Shown here: positions 1 through 64,000 of the stretch, in pieces | Layout: every line of letters begins with the position of its first letter | How positions within the stretch are numbered: the stretch's first letter is position 1 | Assembly (NCBI GenBank): GCA_964563165.1 | Contig: CAZLWA010000048.1 | Span: 10,086-74,085 of the forward strand | Reading direction: 5' to 3' | Origin: an uncultured Bacteroidota bacterium | GTDB lineage: Bacteria > CLD3 > SB21 | Length of the DNA stretch: 64,000 nucleotides | The notes under the pieces: model-generated | What the model saw: the letters and a program-made list of their open reading frames with translations, nothing else | What the model was told of the DNA's origin: nothing | Databases searched by the model: none | Translations under genes and position numbers: made by a program

Positions 1-254
1 TTTATTTTCCGTGTCTGTAAGAAGGAGAATTTTTGAGAATATTTCAAGTGAATAATTTGGTAACCGGACAGCCGACAACTCACATGCCCAGATACCCATT
101 GAAATGTGAAGTCGCAGGGCTAAAGCCCTGCCCTTTGTCGCCTTGATAACCCCGCACTTAAACGCGGGGTTAATGAATTCACCCTTCCCAAGTTTAGGTG
201 CTTTAGCCCCCCATACTATATTGGCTAGGCCTCGGTCCAGGAAGATATTTAATC

Positions 255-283
255 TTGACTTTTTAGTACAGATTGACTATATT
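255..283 (+). promoter_or_regulatory. Candidate promoter upstream of sufB. TTGACT, 17-bp spacer, TATATT. The -10 region also reads TAtaTTTG, the Bacteroidota-type -7 motif.
   Basis: TTGACT at 255-260 and TATATT at 278-283 are read directly from the sequence, about 30 bp upstream of the sufB start. Confidence 0.4.
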
Positions 284-315
284 TGGCTAGTTTAGAGTAT
301 TAGCCGGAGAAATCT

Positions 316-1770
316 ATGAATACGGAAGTCAGCACGATTGAGCAATTAGCCAATCGTGAGTATAAATACGGTTTCGTGACCGATATTGAAGCGGATTCCG
401 CGCCCAAGGGACTGAACGAAGATACGGTGCGCTTCATTTCAAAGAAAAAAAACGAGCCGGAATTCATGCTCGAATGGCGCCTCAAAGCCTATCGCCACTG
501 GCTGAAAATTCAGGACCAGGGCGAGCCGGCGTGGCAGAATGTCCATTTTCCGAAGATCAACTACCAGGAAAGCATTTACTATTCCGCACCCAAAAAGAAA
601 AAAGAAATTAAAAGCCTTGACGAAGTGGATCCGGAACTTTTGAAAATGTACGAGAAGCTCGGCGTGCCCCTGGTCGAACAGCAGATCATGAGCGGGATAG
701 CCGTGGACGCCGTTTTCGACAGTGTCTCCGTCGCCACCACGTTCAAAAGCAAATTAAAAGAGCTTGGAATTATTTTCTGCTCATTCTCCGAAGCGGTTCA
801 GGAACACCCGGACTTGATCCAAAAATATCTCGGGTCGGTCGTTCCTTATACCGATAATTTTTTTGCCACGCTCAATGCCGCCGTCTTCAGTGACGGATCT
901 TTTTGTTATATTCCCAAAAGCGTACGCTGTCCGATGGAGTTGTCAACCTATTTTCGCATCAATGCGGCCAATACGGGACAATTTGAGCGGACATTGATCA
1001 TCGCCGACGCCGGCGCGTACGTGAGCTATCTCGAAGGATGCACGGCCCCGATGCGCGATGAGAATCAACTGCACGCGGCCGTGGTCGAACTTGTCGCGCT
1101 CGACAACGCGCAGATCAAATATTCCACGATCCAAAACTGGTATCCCGGAGACAAAGAAGGCAAAGGCGGAATTTATAATTTCGTAACAAAGCGCGGCAAA
1201 TGCGCCGGAGTGAATTCAAAAATTTCATGGACCCAGGTGGAGACGGGTTCCTCCATTACCTGGAAATATCCAAGCTGTATTTTGCTGGGCGATAATTCCA
1301 TCGGTGAGTTCTATTCGGTCGCCCTCACCAATCACCGCCAGCAAGCCGACACCGGAACCAAAATGATCCATATCGGGAAAAACACCCGAAGCACGATCGT
1401 CTCAAAAGGGATTTCCGGCGGACACGGACAAAATACATATCGCGGCCTCGTTCGGATCATGAAAAACGCGGAAGGCGCCCGAAATTTTTCGCAGTGCGAC
1501 TCCATGCTGCTCGGCGACAAATGCGGTGCGCACACTTTCCCGTATATCGAAGTGAAAAACAATACGGCGCAGGTCGAACACGAAGCGTCAACGACCAAGA
1601 TCGGCGAAGATCAGATCTTTTATTGCAACCAGCGCGGCATTTCCACCGAGGACGCCGTGAATATGATCGTTAACGGTTTTTGCAAAGAAGTGTTCAAGGA
1701 ATTGCCGATGGAATTTGCCGTCGAAGCGCAAAAATTATTGGGCGTCAGTCTTGAAGGAAGTGTAGGATAA
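316..1770 (+). CDS. sufB: Fe-S cluster assembly protein SufB
   Basis: The 484-aa ORF has the SufB/SufD family signature (strings such as [13 protein letters not shown] and a C-terminal region) and is followed by sufC, sufD and sufS. Confidence 0.9.
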
Positions 1771-1775
1771 ACGCA

Positions 1776-2810
1776 ATGAATGAATTTATGAATGTCTGGT
1801 TTGATTGGCTTTTCGGGTATGCTTTCGTCATTCTGACCATCGCAGGTTTTTCCGTCCTTATCATCAAAACCTTCACGATCAAAGAAAGATCAAAGCGGTG
1901 GATCGTGATCGCGGGTGTTTTCGTTGCGCTGAACGCCGCATTCATTTATTATTACCATTATCAAACTTCCCGGATCGGCTATGTCACGAAGATCACCGTT
2001 GCGGATGATTTTATGTTCGTCGAAGGCGTTTTGACGAGTACAGGTTATCAGGAAAGCAAGGGGAGCGCGAGCAGATATCGTGAAGATATATCAACAACGA
2101 CCCATTCCCAAAAGATATTTGTATTCGACAAGCGAAACGGAAAGATCCTCAAACGGATCGAAGATTACCAGGTCGCTCACCATTCTGATCATCGTGCGTT
2201 TCTTGTTCCGACAAACGGAACGAAGTCCTATTCCGTCCTCAATTGCCGCACGCTTGGATTTGACCGGTTCTTCAACTCCGACGAATTGATAGCGGAACTG
2301 CCCGAATATTCAGGCCGGATCGACAAGATATCGTATGACCGTACCTGGATCTTGAAACCCGATGTTTCAACATCGGGCTGGAAACCGGCCATGCCTTATT
2401 TTCAGGTTACCCTGGACGATGGAAGTCAATTCTATTATGACGTCCTGACCGGCAAGACAACGGAATGGTCTAAACCCGGCCCATTGAGTCCGTTGTACGC
2501 TTTCCACCCAAAAATATCCGAGTACGAAGACTTTACGGTAGACTCATCGGACGCACTGGTACTGATGGCGGTCAAAAAACGACAATCGAAGAATGGCTTT
2601 GTACTTTATGGAAAATCACCAAAGGGTCCTAAAAAGTGGACATTAACCGCAGATCAGATCGATTCAAAAATCAATGAAGACGCCTACTTTTTTAGCGAAA
2701 ACCCCGGCACCTATATGGTTGATGAAAATTGTTTGTATTTTTTTACGGAACGCCATGCCGTTTCAGTTGACATTAACAGCGGGAAGCTGCTGTGGGTTGA
2801 GAAAATTTAA
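1776..2810 (+). CDS. Hypothetical membrane-anchored protein inserted between sufB and sufC. It has 2 N-terminal TM helices and a soluble domain with a possible PQQ-like beta-propeller repeat near the C-terminus.
   Basis: The 344-aa ORF sits 5 bp after the sufB stop. Its N-terminus has hydrophobic helices (AFVILTIAGFSVLIIKTF, WIVIAGVFVALNAAFIYYY). The C-terminus ends SGKLLWVEKI. No recognisable catalytic family. Confidence 0.6.
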   Translation: MNEFMNVWFDWLFGYAFVILTIAGFSVLIIKTFTIKERSKRWIVIAGVFVALNAAFIYYYHYQTSRIGYVTKITVADDFMFVEGVLTSTGYQESKGSASRYREDISTTTHSQKIFVFDKRNGKILKRIEDYQVAHHSDHRAFLVPTNGTKSYSVLNCRTLGFDRFFNSDELIAELPEYSGRIDKISYDRTWILKPDVSTSGWKPAMPYFQVTLDDGSQFYYDVLTGKTTEWSKPGPLSPLYAFHPKISEYEDFTVDSSDALVLMAVKKRQSKNGFVLYGKSPKGPKKWTLTADQIDSKINEDAYFFSENPGTYMVDENCLYFFTERHAVSVDINSGKLLWVEKI

Positions 2811-2837
2811 ACTATTTAATTTAATGTTAGGATTCTC

Positions 2838-3596
2838 ATGTTAGAAATTAAGAACCTGCACGCGTCTATTAACGGTAATGAAATTCTTCACGGAATTAAT
2901 CTGAAAGTCAACGCCGGCGAAGTCCATGCGATCATGGGCCCGAACGGATCTGGAAAAAGCACGCTTGCCCAGATCATTGCCGGACGTGAAGCGTATGATA
3001 TCACCCGGGGTGAAATTATTTATAACGGAAAAGACCTGATGGAATTATCTCCGGAAGACCGCGCCTGCGAAGGCGTTTTTCTCGCGTTCCAGTATCCGGT
3101 GGAAATTCCCGGCGTCAACAACACCTATTTCCTGAAAACCGCTTTGAATGCGCTTCGCAAATACCGGGGCGAAGAACCGCTGGACGCGATGGATTTCCTG
3201 ACGCTGGTCAAACAAAAGATCAAACTGATCGACATGGACGAGGACTTACTGAAGCGCCCGGTCAATGAAGGTTTTTCAGGCGGCGAGAAAAAACGCAATG
3301 AAATTTTTCAAATGGCCGTTTTGAACCCGAAACTCGCCGTATTGGACGAAACCGATTCCGGACTCGATATCGACGCTCTTAAGATCGTGTCGAATGGCGT
3401 TAACAAATTCCGGTCAAAGGATAATGGAGTCATCGTGGTCACCCATTATCAGCGCTTGTTGAATTATATTGTCCCGGATTTCGTGCATGTATTGGTGGAC
3501 GGACAGATCGTTAAGTCCGGCGGAAAAGAACTCGCATTGGAACTCGAAGAAAAAGGATATGACTGGACACGCGAAGCAACGGGAGCGACGGCATGA
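2838..3596 (+). CDS. sufC: Fe-S cluster assembly ATPase SufC
   Basis: Walker A motif GPNGSGKST, an ABC signature FSGGEKKR and Walker B LDETDSGLD. The gene overlaps sufD by 4 bp. Confidence 0.92.
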   Translation: MLEIKNLHASINGNEILHGINLKVNAGEVHAIMGPNGSGKSTLAQIIAGREAYDITRGEIIYNGKDLMELSPEDRACEGVFLAFQYPVEIPGVNNTYFLKTALNALRKYRGEEPLDAMDFLTLVKQKIKLIDMDEDLLKRPVNEGFSGGEKKRNEIFQMAVLNPKLAVLDETDSGLDIDALKIVSNGVNKFRSKDNGVIVVTHYQRLLNYIVPDFVHVLVDGQIVKSGGKELALELEEKGYDWTREATGATA

Positions 3597-4903
3597 CGAC
3601 GTATTCGGAAAGAAAAACCTGGTATATCGACCAGTTCAACAAATTCGAGAAAGGCCTCAACGGCCAGCGCACGTCCCCCCTTCATGCGATCCGAAAGCAG
3701 GCGATCGAACAATTTGCCGCGCTGAATTTTCCGGCCGGCGGCAATGAAGATTGGAAGTATACCAATATCGAACCGTTTTTCAAGCATGCGTTTGAGCCGG
3801 CGCCGGCTTATTCCAATGGAAGTCTCTCCCCCGGCAGGATCGAATCGTTTGGTGGATTGTCCTCCATACGGCTGGTGTTCATTGACGGCTGTTTCGCCGA
3901 AGAATTATCGTCTCCGCTCCCGGCGCATTTTAAACTGAGCAATATTTCCGCCGCGTTCCCGACGCACGCGGACCTGATCCGGTCGCAGCTTCAAAATCAT
4001 CTGCAGTCGAACGATAATATTTTTATTTCTCTCAATTCCGCTTTCCTGATGAACGGCGCGTTCATTGAAATTCCGGACGGCATGACCGTGGAAGAGCCAA
4101 TTCATTTACTTTTCATCCATGCGTCAAAAGAAAAAGCGGTTCTTTCTCAGCCGTGCAATTTGATCGTTGCCGGAAAAAACTCCCGGGCCACTATCGTTGA
4201 AACGTATGTCAGCATGGACGACTCGGTCGCGTTCACCAATACGCTGACCTTAATTTCAGCCGGGGACGATTCGGCCATCGATTATGTAAAATTGCAAAAT
4301 GAAAATAATAAGACTTATCATATCGATACGACGCTTCTCGATCTCCGGCGCAACACCCGTTTCATGTCCACGGCCGTTACCTTCGGCGGCGCGCTGACGC
4401 GAAATCTGATCCGGGCGAATTTGAACGCCGAAGGCATTGAGTGTACGCTCAACGGATTGTATCTGACGCAGGACGAACAGCACACGGACAATCGTACGGT
4501 CATCCATCATGCCAAGCCGCATTGCAACAGCCACGAACTTTATAAGGGTATCCTCGACGGAAAGTCCACCGGCGTTTTCAACGGCAAGATCATCGTTCAT
4601 CCCGACGCTCAAAAAACGGATGCGAAACAATCGAATAAGAATCTGCTCTTGTCCAAAGACGCCGCGATCAATACCAAACCGCAGCTGGAAATTTTTGCCG
4701 ACGATGTGAAATGCACGCACGGCGCAACCATCGGGCGCCTGGATGAGGAAAGCTTGTTTTACCTGCGCACCCGCGGCATCGGCATGGAAAATGCCCAACA
4801 TATGCTGACCTATGCGTTTGCAGGTGAAGTTGTAAGTAAAATAAACTGCGAACCGGTCAAAGCTAATTTGGACAAATTGTTATTAGCCCGGCTGGAGCAT
4901 TAA
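3593..4903 (+). CDS. sufD: Fe-S cluster assembly protein SufD
   Basis: 436-aa SufB/SufD-family paralog immediately after sufC. Confidence 0.85.
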   Translation: MTTYSERKTWYIDQFNKFEKGLNGQRTSPLHAIRKQAIEQFAALNFPAGGNEDWKYTNIEPFFKHAFEPAPAYSNGSLSPGRIESFGGLSSIRLVFIDGCFAEELSSPLPAHFKLSNISAAFPTHADLIRSQLQNHLQSNDNIFISLNSAFLMNGAFIEIPDGMTVEEPIHLLFIHASKEKAVLSQPCNLIVAGKNSRATIVETYVSMDDSVAFTNTLTLISAGDDSAIDYVKLQNENNKTYHIDTTLLDLRRNTRFMSTAVTFGGALTRNLIRANLNAEGIECTLNGLYLTQDEQHTDNRTVIHHAKPHCNSHELYKGILDGKSTGVFNGKIIVHPDAQKTDAKQSNKNLLLSKDAAINTKPQLEIFADDVKCTHGATIGRLDEESLFYLRTRGIGMENAQHMLTYAFAGEVVSKINCEPVKANLDKLLLARLEH

Positions 4904-4915
4904 ATTCAAAATCAT

Positions 4916-6175
4916 ATGAGCGTCGCTGAAAAAATAAATATTGAAAAAACGGTTCCTGCCCTGAACGTGGATAAGATCCGGGAAGATTTTCAGATCCTCA
5001 AGGAACTCATTCACGGAAAACCCCTGGTCTATCTCGACAGTGCGAACACCAGTCAGAAACCGCGTTTTGTCATCGATACGATTACGAATTATTACAGCCA
5101 TCAAAATGCCAACATCCATCGCGGTACGCATTATCTCAGCCAGCTTGCGACGTTTGAATATGAGAAAGCGCGCGGTAAAGTGCGGCAATTCATTAATGCC
5201 AAGGACAATAAAGAAATTATTTTCGTACGCGGAACGACCGAAGGCATCAATCTCGTTGCGCATTCTTACGGACGTCAACACATCGGCAAAGGTGATGAAA
5301 TCATCCTGTCGGCGATGGAACATCATTCCAATATCGTTCCATGGCAATTGCTGTGCGAGAGCACGGGCGCCAAACTTCGTATCATACCGATGAACCGGAA
5401 CGGCGAATTGATCCTTGAAGAATATGTCAAACTGCTCAATCCGAAGACCAAGTTCGTTTCGGTCATGCACATTTCCAACGCTTTGGGAACCGTCAATCCG
5501 GTCAAAGAGATCATACGCCTTGCCCATGAACGAAACGCTCCAGTACTGGTGGACGCCGCACAATCCGTTCCTCATACTGCTGTAGATGTGTGCGATCTCG
5601 ACTGTGATTTTCTGGTTTTCTCCGGACATAAGATGTACGGTCCTACCGGCATCGGCGTCTTATACGGAAAACAGAATCTGTTGGAAAGCATGCCGCCGTT
5701 TCTGGGCGGCGGGGATATGATTCGTTCTGTCACCTTTGAAAGAACAACGTACGCCGATCTGCCGAATAAGTTCGAAGCCGGTACCCCGCATATTTCTGGA
5801 GCCATCGGGCTCGGCGCCGCCGTCGATTACATTAACAGAATCGGTATGAGCGCTATCGCGCAGCACGAGCATGAATTGCTCGAATATGCGGCCGAACAAT
5901 TATCCTCTATAAAAAGATTAAGAATTATCGGCACGGCCGCGCAGAAAGCCGGGGCGATTTCATTCGTATTGGACAACGTGCATCCGCATGATGTGGGCAC
6001 GCTTCTGGATGCGGAAGGCGTTGCGATACGAACCGGCCATCATTGCGCCCAGCCCGTGATGCAATTCTATAACGTTCCGGCCACGTCGCGCGCTTCCTTC
6101 GCATGCTACAACACCAAAGAAGAAATCGACGCATTGGTGAAGGGTTTGTACAAAGTCATCGAGGTGTTTAAATAA
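4916..6175 (+). CDS. sufS: Cysteine desulfurase SufS
   Basis: 419-aa class V aminotransferase. PLP-lysine motif SGHKMYGPTGIGVLYG and active-site Cys in RTGHHCAQP. Confidence 0.9.
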   Translation: MSVAEKINIEKTVPALNVDKIREDFQILKELIHGKPLVYLDSANTSQKPRFVIDTITNYYSHQNANIHRGTHYLSQLATFEYEKARGKVRQFINAKDNKEIIFVRGTTEGINLVAHSYGRQHIGKGDEIILSAMEHHSNIVPWQLLCESTGAKLRIIPMNRNGELILEEYVKLLNPKTKFVSVMHISNALGTVNPVKEIIRLAHERNAPVLVDAAQSVPHTAVDVCDLDCDFLVFSGHKMYGPTGIGVLYGKQNLLESMPPFLGGGDMIRSVTFERTTYADLPNKFEAGTPHISGAIGLGAAVDYINRIGMSAIAQHEHELLEYAAEQLSSIKRLRIIGTAAQKAGAISFVLDNVHPHDVGTLLDAEGVAIRTGHHCAQPVMQFYNVPATSRASFACYNTKEEIDALVKGLYKVIEVFK

Positions 6176-6627
6176 TGTCCGACATCAGCGAGCTGTATCA
6201 AGAGATCATTCTGGATCATAACAAGAATCCACAGAATTTTCATAAGATGGAAGATCCGACGTGCATGCAGGAAGGATTCAATCCGCTGTGCGGGGATCAT
6301 CTCTATCTCTATGTGAAATTGGACAACGGGATCATCCGGGATATCAGTTTCGAAGGCAGCGGCTGCGCGATCTCCAAATCTTCCGCTTCGCTGATGACCT
6401 CGATCTTAAAAGGCAAAACCGTCACTGAAGCTGATTCGATGTTTGAAAAATTCCATAAACTCGTGACTGCTTCGATGGATGAACCGCAGGAGCTTGAAAC
6501 ATTGGGAAAATTAGCGGTGTTTGCCGGTGTACGGGAATTTCCCGTGCGCGTGAAATGCGCAAGCCTCGCATGGCACACGCTCCATGCGGCCTTGCATCAT
6601 GAATCAAAACCGGTTTCGACCGAATAA
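6175..6627 (+). CDS. sufU: SUF-system NifU-family scaffold (SufU-like)
   Basis: 150 aa with conserved Cys in NPLCGD, GSGCAISKSSAS and VKCASLAW. Its start overlaps the sufS stop. Confidence 0.85.
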   Translation: MSDISELYQEIILDHNKNPQNFHKMEDPTCMQEGFNPLCGDHLYLYVKLDNGIIRDISFEGSGCAISKSSASLMTSILKGKTVTEADSMFEKFHKLVTASMDEPQELETLGKLAVFAGVREFPVRVKCASLAWHTLHAALHHESKPVSTE

Positions 6628-6671
6628 ATTCTTTTCCCGCAAAACACGCGAAAGGACGCGAAAAATATTTT

Positions 6672-7004
6672 ATGGACATGAATGAAAATCTAGAAATGCC
6701 CTCAGGAATGGAAATGCAGGTTATTGAAGCGCTGCGCACGTGCTTCGATCCCGAAATTCCGGTGAACATTTACGAATTAGGGCTTATCTATGAAGTGAAA
6801 GTAGATCCCAGCGGCTCCGCGTTCGTTAAAATGACATTGACTTCCCCGATGTGCCCGGTGGCCGAATCTCTGCCTCCGGATGTTGAGAACAAAGTCAAGG
6901 CGATCCCCGGGATCATCAATGCCAAAGTGGAAGTGGTTTGGGAACCGGCGTGGAATCCCGGCATGATGTCTGAAGCAGCTAAATTGGAATTAGGAATGAT
7001 GTAA
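6672..7004 (+). CDS. sufT: DUF59 (MIP18/SufT-like) Fe-S assembly protein
   Basis: 110 aa with the DUF59 signature (DPEIPVNIYELGLIY, TSPMCP) at the end of the suf operon. Confidence 0.75.
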   Translation: MDMNENLEMPSGMEMQVIEALRTCFDPEIPVNIYELGLIYEVKVDPSGSAFVKMTLTSPMCPVAESLPPDVENKVKAIPGIINAKVEVVWEPAWNPGMMSEAAKLELGMM

Positions 7005-7033
7005 CTTATACCAAAGGCCCGATGTTAAAGAGC

Positions 7034-7058
7034 CTTCGTGTCTTGGTGCCTTAGTGGC
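7034..7058. repeat. Family-2 CACGAAG-type repeat, solo half-copy (CCTTCGTGTCTTGGTGCCTTAGTGGC)
   Basis: The same octamer-based motif recurs at 7817-7887, 24421-24502, 41911-41952, 56211-56246 and 63477-63614. Confidence 0.7.
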
Positions 7059-7539
7059 GAAAGTGAATTTTATGAAATTCAGTAATCAGGAAGAATTCGG
7101 CGTACGGTGCCTTTTGCAGATTGTCAAACACGGAACTCCCAAAGGTATGACCATTCCGGAGATCAGTCAGGCCGAAGGTCTATCCGAGGCCAATACGGCC
7201 AAGCTTTTACGGATATTGCGAATGGGCGGATTCATCGAAAGTTCCCGAGGCCAGGAAGGCGGGTATCACTTAACGCATCCGGCCAGTGAAATTCTTATTG
7301 CCGATGTGCTTGCGGTTTTAGGCGGCAAATTGTTTGAGGACGATTTTTGCGACAAACATTCGGGGTTCGAAGATACATGTTATCATTCCACGGATTGTTC
7401 GATCCGGCATTTGTGGCAAACGGTTCAAACTCGCATCGATGATGTTCTTTCCGGGATCACGCTTCAAGACCTGGTCGGCCCGGCATCCGCGACCCCGGTA
7501 CAAATTTCTATGCGCTCCATTTCTCCCCTATCCAATTAA
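7054..7539 (+). CDS. Rrf2-family transcriptional regulator with a Cys cluster (IscR/SufR-like). The true start is probably ATG at 7072.
   Basis: Helix-turn-helix of the Rrf2 family and Cys residues in CDKHSGFEDTCYHSTDCS. It sits directly downstream of the suf operon. The first 6 codons of the tracked ORF overlap the repeat. Confidence 0.8.
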   Translation: MAKVNFMKFSNQEEFGVRCLLQIVKHGTPKGMTIPEISQAEGLSEANTAKLLRILRMGGFIESSRGQEGGYHLTHPASEILIADVLAVLGGKLFEDDFCDKHSGFEDTCYHSTDCSIRHLWQTVQTRIDDVLSGITLQDLVGPASATPVQISMRSISPLSN

Positions 7540-7552
7540 CTATCTTTCTTGT

Positions 7553-7807
7553 TTACGATTTTTTTCTTCCATTTTCCAAACCTTTCAGTAAAGCCGCCAA
7601 CGCGACGAGCGTCCATACCGCTTCCAGGATAACAAATGGAATGTAATCAATGAGCACGGAGGCGTAGCATGACAATCCTGCCCCAAACACATTCAGCGAA
7701 ATATAAATTAAACTTTCCTGCGTGAGTTTCTTGAACAGATTCAGTACAAATGCGATCAGCAAAAGCCCTACACCGACCGAACCGATGATTATTTGATAAT
7801 TTAACAT
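7553..7807 (-). CDS. Small membrane protein, 2 TM
   Basis: 84-aa hydrophobic ORF. Confidence 0.5.
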   Translation of the reverse strand: MLNYQIIIGSVGVGLLLIAFVLNLFKKLTQESLIYISLNVFGAGLSCYASVLIDYIPFVILEAVWTLVALAALLKGLENGRKKS

Positions 7808-7816
7808 CTTTGTTTC

Positions 7817-7887
7817 GCCACCAAGTCACCAAGACACAAAGAGTATTTTGCTTCTTGTTTTCCTTCGTGTCTTGGTGCCTTCGTGGC
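7817..7887. repeat. Family-2 palindromic element. GCCACCAAGTCACCAAGACACAAAG, about 20 nt, then CCTTCGTGTCTTGGTGCCTTCGTGGC.
   Basis: An imperfect inverted pair that fills the 85-bp gap between two same-strand genes. Confidence 0.75.
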
Positions 7888-7892
7888 ATGTT

Positions 7893-8852
7893 TTAAGAAT
7901 TCAAGAATTCCAGCGCCCGTGTTTCCGACCAATATTCTCCGTTATCACCGGGCATAATGAAACTTGCGTGACCGCCGGATTTCGGGATCTCAAGAAAAAA
8001 ATTCGGATTCGCCTCGGCCTCTTTCGTCGGATAACAAGGCTCATTCAGGAAAGGGTCGTTCCTCGCGTTAACCAAAAGCGCCGGAATAGAAATGGAGTCT
8101 AAAAATTGCTTGCAGCTTGCTTTTTTCCAATAGTCTTCGGCATCGCGAAAACCATGAATGGGCGCGGTGTAGCGGTCATCAAATTCTTTGAATGTCGCAA
8201 CACGTTTAAAATCCTCGTTCGTAATCTCGCCGGGAAACAGTTCGGATTTGACCTTCATTTTTTCACGCAGCATGCGGAAAAACCGGATCATGTAAATTTT
8301 GTTGGAGGGCTGCGCCATTTTTTCGGCTCCGGACTTAAGGTCGCACGGAACGGAAAAACTCACCGCTTTCTTTACCGCAGGGTGAATGCGGTTTCCCCGC
8401 TCGCCAAGATATTTCAAATTCATATTTCCGCCGAGACTGAATCCGATGAGAGCAATGTCCGTGTAAGGGTCCCGGAGCGCGTGTTCAATGACCAAATGCA
8501 GGTCTTCGGTTGCCCCGCTGTGGTACGACTGGGCTTTACGATTCGGTTCGCCGCTGCATCCGCGAAAATTCCACGCCAGCGCATCCCAGCCGCGGCGATT
8601 CAGCGCTTTCACCATGCCCCGCATATACGCCCGCCCGCTGTTGCCTTCCAGGCCGTGCGATAGAATAGCGACACGCTTCGATCCGGTGCGCGACCAATCC
8701 AGGTCCAAAAAATCATCATCGGGTGTCAGAATGCGCTCGCGTTGATAGTGCACGCCTTCGACTTTTCTAAAAAGCGTCGGTACGATCGTTTGCACGTGGC
8801 CGTTCGATAAATAAAACGGCGGCCGATAGGTTGAATACGTGATGATGGGCAA
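7893..8852 (-). CDS. Alpha/beta hydrolase, YheT/ABHD-like
   Basis: 319 aa with nucleophile elbow GFSLGGN and a C-terminal HGFRD region. Confidence 0.8.
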   Translation of the reverse strand: MPIITYSTYRPPFYLSNGHVQTIVPTLFRKVEGVHYQRERILTPDDDFLDLDWSRTGSKRVAILSHGLEGNSGRAYMRGMVKALNRRGWDALAWNFRGCSGEPNRKAQSYHSGATEDLHLVIEHALRDPYTDIALIGFSLGGNMNLKYLGERGNRIHPAVKKAVSFSVPCDLKSGAEKMAQPSNKIYMIRFFRMLREKMKVKSELFPGEITNEDFKRVATFKEFDDRYTAPIHGFRDAEDYWKKASCKQFLDSISIPALLVNARNDPFLNEPCYPTKEAEANPNFFLEIPKSGGHASFIMPGDNGEYWSETRALEFLNS

Positions 8853-8853
8853 T

Positions 8854-11064
8854 TTATAGATTTTTCATCCAGAATTCGATCATGGTGTTGTACAAATGAA
8901 TATTCGCCGGCCGGTCAATGAAACCGTGTTTACGCATCGGGTAGATCATCAGATCAAATTGAATATTCGCTTTGATCAGTTCATTCATAAAATCCTGCGA
9001 GTTTTGCGGATGCACGTTGTCGTCATACGTTCCGTGGACCATAAGAAGACGGCCGTGCAGATCCTTCGCATATTGATTCAGATTCATCTTTGCATAGCCG
9101 TCAGGATTCTCCTGCGGCGTTTTCATGGTAATTTCAGCGTATTTGGTATCGTAATATTCAAAAGTCGTCACCGGCGCTCCGGCAATACCCGCTTTGAATT
9201 CCTTCGAACGCGTCATGGCAAGCAACGTAAACGTTCCGCCTCCGCTCCAGCCGTACACCCCGATCCGTTCCGGATCGACATACGATTGGCGCTTCAGCCA
9301 ATGAGCGGCATCGACGAGGTCATTGAGTTCGCCGTCGCTTGATTGCTGCTTGTACACGGTTCTCTCCAGCGTTTTGCTGATTCCCGTTGCGCTGCGGTTA
9401 TCGACTTGCAGAACGATGTAGCCCTTGTTCAAAAGAATGTTGTGAAACCAAAAACGCTGGCCGCCCCAGGAATTGGAAACCGTAGGAGCGCCGGGGCCGC
9501 CATAGACATGAATGATAACCGGATATTTCTTATTCAGATCGAAATTTTTCGGCTTAAGAACAGCCGCCGGCATCATAAAGCCGTCGCGCGTAGGGATCGA
9601 AAAATATTCCGGGAACTGCAGCCCGTACGGCGCCAGTAACTCCTGCCGCGGTGCGGCGATCGTACTTACCAGCTTTCCGTCATTCCTGCGCAGGGAGACC
9701 GCGGGCATGGTCTTTCCGTTCGAAAAATTTTCCACATAATACTGTCCACCCGGACCGAGCGTTGCCTGGTGTTTGCCGTCTTCCTGCGAAAGACGCTGCA
9801 TTTTTTTTCCGTCCAGCTGAATGCGGTAGACTTGCCGCTCGATCGAAGATTTTTCCAGCGCTTCGAAATAGAGCAGGTCATTTTTTTCATCCAGACCGAT
9901 GATCCCGCCTGCGCGGTGAAGTCCGGAGAGGCACACGGACCAATTGCCCTGGGTGATCTGATTGATGAGCTTACCGTTCATGTCGTAACGGTACAAATGC
10001 GTGTACCCGCTGCGTTGGGAAGACCAGATAAACTGTTTTCCATTTTTCAAAAAATACAGATCGTCATTTTCCTTCACCCACATGGGATCTGATTCTTTGA
10101 GGATAAGGGACGGCTTACCCGTGACGGCATCCACGAAATATAAATTCACTTCCGTTTGCGCGCGATTCATGGTTTGCACGCTCACACTCTTTCCGTCGGG
10201 GAGCCATTTGACTCGAACAATATACTCGTATGGAATTCCCGCAAAATCAGCCCACGTAATTTTTCCAGAACTGAGATTGACGATGCCCACTTTGATCGAG
10301 GGATTGACGCCTCCGACCTTAGGATAGCGCTGCCTAATGATGCGGGGCACGGCAGGTTTGAAATCAGAAAATTCGACGACGCTCACTTTGGATTCGTCGG
10401 TCTGAAAAAACGCGAGGGACTTTGCATCCGGCGACCACCAATAGGCCAGGTCGTGGCGGTCAAAAACTTCTTCCCAATAGACCCAGGACAGCGTACCGTT
10501 GAGGAGAGTTTCCGAACCGTTGCTCGTGAGCTGCTTTTCGGATTTGGCTGCGAGGTCATATTCAAACAGATTATTGTTGCGAACGTAAGCCACGTTCCGG
10601 CCGTCCGGGGAAAACCGGGGTAACTTCTCTTCATCCGGCGTTTGCGTCAGGCGAATGAATTGCGCCGAAGCCAGTTCCAAAACGAAGATATCATTGCCAA
10701 ATTCATATAACGCCCGGATGCCGCCGTCATCAAACGCTTCCGGCCACGACAGTTCGTCCGGCATACTTTCTTTGCCCAAAAGCGTCTGAAGATTTTCCAT
10801 CGCTTTTCTCATATCCAAAACCGGAATGCGCTGGCCGTTTGCTGGATTCAATTTTTCAAACGTTCTTTCTTCCTTTGATTTGAGTGAATCGAATAGAAGT
10901 AAACTGCCGTCCTTCGTCCACACGTATTCCGGTACTGCAGCCAGGCGCATTGATTCCCCGGAGTATACCCACTCGACGGTGACCCCTTGTTTTTCCTGCG
11001 CGCGGGCACCCATGGCCACCGATGAAAAAACGACCGTCAGTAGAGCTCGTTTAAACATGTTCAT
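8854..11064 (-). CDS. S9-family serine peptidase (dipeptidyl-peptidase IV / prolyl tripeptidyl peptidase-like) with a signal peptide
   Basis: 736 aa. A DPP-IV-type beta-propeller N-terminal region, a catalytic GWSGGG motif, and a signal peptide MNMFKRALLTVVFSSVAMGARAQ. Confidence 0.85.
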   Translation of the reverse strand: MNMFKRALLTVVFSSVAMGARAQEKQGVTVEWVYSGESMRLAAVPEYVWTKDGSLLLFDSLKSKEERTFEKLNPANGQRIPVLDMRKAMENLQTLLGKESMPDELSWPEAFDDGGIRALYEFGNDIFVLELASAQFIRLTQTPDEEKLPRFSPDGRNVAYVRNNNLFEYDLAAKSEKQLTSNGSETLLNGTLSWVYWEEVFDRHDLAYWWSPDAKSLAFFQTDESKVSVVEFSDFKPAVPRIIRQRYPKVGGVNPSIKVGIVNLSSGKITWADFAGIPYEYIVRVKWLPDGKSVSVQTMNRAQTEVNLYFVDAVTGKPSLILKESDPMWVKENDDLYFLKNGKQFIWSSQRSGYTHLYRYDMNGKLINQITQGNWSVCLSGLHRAGGIIGLDEKNDLLYFEALEKSSIERQVYRIQLDGKKMQRLSQEDGKHQATLGPGGQYYVENFSNGKTMPAVSLRRNDGKLVSTIAAPRQELLAPYGLQFPEYFSIPTRDGFMMPAAVLKPKNFDLNKKYPVIIHVYGGPGAPTVSNSWGGQRFWFHNILLNKGYIVLQVDNRSATGISKTLERTVYKQQSSDGELNDLVDAAHWLKRQSYVDPERIGVYGWSGGGTFTLLAMTRSKEFKAGIAGAPVTTFEYYDTKYAEITMKTPQENPDGYAKMNLNQYAKDLHGRLLMVHGTYDDNVHPQNSQDFMNELIKANIQFDLMIYPMRKHGFIDRPANIHLYNTMIEFWMKNL

Positions 11065-11101
11065 GACACGTCCTCTATTTGTTATTCTGAAATTGTAAAT
11101 T

Positions 11102-11854
11102 TTATTTCTTGTTTTCAGTGATGGCCCTCTTTAGCTTACTCCGGCGTTTTCCGCGAAGGGTCCCGTTCGTTGCCATGGCGGGCCCCAGAAGCCAATAAGT
11201 CATCCCCGCCCATCCCGCCGAATCAAACGCCCAAAGCACGAGCAGCGAAAGAACAGCTATCATGATATAAATAATAAGGACGGCTATTTCCGTTCGCGTG
11301 TCAAAAATCTCCAGTTCATTGAGCTCCAGGATTTTCCGCTTCCGGTATGCGTGTCCGTATAGTAAAAGAAAAACGAGGAACACCGCGATAAACCCGAGGC
11401 TGTAGATCACCATCATTTGAGCGGGTTGCCCTGCTTCCATGACGCGCCGGACCGTCCCATCCGCCAGCGTAACGTCCTGACTAATTCCCATGATTCCATT
11501 GAGAATCAGCGTGAAAAGAAATTTCATGGGATAAATATAAAAAAGCACGACAAACAGAAGCACGCCATTCAGCGTAATCGTAAAATTGTCCTGCAATCCG
11601 AATCGCCGGAAAAATGTATAATGAAGGTGCCAGATAGAAAACAGCATGGCGAAGCAGATCCCGAATGCAAAAAAGCCGCGCATCGCGGTCAGAAGCTCTG
11701 TAAAACTTTTCGGTACTTCCAGCGAAACCACTAACAGCGTGACCGCAAACGCGAAAACGGCATCGCTAAAGCCTTCGATACGGCTGACTTCGTGGCCGCG
11801 CCAGCGAAAATCCGCGGCGCCAAAATTGTTTTTAATGAGTTCTTCGCGAATCAT
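11102..11854 (-). CDS. DUF1211/TMEM175-family membrane protein
   Basis: The RxxxFSDAVFAFAVTLLV motif and multiple TM helices. It overlaps the downstream NUDIX ORF by about 23 nt, so the start may be internal. Confidence 0.7.
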   Translation of the reverse strand: MIREELIKNNFGAADFRWRGHEVSRIEGFSDAVFAFAVTLLVVSLEVPKSFTELLTAMRGFFAFGICFAMLFSIWHLHYTFFRRFGLQDNFTITLNGVLLFVVLFYIYPMKFLFTLILNGIMGISQDVTLADGTVRRVMEAGQPAQMMVIYSLGFIAVFLVFLLLYGHAYRKRKILELNELEIFDTRTEIAVLIIYIMIAVLSLLVLWAFDSAGWAGMTYWLLGPAMATNGTLRGKRRSKLKRAITENKK

Positions 11855-12434
11855 ACGTGTTTTCTTTCACGGCAGTGTTTTGACCTGACGTCTTTCTCAC
11901 CATGCGCATCATGGATTCGTCGGTCGTGTATTCTGAAACTTTTTCCAAAGCAATCCATTCTAAATTTTTAGATTCGCCCGATATTTTCAGCGGCGCATCC
12001 TTGTCCGCTTCGAACAGGAATCTAATATCATAATGCAAATGTTTTGGCTCGTTCTTATGCGGTGGAATTTCATGAACGTCCAGATCAAAAATGGCATCCG
12101 AGACCGGAACCATATTTTCCAATCCCGATTCTTCCCGCCCCTCGCGCAGCGCCACCTTCAACACGTCGGGGTCGCCGTCGGCGTGGCCCCCGAGTTGTAG
12201 CCAACGATCCAGCTTGCGATGATGCGTCAACAGTACGTGCGTTCGCCCCCGGTCCAATATCCATGCAGAGCCTGTAATATGTCCTGCCGGCAAGGATCGC
12301 TCAAAACACCGTATTTCCGTACGAACGAAATTTTGAATATGTTCCAGCATTTGCTTTTCGAGTACGTCAGCCGGCCGGTACTGGGAAAGTTGAGTCAAAA
12401 AAACCTGACGGTGCATGAGTAACTCATGATCCAT
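11832..12434 (-). CDS. NUDIX hydrolase
   Basis: A Nudix box-like segment GHADGDPDVLKVALREGREESGLE. Confidence 0.75.
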   Translation of the reverse strand: MDHELLMHRQVFLTQLSQYRPADVLEKQMLEHIQNFVRTEIRCFERSLPAGHITGSAWILDRGRTHVLLTHHRKLDRWLQLGGHADGDPDVLKVALREGREESGLENMVPVSDAIFDLDVHEIPPHKNEPKHLHYDIRFLFEADKDAPLKISGESKNLEWIALEKVSEYTTDESMMRMVRKTSGQNTAVKENTYDSRRTH

Positions 12435-12490
12435 TGTTCTCTATCACGAATTTTTCGGGTTATTGCAGATGTGTTTATTGAGGTTGTCCC

Positions 12491-13774
12491 TTATTCCTGA
12501 AGAACTGGAAATGAAAGCTTGAATGTGGTGCCTTTTCCCGGATCGCTTTCCACTTCGATTTTGCCCTTGTGTTTTTTCATGATTTCCTGCGAGATGGTCA
12601 ATCCCAGCCCGGTTCCTTCCTCGCCGCCTTTGGTTGTAAACCCGGGTTCGAAGATCATTTCAAGATTTTCTTTGGAAATGCCCACGCCGTTATCCCTGAT
12701 ATTTACGACCACATGGCCGTTATGATTCTGTGTGCGGATCCAGACTTCGCCTTTGTCTCCGCTCGCTTGGGCGGCGTTGTTGAGCAGATTGATCATGACC
12801 TGCGATATCGGACCGGGCAAACCCATAATTTTCGGGATTTTGCCAAATTCTTTATGAAATTCCACCTGATGCTTGAACTTAGCTTTCAGCAGCGCCAAGG
12901 CGCGGTCAATTTGCGCGTGCAGGTCAGTCATGACGAATTCCGCATCGTCGAGACGCGAGAAGCCGCGCAAATCCTCTATGATCTCGCTCACTAGATCGCA
13001 GGAATGGTTGATAATATCCACTGCCGATTCGAAGTCGCGAAGCACATCGGCAATACTGACATCGTTCGGAATGCTTTTTTTCAGCTCATCGGTTTTTATT
13101 TTACCGGTGACGAATTTTTGAATGTTTTCCAAGAGAGTTCTTACTTCGGTCCACTCGATCTTGAGCAGTTTCGTGGAATTTCCGATGTTGTTGATAGGAT
13201 TACGAATCTCGTGTGCGATGCTGCCCATGAGTTTTCCAAGCATCGACATTTTTTCGGAACGAATCAATTGCTCCTGCGCGCTCTTCAGCGATTCGTACGC
13301 CTGTTGGATCTGCTTGTTGGCAAGTTCCAGCTCCCGGCTTTGGAAATAGAAATCCACGCCCCGCTTAATGATGATCCTCAGATCGTCCGCTTCGAAAGGC
13401 TTCGTCACGTATTGAAATACGCGTCCTGCGTTGATGGATTCGATAAGATCTTTTACGTCCGTGTATCCGGTAAGTATGATGCGAATGCAATCCGGATTGA
13501 TATTAATCGAGCGATTGAGAAACTCCGTTCCGGTCATCACCGGCATGCGTTGATCCGAAACGATCAATGCGATTTCGGGAGTGGCCTGAAGAATATCCAG
13601 GGCGGCCTTTCCGCTGGATGCCGCGTGGACAATATAATCCTCACCCAGAATGCGCGAAAGCACCTTCAGCACATTCTCCTCGTCATCCACGATTAAAATC
13701 TGCACTTTGGATTCAGGAACCGAAGCTTGTTCATCCAGGACTTGCTGGTCGCTCGTTGGAAGCCTTTTCAGCAT
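12491..13774 (-). CDS. Hybrid two-component protein: N-terminal receiver domain followed by HisKA and HATPase kinase domains
   Basis: The receiver has ILIVDDEENV and a phospho-acceptor Asp. The H-box is HEIRNPINNI. G-boxes are DNGVGI and GTGLGL. Confidence 0.85.
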   Translation of the reverse strand: MLKRLPTSDQQVLDEQASVPESKVQILIVDDEENVLKVLSRILGEDYIVHAASSGKAALDILQATPEIALIVSDQRMPVMTGTEFLNRSININPDCIRIILTGYTDVKDLIESINAGRVFQYVTKPFEADDLRIIIKRGVDFYFQSRELELANKQIQQAYESLKSAQEQLIRSEKMSMLGKLMGSIAHEIRNPINNIGNSTKLLKIEWTEVRTLLENIQKFVTGKIKTDELKKSIPNDVSIADVLRDFESAVDIINHSCDLVSEIIEDLRGFSRLDDAEFVMTDLHAQIDRALALLKAKFKHQVEFHKEFGKIPKIMGLPGPISQVMINLLNNAAQASGDKGEVWIRTQNHNGHVVVNIRDNGVGISKENLEMIFEPGFTTKGGEEGTGLGLTISQEIMKKHKGKIEVESDPGKGTTFKLSFPVLQE

Positions 13775-13845
13775 GAACGGTTACACTTTTTTTTCAGGAC
13801 CATGTATCTGTTAATGGTCAATACTAACAAAAACGCTCGTTTAAA

Positions 13846-14655
13846 TCAAGCATGAACTTTCCACCGCCGATGCTGCCAAAACCATTGTTCCGGATAAAGG
13901 CGTATCGCCGATTCGATTGCGGCGGTATAAGCCTGGGTAAAAGCTTTTCCCGGCTCCAGACGCTCGATCCAAAAGCGGTGGCCGTATTTCCTCTCGCGTG
14001 AGGCCAGACAGATATACCCAGGCAGATTAAATTTTTTCGCCAGAAATTCCGGCCCCGCGGCGGCAAAACAATCCCGCCCGAAGAATGTGACCGGAACGGC
14101 ATTATTTCCAAAGTCCTGATCGGCCAGCAGGGCCAGGCAATATTTTTCTCTAACGCATTGCACCAGCGCCGCGGGATCGTCGTCGTATATCACTTTCATA
14201 CCTGCCCGTTCGCGCTGTTCGTTAATCAACCGATCTACCATTCTGTTCCTTTGCCTTCGGACGATCACCGCAAGCTTTATTTTTCTTTCAACCAAGACCT
14301 TACCCATCAGTTCCCAATTGCCTAAATGCGCCGAAATGAAAATAGCCCCGCCGGAAATGTCTTTAAAAAAATCCGGCGGTAATTCCAAACGGTAATCGCC
14401 GGGTTCGCTCAGCCGGATCCGGCTCAGCAGCAGCAATTCAAAAAACGTCCGCCCCAGGTTTTGATAGGATAGATAAAGAATTTTCTTATCATGGAATTTC
14501 ATGCCGCTGTGAAGTAAGTTGTCTGCCGCGACGGCTCTGCGAATCCCGGCTGCGTAAAATAGCGCTCCGACGCATGCGCCCGCATCCGAAATCTTTGGAT
14601 ACGGGAACCGTGATAGAATTTTTTGGATCGCCCTGAGCCCATACTCTATGAACAT
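13846..14655 (-). CDS. Lipid A biosynthesis lauroyl/myristoyl acyltransferase-like (LPLAT family)
   Basis: 269-aa LpxL/HtrB-like acyltransferase with an HLGNWE motif. Confidence 0.7.
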   Translation of the reverse strand: MFIEYGLRAIQKILSRFPYPKISDAGACVGALFYAAGIRRAVAADNLLHSGMKFHDKKILYLSYQNLGRTFFELLLLSRIRLSEPGDYRLELPPDFFKDISGGAIFISAHLGNWELMGKVLVERKIKLAVIVRRQRNRMVDRLINEQRERAGMKVIYDDDPAALVQCVREKYCLALLADQDFGNNAVPVTFFGRDCFAAAGPEFLAKKFNLPGYICLASRERKYGHRFWIERLEPGKAFTQAYTAAIESAIRLYPEQWFWQHRRWKVHA

Positions 14656-15107
14656 TACTTTTGCCCCAGCGCCTGTTGCGCCAATGCGTCTACGCGCTCA
14701 TTCCAGTGCACCCCGGCGTGGCCTTTCACTTTTTCAAAGCGGATGTCGTGCCTCCGGCATTGCTCCAGGATCATTTGCCAAAGCGTTTGATTCTTAACCG
14801 GTTTTTTATCTTTCGTGCGCCAACCGCTGCGCTGCCAGCGGTCGATCCAGTTTTGATTGAACGCGTTGACAATATACGCGCTATCGGAATGAAGCGTCAC
14901 GCTGCATTTTTTCTTCAAACATTTCAAGGCCTCCGCCACCGCACTGAGTTCCATCCGATTGTTGGTCGTGTTCTCTTCCACGCCGGAGATTTCTTTGACC
15001 GTTTGCTCTCCTCCGGATTCGAAGAGGAGAACGGCTGCCCACGAACCTTGCCCGGGATTTCCTTTGCAGGCCCCGTCGGTATAAATGGTTACATGCGGAG
15101 AATTCAT
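14655..15107 (-). CDS. rnhA: Ribonuclease HI
   Basis: 150 aa with the RNase H catalytic residues in context (IYTDGACKGNPG, SAVAEAL, HAGVHWNERVD). Confidence 0.9.
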   Translation of the reverse strand: MNSPHVTIYTDGACKGNPGQGSWAAVLLFESGGEQTVKEISGVEENTTNNRMELSAVAEALKCLKKKCSVTLHSDSAYIVNAFNQNWIDRWQRSGWRTKDKKPVKNQTLWQMILEQCRRHDIRFEKVKGHAGVHWNERVDALAQQALGQK

Positions 15108-15901
15108 TTCTGTGTCCCTTTTCCCGCAGACGCCGGGATCAATGAAGTGCCGGAGCTTGCGGCATTGTGCGGTTCAATTTCGGGTTCGGTAAATTCGATT
15201 GCAAATTGCTCGGCGAAAGCCTCTTTCAGAGCGGCCTTTAGCGATTCGACTTCAAGGGTCTTGATTTGATCGGTTTCAATTGTTTTTCTATCGAGCGTTT
15301 CCCTCAGGCGCTGTTTATCTTCTTCGGCGAGGTTCAAAAACTCCGGCAGCCGGCGATGGTTCGATCCGATCAGAATGGAACCGTGTTGTAACACCGCGCC
15401 GGCAAAACGCCTTTGGGCGCTGCCGACGAGTTTTTTACCGGCTACCTGGATTTCATGCCTGGCCGAACTCGTAAAACAGGCCATGGAAGATGCCTGTTGA
15501 TAAACATTTCGGAAATCCGCCTGCGTGGCCGTCATGTCCGCGGGAATACCCAGCTTACGCAGGCCCGCCGTAAGCGCCCGGCCTATCTGACGATGGACAT
15601 CCTCGATGCTTCCTCCTCCATCGCCGCCAAAAATCACGCTGTAAGTCAGCTCCTCCGCATGAAGAATGGCCCGCCCGCCGGTCGGACGGCGAACCACGTC
15701 CACGCATTGGGCCAGGCATCTATCCATGTCAATGTCGGTCAGCGTTTGGTTTTTACCTAGTGAAATACAAAAAGGTTTCCACTGGAAAAAACGGAGCGTC
15801 GGCAACGACCTGCCGGAAGCGGCCTCGCGGGCAAGCTCTTCGTCCAGGTTCATATTAAAAGAGCCGGAATTGAATCCCGTATCCAGGTATAGCCATTTCA
15901 T
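15104..15901 (-). CDS. Lipoate-protein ligase / octanoyltransferase family protein (BPL/LPL catalytic domain)
   Basis: 265 aa with an LplA/LipM-like catalytic domain (RRPTGGRAILH, KKLVGSAQRR). It overlaps rnhA with an ATGA junction. Confidence 0.75.
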   Translation of the reverse strand: MKWLYLDTGFNSGSFNMNLDEELAREAASGRSLPTLRFFQWKPFCISLGKNQTLTDIDMDRCLAQCVDVVRRPTGGRAILHAEELTYSVIFGGDGGGSIEDVHRQIGRALTAGLRKLGIPADMTATQADFRNVYQQASSMACFTSSARHEIQVAGKKLVGSAQRRFAGAVLQHGSILIGSNHRRLPEFLNLAEEDKQRLRETLDRKTIETDQIKTLEVESLKAALKEAFAEQFAIEFTEPEIEPHNAASSGTSLIPASAGKGTQK

Positions 15902-16023
15902 TCGTACTGAAGTATTTAAAGAGGAAAAAACTTGCCTTAAAAAAATTTTATTTATACCTTTCGCACAGGAATAATATAAATATAGAAAAGCGCTTTTTTT
16001 ATTACAAGCTATTTCAGTCGTAC

Positions 16024-16653
16024 TTGAGAAATGCTCTTATGAAGTTCATTCCCAACGTGCTTACGGTTTTGCGGATTCTGGTCACACCGTTGTTCGTTTT
16101 CGCTTTACTCGAAGACGGCTGGCAGGTCTATGCCGTGGTGATTTTTTTAGTGGCTTCGTTGACCGATTGGTATGACGGCTACCTGGCACGCAAGTACGGC
16201 TATTCTTCCGATTGGGGAAAATTTCTGGATCCTCTGGCGGATAAAATTTTAGTGCTCGCCGCGTTTTTTTCTTTTGCGTATTTAGGCGTCGTGAAGCTGT
16301 GGATGGTGATGGTCATTGTCACGCGCGATTTTATCATCACGGGCTTACGCTCGTACGCGATGAGTAAAGACAGACCGATGATCACCAACCTGATCGCCAA
16401 ACTTAAAACCGCGACGCAAATGACCATGATCGTCTTGATCCTGATCGTCATCGCACTGCAATCCATACTGGCGCAATTTGCCCTCAGTGTCAGCGCCCAT
16501 ATCGAACAAACGGTTTCCATCGTCATGAAATATAATGTGATCTATTCCGGCATGCTCATCGTGACCCTGTTGACGACGCTTTCCGGCTGTATCTATCTGT
16601 ATCAAAACCGGGAAAGCCTGCGCCAGCTGAGCAATTTTATTCAATTCAAATAA
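16024..16653 (+). CDS. pgsA: CDP-diacylglycerol--glycerol-3-phosphate 3-phosphatidyltransferase
   Basis: CDP-alcohol phosphatidyltransferase motif DGYLARKYG...DPLADKILV. Confidence 0.85.
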   Translation: MRNALMKFIPNVLTVLRILVTPLFVFALLEDGWQVYAVVIFLVASLTDWYDGYLARKYGYSSDWGKFLDPLADKILVLAAFFSFAYLGVVKLWMVMVIVTRDFIITGLRSYAMSKDRPMITNLIAKLKTATQMTMIVLILIVIALQSILAQFALSVSAHIEQTVSIVMKYNVIYSGMLIVTLLTTLSGCIYLYQNRESLRQLSNFIQFK

Positions 16654-16679
16654 ATTCCTTCCTCTCGCCGGCACCGGCC

Positions 16680-17162
16680 ATGACCATTCACCGCATGACG
16701 ACATTAGCAAAAATAATTGCGACCGGTTTCGGCACGGGTTATTTTCCGATAGCTCCGGGCACGGCGGGAAGCGTGTTGGCGTTAATGCTCTATCAGTTAT
16801 TTTTTCCGCCACAGCCTTCGCTGTTGATTCACGCCATTTTTTTTCTTATAATAGCCGCGGTTTTTTTCGCGGGTGTTTGGGCCGCGGGCCGTGCGGAACA
16901 AATTTACGGCCACGATCCAGCCTGCGTCGTGATTGACGAAGTCGTGGGCATGTGGCTTACGATCGTTTTTCTGCCCAAGACTTGGCTTTGGATGGCCGTC
17001 GGACTAGTTCTTTTCCGCATTCTGGATATTACAAAATGGCTCGGCGCCAACCGTGCACAGAACCTTCGGGGCGGTTGGGGTGTCATGACGGATGATGTGA
17101 TCTCCGGAATATGGGGAAACTTAATGATACAAGTTTTTCTGCGCGTGCGTGAGTCTTATTAA
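16680..17162 (+). CDS. pgpA: Phosphatidylglycerophosphatase A
   Basis: 160-aa PgpA-family protein ([16 protein letters not shown]). Confidence 0.85.
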
Positions 17163-17185
17163 TCTTACAATTAGGAGAACCTTCG

Positions 17186-18256
17186 ATGAGTATTCTGGTA
17201 GGTAGAAAAACACGCCTGGTCGTGCAGGGCATAACCGGAAAAGAGGGCACATTTCACACCAGTCAGATGACGGAATACGGACCGTACGTTGTTGCCGGCG
17301 TAACGCCGGGTAAAGGCGGTTTGAAGTATAAAGGCAATGAGACGGACAAACTGAAATATGAAGTTCCGGTGTTCAATACCGTTGCCGATGCGGTCAGATC
17401 CGTCAAGGCCAATACGTCGGTGATCTTTGTACCTCCGGCGTTCGCGGCGGATGCGATCATCGAAGCGGCGGAAGCCGGCATCAAGGTGATCATTTGCATC
17501 ACGGAAGGAATTCCGGCCAGCGACATGGTACGCGCTTATGATTATATCAAAGATAAAGACTGCCATTTGGTCGGCCCCAATTGCCCCGGCGTCATCTCCC
17601 CCGGCAAATGCAAAGTCGGCATCATGCCGGCCTTCATTCACAGAGCCGGCCATGTCGGTGTCATTTCGCGTTCAGGAACGCTAACGTATGAAGCGGTGGG
17701 TCAATTGACGGCGCTGCGCATCGGGCAATCCACGTGCCTCGGTATCGGCGGCGATCCCGTGATCGGAACGCGGTTTGTGGACGCCTTTAAGCTATTTGCG
17801 GAGGATGAGGACACGCACGGTATCGTCATGATCGGCGAGATAGGCGGAACGGCAGAAGAAGAAGGAGCGGCGTGGGTGAAAAAAAATTATAAGAAACCGG
17901 TGGTTGCATTTATCGCGGGTCAAACGGCGCCTCCGGGAAGGCGTATGGGTCATGCCGGTGCGATCATCAGCGGCGGCAAAGGCACGGCGGAAGAAAAAAT
18001 GAAAGCATTAAAAGCGGCTGGTATTCACGTGGTGAAAAGCCCGGCGGATATCGGCGTTACGATGGCGCAGGCGCTCGGAATTAAAATCAAGAAGAAAAAA
18101 GAAAAAGCGGAGAAACCGTCAGCCGAAAAACCGAAGAAGCATACCCCAGAGAAGAAAAAACATAAAAACAAAAAAAAGAAGGATAGGAAGAGAAATAAGA
18201 AGAAAGCTAAGAAGAGGAATAAAAAGAAGAGCAAGAAAAAAAATAAGAAGAAATAG
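17186..18256 (+). CDS. sucD: Succinate--CoA ligase alpha subunit with a roughly 65-aa lysine-rich C-terminal tail. No sucC is adjacent.
   Basis: CoA-binding Rossmann domain and catalytic His in MGHAGAI. The tail reads [55 protein letters not shown]. Confidence 0.85.
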
Positions 18257-18283
18257 TTTATTACCCGAGGTTACCGGTTTTCT

Positions 18284-18727
18284 TCAGCGTTTTTTTATTT
18301 TTTCAAGGTGCCTCATTAAGGCTTCGACCCCAAGCACATATACGTCCGTCCCAAACCCGGAAATCTGCCCGATACACGCCGGTGCGATCATAGAATGCTT
18401 GCGGAATTCTTCCCTGGCATAAATATTCGAAAGATGAACTTCCACAACCGGAATTGGAATACCCGCGACGGCGTCGCGCAACGCGATCGAATAATGCGAG
18501 TAGGCGCCCGGATTGAAAACCACTCCGTCATACTTCTTTCGCGCCCCGTGCAGAAAATTGACCAGCTCACCTTCGACATTCGACTGTTTGAGATCCAAAT
18601 GGTTTTTGGAAAATGTTTTTTTCAATTTTCTCGCCAAATCGTCGGGCGTTTCATTTCCATAAACTTCGGGCTCGCGCTCGCCGAGTAAATTCAAATTGGG
18701 TCCGTTGAGAATGAGAATGCGTAACAT
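18284..18727 (-). CDS. aroQ: Type II 3-dehydroquinate dehydratase
   Basis: 147 aa with NGPNLNLLG, ELVNFLH and HLSNIYAREEFR motifs. Confidence 0.9.
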   Translation of the reverse strand: MLRILILNGPNLNLLGEREPEVYGNETPDDLARKLKKTFSKNHLDLKQSNVEGELVNFLHGARKKYDGVVFNPGAYSHYSIALRDAVAGIPIPVVEVHLSNIYAREEFRKHSMIAPACIGQISGFGTDVYVLGVEALMRHLEKIKKR

Positions 18728-18857
18728 AGAAACTTTTCCGGCTTATTTCGATTAGTGTACCCTATTGGACCAAATATATCAATAGATTTTTGTTCGGCTG
18801 ATGCACATAATAACCGTTTGCACGGTTCTATAAATGCTCTTACATTCAATCGTATTG

Positions 18858-18954
18858 GGGGGTATTTGATTGTCTGGTGACGTCCACGGTCTTCAAAACC
18901 GTTGTGTCCCGCCTTCGGGCGGGACAGGTTGGGTTCGACTCCCACATACTCCCG
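18858..18954 (+). tRNA. selC: Candidate tRNA-Sec (anticodon UCA), no encoded CCA
   Basis: An 8-bp acceptor stem (GGGGGTAT/ATACTCCC, one G-U pair). A 5-bp anticodon stem (ACGGT/ACCGT) with loop cTTCAaa, giving anticodon TCA. A long variable arm with a perfect 8-bp stem (GTCCCGCC ttcg GGCGGGAC). A canonical T-loop GGGTTCGACTCCC that closely resembles E. coli selC. The D-arm is imperfect (4 bp), so the call is not certain. Confidence 0.6.
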
Positions 18955-18967
18955 CAAAAAAACAAAA

Positions 18968-18996
18968 GCCCTGAACGTATCAGGGCCTTTGTTGTG
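18968..18996 (+). terminator. Hairpin GCCCTGA-acgta-TCAGGGC followed by a T-rich tract, downstream of the tRNA
   Basis: Read from the sequence. Confidence 0.45.
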
Positions 18997-19096
18997 ACAA
19001 AGCCCGGCCTGTCAACCGGTTTCAGTAATCCTCGCTGCAAACGACGGCACGTCCGCATCGAAGCTTCGCAGCAATCTCTTCTATATATACACTGAG

Positions 19097-20179
19097 TTAT
19101 CCTTCCCGGCCTGTGTAAATATTTTTTGCGGTGTGCAATAACCGCAGCAGATCAATGCTCATAATGTAAAACCCTTTACCGGAATGCGTATGGATATTCC
19201 ACCCGTACCCAAAGCCGATCGAACTGTTAAATCCGTAGGCGATCAAACCTACTCCGACTTCAATCGTGTGCGTGGGATCAAAATCAACGAACGACACATT
19301 GATGCCCAGTGAAAAATTTTTCCACAGTTTTTCAGATTTCGCGGCTCCGCTGAAACAGCTGTAAAGCAGCGAAGCGCCGGCTGCCGGCTTAAAATTCGAA
19401 CTCCCCGCTCCCGTATTTGAATGCCCGGCCCGTTTGATAAAGCCCAGGGACGGCCGCAATTCAACGTTCCATCCCACCGGTTCGATCCGGAAATAATTGA
19501 TCAGCTGCCGCGAGGAGTTCCTGCTGGTGGCTTCAACGACTATCTTAACCTGGTCGCCTTCGCTCAGATTTTCCCCGGTTAAATTGATCTCAACGTCCAC
19601 GACGTCATCCACGACATCACCTTTCGAATTCACGGAAAGCGACCGCGTTTTGCTGCGCGTGCAATAGCCGCTGTCGGATTGCATAGACTGGAAATAGTTC
19701 GGGATTTCGAGTGGATATTGTTTTCCGCTGCCAAGGATGACCGTACCCCGGACTCCGATGGTCATAGCCGCAAGGCCGGCCTGGATCTCGGCCAGTTCCG
19801 CAAGCGCAGCTTTCAACGGTTCGGCATATTTATCCAGTATTTTTTGCGAATCCGATTTGTCCCCCAGGCGGCTTAGATTATCGTCACGCTCTTTCTGAAG
19901 GACGCCGATGTATGAATTGAGGACACGCATTTTATTTTGAATGGAATCCAGGTTGCCTGAAGTCATCCCTTCCCGCATCAACCCCTTCAAAAAAACAATC
20001 CGGATATTCGTGGAAGGGGCTGTGGGTGTGATCAGGCGGTCGATCTTATTGTCAACCGATCCGTTCTCAAAACGCCGGCTCATCGTAGTAAAGAAAATGG
20101 GATTCAATTTATCGATCTGAGAAAATAACGACGAAGAAAAGCCGGCCGTGAAAACCATAAATAGGATTACGCGTTTCAT
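19097..20179 (-). CDS. Hypothetical secreted protein, possibly outer-membrane associated
   Basis: Signal peptide MKRVILFMVFTAGFSSSLFSQ. The C-terminal half is rich in alternating beta-strand-like segments. No family recognised. Confidence 0.55.
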   Translation of the reverse strand: MKRVILFMVFTAGFSSSLFSQIDKLNPIFFTTMSRRFENGSVDNKIDRLITPTAPSTNIRIVFLKGLMREGMTSGNLDSIQNKMRVLNSYIGVLQKERDDNLSRLGDKSDSQKILDKYAEPLKAALAELAEIQAGLAAMTIGVRGTVILGSGKQYPLEIPNYFQSMQSDSGYCTRSKTRSLSVNSKGDVVDDVVDVEINLTGENLSEGDQVKIVVEATSRNSSRQLINYFRIEPVGWNVELRPSLGFIKRAGHSNTGAGSSNFKPAAGASLLYSCFSGAAKSEKLWKNFSLGINVSFVDFDPTHTIEVGVGLIAYGFNSSIGFGYGWNIHTHSGKGFYIMSIDLLRLLHTAKNIYTGREG

Positions 20180-20242
20180 AGATTTATCCGTTTTGAGTCC
20201 AAGGAATAAGTAACTGAAAAAAATCGGTTAAAGCGTTTCTCA

Positions 20243-21436
20243 CTAGAAATAAATGATCGTTGATACGCTGACTGTTATATAGGAAAGCTTCCGGTTATCG
20301 GGCACAAAATCATCTTTGACCTCAAAAGCCTTTCTCGTAACAGCGAGATCGAGCGCGAATTTCTTGAAAATATATCCCGTACCCACAGAGATCGCGGTTC
20401 CCGTCACCTGGGAAGAATAATTACCGCTGCCGTCGGTGTCCGCAAAAAGAGTCGGAACGGTTTTAAATCCGGCACGGATAGGGATCGCGCCGCTTTCCGA
20501 GACGATCAGGTATTCCGCTCCGATTCGGATCGCGCTCAGGTTTTTCTTGCTCGCGCTGAAGTTGAACTTAGTACCTGGGGGATCGTTATTATCGCTAACT
20601 TTTTCCACTTTGCTTTTGCCAAAAGCTCGGATATCATAATCAACCGCTACGATAAGATTTTCTCCGACACGGTAGGAAGCGCCAATACCGATCATCGTTG
20701 GAAGACTCCATTCCCATTTATAGTTATTCGCATCACTGCCGTCGGTAAAATTCCATTTGTCCGTCATCGTGAACCCCGATCGGTATGACGCACCGATACG
20801 CAATTGCGAGAATTCAGCAAGGGCGCCGGCCTGAAAATTAAATCCCGACCAATCATCTTTGTAGCTGAAAGAGCCCGCGCCGGCCCCGGCTATATCATTG
20901 TAGTTATACTTAGAGCTGCCGGTCCAAATATTTGCTGATGCGCCGAGTGAGAGCTGCGGGATGATTTTATATGCCAGGCCGGGTGAAATCGTGTTGACGC
21001 CGCCCGTTTGTTTTTCCTTAAAAACACCTGCCTGGTCTGAAAACAGAGGAATGTCGATCTGATTTTGGAAAGCTACTGCGGCGGTCAGTCTTTGGCCTCC
21101 GAGATCGAAAGGATACGCGATACTTCCAAAATTAAAACTGAAATGGTTATTGGTGCTGCTGAAGTTCGACGCCGGCGTGGTGGAGTACTTATATGTATCA
21201 AATGACTGTCTCACAACAAAGGATGCTTCCGGCCGCTCCAATTGAGTCAGACCGGCGGGATTCCATGATAGCGCGGTCGCATCATCGGCAACGCCGATAA
21301 ATGCTCCGCCCATTCCTTCCGCTCTCGCACCCGCACCGAGAATGTCCAGCGACCTCAATTGTCCCCATGCCGTGCAAGTGAGGAACACAAACATAATTCC
21401 TGCTGCTGCCAATCTTCTTGTAATCATGACTCTCAC
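20243..21436 (-). CDS. Outer-membrane beta-barrel protein, FadL/PorV-like
   Basis: A signal peptide, then GAGARAEGMGGAFIGVADDATALSWNPAGL (a FadL/PorV-type N-terminal motif). C-terminal aromatic residue (…IIYF). Confidence 0.7.
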   Translation of the reverse strand: MRVMITRRLAAAGIMFVFLTCTAWGQLRSLDILGAGARAEGMGGAFIGVADDATALSWNPAGLTQLERPEASFVVRQSFDTYKYSTTPASNFSSTNNHFSFNFGSIAYPFDLGGQRLTAAVAFQNQIDIPLFSDQAGVFKEKQTGGVNTISPGLAYKIIPQLSLGASANIWTGSSKYNYNDIAGAGAGSFSYKDDWSGFNFQAGALAEFSQLRIGASYRSGFTMTDKWNFTDGSDANNYKWEWSLPTMIGIGASYRVGENLIVAVDYDIRAFGKSKVEKVSDNNDPPGTKFNFSASKKNLSAIRIGAEYLIVSESGAIPIRAGFKTVPTLFADTDGSGNYSSQVTGTAISVGTGYIFKKFALDLAVTRKAFEVKDDFVPDNRKLSYITVSVSTIIYF

Positions 21437-21587
21437 TCCTGAGTTAGTTAATACCTTCGATTTTTTAAAAAGGAAAGATCATTTATCAATATGCATGGTC
21501 CGCAAAGCGATGGCCGCAGCCATTTAATATAAGGAACGGTCAAGGCAAGCGAAATGACTTTCGTCAGCCCATGAGCCCATCGGGCTC

Positions 21588-23099
21588 TCACTTGATCATG
21601 ACCTTGTCCCCGACTTGCATCTTATTTTGCGATTGGACGATCCGGGCGATCGAGAATTGTTCCTGAACTTGCGTAATGACCAATTCGCCTACAGGCGTTA
21701 CTTTTCTGCCGAGGCTCTGTTTTGTGATGGGATGGATGATCTCGTCGCCTTCGCGATAGGCCACGCATTTCGTACCTTTGCGAATACCTTTGTCGGTTCC
21801 GATATCGATGTAAATGGATTCATCGGAGTCGAATTTAATGACCAAGCCGATGAGCAACGGAATTTCGTTATAAATGGAAATTGCCAGTTCTTCTACTTTT
21901 TTTTCAATGCTCTGGAGATCTGTAGCTTCAGTTCCCTTTTCTTTGGCTACAATGGCTTCGGCCGTTTCCGTGTCGATCAGCCTCGCGCTCACTTTGGCAA
22001 ATCCGGTGGTCACGTTGATGCTGCCCAGGACAATGACATCCGCCCCTATTATTTTTCCGACTTTAGCTGCCGTGGCTTCGTCCACATTGTCGGTTAGATT
22101 GAAGTTCTGCTCTTTGGTAATTTTGTCGATCTGATCGCGTTCAATAACCTTGAAGCGGCGCAGATTGACCAATTGCGTCACCAGTTTTTCGCTCACGCCT
22201 TCCCCCAAACCCCGGGCATCCCCTTTATTCTGGAAGGGCAGCACGGCCAGAGACAACCGGGAACCGACCTGGGGGATCTTTGACGCATCATACGTCAGGC
22301 CGCCCAGCAGGATGCCGCCGGCTGCAGCCATTTTTTTGGTCGATTCGGAAATGCGTTTTCTTTCTTTTTCAAGATTTTCCTGTTCGGCCTTTATGCGTTC
22401 ACGCTCGGCATCCAGCTTTTTCTGTGTGTCCTTCTGCCGCTGTAATTCTTTTCGTTTTTCCTCTTCATTTTTCATTTGCTCCATGCGCTTACGTTCTTTT
22501 TCCTGCTTTTCCTGCTCCTGGCGCAATTTTTCTTTTTGTTCATCCAATTCTTTTTGAATTCGAGCCTGCTGCTCCTGCTCCTTTTGCCTTTCCAATTCTC
22601 TTTGTTTTTCCGATGCTTTGTTTTCGACCACCGCGGTGTAGCCGCCATTACATTTTGCCAGAAATTCATTCGCACGGCCGGTCGATGCGTAGGCTAGCGA
22701 GAGTTCTAATTCCCGTTTCGCGTTATCGCATTCTCCCAATTGGAAATACGCGACGCCCATTTCCCGGTGCGGAAAATATTCGATAAAATGCGTGCCGTAG
22801 GTCCGTTTGTTTTTCTTGTCCTCGTACTCCAGAGAAGAGGCCGCTTTCAATTCTTCAAGCGCCCGGAGCCAGTCCGCTCTCTCCAGATATTTTAATCCTC
22901 GGTTGTACATATTATAGAATTTCTCCTGCGCGCTGAGATGGGGCGATAGGAACAACACCAACCCTATGAAAAGTATCAAGGCGTTCATCGGGTTGAATTC
23001 CCGCACGGCATTTTTAAGAACCTCTGAACGCCCCGGCTTACGAATCACCGGAGTTGCTTCAGGTCTGAAACAAGGCATGCGCATTTTGTTCGGGTCCAT
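21588..23099 (-). CDS. Secreted protein with a TPR-like N-terminus, a long Lys/Glu-rich coiled coil and a CsgG/LpoB/FlgO-like periplasmic domain. The true start is probably near 22988 (MNALILF…).
   Basis: The C-terminal domain motif LAVLPFQNKGD…KLVTQLVNLRRFKVIERDQIDKI…VIVLGSI is typical of the CsgG/LpoB/TolB-N-terminal fold. The low-complexity central region (about 22300-22650) reads EQEKQEKERKRMEQ. Confidence 0.6.
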   Translation of the reverse strand: MDPNKMRMPCFRPEATPVIRKPGRSEVLKNAVREFNPMNALILFIGLVLFLSPHLSAQEKFYNMYNRGLKYLERADWLRALEELKAASSLEYEDKKNKRTYGTHFIEYFPHREMGVAYFQLGECDNAKRELELSLAYASTGRANEFLAKCNGGYTAVVENKASEKQRELERQKEQEQQARIQKELDEQKEKLRQEQEKQEKERKRMEQMKNEEEKRKELQRQKDTQKKLDAERERIKAEQENLEKERKRISESTKKMAAAGGILLGGLTYDASKIPQVGSRLSLAVLPFQNKGDARGLGEGVSEKLVTQLVNLRRFKVIERDQIDKITKEQNFNLTDNVDEATAAKVGKIIGADVIVLGSINVTTGFAKVSARLIDTETAEAIVAKEKGTEATDLQSIEKKVEELAISIYNEIPLLIGLVIKFDSDESIYIDIGTDKGIRKGTKCVAYREGDEIIHPITKQSLGRKVTPVGELVITQVQEQFSIARIVQSQNKMQVGDKVMIK

Positions 23100-23265
23100 A
23101 TTAGAAACTTGGAAAGGAAATCGGAGAACCTGTAAGAAAATTCCGGATGATCGATTCAGAATTTGATATCAAAATTACCCGAAAAGTAAACACGGCTATT
23201 GAAATGATAATGATTGGCGTTCAAATGTAAACCCTGCACCATGAAAAGTCAAACAAAATCTGTCA

Positions 23266-24441
23266 CTAAAATCCTATTTTTACCAGCGTTCGATCGTATT
23301 TTGAATTGATCGCATCCACTACTTTCAGCAGCCCGTCGCGCTTTTCCGTTTCCAGCAGATCCAGCGTAAGATCCTTTTCGCCGAATTTGGAAACGCCTAA
23401 GCCGATCAACCGGATCGGATCGTGCGCCGTATCGGCTTTTTCCAGCAGCGCCTTCGCTTTCTTGAACAGGACCGCCGGATCGTACGTCGCAGATACGGCC
23501 GCCTGCCGTGTGTGCGTCTCCCAATCGGCGTACCGTAATTTTATGTGAATGCATTGCGCCTTAAGATCATGAGCACGCAAAGCGGCGGAAAGTTTTAGTG
23601 CCATGCCGTGAAGCGTTTCGAATAAAAACTTTTTATCACGTGTGTCTTCGGCAAACGTCACTTCGGCGGAAATTTGTTTTTGTTCACGGCCGGTCGTCAA
23701 CTGCTGAGGGCCTTTTCCCCGCGCAGATTCCTGGATATGTAATCCCCATTTTCCGAAGGTTCGTCCGACCGAGTCGGAATTCATCCCGGCTAAATGTCCG
23801 CAGGTTTGAATATCGTACTCGTTCAAAGATTTCAGCATCACCCTGCCGACCCCGGGCAGTACGTGGACGTTTAGCGGCGCCAGAAATTCAGCTTCTCTCC
23901 CGCTCTCAATTTCTTTCACGCCGAAGGGCTTAGCCTGATCGCATGCAATTTTCGCGGTGATCTTATTGGAAGCAATGCCGATAGCGGAAGGTAATCCGAT
24001 GGTATCCAAAATATCTTTTTGAATCTTACCCGCGAATTGAAACATCGGTTCATGGAACAGTTTCTCACATCCGGTCCAATCAATGTAAAATTCATCCACG
24101 CTCGCCTGTTCAAAGATGGGCGCATAGGGCTTTAAAAACGATTTTACTTTTTCGGAATACTCGTGATACGCTTCGTGGTGGCTGTCAACCCGGATGGCGA
24201 ACGGGCATTTGCGCTGCGCGATGGCGGTGGACATACCTGCGCGTATCCCGTACGGCCGCACTTCGTACGAGGCGCACGTGACGACCCCGCGCTGTTCCGC
24301 TTTGCCCGCAACCATGATCGGTTTACCGGCCAGACCGGGGTTGATCAACCGTTCGACGGAAACGAAAAAAGCCGTGAGGTCGATATGTGCGATTCTCGTG
24401 TTAAGCAAATATCTCTTTCTGCCACGAAGGCACGAAGCCAC
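23266..24441 (-). CDS. dinB: DNA polymerase IV (Y-family). The true start is probably an internal TTG near 24408, because the first roughly 11 codons are translated from a family-2 repeat.
   Basis: IAHIDLTAFFVSVERL and palm/finger motifs of the Y-family. The N-terminus MASCLRGRK overlaps the repeat at 24421-24445. Confidence 0.85.
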   Translation of the reverse strand: MASCLRGRKRYLLNTRIAHIDLTAFFVSVERLINPGLAGKPIMVAGKAEQRGVVTCASYEVRPYGIRAGMSTAIAQRKCPFAIRVDSHHEAYHEYSEKVKSFLKPYAPIFEQASVDEFYIDWTGCEKLFHEPMFQFAGKIQKDILDTIGLPSAIGIASNKITAKIACDQAKPFGVKEIESGREAEFLAPLNVHVLPGVGRVMLKSLNEYDIQTCGHLAGMNSDSVGRTFGKWGLHIQESARGKGPQQLTTGREQKQISAEVTFAEDTRDKKFLFETLHGMALKLSAALRAHDLKAQCIHIKLRYADWETHTRQAAVSATYDPAVLFKKAKALLEKADTAHDPIRLIGLGVSKFGEKDLTLDLLETEKRDGLLKVVDAINSKYDRTLVKIGF

Positions 24442-24502
24442 AAAGTTTCACAAAGGATTTAATTATTTATAGTGGGACTTAGTGCCTTAGTGTCTTTGTG
24501 GC
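24421..24502. repeat. Family-2 palindromic element. GCCACGAAGGCACGAAGCCACAAAG, about 33 nt, then TTAGTGCCTTAGTGTCTTTGTGGC.
   Basis: An inverted pair that fills the dinB/YdeP junction. It contributes spurious terminal residues to both ORFs. Confidence 0.75.
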
Positions 24503-26720
24503 TATAAATTTCTACAATCGCATTGAAATCGGGAATCAGCGCTTCCGGATCGAGCACGCCGCGTTTCAACAACACATTTCCTTCCGGCCAATGCACCTGG
24601 ACGTTTCCCGGAGTTATCGGAGAAAATTTTACCCGCCCTTTGAATTGGCCTTGCTCATTTTTCAATGTAATGACCTGGCCGTCCCGTAAATCCAATCCTG
24701 CCGCATCCTCTCGGCAAATTAGGATCGAATCTCGAAAAGCACCGGTCAGGGAATCCTCGTTTGCCTGAACCATGCTGTTAAATTGTTTTCCGCGGCGGGT
24801 GGAAACAAAAAATTGGCCGGATCCCAGCTGAAATTCTTTCGGTTTCACGATCGTGAAGTTTGCTTTGCCGTTGATCGTATCAAACTTCCATCCGTCACAA
24901 AGCCGCTGCCCGCCCCACTGCACCTGGTCGCCGGTCGCCCGTAAATGCTGGATCCCTTCATAGAACGGAACGATGGCCGCAATTTCCTTCCGTATATCCC
25001 AACCGGAATCAAAATGAATCTGGTCTTTTCGTTCCGGATAGACCCGCTCGGCCAATTCCATCATAATTTCCCATTCGCTTTTCGCTTCGCCCGTCTCGTT
25101 CCCGTCGATCTGCGGGCTGTAAATGATCCGCCGTTCGGTCGTTGTCTCCGTACCCCCGTCGCGCTGTTCATAGCGTGTTTTCGCCGGCAGCAAAATGACC
25201 GTCTCCGCCGGGTCCATCAGCATTTGATTGGTCAGGATAATATCCTGATGCACACGCAGCGGAATTTTAGCAACGGCGTCATGCACATACTGCGGATCGG
25301 GCAATACTTCCAAGAAATTTCCGCCGACCTGATACAACACATCTATTTCTCCCCGTGCGGCCGCATCGATCATTTCCACCGCCGTCAGGCCGCGCCGGTC
25401 ACGAATGGGAAAACCGTATTGCGCCGATAATGTTTTTGCATTTTCCGCATTCACCGGCTTTCCTCCCGGAAATGCGGTCGCGTAAGCTCCTACTTCCGCG
25501 CCTCCCTGAACGCCCGAATGCCCCCGGATCGGCATCAGCCCGCATTTTTCACGGCCGACAAATCCTTTCGTCAATGCCAGATTGATGATCGCACGCACGC
25601 CGTCGCTGCCGCAGGCGTGCTGAGTAATTCCCATGCTCCAAACAAAAATCGCTGTGCGGGCCTGATGGATCATCTCGGCAAATGTTCTCATACGGTCACG
25701 CGACGCACCGGAAAATTTTTCCAAATTCTCCCACGATTCATGGTCAAGATAACTTTTCAGTTCGTCATATCCGGCAGAATAATTCTTAATGAAGGCCTCG
25801 TCGCAATAATTTTGAATACCCATCCACTTGATCACGCCATTAATGAACGCGATATCGCCGCCTGTGTGCACATGAAAAAATTCATCCGTGATCTTCGTAC
25901 CGAACAGGGCGCTCTCCGTCACCGACGGCACCCAGTAATTTTCCATCCCCGGCTCGCGGTACGGATTCACGCACACGACCTTCGTTCCGTTCTTCTTCGC
26001 GTAGTGCAGATACTTCATGGTCACGGGCTGATCGTTGGCCGCGTTCGACCCAAAAAAAACGATGAGGTCCGTTCCAAACCAGTCCGTGTAACTGCAGGTC
26101 GTGGCGGACGCACCGACCGCGCCTTTCAATGCGCCCGTACTCGGTGAGTGGCAGATGCGCGCGGAATTGTCAATATTATTCGTTCCCAGGAACCTCACAA
26201 CTTTTTGAGCTACGTAATAAACTTCATTCGTGATTCCCCGGGATGTCAGATAAAAAGCCAGGCGGTCCGGCAGTGTCTTTTTTATTCTTTCCGCTATCAC
26301 GCCATACGCTTCATGCCAGGAAATGCGGCGGAATCCGGGTTCCCCTTTTTCCCGGATCATCGGATAGGGTAATCGGCCGAGTTCTCGCAGTTCGTGATTT
26401 TTCATTTTCCGTAAGGACGGAACATCTTCCAGCAGCCGGATTTCCAGAGGAGGCATCGTATTCATGCGCAAGAGTTTTAACCGCACCATGCACAAATGCA
26501 CGCCGTCGATCGTCCAGTCATGAAACCCCGCCACACCCAGCGCACATCCGTCGCACACCCCTTTCGAAAGAACGCGCCACGCATGCCTGAGATTGTCGCG
26601 ATTTTCCCAGACCACTTTCGCCATATCCCAAAAATGATTCGGTTTTGTTTTACCGATACCGTTCGGGGACAGGCTGACCCACGACTTCGGGTTCCAGGAT
26701 TTTTTTATTTTTATGGTCAT
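24459..26720 (-). CDS. FdhF/YdeP-family molybdopterin oxidoreductase alpha subunit (Cys form, no in-frame TGA)
   Basis: 753 aa with the N-terminus KKSWNPKSWVSLSPNGIGKTKPNHFWDMAKVVWENRDNL typical of the YdeP/Fdh-alpha-like family, and a 4Fe-4S Cys motif CDGCALG. Confidence 0.75.
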   Translation of the reverse strand: MTIKIKKSWNPKSWVSLSPNGIGKTKPNHFWDMAKVVWENRDNLRHAWRVLSKGVCDGCALGVAGFHDWTIDGVHLCMVRLKLLRMNTMPPLEIRLLEDVPSLRKMKNHELRELGRLPYPMIREKGEPGFRRISWHEAYGVIAERIKKTLPDRLAFYLTSRGITNEVYYVAQKVVRFLGTNNIDNSARICHSPSTGALKGAVGASATTCSYTDWFGTDLIVFFGSNAANDQPVTMKYLHYAKKNGTKVVCVNPYREPGMENYWVPSVTESALFGTKITDEFFHVHTGGDIAFINGVIKWMGIQNYCDEAFIKNYSAGYDELKSYLDHESWENLEKFSGASRDRMRTFAEMIHQARTAIFVWSMGITQHACGSDGVRAIINLALTKGFVGREKCGLMPIRGHSGVQGGAEVGAYATAFPGGKPVNAENAKTLSAQYGFPIRDRRGLTAVEMIDAAARGEIDVLYQVGGNFLEVLPDPQYVHDAVAKIPLRVHQDIILTNQMLMDPAETVILLPAKTRYEQRDGGTETTTERRIIYSPQIDGNETGEAKSEWEIMMELAERVYPERKDQIHFDSGWDIRKEIAAIVPFYEGIQHLRATGDQVQWGGQRLCDGWKFDTINGKANFTIVKPKEFQLGSGQFFVSTRRGKQFNSMVQANEDSLTGAFRDSILICREDAAGLDLRDGQVITLKNEQGQFKGRVKFSPITPGNVQVHWPEGNVLLKRGVLDPEALIPDFNAIVEIYSHKDTKALSPTINN

Positions 26721-26741
26721 TCGCTGTTTTCAATCATGTTT

Positions 26742-27728
26742 TTAAAATGAGACACGCGTACCCGCATTTTTTCGTTCAGCTTCGGCAATGACAAAACTCG
26801 CGGCAACAAGGTCCTGAGCCGCATTGCCCACGGATTTGAAAAGGGTCATTTCGCTTTCAGAAACTCTTCCCGGAAGCATCCCCGATACAATTTCTCCCAA
26901 TTCCGCATAAACGTGATTTTTGTCAATGATGCCTTCCTGCAACGGGATAACCAGATCGCCCGCTTCCGACCACGCCGCCTCACGCTGGTCAACAACGACC
27001 TTCGATCTCTTCACGGTCGCCGATGGAATTTCGCGTGCAATCGCCAGATACGAACCCATGCCGTTAATGTGGACGCCGGGTTTCAAATTTTCATTCGAAA
27101 AAACCGGTTCAGATGAGGTGGTTGCCGTGCATACAATATCCGCCATTGTCAACTGCCCGGGCGACGAACCGGTCTCAACATCAATTTTATGTCTTCTCCT
27201 TATTTCTTCGGCAAATTTTTCCGTATTCGATCTTTTCCTGCCGAAGACCAGAATTTTTTTTATCGGACGCACAGCGATGACAGCCTCAACCTGTTTTTGG
27301 GCCTGCCCGCCGGTCCCGAAAATGGCGAGTGCTTCTGAATTTTTCCTGGCGAGCAAATCGGTGGCCAGGCCGGAAGCCGCACCGGTACGCATGGCTGTCA
27401 GGTATTCGGCATCGAGCAGCGCCAGCGGTTTCCCGTTTTTTCCGTCCATCACCATCATCATCCCGTGGATCAAAGGCAGTCCATTCGCCGGATTATCATG
27501 ATAAATAGAGACCGTTTTCAAGCCGGTCACTGAGTTTCTGGGGAGATACACGGGCATGAACAGGAAGCGCGCCTTACGATCCACGATTTCCATATGCATC
27601 CGCCGCGGCACGACGGCCTCCCGTGCCGATAGCTGCGAAAAGGCATCCTTCATGCATTCGATGGCTTGATCCATGGACAGCAGATTTTCAACATCTGCTC
27701 TCGATAAGAAAAGAATCTTTTCGGACAT
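26742..27728 (-). CDS. Ornithine cyclodeaminase/mu-crystallin family; likely delta1-pyrroline-2-carboxylate reductase
   Basis: 328-aa OCD/mu-crystallin fold adjacent to a Cys/Thr-type proline-racemase-family enzyme. Confidence 0.7.
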   Translation of the reverse strand: MSEKILFLSRADVENLLSMDQAIECMKDAFSQLSAREAVVPRRMHMEIVDRKARFLFMPVYLPRNSVTGLKTVSIYHDNPANGLPLIHGMMMVMDGKNGKPLALLDAEYLTAMRTGAASGLATDLLARKNSEALAIFGTGGQAQKQVEAVIAVRPIKKILVFGRKRSNTEKFAEEIRRRHKIDVETGSSPGQLTMADIVCTATTSSEPVFSNENLKPGVHINGMGSYLAIAREIPSATVKRSKVVVDQREAAWSEAGDLVIPLQEGIIDKNHVYAELGEIVSGMLPGRVSESEMTLFKSVGNAAQDLVAASFVIAEAERKNAGTRVSF

Positions 27729-27752
27729 AGATCTTTTGGAAAATGAAAATTC

Positions 27753-28811
27753 CTAACGAAAAATAAATCCGTTTTTCAGCGGGTCACCGGGATCGATCAG
27801 AAATTCATTTTTGCCGGAAATATGAGCGGTCCCTTCAATTTCCGGGATGACGGCTTGGTAAGGGCCAAACGTTGTCACTTCCTTGACGCGGCAATGAAAT
27901 TGACTGCCGACGATGCTTTCAATGGTCATCGTTTGATGGATGCCGATGTCTCCCCTCATAAAATGCAGGGCCATCCGTGCACTGACCCCGGTGCCGGTCG
28001 GGCTGCGGTCTACCTCGCCTTCCGCAAAAATGCAGACGTTACGGCTGTGAGCGCCCGAAGACATTGCCGGGCCGGTAAAAATGGTCCCGTATAAGAAACT
28101 TAAATCATTTTCAAAAGGATGCGGGATCGAAAAATTATTCATGACGGCACGTTTAATAGCCATTCCCTTTTCAATGAGCGACCGGTAATCCTCCGCGATC
28201 ATTCTTACTCCGACGTCCTCTGCCTTGACGAAAGCATAGAACGCGCCGCCAAACGCCAGGTCGAACCGCACCCGGCCGATATGCGGAACGTCGACGACTT
28301 GATCGAGCATCAAAACAAATGAAGGCACATTGTGAAAATAAACGCTCCCGACCTTTCCATTCTTTATACGCGCATACGCGGTGATCAACCCTGCCGGAGA
28401 ATCGATCCTCACAACGGTTTCCGGCCGCTTCATTTTTATCAGGCCCGTTTCCACGGCAACTTTGGTAACGGCAATGATCCCATGCCCGCACATCGTGCTG
28501 TAGCCTTCATTATGCAAAAATAAGACGCCGAAGTCTGCATGTTTCGTAATCGGTTCGGTCAGGATACATCCGTACATGTCGGCATGCCCGCGCGGTTCCC
28601 ACATCAGGGCCTTCCGGAAAAAGTCTAAATTTCCTTTCATGTACCGGCGGCGTTCCAGGATCGTTTTTCCCCTTAACGGCGGAATTCCCCCTGTGATAAT
28701 TCGAAGGGGCTCGCCGCCCGTATGCGCATCGATCGTCTTTATGCGAAGCCACTTTTTTGGCGGCGTCCATTTTTGCATTCTTTCCAATTTATTCGATAAT
28801 CGTTGTGGCAT
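27753..28811 (-). CDS. Proline racemase-superfamily enzyme of the Cys/Thr type; predicted trans-3-hydroxy-L-proline dehydratase
   Basis: The first catalytic residue is Cys in STMCGHG. At the second catalytic position the sequence reads VDRSPTGTG, so Thr replaces Cys. Confidence 0.7.
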   Translation of the reverse strand: MPQRLSNKLERMQKWTPPKKWLRIKTIDAHTGGEPLRIITGGIPPLRGKTILERRRYMKGNLDFFRKALMWEPRGHADMYGCILTEPITKHADFGVLFLHNEGYSTMCGHGIIAVTKVAVETGLIKMKRPETVVRIDSPAGLITAYARIKNGKVGSVYFHNVPSFVLMLDQVVDVPHIGRVRFDLAFGGAFYAFVKAEDVGVRMIAEDYRSLIEKGMAIKRAVMNNFSIPHPFENDLSFLYGTIFTGPAMSSGAHSRNVCIFAEGEVDRSPTGTGVSARMALHFMRGDIGIHQTMTIESIVGSQFHCRVKEVTTFGPYQAVIPEIEGTAHISGKNEFLIDPGDPLKNGFIFR

Positions 28812-28843
28812 GACTTGATTTTACTGTAAACGGGTAAGAAGTC

Positions 28844-29569
28844 TTATCTGGCAATTTTTACGTCGAGCCATTTTTCCAGCGTAGAGTAGATTTTTTCCTT
28901 GTCTTCTTTTGAAAAATCCTTTATTCGCGTCCGGTGCGAGCCGCCGGACTTCACCATCTTCACGGCATTCGTTTTTCCGCTGAGCTGAACCGCGCAGGCT
29001 CCCCACGTATCCGACCCTCCGTAAATAAACAGCATGTTGTTGCCTTCGGTGTTCACCCAATTCAAAATATCCGGGATGAATTTGTCGTTGAAAACAATTG
29101 GCGTATTTTTCGGCAAGAAAAACTTATTCGATGGGTGTTTGACCGAGACCAGCAGATCGCTCACGTTTTTTGTGACAAATCCATAATAACCCAGTTCGGT
29201 CATATGCTGATACATGGAAAGTTCGCCGGTTTTGATACCGTCATCCGAATAGAGCCGAAATCCGGGCTTCGCAGTCAGATATTGAAATACGGCCTGGTTC
29301 GAGGAATCTTCGGTCGGAATGGAATCGCAGCTTCCTCCGTATTGCCAAAAGTAAAAGGGAAATTCACACGCGGCGTATTCGAGTACTGCATCCGCACCGA
29401 TGGAAAATCTCACGTTTTTTGTCTTTGCATATTCTTCGATCATCGGTATGAGCACAGGACGCTTTTTCAGGATCATGCGCTGGAATGCAATGACCTTCTT
29501 ACGGCACGATTCGTCTCCGATCGTATCTAAAAAATGATCCGTACGCGGATCTTCCTGCGCCAAATTCAT
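28844..29569 (-). CDS. C-terminal portion of an S28/S37-like prolyl peptidase (alpha/beta hydrolase); possibly split from the upstream ORF
   Basis: 241 aa whose C-terminal part resembles the S28-type C-terminal region (IYGGSDTWGA). No catalytic GxSxG motif is visible. It is joined to ORF 29566..29904 by an ATGA junction. Confidence 0.45.
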   Translation of the reverse strand: MNLAQEDPRTDHFLDTIGDESCRKKVIAFQRMILKKRPVLIPMIEEYAKTKNVRFSIGADAVLEYAACEFPFYFWQYGGSCDSIPTEDSSNQAVFQYLTAKPGFRLYSDDGIKTGELSMYQHMTELGYYGFVTKNVSDLLVSVKHPSNKFFLPKNTPIVFNDKFIPDILNWVNTEGNNMLFIYGGSDTWGACAVQLSGKTNAVKMVKSGGSHRTRIKDFSKEDKEKIYSTLEKWLDVKIAR

Positions 29570-29904
29570 TGCAATTGATTCGCTTTCAGAAGACGGCTCA
29601 ATTCGGTCGGCGAATTTCTCCTGACCGAATATCCTTCCGTATTAAGCACCATAAGCCCCCCCGCGTCGCGGTGCGAAAGATAAATATATTGAAGGAATTT
29701 TTTCCCGTTCGGATCCGCATGATCGAGCGGCTGGGAAAATTTGATCTCAAACGTTTCTTTGAACAGTGAATCGGAGTCCACGATTTTCACTTCAGCGACG
29801 TCCGGCAGCGCCTTTATTCTTTCGAGAATACTCTCCTGTGAAAATACAAACCCTGCTAAACAAAGCGTAAGCAATACGGTTTTTAAAATAATTCTTTTCC
29901 TCAT
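29566..29904 (-). CDS. N-terminal portion of an S28/S37-like peptidase, with signal peptide
   Basis: MRKRIILKTVLLTLCLAGFVFSQ, then FSQPLDH…KKFLQYIYLSHRD, which resembles the S28 N-terminal FxQxLDH…FxQRY motif. Confidence 0.45.
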   Translation of the reverse strand: MRKRIILKTVLLTLCLAGFVFSQESILERIKALPDVAEVKIVDSDSLFKETFEIKFSQPLDHADPNGKKFLQYIYLSHRDAGGLMVLNTEGYSVRRNSPTELSRLLKANQLQ

Positions 29905-29906
29905 AC

Positions 29907-31160
29907 CTAAAATCTTTCCGGTTTAAGCGCCGATACATCGATGCTCGTTGGTTTATGGTGAATGATTTCCGAAACCAATTTACCGGTCACCGGCCCGAGC
30001 GTTAAGCCCAGCATGGAATGCCCGCAAGCGGCGATCAGGTTGTCAATCTTTTCAAATCTTCCGACGAACGGCAGTCCGTCCGGCGAACACGGCCTCAATC
30101 CGGCCCAGACATTCAGCCTCGGAATATTCCTGAATTGTTCCTCATCGAAATACCTGGGAATAGCTTTCAGGATCGCACTCACGCGCCGTTCACTGACGGA
30201 TAAATCCATACTGCTCAGCTCCAACGTTCCTGCAAACCGAACATGGTCCCCCATGGGCGTAACACAGGCTCTCGCTTCCGTGAGAATGAACGGGATTTTC
30301 GGCTGCCGGTCGGTTTTCGGAACCGTCACGCTGTATCCTTTCCCTGCCTGAACGGGAAGCCTGAACCCGAGATCGCTCATTATTTTCCGGGACCAGGAAC
30401 CGCCTGCCAGTACAAATTCATTTGCGCTCAGGGTGCCCTGGCGGGTTTCAAGAGACCGGATGCGGCGGCCCTCCATGTTAAACTTCACAACTTCGGTTTG
30501 CGTGAGAAAAGTAATTCCGTTTTGTTTGGAAACCTCCGCAAGGTTCTTAACAAACTGATCCGGGATGCAATGCGCATCGTTTGGAAAGAATACGCCTCCG
30601 CGTGCCGTACATTTCAGATTGGGTTCTATTTCATTTATTTGCGCGTTATTCAACACGCGCGCGTCAATCCCGATTTGCTGCGCCAGCTGTGCTTCGTGGT
30701 GGTTTTCTTTTTCACCGGTATCCGAATTGAAAACCATCAGCAATCCCCGGTGTTCAAATCCAAAATTAATTTTCTCTGCGGCGGCCATTTCTTTGAACAA
30801 CTGTAAACTATGGTAGGTCAGATCGCGAAGCACCGGTATGCCTCTTTCCATCTGTTCTTTTCGGCAGGACCTGAAATATTTCCACAACCACCAGATCAAA
30901 CCCGCATCCAGCTGAGGATGAATGTAAAAAGGGCTTTCCGGATTGAACATCCATTTCAAACCTTTTTTGATCATGCCCGGTGCCGCCAGCGGAACAAAGT
31001 GGCTTGGAGAGATCAGCCCTGCATTTCCGGCCGCGCAATCCATTCCAATATCATTTTTTTCGACAACGGCCACCCGGAGCCCGCTTTTCGAAAGATAGTA
31101 CGCGGAACAAACACCGATCACACCGCCGCCGATAATTACTACATCGAATTTTTGGTCCAT
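29907..31160 (-). CDS. FAD-dependent oxidoreductase (DadA/DAO family); predicted D-hydroxyproline dehydrogenase
   Basis: N-terminal dinucleotide-binding motif VVIIGGGVIGVCSAYYL, 417 aa, next to a Cys/Cys proline-racemase-family gene. Confidence 0.75.
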   Translation of the reverse strand: MDQKFDVVIIGGGVIGVCSAYYLSKSGLRVAVVEKNDIGMDCAAGNAGLISPSHFVPLAAPGMIKKGLKWMFNPESPFYIHPQLDAGLIWWLWKYFRSCRKEQMERGIPVLRDLTYHSLQLFKEMAAAEKINFGFEHRGLLMVFNSDTGEKENHHEAQLAQQIGIDARVLNNAQINEIEPNLKCTARGGVFFPNDAHCIPDQFVKNLAEVSKQNGITFLTQTEVVKFNMEGRRIRSLETRQGTLSANEFVLAGGSWSRKIMSDLGFRLPVQAGKGYSVTVPKTDRQPKIPFILTEARACVTPMGDHVRFAGTLELSSMDLSVSERRVSAILKAIPRYFDEEQFRNIPRLNVWAGLRPCSPDGLPFVGRFEKIDNLIAACGHSMLGLTLGPVTGKLVSEIIHHKPTSIDVSALKPERF

Positions 31161-31267
31161 AAAATTCAGAATTTTGACGCTGATATACGCTGATTATGTA
31201 TGACATTTATTTTAAAGTTCATAAAATATTTTCTGCGCCAATCATAAAGATCTTAATTAATCAGCGT

Positions 31268-32389
31268 CTAAATAACCTGAAACCCGTGGGCATACGGATC
31301 TTCGTCGTCTATGAAAATGGTATTGTGACCGGTAATATAAGCCCAGCCCTCGACACTCGGAATGATCGCTTCATAACTTCCGACCTTGGTCTGCGATTCC
31401 ACGCGCCCGCGAAACATACTGCCGATGATGCTTTCATGAATAAATGTATCCCCGACTTTCAATTTTCCTTTAGCCGCCCACTGCGCCATACGGGCGGAAG
31501 TGCCGGTGCCGCATGGAGAACGGTCTATCGCTTTATCTCCGTAAAACACTGCGTTGCGCGCATGGGCCTCAGAATTGTTCGGTTTGCCCGTCCACTCAAG
31601 ATGCGACAGCCCGCAAATCGTGGAATTTTCCGGATGAACAAATGAATATTTTTCATTCATGCGTTTTCGCACGACCGGGCTCCAGCGCAAAATATCGCCC
31701 GCGGTGATCGACTCGAGCCCCTGATAATTCTTTTGCGGGTCAACGATCGCATAATAATTTCCGCCGTAAGCTACGTCCACGGTGATCATTCCCAGATCAG
31801 GACATTCGATCTCCAACCCGCTGGAATGTAAATAGGAAGGCACATTGACAATACGAACAGATTTAACTTTACTGCCTTCCATCGTGTAATACACTTCCAC
31901 AATTCCGGCCGGGACTTCGAGCCGGAGTTTGCCCGGCGTTTTGGGCGTGACAAGTTTTTCTTCGATCATGACCGTTGCGGTTCCGATCGTGCCGTGCCCG
32001 CACATCGGCAGACAACCGCTGGTCTCGATAAAAAGGATCGCGGCATCAGAATCTTCGCGCGTTGTCGGGTACAAAATGCTTCCCGACATCATATCATGTC
32101 CGCGCGGCTCGAACATCAGCGCGGTGCGGATCCAGTCGTATTCTTTCAGGAAATGCTGACGCCGCTCGCTCATGTTTTTCCCCTCAAGCGAAGGCCCGCC
32201 GCTCGTGACAACACGAACCGGATTCCCGCACGTATGCGCGTCAATACATGAAAATGTTTTCTTTGCCATGGAAGAATATGATAAATTCTTTGGAAAGAAT
32301 CGAGAAAAAATGATCGACAGTTTTCCTTCAAAAGGGGTCGCGTTTTCGTGCCCCTTGGAAAGGGGGTTAGGCGGATTTTTAGTTTGCAC
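31268..32389 (-). CDS. Proline racemase-superfamily enzyme of the Cys/Cys type; predicted 4-hydroxyproline 2-epimerase. The true start is probably ATG at 32269 (MAKKTF…).
   Basis: Catalytic Cys in LPMCGHG and in IDRSPCGTG. The first 40 codons of the tracked ORF (MQTKNPPNPLSKG…) are translated from family-1 repeats. Confidence 0.75.
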   Translation of the reverse strand: MQTKNPPNPLSKGHENATPFEGKLSIIFSRFFPKNLSYSSMAKKTFSCIDAHTCGNPVRVVTSGGPSLEGKNMSERRQHFLKEYDWIRTALMFEPRGHDMMSGSILYPTTREDSDAAILFIETSGCLPMCGHGTIGTATVMIEEKLVTPKTPGKLRLEVPAGIVEVYYTMEGSKVKSVRIVNVPSYLHSSGLEIECPDLGMITVDVAYGGNYYAIVDPQKNYQGLESITAGDILRWSPVVRKRMNEKYSFVHPENSTICGLSHLEWTGKPNNSEAHARNAVFYGDKAIDRSPCGTGTSARMAQWAAKGKLKVGDTFIHESIIGSMFRGRVESQTKVGSYEAIIPSVEGWAYITGHNTIFIDDEDPYAHGFQVI

Positions 32390-32463
32390 GGACGGACTCT
32401 GTAAAACGTAAAATCGAGTAGGCTTTACGTTTTCTTCCCCCTTGTAAAGGGGTCAGCGGGATT
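32351..32463. repeat. Two family-1 GC-hairpin repeat copies (32351-32377 and 32437-32463) flanking a 10-bp perfect palindrome AAAACGTAAA…TTTACGTTTT
   Basis: The copies read CCCCTTGGAAAGGGGGTTAGGCGGATT and CCCCCTTGTAAAGGGGTCAGCGGGATT. Confidence 0.8.
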
Positions 32464-32658
32464 TAGTATTTTCTTTGAACAAATTCTGCCGTTAATCAAG
32501 AAATTGATTGGTTTGCGGCCTTCGATTTTCTTCCCGGATCAGTAGGAAGACAATGCCCGCACGGCCCAACAGGGAGGCGTGACCGCCGAGATCACGGTCG
32601 TAGCCCCCTTTTAAAGAGCCTGTCCCAAGTTTGTCGAGGAGGATTCGCTGGATTGAGT

Positions 32659-34104
32659 TTATTTGTACAAACGCGTTGTTACTTCAGTTGACTTTTTTAC
32701 GGTCTTCATTTTTCGTCTTATCAATATCACAACGATTACAATCAGCCCGAATACGGACGTCGCTATCCAGAGCGCGCCTCTTAAGGGCCGTTGTTTTTTC
32801 TCGGCCATCTTGGCAGAATAAATTTGATAAACATCCGGGAAGAGGGCCCCATGTTCATCGATCCATTGGCCATTAATAAGGCTTGCATTAACATCTACTG
32901 AATCCAATTCAACAAAAGCGCTGTCAGATTCGGCAGACCTCCAGCTATATTCGTGTACTTTCCCCGAATAGGTGTTCTCCTTAAGATGTCCTCTGAAAGC
33001 CTCATTTCGTTTCATCCATATGATCTTATTTGTCACAATAACGGGAATTTTGTCGCTCGCCACAAGATGACACAGTACCCGTAATTTAAATTCGTCACCC
33101 TCTTCAAAATCTCTTCGCGCAGTATCCGCAGGGTTGACTTCGACTTCATTTGCTTCGAATATCATCCAGGACGAGTCCAGCGATTGATCGGTACCTGATC
33201 CGTGAATGATGCTTTTATTCAAATAAACGTCAAATTCACTTTGATTGATCACATCCGGAATTGTATCTGAGATCAGATCCGACCGTCTCACAACAAATAT
33301 CGGTAACGTAAACCGGTTTTGCTTCACGTTTTCTAAAAGAGACATCCCCAAAGGCGATGAAAATCCTGCGTAAACTTTACGGCCCTTGGCCGGATAATTT
33401 CTGAGTATAACGTACCGATGGAATTCATGCAAGTTACTGACAACAAACTCTACGTTTCTTGGAAACTCACTGAATCTCGCGTAAACTGGCCATTCCCTTG
33501 AATTGATTTTCTTTATTACCCATGAGCCTTGTTCCTTTGTTAATCGGACTTCGTCATGGATATCGCGTACAAAAGCAGACACAAACCTCTCGTTTCCATT
33601 TGTCGTGTAATCTTTTTCAGAATACGGGAAAGGCACATCCCATAGGACGGGCTGCAATTGGGCGTCTCCCAGAACCATACTGTCGAGCGTACTCCAGTCA
33701 TAGGAAGCATCTTCTTGCTTCTTCCGTAAGTCTCGAAACTTGCTTTTGTTAATAAGAAACAGTGATTCCCTGAAATAGAGCTTTTTGTCCTCAATTATTT
33801 TAAATCCAGTCCGAAATTCATCGAAGCTCATTCGAATCTTTGTTTTGCACAACAAAAAGAAACCCGGGTAGGACTCTAAGTTGACTATCGTTGTCGATCC
33901 ACCAGATCTACGATAGCCACGCGGCGGCTCAGGTAAGACCAAGGCATCCAGCCAGCCTCCCAGCGCAAATGAAGAAGCAAGAATCAATATCACAATAATC
34001 ATTTTTTTCATAACGGTAATTCCGCGTTTGCAGTTTTTCTTCTCATCAAAATTCCAATCCCCAAGCACACCGCGCTCACGATTGTGAGCGTCGGGAACCA
34101 CCAC
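32659..34104 (-). CDS. Hypothetical exported or membrane-anchored protein (about 450 aa; the true start is probably 34011, MKKMIIVILILASS…)
   Basis: N-terminal signal/TM segment, a large soluble domain and a C-terminal TM anchor (ALWIATSVFGLIVIVVILI). With the start at 34011 it overlaps the downstream membrane-protein gene by 4 bp. Confidence 0.55.
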   Translation of the reverse strand: MVVPDAHNRERGVLGDWNFDEKKNCKRGITVMKKMIIVILILASSFALGGWLDALVLPEPPRGYRRSGGSTTIVNLESYPGFFLLCKTKIRMSFDEFRTGFKIIEDKKLYFRESLFLINKSKFRDLRKKQEDASYDWSTLDSMVLGDAQLQPVLWDVPFPYSEKDYTTNGNERFVSAFVRDIHDEVRLTKEQGSWVIKKINSREWPVYARFSEFPRNVEFVVSNLHEFHRYVILRNYPAKGRKVYAGFSSPLGMSLLENVKQNRFTLPIFVVRRSDLISDTIPDVINQSEFDVYLNKSIIHGSGTDQSLDSSWMIFEANEVEVNPADTARRDFEEGDEFKLRVLCHLVASDKIPVIVTNKIIWMKRNEAFRGHLKENTYSGKVHEYSWRSAESDSAFVELDSVDVNASLINGQWIDEHGALFPDVYQIYSAKMAEKKQRPLRGALWIATSVFGLIVIVVILIRRKMKTVKKSTEVTTRLYK

Positions 34105-35045
34105 ATTTCCCGCATCGACACTTCAAACGCGCCGGGCATTCCGCCTGCGGCAATGCCGAGCCCCAGCACAAGCCCCGAAGCGGTCGCGGGATACTTTGGC
34201 ATTAGCCGGCCCATCGCGGTCAATATAATAGGCGTCGATGCTTGTAAACATAAAATTCCTGTCAAGAAGGCGAGACGGAATTCCTGTCCGAAAAGCAGCA
34301 AAGGCGCCGACAGAATCAGCGATCCCATTCCTACGTACCGCCATGAAATTTTATCCGATAGAAATCCGCCGAGCAATTTACCGCTCGCCGCCGCGATCGC
34401 CATTTCGATCAAGAGATCCGACTCGCCCGATAATATAGCCTGAAAGGTCGTCCACACGAGCGAGCGAAATGCAATCGCCGCAAGAAGAAGGATCATCACC
34501 AGATCATGTCGTTCTAGTATCGGTTCATCCCGCTTAGAATCCGCCGACGCTTCGGGCGTTTTTACGAAAAATAAAATGGTACCTGCAATCAACAGTAAGA
34601 TCGTCAAATAGACGATCGCATTAAAGCCCTGAATTGCCAAAAGCCCGCCGATGGCAAGCCCGATCACACCCGGTGCGGCAAAGAGTCCTGCGCCCGTCTG
34701 CTTTTTTTCCGGCATCGCTATCGCCAGCGCTCCGCCGCTCACATGGAAGAGCGCGCTCGCCAGTCCCGCGCACGTCGCCGCGGCATATAAATTAACACTC
34801 GCGATCCAAAGCGCTCCCGCCATCAGGATCATAGCGCCCACCACGCTTTTGCGCGATATACTCAAAAGATCCACGGCATAACCCACCAGCGGCTGTGCGC
34901 CAAACGCGAGCGCATTATAGATCAAGAACAATTCCGCCGCATGACGCCAGTCCTGCGCCGCATAGAATCCCAGAAGCCAGCCCGCCGATCCGTCGGACAC
35001 CGCATGCGCGAGCCCGAGTAAAAGCGGAAGTCGTAATGTTTTCAT
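34008..35045 (-). CDS. Polytopic membrane protein with about 12 TM, MFS-like putative transporter
   Basis: 345 aa and roughly 12 hydrophobic helices with short loops. Confidence 0.55.
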   Translation of the reverse strand: MKTLRLPLLLGLAHAVSDGSAGWLLGFYAAQDWRHAAELFLIYNALAFGAQPLVGYAVDLLSISRKSVVGAMILMAGALWIASVNLYAAATCAGLASALFHVSGGALAIAMPEKKQTGAGLFAAPGVIGLAIGGLLAIQGFNAIVYLTILLLIAGTILFFVKTPEASADSKRDEPILERHDLVMILLLAAIAFRSLVWTTFQAILSGESDLLIEMAIAAASGKLLGGFLSDKISWRYVGMGSLILSAPLLLFGQEFRLAFLTGILCLQASTPIILTAMGRLMPKYPATASGLVLGLGIAAGGMPGAFEVSMREMWWFPTLTIVSAVCLGIGILMRRKTANAELPL

Positions 35046-35134
35046 AACGATTCCCTATTTTTTAATTTTCTTCGAATGACTGCAAAATCGATCTCATTCT
35101 TTCGTCTCCCATATTTGGAGGTACAACTGAATTG

Positions 35135-35599
35135 TCAAAAAATAAAACTCATACTTGCCGTAATTCCATTGGCAGAAAATGAGATCCAGAATGCTCTTCG
35201 CCAGGATACTTCACACAGCATCCTGATTAGAAGCCATTCGACTAAGACAACACTGACTTCAATTATAAACAGCGACGGGAGATGATGGCCTATCGTTACC
35301 GGCGCGAAGAGATCGATCAAGGACCAATACCCGTGCACCGCGAGCGGCTGCGTGAAGGTATTGACTAAAATGCAATATCCGGCATGCACCAGCGGACGGC
35401 GGTGAAGCCAGATCATCCAAATCGCATACTCCACCGCGACCGTCAATCCCCACGCGATAAGTAAGGTCATATCCACGAGTCTCCTTGTGATACGTGAATT
35501 TTCTTGGCTAAATTTTGAAATTAGAAAAAATGACGCCGGGTCTGAGTCAAGACTTTTTTCTACCTCCTTGGAAAGGGGGTTAGGGGGATTTTTGTGCAT
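35135..35599 (-). CDS. Small membrane protein (the true start is probably 35470, MTLLIAWGL…)
   Basis: A hydrophobic core. The N-terminal 43 codons of the tracked ORF (MHKNPPNPLSK…) come from a repeat and the overlapping DUF559 gene region. Confidence 0.45.
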   Translation of the reverse strand: MHKNPPNPLSKEVEKSLDSDPASFFLISKFSQENSRITRRLVDMTLLIAWGLTVAVEYAIWMIWLHRRPLVHAGYCILVNTFTQPLAVHGYWSLIDLFAPVTIGHHLPSLFIIEVSVVLVEWLLIRMLCEVSWRRAFWISFSANGITASMSFIF

Positions 35600-35979
35600 G
35601 CTTGCACAAATGCCTCGATCGCCTGCAACACGCTATCCGTCTTATTTCGAACTTCGCCTTCTGTAAATCGCAAAACAGTCAATCCCATCGCTTCCAGATC
35701 CCGCTGCCTTGAAATGTCCTTTTCATATACTTCTTTAAGTCCATGACTGTAACCGTCAACCTCGATAACAATCTTCATCGCTTTGCAATAAAAATCAACT
35801 ACATATTTCCCCAGTGGTTTTTGACGATTGAACTGCAGGCCGAAACATTTTCTGCCGCTCAGGTATCTCCAAAGCAGTGCTTCACCCAATGTCGAATTTT
35901 TTCTCAGCTTGCGTGAAACTTTTTTGAGATTCTTGTTATACGGTACGGTCTCCATCAAGATATTTGTTTGTTCGTCCAA
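35560..35979 (-). CDS. DUF559 (Vsr-like, PD-(D/E)xK) endonuclease-domain protein
   Basis: The 139-aa protein has the conserved core YVVDFYCKAMKIVIEVDGYSH…R…VLRF. Its stop lies inside a family-1 repeat, and an inverted repeat copy lies immediately upstream. Confidence 0.75.
   Translation of the reverse strand: MDEQTNILMETVPYNKNLKKVSRKLRKNSTLGEALLWRYLSGRKCFGLQFNRQKPLGKYVVDFYCKAMKIVIEVDGYSHGLKEVYEKDISRQRDLEAMGLTVLRFTEGEVRNKTDSVLQAIEAFVQACTKIPLTPFPRR
35564..35590. repeat. Family-1 repeat copy (CCTCCTTGGAAAGGGGGTTAGGGGGATT) at the 3' end of the DUF559 gene
   Basis: Read from the sequence. Confidence 0.8.
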
Positions 35980-35982
35980 GTA

Positions 35983-36010
35983 ATCCCCCTAACCCCCTTT
36001 TCAAGGGGGA
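35983..36010. repeat. Family-1 repeat copy in inverted orientation (AATCCCCCTAACCCCCTTTTCAAGGGGGA) at the 5' end of the DUF559 gene
   Basis: It is the reverse complement of the consensus CCCCCTTGAAAAGGGGGTTAGGGGGATT. Confidence 0.8.
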
Positions 36011-36014
36011 AAAG

Positions 36015-37475
36015 TCACGGCTGCATATACGTCGTCTTTACCGTTGTATAAAATTCCGCGGCGTAACGCCCCTGCTCACGGCTGCCGTAGCTGGAACCTT
36101 TTCGTCCGCCGAACGGCACGTGATAATCAATGCCCGCCGTCGGCAGATTGATCATCACCATACCTGCTTGCGCGTGCTGTTTGAAATGATGCGCCAATTT
36201 CAATGACGTCGTGCAGATTCCTGAAGTCAATCCGAACGGCGTATCGTTCGCGATTGCCAAAGCTTCGTCATAATTTTTTACGCGGATCACACTCGCGACA
36301 GGCCCGAAAATCTCTTCGCGATTAATTTTCATTTGCGCATGCGTCTCAGTGAATAGCGCAGGCGCCATATAAAATCCTTCTTTATCGCGTTTTAATCGTT
36401 CGCCGCCGAAAACTAATTTTGCATTCTCTTTTTTCCCGATCTCGATATATTCGAGATTCTTTGAAAGCTGATCCTGATCGACCACCGGCCCGATATCCGT
36501 TCCTTTTGCAAGCGCATCGTCAATTCTAAGAACTTTTAATTTTTCAACAACCGCTTTAACAAAATGATCGTGAATGCCTTCCGTTACAATTAGCCGGCTC
36601 GATGCCGTGCAGCGCTGGCCGGTCTGGAAGAAAGCGCCTTGTACCGCACAATTCACCGCGACTTCCAGATCCGCGTCATCTACGATCACCAGCGGATTTT
36701 TTCCTCCCATTTCCAATTGGACTTTTCCCATACGTTGCGCGCATTGGGCGGCAATTTTCCTTCCGACCTCGACACTGCCCGTAAAGCTTACTCCGGCAAT
36801 GTCCGCATGATTGACCATCGCCTGTCCGGCCGTTTCTCCCCGGCCCATGACCAAATTGAATATCCCTTTCGGCAAACCCGATCGGGAAATAATCTCGGCC
36901 AGCGCCCAGGCGCATCCCGGAGCAAGTTCCGCCGGTTTCAAGATCACCGCATTCCCGAACGCCAAAGCCGGTGCCGTTTTCCAGGCAGGTATCGCCATCG
37001 GAAAATTCCATGGGGTCAGGAGCCCGACCACACCGATGGGTTCGCGTACGACATCCACAATAACATTGGGACGGACGGACGGCTGATAATCGCCGGAATT
37101 GCGCAGCGCTTCGCCCGCAAAAAATTTAAAGATATTTCCCGCGCGGTTAACTTCCCCGATCCCCTCGGGCAAAGTTTTTCCTTCTTCCCGGGAAAGCAAT
37201 TTTCCTAATTCATCCTGCCGTGCCAGAATTTCCGTTCCGATAAAATCCAAAATATTGAATCGCTGCTGCGGGGTGCTCTGCGCCCAACCCGGAAATGCGG
37301 ACCGGGCGGACTTCACCGCCGTGTCGACATGCGATGCATTGCCTTCGGCATACTCGCCGACCACATCGTGAATATCCGAAGGATTGATATCCGGCTGCAC
37401 AGCCGAACCGTCAATCCATTCCCCGTTGATGAATAATTTTTTTGTTTCCATTCGAATCCCTTCATGGTTTTGCAA
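36015..37475 (-). CDS. NAD(P)-dependent aldehyde dehydrogenase; candidate alpha-ketoglutarate semialdehyde dehydrogenase
   Basis: 486-aa ALDH fold with catalytic Cys in QRCTASSR and Glu in LEMGGKNP. Confidence 0.8.
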   Translation of the reverse strand: MQNHEGIRMETKKLFINGEWIDGSAVQPDINPSDIHDVVGEYAEGNASHVDTAVKSARSAFPGWAQSTPQQRFNILDFIGTEILARQDELGKLLSREEGKTLPEGIGEVNRAGNIFKFFAGEALRNSGDYQPSVRPNVIVDVVREPIGVVGLLTPWNFPMAIPAWKTAPALAFGNAVILKPAELAPGCAWALAEIISRSGLPKGIFNLVMGRGETAGQAMVNHADIAGVSFTGSVEVGRKIAAQCAQRMGKVQLEMGGKNPLVIVDDADLEVAVNCAVQGAFFQTGQRCTASSRLIVTEGIHDHFVKAVVEKLKVLRIDDALAKGTDIGPVVDQDQLSKNLEYIEIGKKENAKLVFGGERLKRDKEGFYMAPALFTETHAQMKINREEIFGPVASVIRVKNYDEALAIANDTPFGLTSGICTTSLKLAHHFKQHAQAGMVMINLPTAGIDYHVPFGGRKGSSYGSREQGRYAAEFYTTVKTTYMQP

Positions 37476-37538
37476 CGACCACCCCGCCCTCCTCAGGTCT
37501 GGCGCAGGACACCCCTCCTTGACAGGAGGAGAATATTA

Positions 37539-38561
37539 CTATAGTACAGGCCTGGTCGCCAAAGCTTTTTTCACAATTTCTTCAACTTGTTTTCTTTCCT
37601 CGCCGATCAACGGCAGACGCGGCGCGCGCACCGTTTCCGAACCCACGCCCACCAGGGCTTCCACGAGTTTAATATTTTGCACGAACTTAATGGATACATC
37701 CAAATGCAGCAGCGGCATGAACCAGCGATACAGTTTCACCGCTTCCTCAGTTCGATTGGTTTTCACCAATTGATACAAGGCAACCGTTTCTTTCGGAAAA
37801 GCGCACACCAAACCCGCGAGCCAACCCGACGCGCCAAGAATTAAACTTTCCATCGCCAGATCGTCAACACCGGAAAAAATCTGATAACGATTACCGACCT
37901 GATTGATAATGTCGGTCAAGCGCCGGATATTGTCCGAGGATTCCTTGATAGCAACAAATTTCGGCTCATCGGCTAATTCCGCAAACATATCCGGCGTAAT
38001 ATCCACGCGATACGCGACCGGATTATTGTAGATCATGATAGGCCGATCCGTCGCCGCAGCCACCGCCCGCAGATGCGCGATCGTTTCACGCCGGTCAGAA
38101 ACGTATTGCATCCCGGGCAGAACCATAAAACCGTCCGCGCCCAACTTCGCAGCGTTTTCAGTAAATTTACATGCGCCGGCCGTGGTCGTTTCCGCCACGC
38201 AGGACAAGACCGGAACTTTTCCTTTCGCAGCGCCGACCGCGGTTTTCAGCACATCCAATTTTTCTTCGGCCGTCAGCGTCCCGTTCTCTCCGAGCGAACC
38301 CAGCATGACTAATCCGTTTACGCCGGCATCCAATTGAAATTGGATATGCTTCTCGATCGCCGGAAAATCGATCGAGTAATCTTTTTTGAATTTCGTCGTC
38401 AACGCGGGAAAGATCCCGCTCCAATTTGTTTTCATTTTCAAATCCTTTTGTGTTATGCGCGCATAGAATCCCCCGCCGGAGCCTGCCCTGAGCAGGTCCT
38501 TCGTTTCGCTCAGGATAAACTTCGGAGCGCCCCCTTTAATCCCCCCCGCCGGAGCCTGCAC
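37539..38561 (-). CDS. Dihydrodipicolinate synthase-family lyase; candidate delta1-pyrroline-4-hydroxy-2-carboxylate deaminase. The true start is probably 38435.
   Basis: DapA/NAL-family Schiff-base lysine in VAIKESS and GxxGE motifs. The first 42 codons (MQAPAGGIKGG…) are translated from a family-1 repeat. Confidence 0.75.
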   Translation of the reverse strand: MQAPAGGIKGGAPKFILSETKDLLRAGSGGGFYARITQKDLKMKTNWSGIFPALTTKFKKDYSIDFPAIEKHIQFQLDAGVNGLVMLGSLGENGTLTAEEKLDVLKTAVGAAKGKVPVLSCVAETTTAGACKFTENAAKLGADGFMVLPGMQYVSDRRETIAHLRAVAAATDRPIMIYNNPVAYRVDITPDMFAELADEPKFVAIKESSDNIRRLTDIINQVGNRYQIFSGVDDLAMESLILGASGWLAGLVCAFPKETVALYQLVKTNRTEEAVKLYRWFMPLLHLDVSIKFVQNIKLVEALVGVGSETVRAPRLPLIGEERKQVEEIVKKALATRPVL

Positions 38562-38613
38562 TGAGCATCGCGAAGTGGCGCCCCCCTTTATTAAAGGGGG
38601 GTTCGGGGGGATT
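38467..38613. repeat. Family-1 long-variant repeat cluster (AATCCCCCGCCGGAGCCTG…CTTTATTAAAGGGGGGTTCGGGGGGATT)
   Basis: Termini AATCCCCC and GGGGGGATT, with internal hairpins CCTGAGC…GCTCAGG and CCCCCCTTTATTAAAGGGGGG. Confidence 0.8.
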
Positions 38614-39184
38614 AAGTCTTCGGAAAATCCATCATCTCATACATCCGTTTTGCCTGAAGGATGTGCCGCCGTTCATGCGCCATCATGATCGAAAAACTTT
38701 CGCCCAAACTGATCCGGATCAGTTTACTCAGGGGAGATGTGAGTTTGATTTCCGCGAGGTCAAGACCGTTCGCGCGTTTCATGAGTGCCAGCAATTGCCG
38801 CTGATGTTCGGCAAAATCGTTCAGTACAATTTTCCCTTCCGTACGATTCGACGGCTGAAAACTTTTCGGCGCTTTGAATTTGAAAAATCCGTCCGGCTTG
38901 ACAAATAACATATAGAATTTTCCCATCCAACTGGCGCGATACGGTTTTTCATCTGTTGCTTGTTTGGCCGCCGGTTCGTCCATAGCCCTTTTGATCCCGG
39001 TAAAATATTGCTGGTCGGTTACGATCACGTGGTCGAGGCACTGCGCAATGCTCCACGTATGTTCGTTCGGTTTCCAATTTAATTGCGTGTCGCTGAGCGT
39101 AGAAAAAAATGTTGTGATTTCCTCCAACACCGCTTCCGCCTCTTTGGTCAGTTGATTCAGATGCGAACTAGACAGCTCTGCCAT
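38612..39184 (-). CDS. DinB/YfiT-like (DinB_2) metal-dependent four-helix-bundle protein
   Basis: Conserved His positions: CLDHV, MMAHERRHILQ. Confidence 0.65.
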   Translation of the reverse strand: MAELSSSHLNQLTKEAEAVLEEITTFFSTLSDTQLNWKPNEHTWSIAQCLDHVIVTDQQYFTGIKRAMDEPAAKQATDEKPYRASWMGKFYMLFVKPDGFFKFKAPKSFQPSNRTEGKIVLNDFAEHQRQLLALMKRANGLDLAEIKLTSPLSKLIRISLGESFSIMMAHERRHILQAKRMYEMMDFPKT

Positions 39185-39226
39185 ATCCTTTGACTATTTC
39201 ATAATTGATAAAATAAAATTGCACGG

Positions 39227-40147
39227 CTACCGTGATTCATGCGCATGCGCGGAACGGCTTTCCTTTTTTATTTGTTTTTTGATTTCGTTCCATAAATTAA
39301 CGTACGATTCTGCCGCGTGGGAGCGCGTATCGTAGGACAAGAGCGGCGCGCGCCGCACGCCCATCTTTTCAATGTCCGAAGCGTACGGGATATAGGTTTT
39401 CAGGAAATTGTTGTCGTGCTTGGTAAACTCTTCGATCGTATCCCGGTGAATATCTTTCCGCATATCCACCATCGTAAAGAACGCCAGGATCCGCTCGGGT
39501 TTCAATCCGTGCTTTTCAAAGAATTTGATCACCATCGTATAGCTGCGGATGGATAATACGGTGGGAATCATCGGCATTAAAATATAATCCGCCGCATTAA
39601 AAATATTTTCCGCGAGCATGGACAGGGCCGGGGGCGAATCGATAAAAATCATATCAAATTCCTTTTCCATCGGCTCCAGCAAACGCACCAGCTCCGTCTT
39701 TTTCATCCCGTCCAGTATGACATCCAGTTTTCTTCCTGAAAAATCTGCCGGCAACACCTTCAAGCCCTCGTACGTCGTAATGCGGATGTGGTCTGCCAGG
39801 TCGTCTTTGCCTTTGATCACGTCTTTGATCTTGCCGTCATCTTTCGGCAAGACCTGATAATAATACGTCGCCGAGGCCTGCGGATCGAGGTCCCACAAGA
39901 GCGTGGTTTTGCCATCACGGGAAGCTAAAAACGAAAGATTTACGGCGGACGCGGTTTTACCGACGCCGCCTTTCAGATTATAAATGGCGAACGTGATCAT
40001 GATGAAAAATCCGGTTTGGAAATACGGAGACAACTTAGGAATATATTTTCCGGAAGGAAAGAAATTTTTTAAGACACTGGCCGCAACGAGTGCGAAGGAT
40101 TGATGTGATAAAAATACAAACGTTCTTTTTCGAACGTGCTTCAACAA
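39227..40147 (-). CDS. ParA/MinD-family P-loop ATPase (the true start is probably near 40000, MITFAIYNLKGGVGKT)
   Basis: Deviant Walker A KGGVGKT. The N-terminal 49 codons of the tracked ORF are probably not translated. Confidence 0.75.
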   Translation of the reverse strand: MLKHVRKRTFVFLSHQSFALVAASVLKNFFPSGKYIPKLSPYFQTGFFIMITFAIYNLKGGVGKTASAVNLSFLASRDGKTTLLWDLDPQASATYYYQVLPKDDGKIKDVIKGKDDLADHIRITTYEGLKVLPADFSGRKLDVILDGMKKTELVRLLEPMEKEFDMIFIDSPPALSMLAENIFNAADYILMPMIPTVLSIRSYTMVIKFFEKHGLKPERILAFFTMVDMRKDIHRDTIEEFTKHDNNFLKTYIPYASDIEKMGVRRAPLLSYDTRSHAAESYVNLWNEIKKQIKKESRSAHAHESR

Positions 40148-40183
40148 GTCTTCGCGCGTTTGCTTCCGCGGTTTATGAAAAAT

Positions 40184-40612
40184 CTAGCCTTCTTTATATA
40201 CAGCGCAGCCCGCCAGAGCGCCGGCAATGATCGCGATGTATCCGCCGAGGGCCGAAACAGCAATGAGATTCAGAGGATAAATTCCGAGAAATACGTACGA
40301 TGAATGAACCAGGGTCATCACAAACCATATTGCTGCTCCGGCGATGATCGCCGTTTTCGGACCGGCGCCGTAGCGCGGGCGTATCGAAGCATACAGCCAC
40401 ACCAGCGCAATGCCGGCAAGAAAATCCGTCGTGATCCATCCGGCGGCCGATCCCCCTTCGGATGTCATGGTCGTAAGATTCAATGCCTTCGTGGCCACCG
40501 CCCATTGTTCGCCGAGCAGCGGCACATTAACGATAAAATCGATCACGTTCATTACGAGGCCGGCGAGCAGACCTCCAATGATAATTTTCGCTCTGTTCAT
40601 GTTTTCCTCCAT
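40184..40612 (-). CDS. Small membrane protein, 4 TM
   Basis: 142-aa hydrophobic ORF. Confidence 0.5.
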   Translation of the reverse strand: MEENMNRAKIIIGGLLAGLVMNVIDFIVNVPLLGEQWAVATKALNLTTMTSEGGSAAGWITTDFLAGIALVWLYASIRPRYGAGPKTAIIAGAAIWFVMTLVHSSYVFLGIYPLNLIAVSALGGYIAIIAGALAGCAVYKEG

Positions 40613-40765
40613 GTTGGGTTTAGAGTTCTATTACAATTTCTCCGTTCCGCAAATCAAAATCAAGTGTTATTCAATTTCCTTCCGAATAGACCTGAGGGGT
40701 ACCCGCCTCGTCTTGTCAGAGGTTGATTTTGATATCAAATGTCGTAATATTTTACTTGGAGGCCC

Positions 40766-41899
40766 TTGATGTTGCGCCAAGGTATTTTCTTAGCAGTGAC
40801 CGTTGTATCAATCTTTGCGGGATGCCGCAGGGACGATCTCAATACCGTTACTGACGGGCCGGTGAATTTCCTGACTACCGATAATCTTAACGGTGAAGAG
40901 GATGATCCCGCGGTGGCTGTGGATTCTCAGGGGACCATTCATGTCGTCTGGTTCTCTGATCGCGACGGAACGAATGACCTCTATACGGTTCATTCGACCG
41001 CGATCAATCCGGACATCGGACAGATCACCTGGTCAACTCCTGTTCAAATTACTCATAACGATACGGCTCAATTTCCTCCTCCTTCTCATGGCGACTATTT
41101 CCCTTCTCTGATCATAGATGAAACAGGCACGTTTCATTTGGCGTGGCATCGGGTAAACCAAATATCCGCTTCGCACATTCTCTATATGAAAAGCGACGGA
41201 ACGACGGCGGGATGGGCGGCGGCGACTCTGGACAGTATTACGAGCGGCCTCAATTACGATCGCTTTCCCGGCCTCGTGAATTTTTCGAGCGGCGACCTTC
41301 GGGTCCATTTCAATTCGAGCACGCGGACAACGCCCGGCAAGAATTCCATTTACGTCTCCCAATCGGCAGATAACGGCGTTACGTGGGGAGCGCCGGCAGA
41401 AGTCCCTTCGCTGAATGCACCTTCAGAGCAATCTGCTTTTCCTGACGTAGTCAAGTTGCCAAACGGATCCTTTGTCGCGGCGTTCGTGCGCTGGAAATTG
41501 GAACCGTCATCCGATTTATTCGATGAGACGTCCGATATTTTTTATGCCGCATCCCCGGATGGAAATAATTGGATCGTAGATCAGGTAACCAACGATCCCG
41601 TGGACGTCGTCAATGATCTGGCACCGGCGGTCTTTTTTGATCATGCGGACAGCGTGCACCTGGCATGGACGACGATCCGCTTCGGCGATATCTCAGGCGA
41701 TATCGTTCAGACAAAGGCGAGTGACAGGGCTTTTTATCCGAATCGCGCCACGCTGCTTTCGTCCGAAGTAGGAACACCGGATCATTCTGCTAAGATCATC
41801 CCCATGACGCTGAGCGGGCATCAAGTTTACTTACAGATCTGGGTTCGCATACCTTCACTCCACAACCAGGTTGTGTACAGAATTTTGACAAGCTTGTAG
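40766..41899 (+). CDS. Secreted BNR/Asp-box repeat protein (sialidase-like beta-propeller)
   Basis: Signal/TM N-terminus and an Asp-box SADNGVTWG. Confidence 0.6.
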   Translation: MMLRQGIFLAVTVVSIFAGCRRDDLNTVTDGPVNFLTTDNLNGEEDDPAVAVDSQGTIHVVWFSDRDGTNDLYTVHSTAINPDIGQITWSTPVQITHNDTAQFPPPSHGDYFPSLIIDETGTFHLAWHRVNQISASHILYMKSDGTTAGWAAATLDSITSGLNYDRFPGLVNFSSGDLRVHFNSSTRTTPGKNSIYVSQSADNGVTWGAPAEVPSLNAPSEQSAFPDVVKLPNGSFVAAFVRWKLEPSSDLFDETSDIFYAASPDGNNWIVDQVTNDPVDVVNDLAPAVFFDHADSVHLAWTTIRFGDISGDIVQTKASDRAFYPNRATLLSSEVGTPDHSAKIIPMTLSGHQVYLQIWVRIPSLHNQVVYRILTSL

Positions 41900-41910
41900 T
41901 ATTATTAATA

Positions 41911-41952
41911 ACCACGAAGACACAAAGTTCTTTGTGTCTCTGCGCCCTTGTG
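41911..41952. repeat. Family-2 palindromic element (ACCACGAAGACACAAAG ttc TTTGTGTCTCTGCGCCCTTGTG)
   Basis: Read from the sequence. Confidence 0.7.
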
Positions 41953-42082
41953 ATAAAGTTTCCTTCGAAGAACAGGAATTAATAAATGGATCTCCCCGCG
42001 CCGGAACGTGCGTGGAGCCCTTCGGCAGAAGGGTGCCATCTTTTAAACTCCGCACTATCCTCGATCACCGTTCCGGCATAAG

Positions 42083-42121
42083 AAAAAAAAAGCCATGTCG
42101 CATAAACGACATGGCTTTTTG
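42083..42121. terminator. Bidirectional intrinsic terminator. A-run, hairpin GCCATGTCG-cataaa-CGACATGGC, T-run, between convergent genes.
   Basis: Read from the sequence. Confidence 0.6.
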
Positions 42122-42141
42122 ATCTCTAAGCGAGGAACGGA

Positions 42142-45100
42142 TCAGTTAAACATATACCGTATGCCAAGCTGCATGCGCCAGCGTGACAGAGGTCCCGGGT
42201 CGTCTACAAACGTTTTGGCCGGTCCCACAAACTGAAATACTGGTTCTCCGCCGCCGTCAAATCCATAGAGCGACAAAGGCTTCGTGGCTTTAGAACTGGC
42301 GACTTTGCGCACGCCCCAGTCGGAATTGAAGAAATTGGCAAGATTCAGGATATCAAGGCTGATCTGTAATGTATGGCGCTGATTCCCTGATTTGAAAAGC
42401 ACATCCTGGGTGATACGCAGATCAATGTTACTATACCATGGATTCAGTGCTCCAAATCTTGCCGCATTTTTTCCACGGTTTTTGCTCAGGTAATCATCCT
42501 GTTTGATAAAAGCGTCGAAAGCCGTCCACTGCTGTGCTGCGGTCAGGCCGCTCGGAATATCTTGAAATACAATCTCACCCTGATTGGCGGGAATGTAGAT
42601 CAGATCATTGCCGGCGTTACCGTCGCCGTTGACGTCTCCGGCATAAGTAAACGAGTAACGATTGCCGCCTGCTCCCTGGAACGAATTACCTTCGGCGACC
42701 TCAAAAAAGAGACCGAACGTTGTGGCGAACTGTTCATTCCATTTGTGACGATAGGTGCTGTGGCCGATGATACGGTTGCGCTGGCCGAATTCGGAATTGG
42801 CCAGTCCGGGTCTATTAGGATCGCCCTGAACGGGATTTTCCTGGAAGAGCACACTGGCGATTTCAGTGGATTTCATCAGACTTTTGGCCACCATGTGTGT
42901 GTACGCAAGTCCTGAACTCATACCAAACGAAAAGTTTTTCCGAAACTGAGTCGTGAAGCTGTAGTTGAATCCCTTACTGGTGTTGTCGAGAACGTAAATA
43001 CCGGCGCCATCTGGATTCAGTTCATTGCTGCCGCTGCCGCCGTAATAGGGTCTGCCGCCGGCGCGTACCAGAACGGGGTGAGATGCGAGAGGTGTCACAA
43101 GATCGGCATTTCTCATATAAACCGCATTGATGTCCTTGCTGTAAACGAACTCCAGTGTTCCCAAAACGTCCCACGGCAATTTCTGGTCTACGGCAATATT
43201 GGTCGTCCAGACCTGCGGCCACTTGAAGTCTTTGACCACAGCGTTGAGGTCGAACGATTGAGTCGGAATCGTATTAGTTGAATCTTTGCCCGGTACCGGC
43301 ACGCCGCCTGCGGGCAGGTTAGGATTGAATCCGGGGTTGGAGATTATGTTTCCGATCCACACGAACGGGATTCTCCCGGTAAAGATTCCGGTACCGCCCC
43401 TAAATTGAGTGGATCGATCTCCGTTCAAGTCGAAGTTGAATCCGGCGCGAGGTGAGAATAGAGGCCTTGTGGACGGCAGCTTGGCCTGATCGACAAGTTC
43501 CGTATTGTCGCTTGCGTCCAGCGCTGTCAGCCCGGTGGAAAAAGGATTGGGCCTCGGTTTTGTGTAATACACCGGGAAGTCGACGCGCAAGCCACCTGTC
43601 AGTTTCAGTCGGTCGGTCGCTGCGAACTCATCCTGCGCATACACCGCAAATTGGCCTACTTTGATATTCTCGCCCTTGAATGGAACGTTACCGGCAACGT
43701 CCCCTTGAAAATCTACGCCTCCCGTACCGCCGGCCCCGCTATCGGTTGCTGCAAAGAAATCTGCGAGCGACAGAAAAGCCGTTGATCCCGGACCAAAAAA
43801 AGGATAAGCCGAGAATCCGAATAAACCGTTACGGAAAATGTTGAACGAGTTAAAGAAGCTGAACGTTTCGAAATTGGCACCGAACGTCATGACATGAGGG
43901 CCGGTGAAATAACTGAAGTTGTTGGTAAACTGCCATACGTCCTGGTCAAGAATGTTGTGCGAAGAGAACGGCTCGTGGCCGACCGTCGCGTAGGTTACGC
44001 CGCCCTCGGCGATTTCGATCGTCGGATATGGCCGGCTATTCGGGTTTCGGAAATCCCGAAACCGATTGTAGCTGGCAAAGAACCGGTTGCTGAATTTAGA
44101 AAAGCTGCTGTTGACTTCCAGGGCATAGGAACTCAGGTGATTGTTAATTTCGTATCCTGAATTCGAAAAAGGCAGAGTACTTTCATTGGGACCACGGCCG
44201 GAGCCGTTGATGGTGAGCACAAACGGATGGGGCCCTTTTTCCTGGCTGGCTCGCAGGTAGTTGAACCGGAAGCTGACTTTGTGATTCTCAGTGGCGTTCC
44301 AGTCCAGCTTGGTCAGGAATTTCTCATTGTTGGTCTTATGATCGTAACCCTGATACTCGCCCGGATCGTAACCGTAAACATTTTTCATCCGGTTGCGGAT
44401 AGAGTCCATGGTGGCTACCGTGACGCGTGAGACGCCAGCATTGCCACTATTGGTTCCGTTGTCGGCGACGAAGTCGCTGCCCGGATCCGTGCGGCGCTCA
44501 CTTTCAACATTGAAAAAGAAGAACAATTTGTCTTTGATCAGCGGGCCGCCAAAGTTAAACCCGGACTCCAAATAAGAAAGGTTTGGATTGGCGATTACAG
44601 TGTTTCCCCTTACGGTATTTCCGACGAAGCTTTCATTTTTGAAGTAAGAATAAATCGATCCGCGGAACATGTTAGTGCCGCTCTTGGTAACGGAGTTGAT
44701 ATTAGCTCCGGTGAAACCGCCTTCGCGTATATCGAACGGTGCGATCGAGACCTGAACCTGTTCGATGGCATCGAAGGGAACCGGCTCCGCATTCGTCTGT
44801 CCGCCCGGCGCGGGATTGTCCAGACCGAACGAGTTGTTGAAATAAGATCCGTCCAGAGACAAGTTATTGAACAGCCAATTGCGTCCGCCGAAGCTGAAGC
44901 TGCCGTCGCTGCGCGGGTCAAGCCGTGTCATATCCTGCGTTGACCGCTTGATGGACGGCAATTGGGCGAGATCAACAGTACTAATATAGGTGGCTGCTCC
45001 GGTGCGATCGCGGTTTAGAACTTCATCCCTCTCGGCGATGATCACGGTTTCTTCGCCCTGGATGGCCGTTTCGCTTAAACGAAAGGTGAGTTTGACCGTT

Positions 45101-45429
45101 TGGCCGATACTGACCGTGATGTCTTTTTCTTCCTGATCTTTATAACCGATGTAAGTTGCCTTCACGGTGTACGGCCCGCCGATGCGCATATTCAATATGC
45201 TGAAGGCTCCGCTGGAAGTCGATACGATACCGTAAACCGTTCCGCTGGGTTCGTGCGTGGCCGAGACATTGGCTCCGTAGAGCGGCTGGCCTTTCTCGTC
45301 CATGACGTACCCGCTGATAGCGCCCGTGGTGACTCCCTGGGCGAAGAGGGTGTGGCCCGTAAGCCACAGGACGCCTGCGGCCAGAACCATGCCTATCCGC
45401 CAGGATACGCGATGAGTACTTCTTCTCAT
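42142..45429 (-). CDS. TonB-dependent outer-membrane receptor, SusC/RagA-like, with an N-terminal carboxypeptidase-regulatory-like domain
   Basis: 1095 aa with a signal peptide, a CarbopepD_reg-like beta-sandwich (GYVMDEKGQPLYGANVS), a plug domain and a long barrel. Confidence 0.85.
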   Translation of the reverse strand: MRRSTHRVSWRIGMVLAAGVLWLTGHTLFAQGVTTGAISGYVMDEKGQPLYGANVSATHEPSGTVYGIVSTSSGAFSILNMRIGGPYTVKATYIGYKDQEEKDITVSIGQTVKLTFRLSETAIQGEETVIIAERDEVLNRDRTGAATYISTVDLAQLPSIKRSTQDMTRLDPRSDGSFSFGGRNWLFNNLSLDGSYFNNSFGLDNPAPGGQTNAEPVPFDAIEQVQVSIAPFDIREGGFTGANINSVTKSGTNMFRGSIYSYFKNESFVGNTVRGNTVIANPNLSYLESGFNFGGPLIKDKLFFFFNVESERRTDPGSDFVADNGTNSGNAGVSRVTVATMDSIRNRMKNVYGYDPGEYQGYDHKTNNEKFLTKLDWNATENHKVSFRFNYLRASQEKGPHPFVLTINGSGRGPNESTLPFSNSGYEINNHLSSYALEVNSSFSKFSNRFFASYNRFRDFRNPNSRPYPTIEIAEGGVTYATVGHEPFSSHNILDQDVWQFTNNFSYFTGPHVMTFGANFETFSFFNSFNIFRNGLFGFSAYPFFGPGSTAFLSLADFFAATDSGAGGTGGVDFQGDVAGNVPFKGENIKVGQFAVYAQDEFAATDRLKLTGGLRVDFPVYYTKPRPNPFSTGLTALDASDNTELVDQAKLPSTRPLFSPRAGFNFDLNGDRSTQFRGGTGIFTGRIPFVWIGNIISNPGFNPNLPAGGVPVPGKDSTNTIPTQSFDLNAVVKDFKWPQVWTTNIAVDQKLPWDVLGTLEFVYSKDINAVYMRNADLVTPLASHPVLVRAGGRPYYGGSGSNELNPDGAGIYVLDNTSKGFNYSFTTQFRKNFSFGMSSGLAYTHMVAKSLMKSTEIASVLFQENPVQGDPNRPGLANSEFGQRNRIIGHSTYRHKWNEQFATTFGLFFEVAEGNSFQGAGGNRYSFTYAGDVNGDGNAGNDLIYIPANQGEIVFQDIPSGLTAAQQWTAFDAFIKQDDYLSKNRGKNAARFGALNPWYSNIDLRITQDVLFKSGNQRHTLQISLDILNLANFFNSDWGVRKVASSKATKPLSLYGFDGGGEPVFQFVGPAKTFVDDPGPLSRWRMQLGIRYMFN

Positions 45430-45706
45430 AAATCCTCCGTTAGTTTGATGGGTTCAGATAACGTTAAGGAACACTGTATAAGCCGAACAGGTACTCGAGA
45501 ATGCGGCCCGCGTGGATGCGGTCCGTTAGGATCTGACAGGAAGATTACAAATTACACGTGTGCAAAAGCCGGCACTGATAAGAAAACCGGCATAGATGGC
45601 AAAACGAATACGAATGCCCGAAACTCAGGTGAGTGATGGGTCCTTCGAAGACCTTCAAGAAGCTACACACTCAATTTATTTTTTGCAAGAGAAAATTAAA
45701 ATTTAA

Positions 45707-45853
45707 TAATCCCTTTTAATCCCCGCCGGAACCTGACCTGAGTTCTTCCACTTCACTCAGGATAAACTCCGTCGAAAGGGCACCCACCTTTGGTAAAGGA
45801 GGGACATGGGAATTCGGTTTTCTGCCCCCTTGAAAAGGGGGTTAGGGGGATTT
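45707..45853. repeat. Family-1 repeat cluster (long variant plus canonical copy)
   Basis: AATCCCTTTTAATCCCCGCCGGAACCTGACCTGAG…GCCCCCTTGAAAAGGGGGTTAGGGGGATT. Confidence 0.8.
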
Positions 45854-45891
45854 TTGTTTTTCCCCAATATTGAAGAAGGTTCAGGGGAATC

Positions 45892-46704
45892 CTAATGCTT
45901 GAAGGCTTCCAGCGTTGTTGTTGTTCTATAGGGATTCCGGAAAAAATCTTCCAGGATCATATTGAACCAGTCCGGACGTTCGTACGCCCCGCCGTGCGTG
46001 GAACCCGGCATCACAAAAAGAAAGCCCTGCGGTATATTTTTGAATATCTCGGCCGAATGCTCGATCTGGATCGCGTCACGGTCTCCCATCATCACGAGAA
46101 ACGGCGCACGTATCTTGTGAAGGTCGGAAACGGGAATATGCGGTTCATAGATCAGCAAATGCATCAGTTGTTTTTCTTTCTTATTGGTGGATGCTTTCTC
46201 GACCTGTTCGGCAAAATGCAGCAGTTCAGCAACTACCGCTGTCGTATCCGGCCGTAAATTAGTTCCGAAGCCTGCCGCTTTGCGGACTTTATTAGGATAA
46301 TGTATGGAAAGCAATAGCGCCAATATCCCGCCGTCGCTTTGACCCCAGATGTACGCCGAATCGATCTTCAATGTGTCCAGAAGATCGTTAATATCTTTCG
46401 CCATCATTTCATAATTGAGTACGGAAGTGGAGTCGATCGATTTCCCGTGTGCGCGGCTGTCGATCGCAATGACTTTATATTTCTTCGAAAAATAATCTAT
46501 GCGATTTCGCTGATTGCCGATCGAACCGCCGTTACCGTGCAGCAAGACGAGCGGCGCACCTTCGCCGTAGATCTCATAGTACATCCTGATCCCATTGACC
46601 GAAACATATTTTCCCGCTTTCGGATTATTGCCGTACGGCGTCTGTGAAAAAGATATCCCATTTGCGATCAAAAATAAGAATAGAAAACAGCTGACTCGTT
46701 TCAT
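45892..46704 (-). CDS. Secreted alpha/beta hydrolase
   Basis: Signal peptide, nucleophile elbow GQSDGG, and an HG oxyanion motif (LLHGNGGS). Confidence 0.75.
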   Translation of the reverse strand: MKRVSCFLFLFLIANGISFSQTPYGNNPKAGKYVSVNGIRMYYEIYGEGAPLVLLHGNGGSIGNQRNRIDYFSKKYKVIAIDSRAHGKSIDSTSVLNYEMMAKDINDLLDTLKIDSAYIWGQSDGGILALLLSIHYPNKVRKAAGFGTNLRPDTTAVVAELLHFAEQVEKASTNKKEKQLMHLLIYEPHIPVSDLHKIRAPFLVMMGDRDAIQIEHSAEIFKNIPQGFLFVMPGSTHGGAYERPDWFNMILEDFFRNPYRTTTTLEAFKH

Positions 46705-46768
46705 ACAGATTTCTCCAAAACAATTAATGGTTGAAAATGATTTTAATACGCAAGGAGTTAGAGAATGT

Positions 46769-46944
46769 TCTGTTTTCTTCCCCCTTGAAAAGGGGGTTAG
46801 GGGGATTATTTCCCGTCGGAGCTTGTCCTGGGCGCAGACGAAGGGGCGCCCTAAGAATCCCCCCGCTTCGCTCGCCCCCTTTAGTAAAGGGGGCTGATAA
46901 GATTCTGTTTTCTTCCCCCTTGAAAAGGGGGTTAGGGGGATTTC
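46769..46944. repeat. Two canonical family-1 copies (46769-46806 and 46906-46944) flanking a GC-rich variant segment
   Basis: TTCTTCCCCCTTGAAAAGGGGGTTAGGGGGATT occurs twice. Confidence 0.85.
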
Positions 46945-46958
46945 TTTTTCACTACTTG

Positions 46959-47225
46959 TTAATCATAATGAGTCCACATGCGCAAAATTTTCACGAAATG
47001 AATTTCTTTCAGAACCTGGTAAACAATGCGGTGTTGAATATTGATCCTGCGGGAGTAAGCTCCTAAGAGATCTCCCACGAGTTTTTCATAAGGCGGCGAA
47101 TTTCGGAATGGATTTTCTTCTAATATATCTAAAATGGATTCTGATTTGGGTTTCAAACCTGCTGCCGCCAGTTTTTTGGCGTCTTTCTGAGCTTGTTTGG
47201 TAAAACCAAGCCGCCATCTTACCAC
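46959..47225 (-). CDS. yoeB: YoeB/Txe-family type II toxin (mRNA interferase)
   Basis: 88 aa with C-terminal YSRRINIQHRIVYQV…HY that matches the YoeB signature. It overlaps the upstream antitoxin gene. Confidence 0.8.
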   Translation of the reverse strand: MVRWRLGFTKQAQKDAKKLAAAGLKPKSESILDILEENPFRNSPPYEKLVGDLLGAYSRRINIQHRIVYQVLKEIHFVKILRMWTHYD

Positions 47226-47455
47226 TTCAATTTCCTTGAGAGCTTCTGGACCGGAGTTTTCATGCCTTGCACGATAGATTTTTTCATACCCGGAATGGAG
47301 ATCAAAAACAATGTTTCCTGGATCGCGCGCCAGTCTTCTTCGGAAATGATCACGGCATTGCCGTGTTTGCCGGTGACGTAGATCGGCTCATTCGATACGT
47401 CATCGATCAGGTTGTATATGTTTTGACGAACTTTGCTGACGGTTAATGTTTTCAT
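47219..47455 (-). CDS. yefM: YefM/Phd-family antitoxin
   Basis: 78 aa: MKTLTVSKVRQNIYNLIDDVSNEPIYVTGKHGNAVIISEEDWRAIQETL. Confidence 0.8.
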   Translation of the reverse strand: MKTLTVSKVRQNIYNLIDDVSNEPIYVTGKHGNAVIISEEDWRAIQETLFLISIPGMKKSIVQGMKTPVQKLSRKLKW

Positions 47456-47542
47456 AATAAGTTCTTGCTTTCAGAAACGTACGTAATTACGTACGTAATA
47501 GCAAGTGAAAAAAAACCGAGACTAAGGAATTTCGGTTTTATT

Positions 47543-47716
47543 CCCCCTTGAAAAGAGCCTGTCCCGAGCTTGGCGAGGGAGGGTTAGGGGGATTATTACC
47601 CGCCTGAGCCAGCCTTGAGCGCAGCCGAAGGAGCGCCCCCCTTTGGTAAAGGGGGGACTTGGTAACAGACGATTTCTGAATTCCCCCCTTTATTAAAGGG
47701 GGGGTTCGGGGGGATT
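47543..47716. repeat. Composite family-1 repeat. It is a canonical copy with the CCTGAGC-type motif inserted into its hairpin loop, plus a long-variant copy.
   Basis: CCCCCTTGAAAAG-AGCCTGTCCCGAGCTTGGCGAGG-GAGGGTTAGGGGGATT … CCCCCCTTTGGTAAAGGGGGG…CCCCCCTTTATTAAAGGGGGGTTCGGGGGGATT. Confidence 0.8.
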
Positions 47717-48150
47717 CTTTTCTCGACTTCACTTTCGATCATCTTACAAACACCGTCAAATTCATGCAGCACTTCGTAATTGGTAAATCTCAAAACCTTC
47801 AATTTGTAAGCCTCAAGCACTTTCGTGCGGCCTTTGTCATAATCTTTTCCGTCGTCCGTATAATGGCTATCGCCATCCACTTCAATCACCAATTTCAGTT
47901 TAGCACAATAAAAATCTACAATATAATGATCGATGGGCTTTTGTCTCAGAACGGGAAATTTTAAATGCTTTAAAAAGCCATGCCAGAGTTTCTTCTCCGC
48001 CCGTGTCATGGTTCTCCTGAGAGTCCGCGCACGCTCCTTAAGCTTAGGATTGAAAGGCAAGTGATGGCCGGTGGTAATGAGGCCTTTGGCTTTGGCGTCG
48101 TTTTTCATTTCATAGGTTCCCTTTTTTAATCCCCCCGGCGGAGCCTGCAC
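47596..48150 (-). CDS. DUF559 (Vsr-like) endonuclease-domain protein. The core gene is about 47720-48105. Both termini of the tracked ORF are translated repeats.
   Basis: Core HYIVDFYCAKLKLVIEVDGDSH…VLRFTNYEV. The C-terminal tail PPNPPFNKGG… and the N-terminal MQAPPGGLKKG come from family-1 repeats. Confidence 0.75.
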   Translation of the reverse strand: MQAPPGGLKKGTYEMKNDAKAKGLITTGHHLPFNPKLKERARTLRRTMTRAEKKLWHGFLKHLKFPVLRQKPIDHYIVDFYCAKLKLVIEVDGDSHYTDDGKDYDKGRTKVLEAYKLKVLRFTNYEVLHEFDGVCKMIESEVEKRIPPNPPFNKGGNSEIVCYQVPPLPKGGAPSAALKAGSGG

Positions 48151-48246
48151 TGAGCATCGCGAAGTGGCGCCCCCCTTTGGTAAAGGGGGGACTTGGTAAC
48201 AGACGATTTCTGAATTCCCCTTTATTAAAGGGGGGTTCGGGGGGAT
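48128..48246. repeat. Family-1 long-variant copy (AATCCCCCCGGCGGAGCCTGCACTGAGC…GGGGGGTTCGGGGGGATT)
   Basis: About 95% identical to the copies at 47637-47716 and 48519-48597. Confidence 0.85.
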
Positions 48247-48273
48247 TCTCTTGGAGCACTCGAGGAGACCATC

Positions 48274-48462
48274 TTATTTTTTTAGCCAATTGGATAATCG
48301 CTGTTCAGCAGCTTGATGAGAAATGCCTTTGCCTTCGTCCAATTCTTTCAACCCCTGATCCACTTGCATTTTGAAATGAAGCTCTTCTATAATATCTTCA
48401 ACGGTCGAACTCTTGGGCATTTTCTTGATTATCTTAATGACGTGATCTTTTACTGCAGGCAT
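48274..48462 (-). CDS. Putative orphan addiction-module antitoxin (small coiled-coil protein)
   Basis: 62 aa: …STVEDIIEELHFKMQVDQGLKELDEGKGISHQAAEQRLSNWLKK. No cognate toxin is adjacent; a family-1 repeat lies where one would be expected. Confidence 0.5.
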   Translation of the reverse strand: MPAVKDHVIKIIKKMPKSSTVEDIIEELHFKMQVDQGLKELDEGKGISHQAAEQRLSNWLKK

Positions 48463-48497
48463 GCGTTCTCCTTAAAATGATATGCTGCCCCTCCCAA

Positions 48498-48597
48498 AAT
48501 CCCCCGCCTTCGGCGCCCCCCTTTGGTAAAGGGGGGACTTGGTAACAGACGATTTCTGAATTCCCCCCTTTTATTAAAGGGGGGTTCGGGGGGATTC
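48498..48597. repeat. Family-1 long-variant copy
   Basis: AATCCCCCGCCTTCGGCGCCCCCCTTTGGTAAAGGGGGGACTTGGTAACAGACGATTTCTGAATTCCCCCCTTTTATTAAAGGGGGGTTCGGGGGGATT. Confidence 0.85.
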
Positions 48598-49040
48598 TCC
48601 TGAGCGAGCGAAGCGAGTCGCAGGAGTCATTCCCACGAACGCGGGAATCTATTTCACATCCTCAAATCAGGCTAATTAGAGATTTTATTCCATTCTTTGA
48701 TGCGTCTGATCGCTTCACTAATTTGTTTTTCCAAATCTAATTGTCCAACTAGGTTTTGTTTCGTCAAGAACTTTGAAATTTTTGCGGCGAACAAAACTTT
48801 GTTTTGGAGAAACTTACTGCCTTCGTCTTTCCTGAATTATTTCTTCCAATAATAATATTAATAGGTAATATCGAATCAAATCCATGTTCAACTTCCTTGA
48901 AACATTTATGGTGTTTTAATTTTGATTGATGTCTTGTCTAACATTACTGATCTCTTCCAAATGCGAAAAAAGGCACAAAACCTTCCCATTTTCGGGACGT
49001 CTTGTGCCTTAAATTAAAATTACTTTTCTAATTCAGCTTT

Positions 49041-49156
49041 GCGTCCCCCTGACGCGGAAAATCCCCCGCCTTCGCGGAGCCTGTCCTGAGCGATAGCGAA
49101 GGGCTCAGGCCGCCCCCTTTATTAAAGGGGGCAAGCGCCGAAGGTGCTGGGGGATT
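49041..49156. repeat. Family-1 long-variant copy abutting the nrdJ stop
   Basis: AAAATCCCCCGCCTTCGCGGAGCCTGTCCTGAGCGATAGCGAAGGGCTCAGGCCGCCCCCTTTATTAAAGGGGGCAAG…GGGGGATT. Confidence 0.8.
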
Positions 49157-52100
49157 CTACGAGCACCCCATGCTATTCCCGCAGTTCAGGCATTTGTAGC
49201 ATGCGCCGTTGCGCACGGTCATATGCCCGCACACGTCGCACGCGGGTGCGTCGCCCATCATCTCGCTCAGATGTTTATCGAGTAAATTCTGCGAAGTTTC
49301 TTTCGGGGTCTCCGCGGGCGTATGGTCCACGACCGTCGGCGTAGCCGGGTCGTGCGATTCGCCGTTGAGCGTCGGCGGAATGTGAACGAAATCCATGCGC
49401 TTGAGATATTCCATGCCGAGCACGCGGAAAATAAAATCCAGTATCGAGGTCGCGTTTTTGATGTTCGGGTGATTCGTAAATCCGCTCGGCTCGAAGCGCG
49501 TGAATGTGAATTTCTCCACGAATTTGTCCAGCGGCACGCCGTACTGCAGTCCCATTGAGACCGCGACGGCAAAACAGTTGAGTAAACTGCGGTAGGCTGC
49601 GCCTTCTTTGAACATATCGATGAAGATCTCGCCGATCTGGTTGTCATCGTATTCTCCGGTGCGGAAATAAATTTTATGTCCGCCCATTTCGACTTCCTGC
49701 GTGAATCCCTGCCGTTTGTGCGGCATCGGTTTTTTCTGCCCGCGGCGTAATTCTCTGCCGGACTTTTCGATCGCGTCCTGAACGGCTTTATCCAATTGCG
49801 CTTGCGTGATCGTCATCTCGTCTTCGACCGATTCTTTGGAGGACGATTTATTGCTGAGCGGCTGGGAGAATTTCGATCCGTCGCGGTAGAGCGCCACGGC
49901 TTTGAGCCCGAGCTTCCAGCCTTCGAAATAAATGCGCTCGATATCTTTTACGGTCGCTTCCGAAGGAATATTTACCGTTTTGGAGATCGCACCGGAGAGG
50001 AACGGCTGAACCGCACCCATCATCTTCACGTGCCCCATCGGGTCGATGTAGCGTTTGCCGATACCGCATTTATTCGCGCAGTCGAACACCGCGAGATGTT
50101 CTTCTTTCATTAAGTGAGTTCCTTCCACGGTCTGCGCGCCGGCGATATAGATCACCGCGCGTGAGATCTGTTCACCGGAAAGGCCTTTTTGCTTCAGCGT
50201 CTTGATATTGATATGCGGCGTCCATTCGTCCAGCGATTTATTTTTATTGACGTAAGCTTCGGCTTCGGCAATTTCAGGATCCGTGAAACCCATTTGTTTC
50301 AGTTGTTCCGGATTCACATAGGGCGCACCGTCGAATGTGCCGTGGCCGAGAATGTATTTGATGATACCGTCGATCTCTTCTTTATTATATCCTAATTTGC
50401 CGAGCGATTGCGGAATGGAGCCGTTGACGATCTTGAAATATCCGCCGCCGGCTAATTTTTTCCATTTCACCAAAGAGAATTCCGGTTCGACGCCGGTCGT
50501 GTCGCAATCCATCAAAAGCCCGATCGTTCCCGTTGGGGCAAGCACCGTCGCCTGCGCATTGCGGTAACCGAACTGGCCGCCCATGGCCACGCAGGCGTCC
50601 CAGTCTTCGCGCGCCGCACGGACCAGGTCGTCCGGGCAAAATTCGTTACTGATTTTATAAGCCGCATCGCGGTGTTTGTTCATCACGCGCATCATCGGTT
50701 TTTCATTTTTCTTGTAGCCGGGAAAAGCGCCTTTGACGGAAGCCACCTCCGCGGAACCGCGGAATCCCCACGCATGCATGATCGCGGTGATCGCGCCGGC
50801 CCACGCTCTGCCTTCTTCGGAATCGTACGGAATGCCGTTGACCATCAATAGGGTCCCTAAATTCGCATAACCCAATCCGAGCGGGCGGTAATCGTGGCTG
50901 TTCTGCGCAATTTTCTGGGTCGGGTAGGAAGACATGTCCACGAGAATTTCCTGCGCGATAATGAACACGCGGCAGGCTTCGCGGAATCCTGCGATATCGA
51001 ATTTGCCGGATTCATCGGAACATTTCATCAAATTGACCGACGCGAGATTGCAGGCGGTATCGTCGAGGAACATATATTCCGAGCAGGGATTCGACGCGTG
51101 AATCTTGTCGGTCGACGGGCAGGTGTGCCAGTCATTGATCGTGTCGTCGAATTGAATGCCGGGATCGGCGCATGCCCATGCGGCGTAAGAAATTTGATCG
51201 AACAGATCGCGCGCTTTGTAGGTATCGATGACTTCGCCGGAAGTGCGCGACGTGGTTTTCCATTCGCCGTCGTCGAGAACGGCGTTCATGAATTTATCGG
51301 AAACGCGGACCGAGTTGTTGGAGTTTTGTCCGGAGACGGTTTGGTACGCTTCGCCGTTGAAATCGCTGTCGTATCCGGCGTCGATGAGGGCTTTGACTTT
51401 CTTTTCTTCTTTCACTTTCCAATTGATGAAATCCACGATCTCCGGGTGGTCCATATCGAGGCAGACCATTTTCGCCGCACGGCGCGTGGTGCCGCCGGAT
51501 TTGGTCGCACCCGCTCCGCGGTCCAGAACGCTCAGGAACGACATGAGGCCCGAGGACGTTCCTCCGCCGGAAAGTTTTTCCTGTTTGCCGCGCAAAGATG
51601 AAAAATTGCTGCCCGTGCCGGAACCGTATTTGAAAAGCCGGGCTTCGTTCTTGGCCAATTCAAAAATGCCCATCAGGTCGTCACTCACCGCCTGAATGAA
51701 GCACGCCGAGCATTGCGGATGTGAATACGAATCGGGGGTCATTTCGATGTTGCCTGTTTTAGGATTCCAAAAATAATTTCCGCCCGAACCTTCGATATGA
51801 TATTCCTGGGAAAGGCCGCAATTGAACCAGACCGGCGAATTGAATGCGCCCATTTGATTGACTAGCAGATGCGTGAGTTCCATTTCAAAGATCTCGGCAT
51901 CGTTCTTCGAATCGAAGTATCCTAATTTTTCACCTTCCGCCCGGATCGTATGCGCGACGCGATAGACCAATTGTTTGGCGCTCGTTTCATTGCCGGTTCC
52001 AGGTACTCCCGCTTTGCGGAAATATTTGGAGGCTGCGATGTCCGTAGCCAATTGCGACCAGCTTTTGGGGATATCGAGGTCCTTCATTTCGAAAACAACT

Positions 52101-52306
52101 CTGCCGTCCGGCTCGGTGATCACGCTCGTGCGCTTTTCCCATTCGATCGCGTCGAACGGGTGAACGCCTTCTTTGGTGAAATAGCGTTTGAAACGCAATC
52201 CTTTCGCGCCGTCGTAGGCGATCCCGTTGATGGTGCGCGGGGTGGACTTGCTCGGGGACGGTTTTTTTGCATCCTTGACTTGGGCATCAGGGTTCTGAAG
52301 GGCCAT
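49157..52306 (-). CDS. nrdJ: Adenosylcobalamin-dependent (class II) ribonucleoside-diphosphate reductase
   Basis: The 1049-aa protein has the RNR catalytic core (NPCSEY) and the class II C-terminal Zn-ribbon CDVCGHMTVRNGACYKCLNCGNSMGC. Confidence 0.9.
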   Translation of the reverse strand: MALQNPDAQVKDAKKPSPSKSTPRTINGIAYDGAKGLRFKRYFTKEGVHPFDAIEWEKRTSVITEPDGRVVFEMKDLDIPKSWSQLATDIAASKYFRKAGVPGTGNETSAKQLVYRVAHTIRAEGEKLGYFDSKNDAEIFEMELTHLLVNQMGAFNSPVWFNCGLSQEYHIEGSGGNYFWNPKTGNIEMTPDSYSHPQCSACFIQAVSDDLMGIFELAKNEARLFKYGSGTGSNFSSLRGKQEKLSGGGTSSGLMSFLSVLDRGAGATKSGGTTRRAAKMVCLDMDHPEIVDFINWKVKEEKKVKALIDAGYDSDFNGEAYQTVSGQNSNNSVRVSDKFMNAVLDDGEWKTTSRTSGEVIDTYKARDLFDQISYAAWACADPGIQFDDTINDWHTCPSTDKIHASNPCSEYMFLDDTACNLASVNLMKCSDESGKFDIAGFREACRVFIIAQEILVDMSSYPTQKIAQNSHDYRPLGLGYANLGTLLMVNGIPYDSEEGRAWAGAITAIMHAWGFRGSAEVASVKGAFPGYKKNEKPMMRVMNKHRDAAYKISNEFCPDDLVRAAREDWDACVAMGGQFGYRNAQATVLAPTGTIGLLMDCDTTGVEPEFSLVKWKKLAGGGYFKIVNGSIPQSLGKLGYNKEEIDGIIKYILGHGTFDGAPYVNPEQLKQMGFTDPEIAEAEAYVNKNKSLDEWTPHINIKTLKQKGLSGEQISRAVIYIAGAQTVEGTHLMKEEHLAVFDCANKCGIGKRYIDPMGHVKMMGAVQPFLSGAISKTVNIPSEATVKDIERIYFEGWKLGLKAVALYRDGSKFSQPLSNKSSSKESVEDEMTITQAQLDKAVQDAIEKSGRELRRGQKKPMPHKRQGFTQEVEMGGHKIYFRTGEYDDNQIGEIFIDMFKEGAAYRSLLNCFAVAVSMGLQYGVPLDKFVEKFTFTRFEPSGFTNHPNIKNATSILDFIFRVLGMEYLKRMDFVHIPPTLNGESHDPATPTVVDHTPAETPKETSQNLLDKHLSEMMGDAPACDVCGHMTVRNGACYKCLNCGNSMGCS

Positions 52307-52813
52307 GACAAAAATCCTTATGGGTTAAAAAGTGGAACCTGGGTTTTTAAGAATAAATTTCCAAAAAAGACGTCAATGTTTCATCTCATACTTCAAAAAA
52401 AGAAAATACGTTAGCGATGAAGTACTTCAAGAATTGTTCTCTTCTACAAATGTAGCGGAGTATTGATGTCAATTCTAATGAAATGCTCTCTCAATAACAG
52501 GGGTGAACACATTATAAAGCACCGCCTTTTTATAAGCAAGAAGTATTTTTAAACTCACACAATCCACAAGTTATTAACATCATTAATCTAATAAAAACAG
52601 CCCTTGAAAGCCAGAAAAAAAAGTTATCAACATAAAATTGATCTTCACAAATTAATCACAATTTACGAAGCAGAAAAATATATTTTCGTAAAATAATCAT
52701 AATTATAGAAACAGATCGGAGAAAAAGTCTTTTGGAGAGACAAAAAGAAGAATCCCGGGAAAATACAAAGCGTTTAATGCGAATCTGACCAACAACAAAT
52801 CTTCAATTCTCCC

Positions 52814-53578
52814 TTGCTTTTTCTTTTCAATTCCGTTATAATTTATCCGGCCTTTTTCCCCATTGAAATTCCATTTCTGTTCACCAATGGAGCTTGCGAT
52901 ATGCCTTCCTTGTCAACCGCGGTTTGGTCATCGGTCGGAAAAAAAATTATCACCGGGCTCACCGGGCTTGCCCTATGCGTGTTCGTTCTCATGCATCTGT
53001 TGGGCAATCTGAATTTGTTTGTCGGCGCGGATGCTTTTAATCTGTATACGCATAAGCTCGAAAGTTTCGGCGGAATATTGTATGTGATCGAGGCGCTGCT
53101 GGCGATGGTTTTCGTACTGCATGCGGTCGTCGGCGTTTCTGTGTGGGTGAAAAAGAGGCAGGCGCGGCCCGTACCTTACGAGCAGGTCGCCAACGCCGGC
53201 GCACCCAGCCATAAATCGCTCTCCTCCCTTTCGATGATCTACACGGGAATTTTGCTCCTTATTTTTTTGGTCCTGCATTTGAAGACCTTCAAATACGGAC
53301 CTTTTTACACGACCTATATTGACGGTGTGGGCGACGTAAGAGATCTTTACCGGTTGGTCATCGACGTCTACCGCGATCCGGTCTATGTGATTTCTTACGT
53401 TATCCTGATGGTTTTGCTCGGCGTGCATTTACGCCACGGTTTCTGGAGCGCATTCCAGTCGCTCGGCGTGAGCAATCCCCGCTTCACCCCGGTGATACAT
53501 ATTTTTGGAATTGCCTTCGCAGTCGCGATCGCCGTGGGGTTCCTAGTGATGCCTGTGTGGATTTATTTGACGAATTAA
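52814..53578 (+). CDS. sdhC: Succinate dehydrogenase/fumarate reductase cytochrome b subunit, type B (the true start is probably ATG at 52901)
   Basis: About 5 TM helices with conserved His (LMHLLGNL, LHAVVG, LHLKTF, HLRHGF). It lies immediately upstream of sdhA and sdhB. Confidence 0.8.
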   Translation: MLFLFNSVIIYPAFFPIEIPFLFTNGACDMPSLSTAVWSSVGKKIITGLTGLALCVFVLMHLLGNLNLFVGADAFNLYTHKLESFGGILYVIEALLAMVFVLHAVVGVSVWVKKRQARPVPYEQVANAGAPSHKSLSSLSMIYTGILLLIFLVLHLKTFKYGPFYTTYIDGVGDVRDLYRLVIDVYRDPVYVISYVILMVLLGVHLRHGFWSAFQSLGVSNPRFTPVIHIFGIAFAVAIAVGFLVMPVWIYLTN

Positions 53579-53579
53579 A

Positions 53580-53674
53580 TACATGTTTCCCCACGAAACA
53601 CACGAAAAAGGCACGAAAAATTTTAATGCAAAATACAAGTGATTGCCCGCGAAATACGCGAAACATGCGAAAAA
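53580..53674. repeat. Family-2 repeat array in CACGAAA orientation upstream of the GxxExxY gene
   Basis: CCCCACGAAACACACGAAAAAGGCACGAAAAA … TTGCCCGCGAAATACGCGAAACATGCGAAAAA. Confidence 0.8.
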
Positions 53675-54085
53675 ATGAATACAAAAAATATTGTCTTTGC
53701 TGAAGAAAGCTACAAAATCCTCGGGGCATGTTTCAATGTTTACAAAGCGAAAGGGTGCGGATTTTTAGAGGCAGTCTATCATGAATGCCTGCAAATAGAA
53801 TTTGAATTTCAGAAAATTCCTTTTGTATCCCAGAAGGAACTGGCAATAGAATATCGAGATCGGCTACTCAAACAAAACTACAAAGCCGATTTTATTTGTT
53901 TTGACAAGATCATCGTTGAAATAAAGGCGGCTTCCAAAATAATCGATGAACACCGGGCACAGGTATTGAATTATGTTAATGCGACAAATTCTAAACTCGG
54001 CATTTTGGTCAATTTCGGACATTATCCTAAATTGGAATACGAACGGTTTGCGTTGACTGAAAAAAAAGTTACAAAAACAGTTTAA
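53639..54085 (+). CDS. GxxExxY-family protein (PD-(D/E)xK-like). The true start is probably ATG at 53675.
   Basis: GCGFLEAVYHECLQIEF (the GxxExxY motif) and DFICFDKIIVEIK (a PD-(D/E)xK core). It is inserted between sdhC and sdhA and bracketed by inverted repeat arrays. Confidence 0.75.
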   Translation: MIAREIRETCEKMNTKNIVFAEESYKILGACFNVYKAKGCGFLEAVYHECLQIEFEFQKIPFVSQKELAIEYRDRLLKQNYKADFICFDKIIVEIKAASKIIDEHRAQVLNYVNATNSKLGILVNFGHYPKLEYERFALTEKKVTKTV

Positions 54086-54289
54086 AAACTTTTGCGCCTT
54101 TTCGCGTGTTTCGCGGGCAAATAGTTTCTGTGTTTCGTGGGAAAAAGTTTTCGCGTGTTTGGCGGTTTAATAGTTTTCGTGTCTTTTCGTGTTTTTCGTG
54201 GGAAAAGTTTTCGCGTATTTCGCGGGCTAAGTTTTTTTCGTGTCTTTCGTGGGGAAGTATTCTGCGGGCAAGCATAAGGAGAATGATAA
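54086..54289. repeat. Tandem array of about 7 copies of a degenerate 25-bp unit (GTTTTCGCGTGTTTCGCGGGCAAAT) in TTCGTG orientation
   Basis: Contiguous units are visible: GTTTTCGCGTGTTTCGCGGGCAAATA / GTTTCTGTGTTTCGTGGGAAAAA / GTTTTCGCGTGTTTGGCGGTTTAATA / GTTTTCGTGTCTTTTCGTGTTTTTCGTGGGAAAA / GTTTTCGCGTATTTCGCGGGCTAA / GTTTTTTTCGTGTCTTTCGTGGGGAA. Confidence 0.85.
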
Positions 54290-56203
54290 ATGAAACTAGA
54301 TTCAAAGATCCCGTCCGGGCCGTTAGCCGATAAATGGGACAAACATAAATTCGATATCAAATTGGTCAACCCGGCCAACAAACGGAAATACACTATAATA
54401 GTAGTCGGGACCGGGTTGGCCGGCGGATCTGCGGCGGCGAGCCTGGCGGAATTAGGCTACAACGTTTTGAGTTTTTGCATTCAGGATTCGCCGCGCCGTG
54501 CGCACAGCATCGCCGCCCAAGGCGGCATCAACGCCGCCAAGAATTACCCTAACGACGGCGACAGCGTGTGGAGGTTATTTTACGATACCATCAAAGGCGG
54601 CGATTACCGTTCCCGTGAAGCCAATGTCTATCGCCTCGCACAGCTGAGCACCAACATCATCGATCAATGCGTCGCCCAGGGCGTTCCGTTCGCCCGCGAG
54701 TACGGCGGACAATTGGACAACCGGTCCTTCGGCGGTGCGCAGGTATCGCGCACCTTTTACGCGCGCGGGCAAACCGGCCAGCAGCTTTTACTCGGGGCAT
54801 ACAGTTCGCTGATGCGCCAGGTGGATACGGGCCGCGTCAAGTTATTTCCCCGCCGGGAAATGCTGGATCTTGTTATCGCCGGCGGCAAAGCGCGCGGTAT
54901 TGTCGCCCGAAATCTCGTCGACGGCACCATCGAATCCTATGCCGCGGATGCGGTCATACTGGCTACCGGCGGTTACGGTAACGCATACTATCTTTCGACC
55001 AACGCAAAAAATTCGAATGTCACCGCCGCATGGCGCTGCTACAAGCGCGGTGCACTGTTTGCCAATCCGTGCTTCACGCAAATTCACCCGACGTGCATCC
55101 CGGTTTCCGGCGATCACCAGGCGAAGCTCACCTTGATGAGCGAAAGCCTGCGCAACGACGGACGTGTATGGGTTCCGAAAAATAAAGGCGACCGGCGCCC
55201 GCCGGAACAAATTCCGGAAGAAGACCGCGATTATTATCTCGAAAGAAAATATCCGAGCTTCGGCAATCTCGTTCCGAGGGACGTGGCTTCCCGTAATGCG
55301 AAAGCGGTGTGCGACGAAGGCCGCGGTGCGGGCGATTCGGGCTTGTCCGTATATTTGGATTTTCGCGACGCCCTTAAACGCGTCGGAGAACATTCGATCA
55401 AAGAAAAATACGGCAACCTCTTCGATATGTATCAACGCATCACGGATGAGGACCCGTACCACGTTCCGATGCGCATTTATCCGGCGATCCACTATACGAT
55501 GGGCGGCTTGTGGGTGGATTATAATCTGATGAGCACGATTCCCGGACTGCATGTATTAGGCGAGGCGAATTTCTCCGACCACGGTGCGAACCGCCTCGGC
55601 GCGAGCGCACTCATGCAGGGTTTGGCGGACGGTTACTTCGTGATCCCCTATACGATCGGTCATTATCTGGCAACTGCCGATCTTCCTAAGATCGATACGG
55701 ATCAAAAAGAATTCAAAACAGTTGCCGAGGAAGTGAAAACGAAAACCGCAAAAATGCTTGCCATCAAAGGCAAAAAGACTGTTACGGAATTCCATCGCAG
55801 CATCGGAAAATTGTTGTGGGATTATGTCGGTATGGCACGGAATGAAAAAGGATTGAAAAAAGTGATTAAAGAAATTCCGAAATTACGCGAAGAGTTCTGG
55901 CAGAACGTTTCGATTCCTGCGGACGGCGATTCGCTGAACAAGAATCTGGAATTTGCCGGGCGCGTTGCCGATTTTCTGGAATTGGGTGAATTGATGGCGC
56001 GGGATGCACTGAACCGCAAAGAATCGTGCGGCGGGCATTTCCGCGAGGAATATCAAACTCCGGACGGCGAAGCGAAACGCGACGACACCAATTTTTCATA
56101 CATTGCCGCGTGGGAATATGCCGGCGATAAAAAGGAACCGGTTTTGAATAAAGAAAAACTGGAATTCGAGAACGTTCATTTGAGTCAACGCAGTTATAAG
56201 TAA
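54290..56203 (+). CDS. sdhA: Succinate dehydrogenase/fumarate reductase flavoprotein subunit
   Basis: FAD-binding motif [15 protein letters not shown], a covalent-FAD His region (HSIAAQGG) and 637 aa. Confidence 0.9.
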
Positions 56204-56210
56204 TTGGGCG

Positions 56211-56246
56211 GCCACAAAGGCACGAAGGCACAAAATATTTTGTAGA
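56211..56246. repeat. Family-2 repeat fragment between sdhA and sdhB (GCCACAAAGGCACGAAGGCACAAAATATTTTGTA)
   Basis: Read from the sequence. Confidence 0.65.
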
Positions 56247-56252
56247 AAAGGA

Positions 56253-57011
56253 TTGCGGTATATGGAAAATATGACCCTTCATTTGCGCGTATGGCGTCAG
56301 AAAAATACTTCGAGCAAGGGTAGGATGGTCGACTACACGCTCACCGGCGTTTCGCCCGATATGTCATTTCTGGAAATGATGGACACGCTCAATGAAAAAT
56401 TAATTAAAGAAGGCGTCGAACCCGTCGAATTCGACAACGATTGCCGCGAAGGCATTTGCGGCATGTGCAATATGGTGATCAACGGCATCGCGCACGGCCC
56501 CCAAAAGGGCACGGCGACGTGTCAATTGCACGTGCGTAAATTCAAGGACGGCGATACGATCACCGTCGAACCCTGGCGCGCCAAAGCGTTTCCCGTTCTG
56601 AAAGATCTCGTGGTCGACCGCAGCGCGTTCGATCACATTATCGCGGCAGGCGGCTACACGTCCGTGAATGCCGGGGGCGCACCGGATGGAAATGCGATTC
56701 TGATCTCAAAGGAATTGGCCGATAAAGCGATGGACGCGGCGGCATGTATCGGCTGTGGAGCCTGCGTGGCTGCGTGTCCCAACGGATCGGCATCTCTTTT
56801 TGTCGCAGCAAAGATCGCCCAGTTTACGTTTCTTCCTCAGGGCCATCCGGAACGGGGGCGCCGCGCGCTGCGCATGGTTGAAAAAATGGACGAGCTGGAA
56901 TTCGGCGATTGCTCCAATCACGGCGAATGCGAAGCCGTTTGCCCGAAGGAAATTTCCATTTCACACATCGCCCTCATGCGCCGGGAATATCTTAAGGCCG
57001 CTTTCGACTAA
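56253..57011 (+). CDS. sdhB: Succinate dehydrogenase/fumarate reductase iron-sulfur subunit
   Basis: A 2Fe-2S motif (CREGICGMC) and two 4Fe-4S/3Fe-4S Cys clusters ([24 protein letters not shown]). Confidence 0.9.
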
Positions 57012-57042
57012 GTTTTGCATCCAACAGCCCCAGTCTTTAAAA

Positions 57043-57075
57043 AGTTCCGTCTCCTCAGAGATGGAACTTTTTTTA
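57043..57075 (+). terminator. Intrinsic terminator after sdhB. Stem AGTTCCGTCTC/GAGATGGAACT followed by T7.
   Basis: Read from the sequence. Confidence 0.65.
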
Positions 57076-57149
57076 TGATTTTATTGAAACTTTGGCGGGG
57101 TCCTTCCGTATGGATATATGGTAAGACGGGGTTTCACTAAACCGCAAAG

Positions 57150-58892
57150 ATGTGGTATAAATTTATGAGAGATTTTAACATCAAAACCTTATTGATCGGC
57201 TTTTCCTTTTGGGCCATCGGGACAGCATCGCTTTTCTCCCAGCACGTCATTGCGGATCTGAAGAATTTCGAACCGGACAAGATCTACGTCAAGGGATTCA
57301 CGGTCAAGCGTACGTCCGCGATCGCCATCAATGCCGTCGGAGTGAAGGCGCAATCGCATAAGTGGAATCGCTGGAATCCGATGATCGCCTACGGATGGAT
57401 TTTGAACACCGATACGCATGAAGCCGTGTGGGCCATGTCTCCGGAAAATACGGGCAGGGCTTTGGGAACCAACAACCTTAAATTTGAAGGAACCCTGACG
57501 CTGGAACCGGGCAATTACGAAGCCTATTATTCCACTTACGGACAACGAATTATAAGAATTTCCAGGTCTGGAAGCTATCTCGGCGAATTTGTAAAGAATC
57601 TCGTGAAAGTGTTTGTCGAGGACGAGGATATATATGAAAACGCCGACCAATGGCATTTGAAGATCGTCACCAAGGATGGAGATAGTTTTGAAACTTTTGA
57701 CGGATCGAAATCCAAGAACGTTTTCGTGGATCTGACCGGCGCGCGCGACAGCGATTTCCTTGAAAAAGGATTTTCTGTTGATAAGAATATCAAAGTCAAA
57801 ATCTATTGCAACGGCGAAGGGCAGGACAGCCGGATGTTCGATTTCGGATGGATCACCAATGACAAGTCTGCCAAACAGGTTTGGGAAATGCGCTATGATA
57901 ATACGTCGTACGGCGGGGGTGCGGAAAAAAATCGCATATACGCCGGTATTATTACTCTGCCGGCAGGCGACTACATCGCAACGTATGTCACCGACGATTC
58001 GCATTCATTCAACGAATGGAATATGCAGCCGCCGTATGATCCTGCAAATTGGGGACTGTCCCTCAGCATCGTCGATGAAAACGATTTAACGTTCATCCGT
58101 GACTATAAAAAGGCCAAGAAACAGGAAATTCTGGCGATCACTAAAGTCAGCGATAATCAATTTCGTTCTGAAGGATTTTCGCTCTCCAAATCAACGGATA
58201 TTGTGATCTACTCGCTGGGTGAAGGACGCGACAGCCGCATGTACGATTACGGCTGGATTACCGATGCCAATACGGGGGAGACGGTTTGGCAGATGCGCTA
58301 CAGCGAAACTAAATTTGCCGGAGGGGATGAGAAAAACCGTTTGTTTGAAGGATCCATCACGCTGCCTCCGGGTAATTATATGGCTAATTACAGGACCGAC
58401 GGCTCGCATTCGTGCGAAGACTGGAATACCGATCCCCCGTACAACAAGAACAAATGGGGCATCACGCTGAGTTTGGCGAATAACAATGACACCAAGAACA
58501 TTTCAAAATACAGCGAGAGTGACGACCGGACGCTGTTGGCGCAGATTGTCCGCGTGGGTGACGATGAGTACCGTACCAGACCGTTCGCGTTGGAAAAAGA
58601 TTCCAAGATCCGGATCCTCTGTATCGGAGAAGGCAGGCACGGGCAAATGTATGACTACGGCTGGATCAAGAATACGGAGACGGGTCAAACGGTGTGGGAA
58701 ATGACCTTTGGTATGACGCGGCCTGCCGGCGGCGCCCAGAAAAACCGCATGCTTGACGGCACCGTTTTTTTGGAAGCAGGAAAATATGAAGTCACATTCA
58801 TCAGCGACGGTTCGCATTCATTCGAAGACTGGAACGACGATGCGCCGAATCAACCCGACAAGTGGGGCATTACGCTGAAGCTCGCGAAATAA
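57150..58892 (+). CDS. Secreted protein made of four tandem divergent repeats of about 130 aa of an unrecognised domain
   Basis: Signal peptide. Each repeat contains …IxxxGEGxDSRMYDYGWIxN…GxxVWxMxY…GGxxKNRxxxGxxxLxxGxYxxxYxxDxSHSxxxWNxxPPxxxxKWGxxLxL. Confidence 0.7.
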   Translation: MWYKFMRDFNIKTLLIGFSFWAIGTASLFSQHVIADLKNFEPDKIYVKGFTVKRTSAIAINAVGVKAQSHKWNRWNPMIAYGWILNTDTHEAVWAMSPENTGRALGTNNLKFEGTLTLEPGNYEAYYSTYGQRIIRISRSGSYLGEFVKNLVKVFVEDEDIYENADQWHLKIVTKDGDSFETFDGSKSKNVFVDLTGARDSDFLEKGFSVDKNIKVKIYCNGEGQDSRMFDFGWITNDKSAKQVWEMRYDNTSYGGGAEKNRIYAGIITLPAGDYIATYVTDDSHSFNEWNMQPPYDPANWGLSLSIVDENDLTFIRDYKKAKKQEILAITKVSDNQFRSEGFSLSKSTDIVIYSLGEGRDSRMYDYGWITDANTGETVWQMRYSETKFAGGDEKNRLFEGSITLPPGNYMANYRTDGSHSCEDWNTDPPYNKNKWGITLSLANNNDTKNISKYSESDDRTLLAQIVRVGDDEYRTRPFALEKDSKIRILCIGEGRHGQMYDYGWIKNTETGQTVWEMTFGMTRPAGGAQKNRMLDGTVFLEAGKYEVTFISDGSHSFEDWNDDAPNQPDKWGITLKLAK

Positions 58893-58910
58893 GAAATTCA
58901 GATTCACAAT

Positions 58911-58946
58911 AAAAAAAAGCGGTCTCCGATGACCGCTTTTTTTTAT
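58911..58946 (+). terminator. Intrinsic terminator: A8, GCGGTCTCCGATGACCGC, T9
   Basis: Read from the sequence. Confidence 0.65.
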
Positions 58947-59011
58947 TGGCCCGCAGAATTGACTTTGGTCGCTGAATATAGCTAAATTGCCTCCATAACA
59001 AAGGAGGTTCT

Positions 59012-59338
59012 ATGTTTGACCGGATCCGATTCACGCTCAGACGCAAATCCGTTCACGTAAGTTGCGACCCTCTCTTTATTACAGCCCACACGGCCTATCA
59101 CGGAGAGGGCAATGATATTCATATCCTGGAAAGGAATTTTGAGGGCTTCGACGTTACCGAACCGATTTCCATTTATGACAATTACAAAGGACTACAATAC
59201 AACATCACGAAAGACGGCGAGGCGTTTACCCTGACGATAGAAGAAATGTCCTTGAACAACCTGTTGAACCTGGGTTTGCCGCGTGAAGCCCTGGATGAAA
59301 CCATCATTCTGCAGAAGAGGCTTTTAAACCCAAGATAA
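59012..59338 (+). CDS. Hypothetical protein, 108 aa
   Basis: A strong Shine-Dalgarno AAAGGAGG lies 6 nt upstream of the ATG, and a hairpin terminator follows. Confidence 0.55.
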   Translation: MFDRIRFTLRRKSVHVSCDPLFITAHTAYHGEGNDIHILERNFEGFDVTEPISIYDNYKGLQYNITKDGEAFTLTIEEMSLNNLLNLGLPREALDETIILQKRLLNPR

Positions 59339-59351
59339 GATATTGACCTGC

Positions 59352-59383
59352 GAAGAAAGCGGTCCCCCGCGGCCGCTTTCTTC
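59352..59383. terminator. Hairpin GAAGAAAGCGG…CCGCTTTCTTC between convergent genes
   Basis: Read from the sequence. Confidence 0.5.
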
Positions 59384-59397
59384 GCCTCCGCAGGCGG

Positions 59398-62300
59398 CTA
59401 TTTTTCCAATATCAACGCCGGAATATCCTGCTCCTTCACCCGCGCATTAAAAGCGGGAAGCTGCTGCTCCAAAATCGGTTTAAGCTTTGATAACTGAACA
59501 CCCACTTTTGCCGCGAGCATTTCCAACACCCCATACGCCTGTTTGGTCGGCCGAGAATCGGCGGACGCGACGTTGCTGAACAGCGAAACTAATTTGTTGT
59601 TCAGTTTGATCGGAAAATTCAAAACGTCCTGGCTGCTTTTGGCTTTGGTCTGAATGAGTTCGTTTTCGATCACCGAGAGACTATCCGACAAAGGTTTGGC
59701 AAAATCTTTAATCCTTTTCGCGGCGGTAGTGTCTTTAATTTTCCCCGCCAGGTCATTGATCTGTTTTTGAATATTCCGAATCACATTGACCGCTTGGTGT
59801 GTTTCCGAAATTTTTCGGTGAATGGCCGTCAGCAGTTCCCGCTGCGCGTTCAAGTCTTCCAGAGAGGCTTCGACGCGAGGATCTTTTTTGATTTCAAAAG
59901 GCTGGGTTTGTGAGAACTTTCCCGCAGTCAGACGTACCTGATACTTCCCGGGAACCGCTTTCGGTCCGCGTAAATCGCCGTCCCACAAAACCGCGCCGGG
60001 AATTTCGACGGCGTCCGAATCGCGCAGATCCCAAACGAACCGGTTTTGCCCCGTGTCCGCGGGAACCAGGTCCATACGGGTTTCCTTGGGTTTCTCGTAG
60101 AATTCTTTCGATTCCTCCACGGCCTTTCCTTTCTTGTCTTTTTTGCTTGAATAGGACATGATCAATTTTCCGTTCGCATCGAGAAATTCAAGCCGTACCT
60201 CGTCTTTGGGCTTTTCCTTGAAATAATAATAAATGAAAGCTCCATTCGGAGGATTCTGACCGAGCGCCAGCCCGGGGCGACGGAATTGAAATCCTTCGGT
60301 GCGATACGCTTCCCGCGGCTTGAAAAGAACCGTTTCGGATCCGGCTACTTCATCCGACAATTGATACAGCGGCGTGACGTCGTCTAAGATCCAAAGTGAC
60401 CGCCCGTGCGTTGCGACGATTAAATCTTTTCCATGAACGATTAAATCATGAATCGGTACCACAGGCAAATTTAGCTGCAGGGATTGCCAGGAATCTCCAC
60501 CGGTAAACGAAACGTAGACGCCGGTTTCCGTTCCCGCATAGAGCAAGCCTTTTCTATTCGGGTCTTCCCGAATCACGCGCGTGTAATCATTTTCCCGTAT
60601 ACCGCCGGTTATTTTCTTCCATGTCTTTCCATAGTCTGCGGTCTTAAACAAATAAGGATGAAAATCATTCAGTTTGTAGCGTGTGACTGCGGCATACGCC
60701 GTCCCTGCATCAAACGGGGACGGCTCGATGATACTGACGAGCGATTCGGGTAAATCTTTCGGCGTAACATTCTGCCATGTAGCGCCGTGGTCAAGGCTCA
60801 GGTGAATGAGACCGTCATCGCTTCCGGCCCAGAGAACGCCTTTTTGAACCGGCGATTCGGCTAAAGAAAAAACCGTATTGTAATATTCCACGCTCGTGTT
60901 GTCCTTCGTAATGGGGCCGCCGGAAGATTTCTGTTTCGCAGTGTCATTCCGCGTCAGATCGGGACTGATCTCATCCCAGCTCATTCCTTCGTCCGTACTT
61001 CGAAAAACACATTGCGCAGCCGCATACAGGACCCGGGAATCGTGCGGAGAGATCAAGATCGGATAGGTCCATTGAAAACGGTACTTCAACGCCTGAGCTC
61101 CGGACCCGATTCCGTTATCGGGCCATATGTCAATGTTCTTTTCCTGCCCGGTTTGATAATTTAGTTTCGTCATATAGCCTTCGTAGCTGCCCCCGTACGT
61201 GAGGTGAGGTTTTTCAGGATTCACGGCCACGTATCCGCTTTCACCCCCCGCCGACGCATGCCAATCTTTAACGCCGATGCCGGCGCCCGATGTACGGCTG
61301 ACGATTTCGATCGTGCTGTTGTCCTGCTGAGCCGCGTACAGATGATACGGATATTGATTATCCGCAACGACGTGATAAAACTGCGCGGTGGCTTGATTTT
61401 CCTCCGTCCATGTCTTGCCCCCGTTGTAGGTCACTTCCGCGCCGCCGTCATCTCCTAATATCATGCGATCGGGGTTCGTCGGATCGATCCACAGATCATG
61501 ATGATCGCCGTGACGCGATGAGATGGTTTTGAAGGTTTTTCCCCCGTCCATGGACTTGTGAAATTCGACGTTTAAGACGTAGACCGTTTCAGGATTTCTT
61601 GTATCCGGATAAATCTCGCTATAGTACCAGGCACGTTGGCGCAAATTGCGATCGTCATTGACCCTCTGCCAGATTTGGCCCGCGTCATCGGAACGAAACA
61701 CCCCGCCGTTTTCATTTTCTACGATGGCCCATACCCGATCCGCCTGAACCGGCGAAAGTGCAATTCCGATTTTTCCGACGATGCCCTTCGGCATCCCAGG
61801 GTTTTTTGTCAGATCCGCCCACGTATCGCCGCCGTCGGTTGATTGGTATAGCCCTGAGCCCGGTCCGCCGCTGGACATGCTCCACGGATTGCGGTACGCC
61901 TCCCACAGGGCTGCGTAAATCACGCGCGGATTATTCGGATCGATCTTAATGTCCACGGCGCCGGTTCTTTCATCTTTGAATAAAATATTTTTCCATGAAT
62001 GCCCTCCGTCGGTTGAACGGTACACGCCGCGCTCTTTATTGGTTCCAAACATCTGTCCCATGGCGGCCACGTACACCCAATCCGGATTCTTCGGATGAAC
62101 GGCTATTCGTCCGATAAATTGCGTTTCTTTTAAACCCATATTCGTCCAGGTTTTTCCGGCGTCGAGTGACTTGTAGACGCCGTCGCCGTACGACATATTG
62201 CCGCGAATGCACGTCTCACCCATTCCGGCGTACACAACATTCGGATCCGATCCGGCTACCGCCAACGCGCCAACCGTTCCGGTTTTGAGAAATCCGTCGG

Positions 62301-62556
62301 AAACATTCATCCACGTCATTCCGCCGTCCGTGGATTTCCAAATCCCGCCTCCGGTGCTGCCGAAATAAAAGGTGTACGGCTGATCCGCGTGGCCCGCTAC
62401 GGCAATCGAACGCCCTCCGCGATACGGCCCGATGCTGCGCCATTGCAGTGCCTTATACAAGTTCTTGTCGAATGAGATTTTGCTTTTTTCCTGCCCGCTC
62501 CCGAGCGCGGAAAATACGATCAGAATGATCCCGGCTACGCATAAGGTGTGTTTCAT
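59398..62556 (-). CDS. Large secreted BNR/Asp-box repeat protein (sortilin/VPS10 or Ycf48-like double beta-propeller)
   Basis: 1052 aa with a signal peptide and many Asp-box motifs (STDGGMTW, SLDAGKTW, STDGGHSW, STDGGDTW, SDDAGQIW, SMDGGKTF, TYNGGKTW…). The C-terminal region is helical. Confidence 0.75.
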   Translation of the reverse strand: MKHTLCVAGIILIVFSALGSGQEKSKISFDKNLYKALQWRSIGPYRGGRSIAVAGHADQPYTFYFGSTGGGIWKSTDGGMTWMNVSDGFLKTGTVGALAVAGSDPNVVYAGMGETCIRGNMSYGDGVYKSLDAGKTWTNMGLKETQFIGRIAVHPKNPDWVYVAAMGQMFGTNKERGVYRSTDGGHSWKNILFKDERTGAVDIKIDPNNPRVIYAALWEAYRNPWSMSSGGPGSGLYQSTDGGDTWADLTKNPGMPKGIVGKIGIALSPVQADRVWAIVENENGGVFRSDDAGQIWQRVNDDRNLRQRAWYYSEIYPDTRNPETVYVLNVEFHKSMDGGKTFKTISSRHGDHHDLWIDPTNPDRMILGDDGGAEVTYNGGKTWTEENQATAQFYHVVADNQYPYHLYAAQQDNSTIEIVSRTSGAGIGVKDWHASAGGESGYVAVNPEKPHLTYGGSYEGYMTKLNYQTGQEKNIDIWPDNGIGSGAQALKYRFQWTYPILISPHDSRVLYAAAQCVFRSTDEGMSWDEISPDLTRNDTAKQKSSGGPITKDNTSVEYYNTVFSLAESPVQKGVLWAGSDDGLIHLSLDHGATWQNVTPKDLPESLVSIIEPSPFDAGTAYAAVTRYKLNDFHPYLFKTADYGKTWKKITGGIRENDYTRVIREDPNRKGLLYAGTETGVYVSFTGGDSWQSLQLNLPVVPIHDLIVHGKDLIVATHGRSLWILDDVTPLYQLSDEVAGSETVLFKPREAYRTEGFQFRRPGLALGQNPPNGAFIYYYFKEKPKDEVRLEFLDANGKLIMSYSSKKDKKGKAVEESKEFYEKPKETRMDLVPADTGQNRFVWDLRDSDAVEIPGAVLWDGDLRGPKAVPGKYQVRLTAGKFSQTQPFEIKKDPRVEASLEDLNAQRELLTAIHRKISETHQAVNVIRNIQKQINDLAGKIKDTTAAKRIKDFAKPLSDSLSVIENELIQTKAKSSQDVLNFPIKLNNKLVSLFSNVASADSRPTKQAYGVLEMLAAKVGVQLSKLKPILEQQLPAFNARVKEQDIPALILEK

Positions 62557-62654
62557 GAGGGTTTTCCTTTGTCGTGAAATATTGGATTGGCGGTTTCGGC
62601 CTTTTTTTTATATATTCAAGTTAGGTGATATACAATTAAAATTCCAAAACATTT

Positions 62655-63470
62655 ATGTGCCGCTTGGTCATCTATAAAGGTGCGGAAATTCCCATCAGCC
62701 GCTTGATCTTTGATCCCCCGCATTCAGTTTTCAAACAGAGTTTTGATGCAAAGGAAATGTTGTCGGGAAATATGAATGCGGACGGTTTCGGGATCGGGTG
62801 GTATAATCACGCGCTGAACCGGTCCCCGGCGGTGTATACCAACACCGCCGCCATCTGGAACGACTTCAATGCGCCGCGCATCATGAACAAAATCTCTTCC
62901 GGACTTATTTTTGCCCACGTCCGGGGCGCCTCGGACGGGATGCCGGTTACGATGACGAACACCCATCCGTTCGCCTATAGGAATTTTGTCTTCATGCACA
63001 ACGGCGCCATCGATGAATTTCCAGAGCTCGTTTTTCCTGAAATCGCCGGGAGAATAAATTCGCGGCTCTGGGCGCACGTAAAAGGCAACACCGATTCGGA
63101 ACATTTTTTTGCGCTGTGGCTGAGCCATTTGGATTGGAAGCAGCTGCATTCGGACAAGGGCGTTCCATTGAAAGCGCAGATCGCCGCGCTGCGTGAGACG
63201 ATTCGGTTTTTGGAAACGATCGCGAAAAAAAAGAAAATTGAAATGGTCTTGAATTTGGGAATATCCGACGGAGAGAATATCATCGCGGCGCGTTATCATT
63301 TCGGAAAACGCAAAGCGACGTTGTATGTTATCGGGGATTCGAAACGTTTTCCGCGATCCAAGATCATTGCGTCGGAAAAATTGTTCGCCGATACCCGCTG
63401 GAAAACCGTGCCGGAACGATCCCTGGTCGCGATTGATAAAAAGAATAATTTGTCGATTCAATCACTTTGA
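62655..63470 (+). CDS. Class II (Ntn) glutamine amidotransferase-like protein, YafJ type
   Basis: N-terminal MCRLVIYKG (a nucleophilic Cys2 after Met removal) and the GATase_2 fold. Confidence 0.7.
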   Translation: MCRLVIYKGAEIPISRLIFDPPHSVFKQSFDAKEMLSGNMNADGFGIGWYNHALNRSPAVYTNTAAIWNDFNAPRIMNKISSGLIFAHVRGASDGMPVTMTNTHPFAYRNFVFMHNGAIDEFPELVFPEIAGRINSRLWAHVKGNTDSEHFFALWLSHLDWKQLHSDKGVPLKAQIAALRETIRFLETIAKKKKIEMVLNLGISDGENIIAARYHFGKRKATLYVIGDSKRFPRSKIIASEKLFADTRWKTVPERSLVAIDKKNNLSIQSL

Positions 63471-63476
63471 AAACTG

Positions 63477-63614
63477 TTGCCCGCGAAACATGTGAAAAAA
63501 AACAGAAAACAAATTTTGCCGCTAAGACACAAAGTTTTAGTGTTTAAGAAACCTTAGCGTCTTGGAGTCTTAGGGGTTATGAATTTGTTGTTTCTTCGCT
63601 TTTTTCGCGGGCAG
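63477..63614. repeat. Family-2 gene-less inverted pair (TTGCCCGCGAAACATGTGAAAAAAAAC … TTCGCTTTTTTCGCGGGCAG) enclosing about 90 bp with ACACAAAG and CTTAGCGTCTTGG motifs
   Basis: The termini match those that bracket the GxxExxY gene. Confidence 0.7.
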
Positions 63615-63619
63615 GTCTC

Positions 63620-64000
63620 TTAACGAACCTCAAATTCAACCGGTTCGCTTCTGATTTTTCCTGTCCAGAGCCCGTAGGCCTTGCTTTGGTAGGAATTCTT
63701 ATACACCGCGCGCAGCTTGTACTTTCCGGGCGGAAACTTGAACGGGTCTTTTGATCCGTCATTCGCTAAAATGAATCCGCTCACGCACGTTGCTTTTTCT
63801 CCGGGATATAGGATCTGGACGTGTTTGGTCGACAGGTCAGGATAGTCGGCCCTGCGAAAAAAATATCTGGGATCGGGATCCATTTCAAAAGTGACTTCTT
63901 CGCCCTCATGATCAAGAAAATTGCCTGCAAATCTCGCGTTGATGAAAAAAACATCTTTCGATTCGTTCTTCAAAAACACATATGCGACAATGCTTTCGGT
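63620..64000 (-). CDS. Hypothetical protein, C-terminal portion. The ORF runs off the window edge.
   Basis: Open frame to the end of the window. No family recognised. Confidence 0.4.
   Translation of the reverse strand, partial: TESIVAYVFLKNESKDVFFINARFAGNFLDHEGEEVTFEMDPDPRYFFRRADYPDLSTKHVQILYPGEKATCVSGFILANDGSKDPFKFPPGKYKLRAVYKNSYQSKAYGLWTGKIRSEPVEFEVR

Follow-up and report, generated by a model that had tools for sequence, protein, structure and literature searches.

Within the succinate dehydrogenase operon of an uncultured Bacteroidota bacterium, a small nuclease gene of the GxxExxY family is framed by inverted arrays of a heptamer, and a single residue of the encoded protein predicts the last base of this heptamer among homologous loci. 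Our working model is that of a compact, self-contained cassette, in which the GxxExxY nuclease gene is bracketed by inverted heptamer arrays that its own product would bind; we assign this reading a probability of about 0.55. All coordinates refer to the 64,000-nt stretch of DNA that was analysed, here called the window.

A nuclease gene in the succinate dehydrogenase operon

The first-pass annotation of this DNA had located a GxxExxY gene in the space between sdhC and sdhA, and the gene indeed lies between both host genes:

52901-53578, plus strand: upstream host gene sdhC, encoding the cytochrome b subunit of succinate dehydrogenase/fumarate reductase (open reading frame; weak PF01127 match)
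53586-53620, plus strand: outer left arm TTTCCCCACGAAACACACGAAAAAGGCACGAAAAA, with three CACGAAA heptamers at 53592, 53601 and 53612
53643-53674, plus strand: inner left arm TTGCCCGCGAAATACGCGAAACATGCGAAAAA, adjoining the start codon; relatives L002 and L003 possess its orthologue as their only left arm
53675-54085, plus strand: gene of the 136-aa GxxExxY-family PD-(D/E)XK nuclease, between sdhC and sdhA
54090-54274, plus strand: right array of about seven units with 11 exact TTTCGYG heptamers (repeat comparison, periods 24 and 60)
54290-56203, plus strand: sdhA, flavoprotein subunit, host gene on the downstream side, preceded by a Shine-Dalgarno sequence of its own, AAGGAG (open reading frame and profile match)
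56253-57011, plus strand: sdhB, iron-sulfur subunit (open reading frame and profile match)

The synteny of sdhC with sdhA and sdhB is kept in 16 related loci. Exact look-ups of sdhA, sdhB and a third protein of the window gave no identical record. Within the operon, a strong terminator-like hairpin first appears at 57039-57072, 3' of sdhB, and no strong terminator was found upstream of it. Genes of the family are also strongly co-oriented with their neighbours (at 45 of 84 loci both neighbours share the strand of the cassette, and at 65 of 75 the downstream gene does), which makes the suggested co-transcription of the cassette with the sdh genes plausible. Since the cassette has neither a promoter nor a terminator of its own, it is probably expressed by read-through from the operon.

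The open reading frame extends from an ATG at 53675 to the stop codon at 54085; an alternative GTG at 53639 would yield 148 aa, and the alignment of homologues favours the ATG. Matches to PF13366 (PDDEXK_3; E = 1.2e-39, 135.7 bits, cut-off 22) and TIGR04256 (GxxExxY; E = 8e-40, 135.8 bits, cut-off 35) bear out the initial assignment to a PD-(D/E)xK-like GxxExxY family, and the two motifs named in support of it, GCGFLEAVYHE and DFICFDKIIVEIK, are both present in the protein. The GxxExxY motif itself comprises residues 29-35 (G29-F-L-E32-A-V-Y35), the catalytic residues D72, E82 and K84 show no variation among 24 homologues, and the residue linked to specificity (see below) is K24. The fold is that of a restriction-endonuclease/Cas4-like alpha/beta nuclease; no sequence-level match was obtained among solved structures. 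The reading frame is under purifying selection, with a constraint similar to that on sdhA (pN 0.10-0.18 compared to 0.09-0.12) and saturated synonymous sites. In the representative library, the PF13366/TIGR04256 family amounts to 10,585 cluster representatives (50% identity) at E<=1e-3, and its function is listed as 'Unknown' (PMC3424549). Our search of the literature on the GxxExxY family, the arm sequences and REPIN/RAYT-like systems yielded no description of an association between this family and repeats.

Such a fold, together with weak Cas4 profile matches in PADLOC, would suit a restriction-like defence or addiction gene, for which the flanking sites mark or protect 'self'. This explanation is very improbable in our view: the gene has neither a methyltransferase nor a partner gene beside it, housekeeping genes of the operon being its neighbours, no defence-system model fits beyond the weak Cas4-core similarity, and a setting among sdh or nuo genes does not resemble a defence island. 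The gene also differs from Cas4/RecB-like PD-(D/E)XK nucleases in lacking a CRISPR-cas context and in its size (approximately 125 aa compared to approximately 200 aa for Cas4). A CRISPR array was rejected, as the repeat units are contiguous without spacers and the window contains no cas genes.

Inverted heptamer arms flank the gene

Upstream of the gene, where a block of about 95 bp in CACGAAA orientation had been described, the left flank (53586-53674) harbours five exact CRCGAAA heptamers (53592, 53601, 53612, 53648 and 53657) and a degenerate TGCGAAA, which adjoins the ATG of the nuclease gene. The downstream array, described as holding about seven copies in the opposite orientation, was recovered as well; its 11 exact TTTCGYG heptamers, positioned within 54100-54245, and three degenerate copies form six to seven units (54099-54121, 54123-54145, 54148-54170, 54174-54206, 54208-54230, 54234-54256 and the degenerate 54257-54274) with a period of 24-27 nt and a 60-nt higher-order repeat. 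Both flanks are reverse complements of each other: 53587-53609 pairs with 54234-54256 over 23 nt (96%) and 53645-53663 with 54209-54227 over 19 nt (100%), confirming that the gene is bracketed by inverted arrays. Only pairing of left with right arms is predicted, single arms being non-palindromic. What was initially taken for a 25-bp unit is more aptly seen as a pair of heptamers with a GGGC(AA) end; in general, an arm of 19-31 nt is built from two to three heptamers at a spacing of 9-11 nt, with GCCC/GGGC at the outer end.

The pattern TTTCGYG-N1-4-TTYCGYG occurs nine times in the window compared to 0.17 times expected from shuffles, and eight of the nine copies flank the nuclease gene, on the minus strand upstream and on the plus strand downstream. 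In favour of chance low-complexity sequence or replication slippage without any tie to the gene, the extra units in this genome do resemble local tandem duplicates, which recur at a higher-order period of 60 nt. However, this excess, the same inverted arms around homologues from more than ten phyla and the co-variation of the arms with the protein (both below) refute such an origin and leave it next to no probability.

History of the sdhC-sdhA junction

The sdhC-sdhA site is filled in the relatives L002, L003 and L084 and empty in six more distant ones (L085, L088, L092-L095), in which the gap between both genes is only about 10-35 nt. This agrees with the spacing below 50 bp anticipated in the first-pass annotation for genomes without the cassette, and the six empty junctions support its view that the gene was inserted here. 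The insertion is ancient, because orthologues with 76-79% protein identity occupy the same site in relatives, their arms still being conserved, synonymous sites are saturated and the constraint resembles that on sdhA. Filled relatives carry one arm per side, and the first unit of the right array in the window is orthologous to their single right arm. The long arrays found here thus result from local tandem amplification and do not represent the basic design. In L084, whose sdhA is 85% identical, the site is occupied by a 52%-identical cassette of the N type (N at residue 24, see below) with CACGAAT arms.

Arms accompany the family across phyla

Our dataset comprises 81 GxxExxY loci from more than ten phyla, with one genome per species. 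The inverted-repeat score of upstream versus downstream flanks was at least 13 in 63 of the 81 loci (shuffled mean approximately 7, maximum 14), with a median of 17 compared to 7-8 in shuffled or direct-orientation controls. Flanks of this kind, the absence of which from GxxExxY genes elsewhere would have spoken against the proposed association, are therefore common in the family. Phyla with flanking arms include Verrucomicrobiota, Planctomycetota, Calditrichota, Ignavibacteriota, Cloacimonadota, Acidobacteriota, Armatimonadota and Lentisphaerota, and members from cultured Bacteroides finegoldii, Bernardetia and Treponema, which are only 31-47% identical, show the same design made from the heptamers CACAGAG or CACGGAT. 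Between lineages, both arms switch together (CGCGAAT, CACGGAT, CACAGAT, CGCTAAA, CGCGGAA). The start codon adjoins or overlaps the left arm in GxxExxY loci, and at about ten loci the order of left and right arms relative to the gene is the reverse. The nuo operon of L059 contains two GxxExxY cassettes 2.3 kb apart, one with N at residue 24 and T in the heptamer between nuoK and nuoL, and one with K and A between nuoL and the next gene; at the nuoK-nuoL site of different Chthoniobacterales, either cassette type can be found. Protein and arms hence travel as a unit.

Between phyla, the proteins still share 60-79% identity, an indication of horizontal spread. On plasmids, the family was detected in 7 of 72,556 records, mostly megaplasmids; it was absent from phage records, and IMG/VR contained one locus. 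Cassettes also occur at orthologous operon sites across genera, an observation that fits a domesticated, non-mobile gene too.

Could the gene be a domesticated, immobile regulator, its heptamer arrays serving as operators for autoregulation and for modulation of the surrounding operon, with vertical inheritance only? The long-term retention of the same operon junction, a purifying selection comparable to that on sdhA, the lack of target-site duplications and the rarity of the family on plasmids and phages would all fit, and operator binding matches the recognition suggested by the covariation below equally well. We nevertheless consider this unlikely, since different cassette types occupy one junction in related genomes, presence and absence vary among relatives, the identity across phyla points towards horizontal spread, gene-less and solo arms are scattered elsewhere, and the catalytic residues, which a pure repressor would not need, are strictly kept.

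Residue 24 predicts the last base of the heptamer

K, R, E, T or M at residue 24 goes along with A at heptamer base 7 in 61 loci, N goes along with T in 21, and no locus deviates from this rule. In the first set, 58 loci combine K, R or E with A and 17 combine N with T; seven loci examined afterwards all fit, four combining N with T and three combining R, T or M with A. Residue 24 and base 7 share 0.80 of 0.87 bits of mutual information; no other column exceeds 0.49. N-type proteins fall into 13 groups and form no clade, and most of them have a closer counterpart among the non-N proteins than in another N group. When one clade is set aside, the remaining 11 N-type proteins are separated from the rest by residue 24 and by no other column (next best difference 0.37). 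An old split in a star-like phylogeny could in principle produce the same covariation. No protein column is similarly prominent for heptamer position 2, 4 or 5. In a distant 'VH[K/R]' subfamily, read-through peptides suggest CACAGAT arms together with K or R at residue 24, and the K/N rule may thus not extend beyond the 'VY[K/R/N]' subfamily.

Given the covariation of residue 24 with base 7, the arms are most likely the recognition sites of the nuclease itself, so that a GxxExxY protein would recognise its own flanks in the manner of a transposase with its terminal repeats. Comparison between the arms of a locus points in the same direction: heptamers are 91% identical and the spacers between them 71%, compared to 65% in a between-locus control, which indicates selection on the heptamer sequence and not on pairing.

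This bears on a further explanation, namely that the arms act at the RNA level by pairing, in the operon transcript, into a long closing stem comparable to those of 23S rRNA intervening sequences or REP stem-loops; this stem would be processed by RNase III or would stabilise or insulate the flanking cistrons, the reading frame being a passenger or acting on the RNA duplex. The intra-operonic and co-oriented position given above, a start codon adjoining or overlapping the left arm and the lack of a strong terminator within the cassette are in line with such a module, as are predicted folds in which left arms pair with right arms (z = -7.3 in the window; an 18-bp closing stem in L002). However, although a stem is predicted, neither mismatch counts nor spacer covariation support selection on RNA structure as the cause of the arms: mismatches show no preference for G:U on the sense strand (18 G:U-type versus 39 A:C-type), and the spacers do not co-vary beyond the family background. 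A stem would not require heptamers at a 9-11-nt period in each arm, no Rfam match was obtained in 53400-54400 at E<=1, about ten loci have the arms reversed, and the covariation of residue 24 with base 7 points to sequence-specific recognition by a protein. Taken together, we regard an RNA-level function of the arms as rather improbable.

Gene-less and solo arms

Two further sites in the window carry arms of this type:

63477-63614, plus strand: gene-less derivative with left arm TTGCCCGCGAAACATGTGAAAAAA... and right arm ...CTTTTTTCGCGGGCA, between which a period-8 hairpin is nested
6633-6665, plus strand: solo arm of the left type, CCCGCAAAACACGCGAAAGGACGCGAAAAA, with a nifU-like gene on one side and an FeS-assembly gene on the other

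The gene-less inverted pair at 63477-63614, already noticed in the first-pass annotation, is real. Its left side aligns with the inner arm of the cassette and the first 20 nt or so of the reading frame (score 48; shuffled mean 20.5, maximum 35), which supports its interpretation as an internal-deletion derivative of a gene-bearing cassette. An extension of this origin to gene-less hairpins in general is not backed by the data, as none of 15 loops at other loci contained a remnant of the reading frame. Gene-less arms at least 150 nt away from a gene match the type of the local protein in 24 of 25 unambiguous cases.

Comparison with known mobile elements

The closest parallels are found in REPIN-RAYT systems, in which REP-associated tyrosine transposases are flanked by REP sequences (Bertels & Rainey, PMC3337134; PMC5581495). 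Shared features are a small nuclease or transposase gene between inverted copies of a short intergenic repeat of the genome, gene-less inverted doublets scattered in other intergenic regions, long vertical inheritance under purifying selection without target-site duplication, and co-diversification of repeats and protein. The differences concern the enzyme, with a PD-(D/E)XK fold here and an HUH/Y1 (IS200/IS605-like) transposase in RAYTs, and the arm, which is an array of two to three direct, non-palindromic heptamers, whereas a REP is an individual imperfect palindrome. Moreover, GxxExxY genes can exceed one per genome (L059), RAYTs being typically single-copy, and GxxExxY cassettes are intra-operonic and co-oriented with the operon.

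Insertion sequences and MITEs resemble the cassette in that a gene is bounded by terminal inverted repeats with repeated subterminal binding motifs (binding being presumed here), gene-less derivatives exist (63477-63614 retains the 5' end of the reading frame), and presence or absence differs among related genomes. In contrast to insertion sequences, the cassette encodes no DDE, serine, tyrosine or HUH transposase, its sole reading frame being the PF13366 nuclease, lacks a target-site duplication and measures only about 0.5 kb in total; its positions are stable over very long times, and recent identical copies were not seen with one genome per species.

Free-standing homing endonuclease genes are small nuclease reading frames in short spacers, co-oriented, without regulatory signals of their own and patchy among relatives; PD-(D/E)XK is among their known folds. 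The sdhC-sdhA cassette shares the small co-oriented nuclease frame in a conserved spacer and the patchy presence among relatives. Homing endonucleases recognise the uninterrupted target of the empty allele, whereas the presumed recognition motifs here are repeated inside the ends of the element itself, and homing endonuclease genes are not known to be bracketed by arrays of inverted repeats. 23S rRNA intervening sequences, mosaic among bacteria, carry a small reading frame within inverted repeats that can form a closing stem and are excised by RNase III; their classic protein is a four-helix bundle. A small frame enclosed by stem-capable inverted repeats in a host transcript and a mosaic distribution are common to both, but GxxExxY cassettes lie in mRNA operons, encode another protein family and gave negative results in the tests for RNA-level selection (G:U 18 versus 39; spacer pairing not maintained; for context on intervening sequences, see PMC2672173).

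Proposed model

For the self-framed cassette, we infer binding, cleavage and mobility from the comparisons above. In an ancestor of the lineage, the cassette entered the space that separates the sdhC stop codon from the ribosome-binding site of sdhA, and local tandem duplication later multiplied the arms here to two units on the left and about seven on the right. The protein would bind the duplex DNA of the heptamer arrays flanking the gene, as well as gene-less copies elsewhere, and the active nuclease may cut at or near them, thereby promoting copying, replacement or maintenance at arm-bearing intergenic sites via host recombination. The cassette would spread without target-site duplication; at 51 loci, the lengths of flanking direct repeats equalled those of the between-locus control. 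No recent identical cassette copies were seen in the 64 kb of this genome or at the other loci, for which one genome per species was available. We know of no strand-transfer activity of a PD-(D/E)XK nuclease alone, which counts against the model.

A bolder reading, possible if doubtful, holds that GxxExxY proteins are the enzymes of a very widespread, previously unrecognised class of miniature selfish elements. Here, a nuclease of about 125 aa would read the heptamer by a simple residue-to-base code (K24-A, N24-T) and cleave arm-bearing hairpin sites in operon spacers, followed by recombinational 'homing' with the 20-30-nt arms as homology. Homing of this type would explain both the absent target-site duplications and the replacement of cassette types at one junction.

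The GxxExxY family thereby gains a testable proposed function as a sequence-specific nuclease, with a motif readable from the flanks of the gene and one predicted specificity residue. The model also accounts for short repeats inside core operons (sdh, nuo, ABC transporters) in many poorly studied phyla and in Bacteroides, and hints at another system that evolved independently and parallels the relationship between REPINs and RAYTs. Should biochemistry bear out the residue-to-base rule, these proteins of 125 aa would serve as DNA-recognition modules of unusually small size, with switchable specificity.

Other repeats in the window

The first-pass annotation had also proposed a general repeat-plus-nuclease design for this genome. 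For GxxExxY genes, flanking repeats are indeed general (the 63 of 81 loci given above), but a single design shared with other nucleases is not established: the other nuclease gene of the window with flanking repeats, a DUF559 gene (47596-48150), is accompanied by direct 86-nt repeats and has no inverted heptamer arrays. In about 400 kb of fetched loci, the only other reading frame framed by inverted arms was a transhydrogenase-like host membrane gene between two hairpins (L078), and the dataset thus offers no support for other gene families sharing the arms. Octamer palindromes that had been regarded as related to the arms do exist (7817-7885, 24420-24499 and 63520-63576); they belong to a separate period-8 repeat family, which also has solo arms at 7032-7055 and 56211-56234.

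A GxxExxY gene framed by inverted heptamer arrays

In the sdh operon of the window, a GxxExxY-family gene (PF13366/TIGR04256, PD-(D/E)XK nuclease) lies between sdhC and sdhA:

52901-53578, + strand: sdhC, host gene upstream of the cassette
53675 (ATG) to 54085 (stop), + strand: 136-aa GxxExxY ORF
54290-56203, + strand: sdhA, host gene downstream of the cassette
56253-57011, + strand: sdhB

The earliest strong terminator-like hairpin of the operon is found past sdhB (57039-57072). The left flank contains five CRCGAAA heptamers (53592-53663) and the right flank eleven TTTCGYG heptamers (54100-54251), the latter in about seven units of 24-27 nt with a higher-order period of 60 nt. Both flanks are reverse complements of each other (96-100% across 19-23 nt), and their arms, groups of two to three heptamers, form an inner CGCG-type pair nested inside an outer CACG-type pair. 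The two-heptamer pattern occurs nine times in the window (0.17 expected), in eight cases beside the GxxExxY gene and with opposite strand on each side. Since the flanks are reverse-complementary and the pattern is so enriched around the gene, we could confirm the claim of the first-pass annotation that inverted repeat arrays bracket a GxxExxY gene within the sdh operon. The repeat it described as a 25-bp unit is real, but is more precisely a heptamer pair with a GGGC(AA) end.

The layout is general across the family

Scanning one genome per species yielded more than 578 confirmed relatives, of which the best 80 loci were examined. Comparing 150 nt before the start with 150 nt after the stop codon, we found an inverted-repeat score of at least 13 in 63 of 81 testable loci (median 17; shuffled controls: mean about 7, maximum 14; direct orientation: median 8), while degenerate arms were still recognisable in most loci below this threshold. 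The consensus is GCCC-RCGAAA-YA-CRCGAAA-(2-4 nt)-CRCGAAA, ATG ... stop, reverse complement, with the inner heptamer often touching or overlapping the start codon in the examined loci. Heptamers are lineage-specific (CGCGAAT, CACGGAT, CACAGAT, CGCTAAA, CGCGGAA) and always alike on both sides. Members from cultured Bacteroides finegoldii (CACAGAGGA x3 / CTCTGTG x3), Bernardetia (CACAGAG) and Treponema (CACGGAT), just 31-47% identical, share the layout. Repeat flanks are a general trait of GxxExxY genes. Cassettes occupy within-operon spacers in co-orientation: of 84 loci, 45 have both neighbours on the strand of the cassette, and the downstream gene shares it in 65 of 75.

Gene-less left-right hairpins and solo arms are common among the examined loci; the window also holds a gene-less pair (63477-63614) and one solo arm:

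6633-6665: left-type GxxExxY arm CCCGCAAAACACGCGAAAGGACGCGAAAAA, flanked by genes for a NifU-like and an FeS-assembly (PF01883) protein

In L004 (2349-3109) and L021 (2046-2896), two loci from other genomes, GxxExxY genes are located inside tandem clusters of gene-less hairpins, and in L004 a block identical for up to 108 nt is repeated on either side of the gene. Such clusters explain why the nearest-arm order is reversed in about ten loci (right-type upstream, left-type downstream). Three elements occupy successive gene junctions of a single complex I operon in the Chthoniobacterales locus L059:

1526-1600: gene-less CACAGAT hairpin, nuoI-nuoJ junction
2463-2941: N/T-type GxxExxY cassette, nuoK-nuoL junction
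4762-5227: K/A-type GxxExxY cassette, junction downstream of nuoL

Protein residue 24 covaries with heptamer base 7

We compared the protein alignment with the heptamer type of each locus and found that heptamer base 7 follows without exception from residue 24 (window protein: FNVY-K): K, R or E goes with A (58 loci; K/A type), N with T (17 loci; N/T type). Seven loci added afterwards all fitted (L084, L098, L099 and L103: N with T; L097, L100 and L102: R, T or M with A). Mutual information amounts to 0.80 of a possible 0.87 bits, compared to 0.49 for the second-best column. The N-type proteins are not monophyletic, requiring at least 13 changes on a neighbour-joining tree built without the residue-24 column; at 75% linkage they fall into 13 groups, most of which lie nearer to some non-N protein than to any other N group. 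With one Chthoniobacterales clade set aside, 11 N-type proteins remain, and no column but residue 24 distinguishes them from all others (next-best difference 0.37). Each of the two L059 cassettes, 2.3 kb apart, retains its own pairing, and of 25 unambiguous gene-less arms, 24 agree in type with the local protein. The N-terminal helix ends at residue 24, immediately before the GxxE turn bearing a catalytic glutamate, and the residue would be near the active site. This covariation supports well, with a probability of roughly 0.8, that the GxxExxY protein recognises the arms. The rule may be limited to the 'VY[K/R/N]' subfamily, since read-through peptides suggest CACAGAT arms for a more distant 'VH[K/R]' subfamily.

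One main rival is a module for RNA processing or stabilisation, in line with the long closing stem that the transcript is predicted to form. However, arm-arm mismatches showed no G:U preference on the sense strand (18 G:U-type, 39 A:C-type), and spacers, 71% identical within and 65% between loci, were taken as no more alike within a locus, whereas heptamers are 91% identical between arms of a locus. The heptamer sequence and its spacing of roughly one helical turn are thus the selected feature, as expected of a protein-binding-site array, and we regard an RNA module as quite improbable.

The window protein has cysteines at positions 19, 28, 38 and 75; among homologues, C38 and C75 are invariant, C19 nearly so, and C28 is common (at times N). 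In Cas4, whose fold is the nearest, four cysteines ligate an Fe-S cluster, so a metal site is conceivable.

History of the sdhC-sdhA junction

Insertion into the sdhC-sdhA space, as claimed initially, is borne out by six more distant relatives without the cassette, in which the gap is only about 10-35 nt. L001, a second contig of the same organism, encodes an identical GxxExxY protein. L002 and L003 carry an orthologous gene at exactly the same site (sdhA 81-83%, GxxExxY 79% and 76% identical) with a single arm on each side (CCCGCGAAACACGCGAAAAAATG ... TTTCGCGTGTTTCGCGGGC in L002, similar in L003). Synonymous sites are saturated among the window, L002 and L003, and yet the arms are nearly identical and the nuclease (pN 0.10-0.18) is as constrained as sdhA (0.09-0.12) and more so than sdhC (0.21-0.27). 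Judging by the orthologous one-arm cassettes, the empty distant junctions and this constraint, the cassette is an old insertion maintained by selection, and the long arrays of the window genome are a product of local amplification. At the same junction in L084 (930-1400; sdhA 85% identical), the GxxExxY gene is just 52% identical, encodes N at residue 24 and has arms of the CACGAAT type, which implies cassette replacement or independent insertion at one site.

A nuclease with its probable recognition sites

The best-supported interpretation of the cassette is a nuclease together with its own recognition sites, a functional counterpart of transposases and their terminal inverted repeats or of RAYTs and their REP/REPINs; the REPIN/RAYT literature deals with HUH enzymes, in contrast to the PD-(D/E)XK enzyme here. 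The cassette would ride on transcription of its host operon and persist in operon spacers, recombinational copying into arm-bearing sites being one possible mechanism. Cleavage and mobility are what we infer. In favour of mobility may be counted presence or absence at sdh among relatives, the exchange of types at one junction (sdh in the window and L084; nuoK-nuoL, N/T in some genomes and K/A in others), protein identities of 60-79% across phyla, a gene-less copy in the window that keeps the 5' end of the ORF, and the identical hairpin copies of L004. Against it stand the lack of target-site duplications at the cassette loci and of ORF remnants in gene-less hairpins outside the window, whose loops are unrelated to the ORF; we also know of no transposase-type chemistry for the PD-(D/E)XK fold alone. 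The family is moreover almost absent from plasmids and phages, and cassette positions are stable over very long periods, two observations also expected of the other main rival, a domesticated immobile autoregulator, which we consider unlikely. For the nuclease with its own sites, a large family of unknown function becomes a directly testable system: PF13366 is listed as 'Unknown' in a PD-(D/E)XK survey (PMC3424549), no literature mention of GxxExxY was tied to repeats, and a text search of the literature did not find the arm sequences.

Other repeat elements and minor observations

The first-pass annotation regarded the cassette as the second nuclease with repeat flanks; the first is probably a DUF559 locus. 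Its gene indeed lies among repeats, but these are direct and not inverted heptamer arrays:

47596-48150, - strand: DUF559 gene (Vsr-like endonuclease, PF04480, E=1.5e-29)
47633-47718, 48167-48252, 48513-48598: ~86-nt G/C-run direct repeat GCGCCCCCCTTTGGTAAAGGGGGGACTTGG...GGGGGGATTC, interleaved with the DUF559 gene and small neighbouring ORFs
45773-45852, 46752-46807, 46887-46942, around 49050-49160: related copies

A second intergenic family has period-8 units resembling the CACAGAGGA arms of distant Bacteroides GxxExxY genes (L106); no cognate gene was found within the window:

7817-7885, 24420-24499, 63520-63576: inverted-array elements, e.g. GCCACGAAGGCACGAAGCCACAAAG ... CTTAGTGCCTTAGTGTCTTTGTGGC
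7032-7055: solo right-type arm, after the FeS-assembly (PF01883) gene
56211-56234: solo arm, sdhA-sdhB spacer

Another period-8 inverted-array family (TGATGGAT/TAATGGAT and ATCCATTA/ATCCATCA) is found in locus L014 directly 3' of its GxxExxY cassette (2924-3008; also 302-386, 1183-1206 and 4370-4401); short direct repeats in inverted arrays thus seem to be an element design that recurs in several sequence families. The sole Rfam match in the window at gathering threshold is a selenocysteine tRNA gene (18858-18953, + strand; RF01852, 65 bits).
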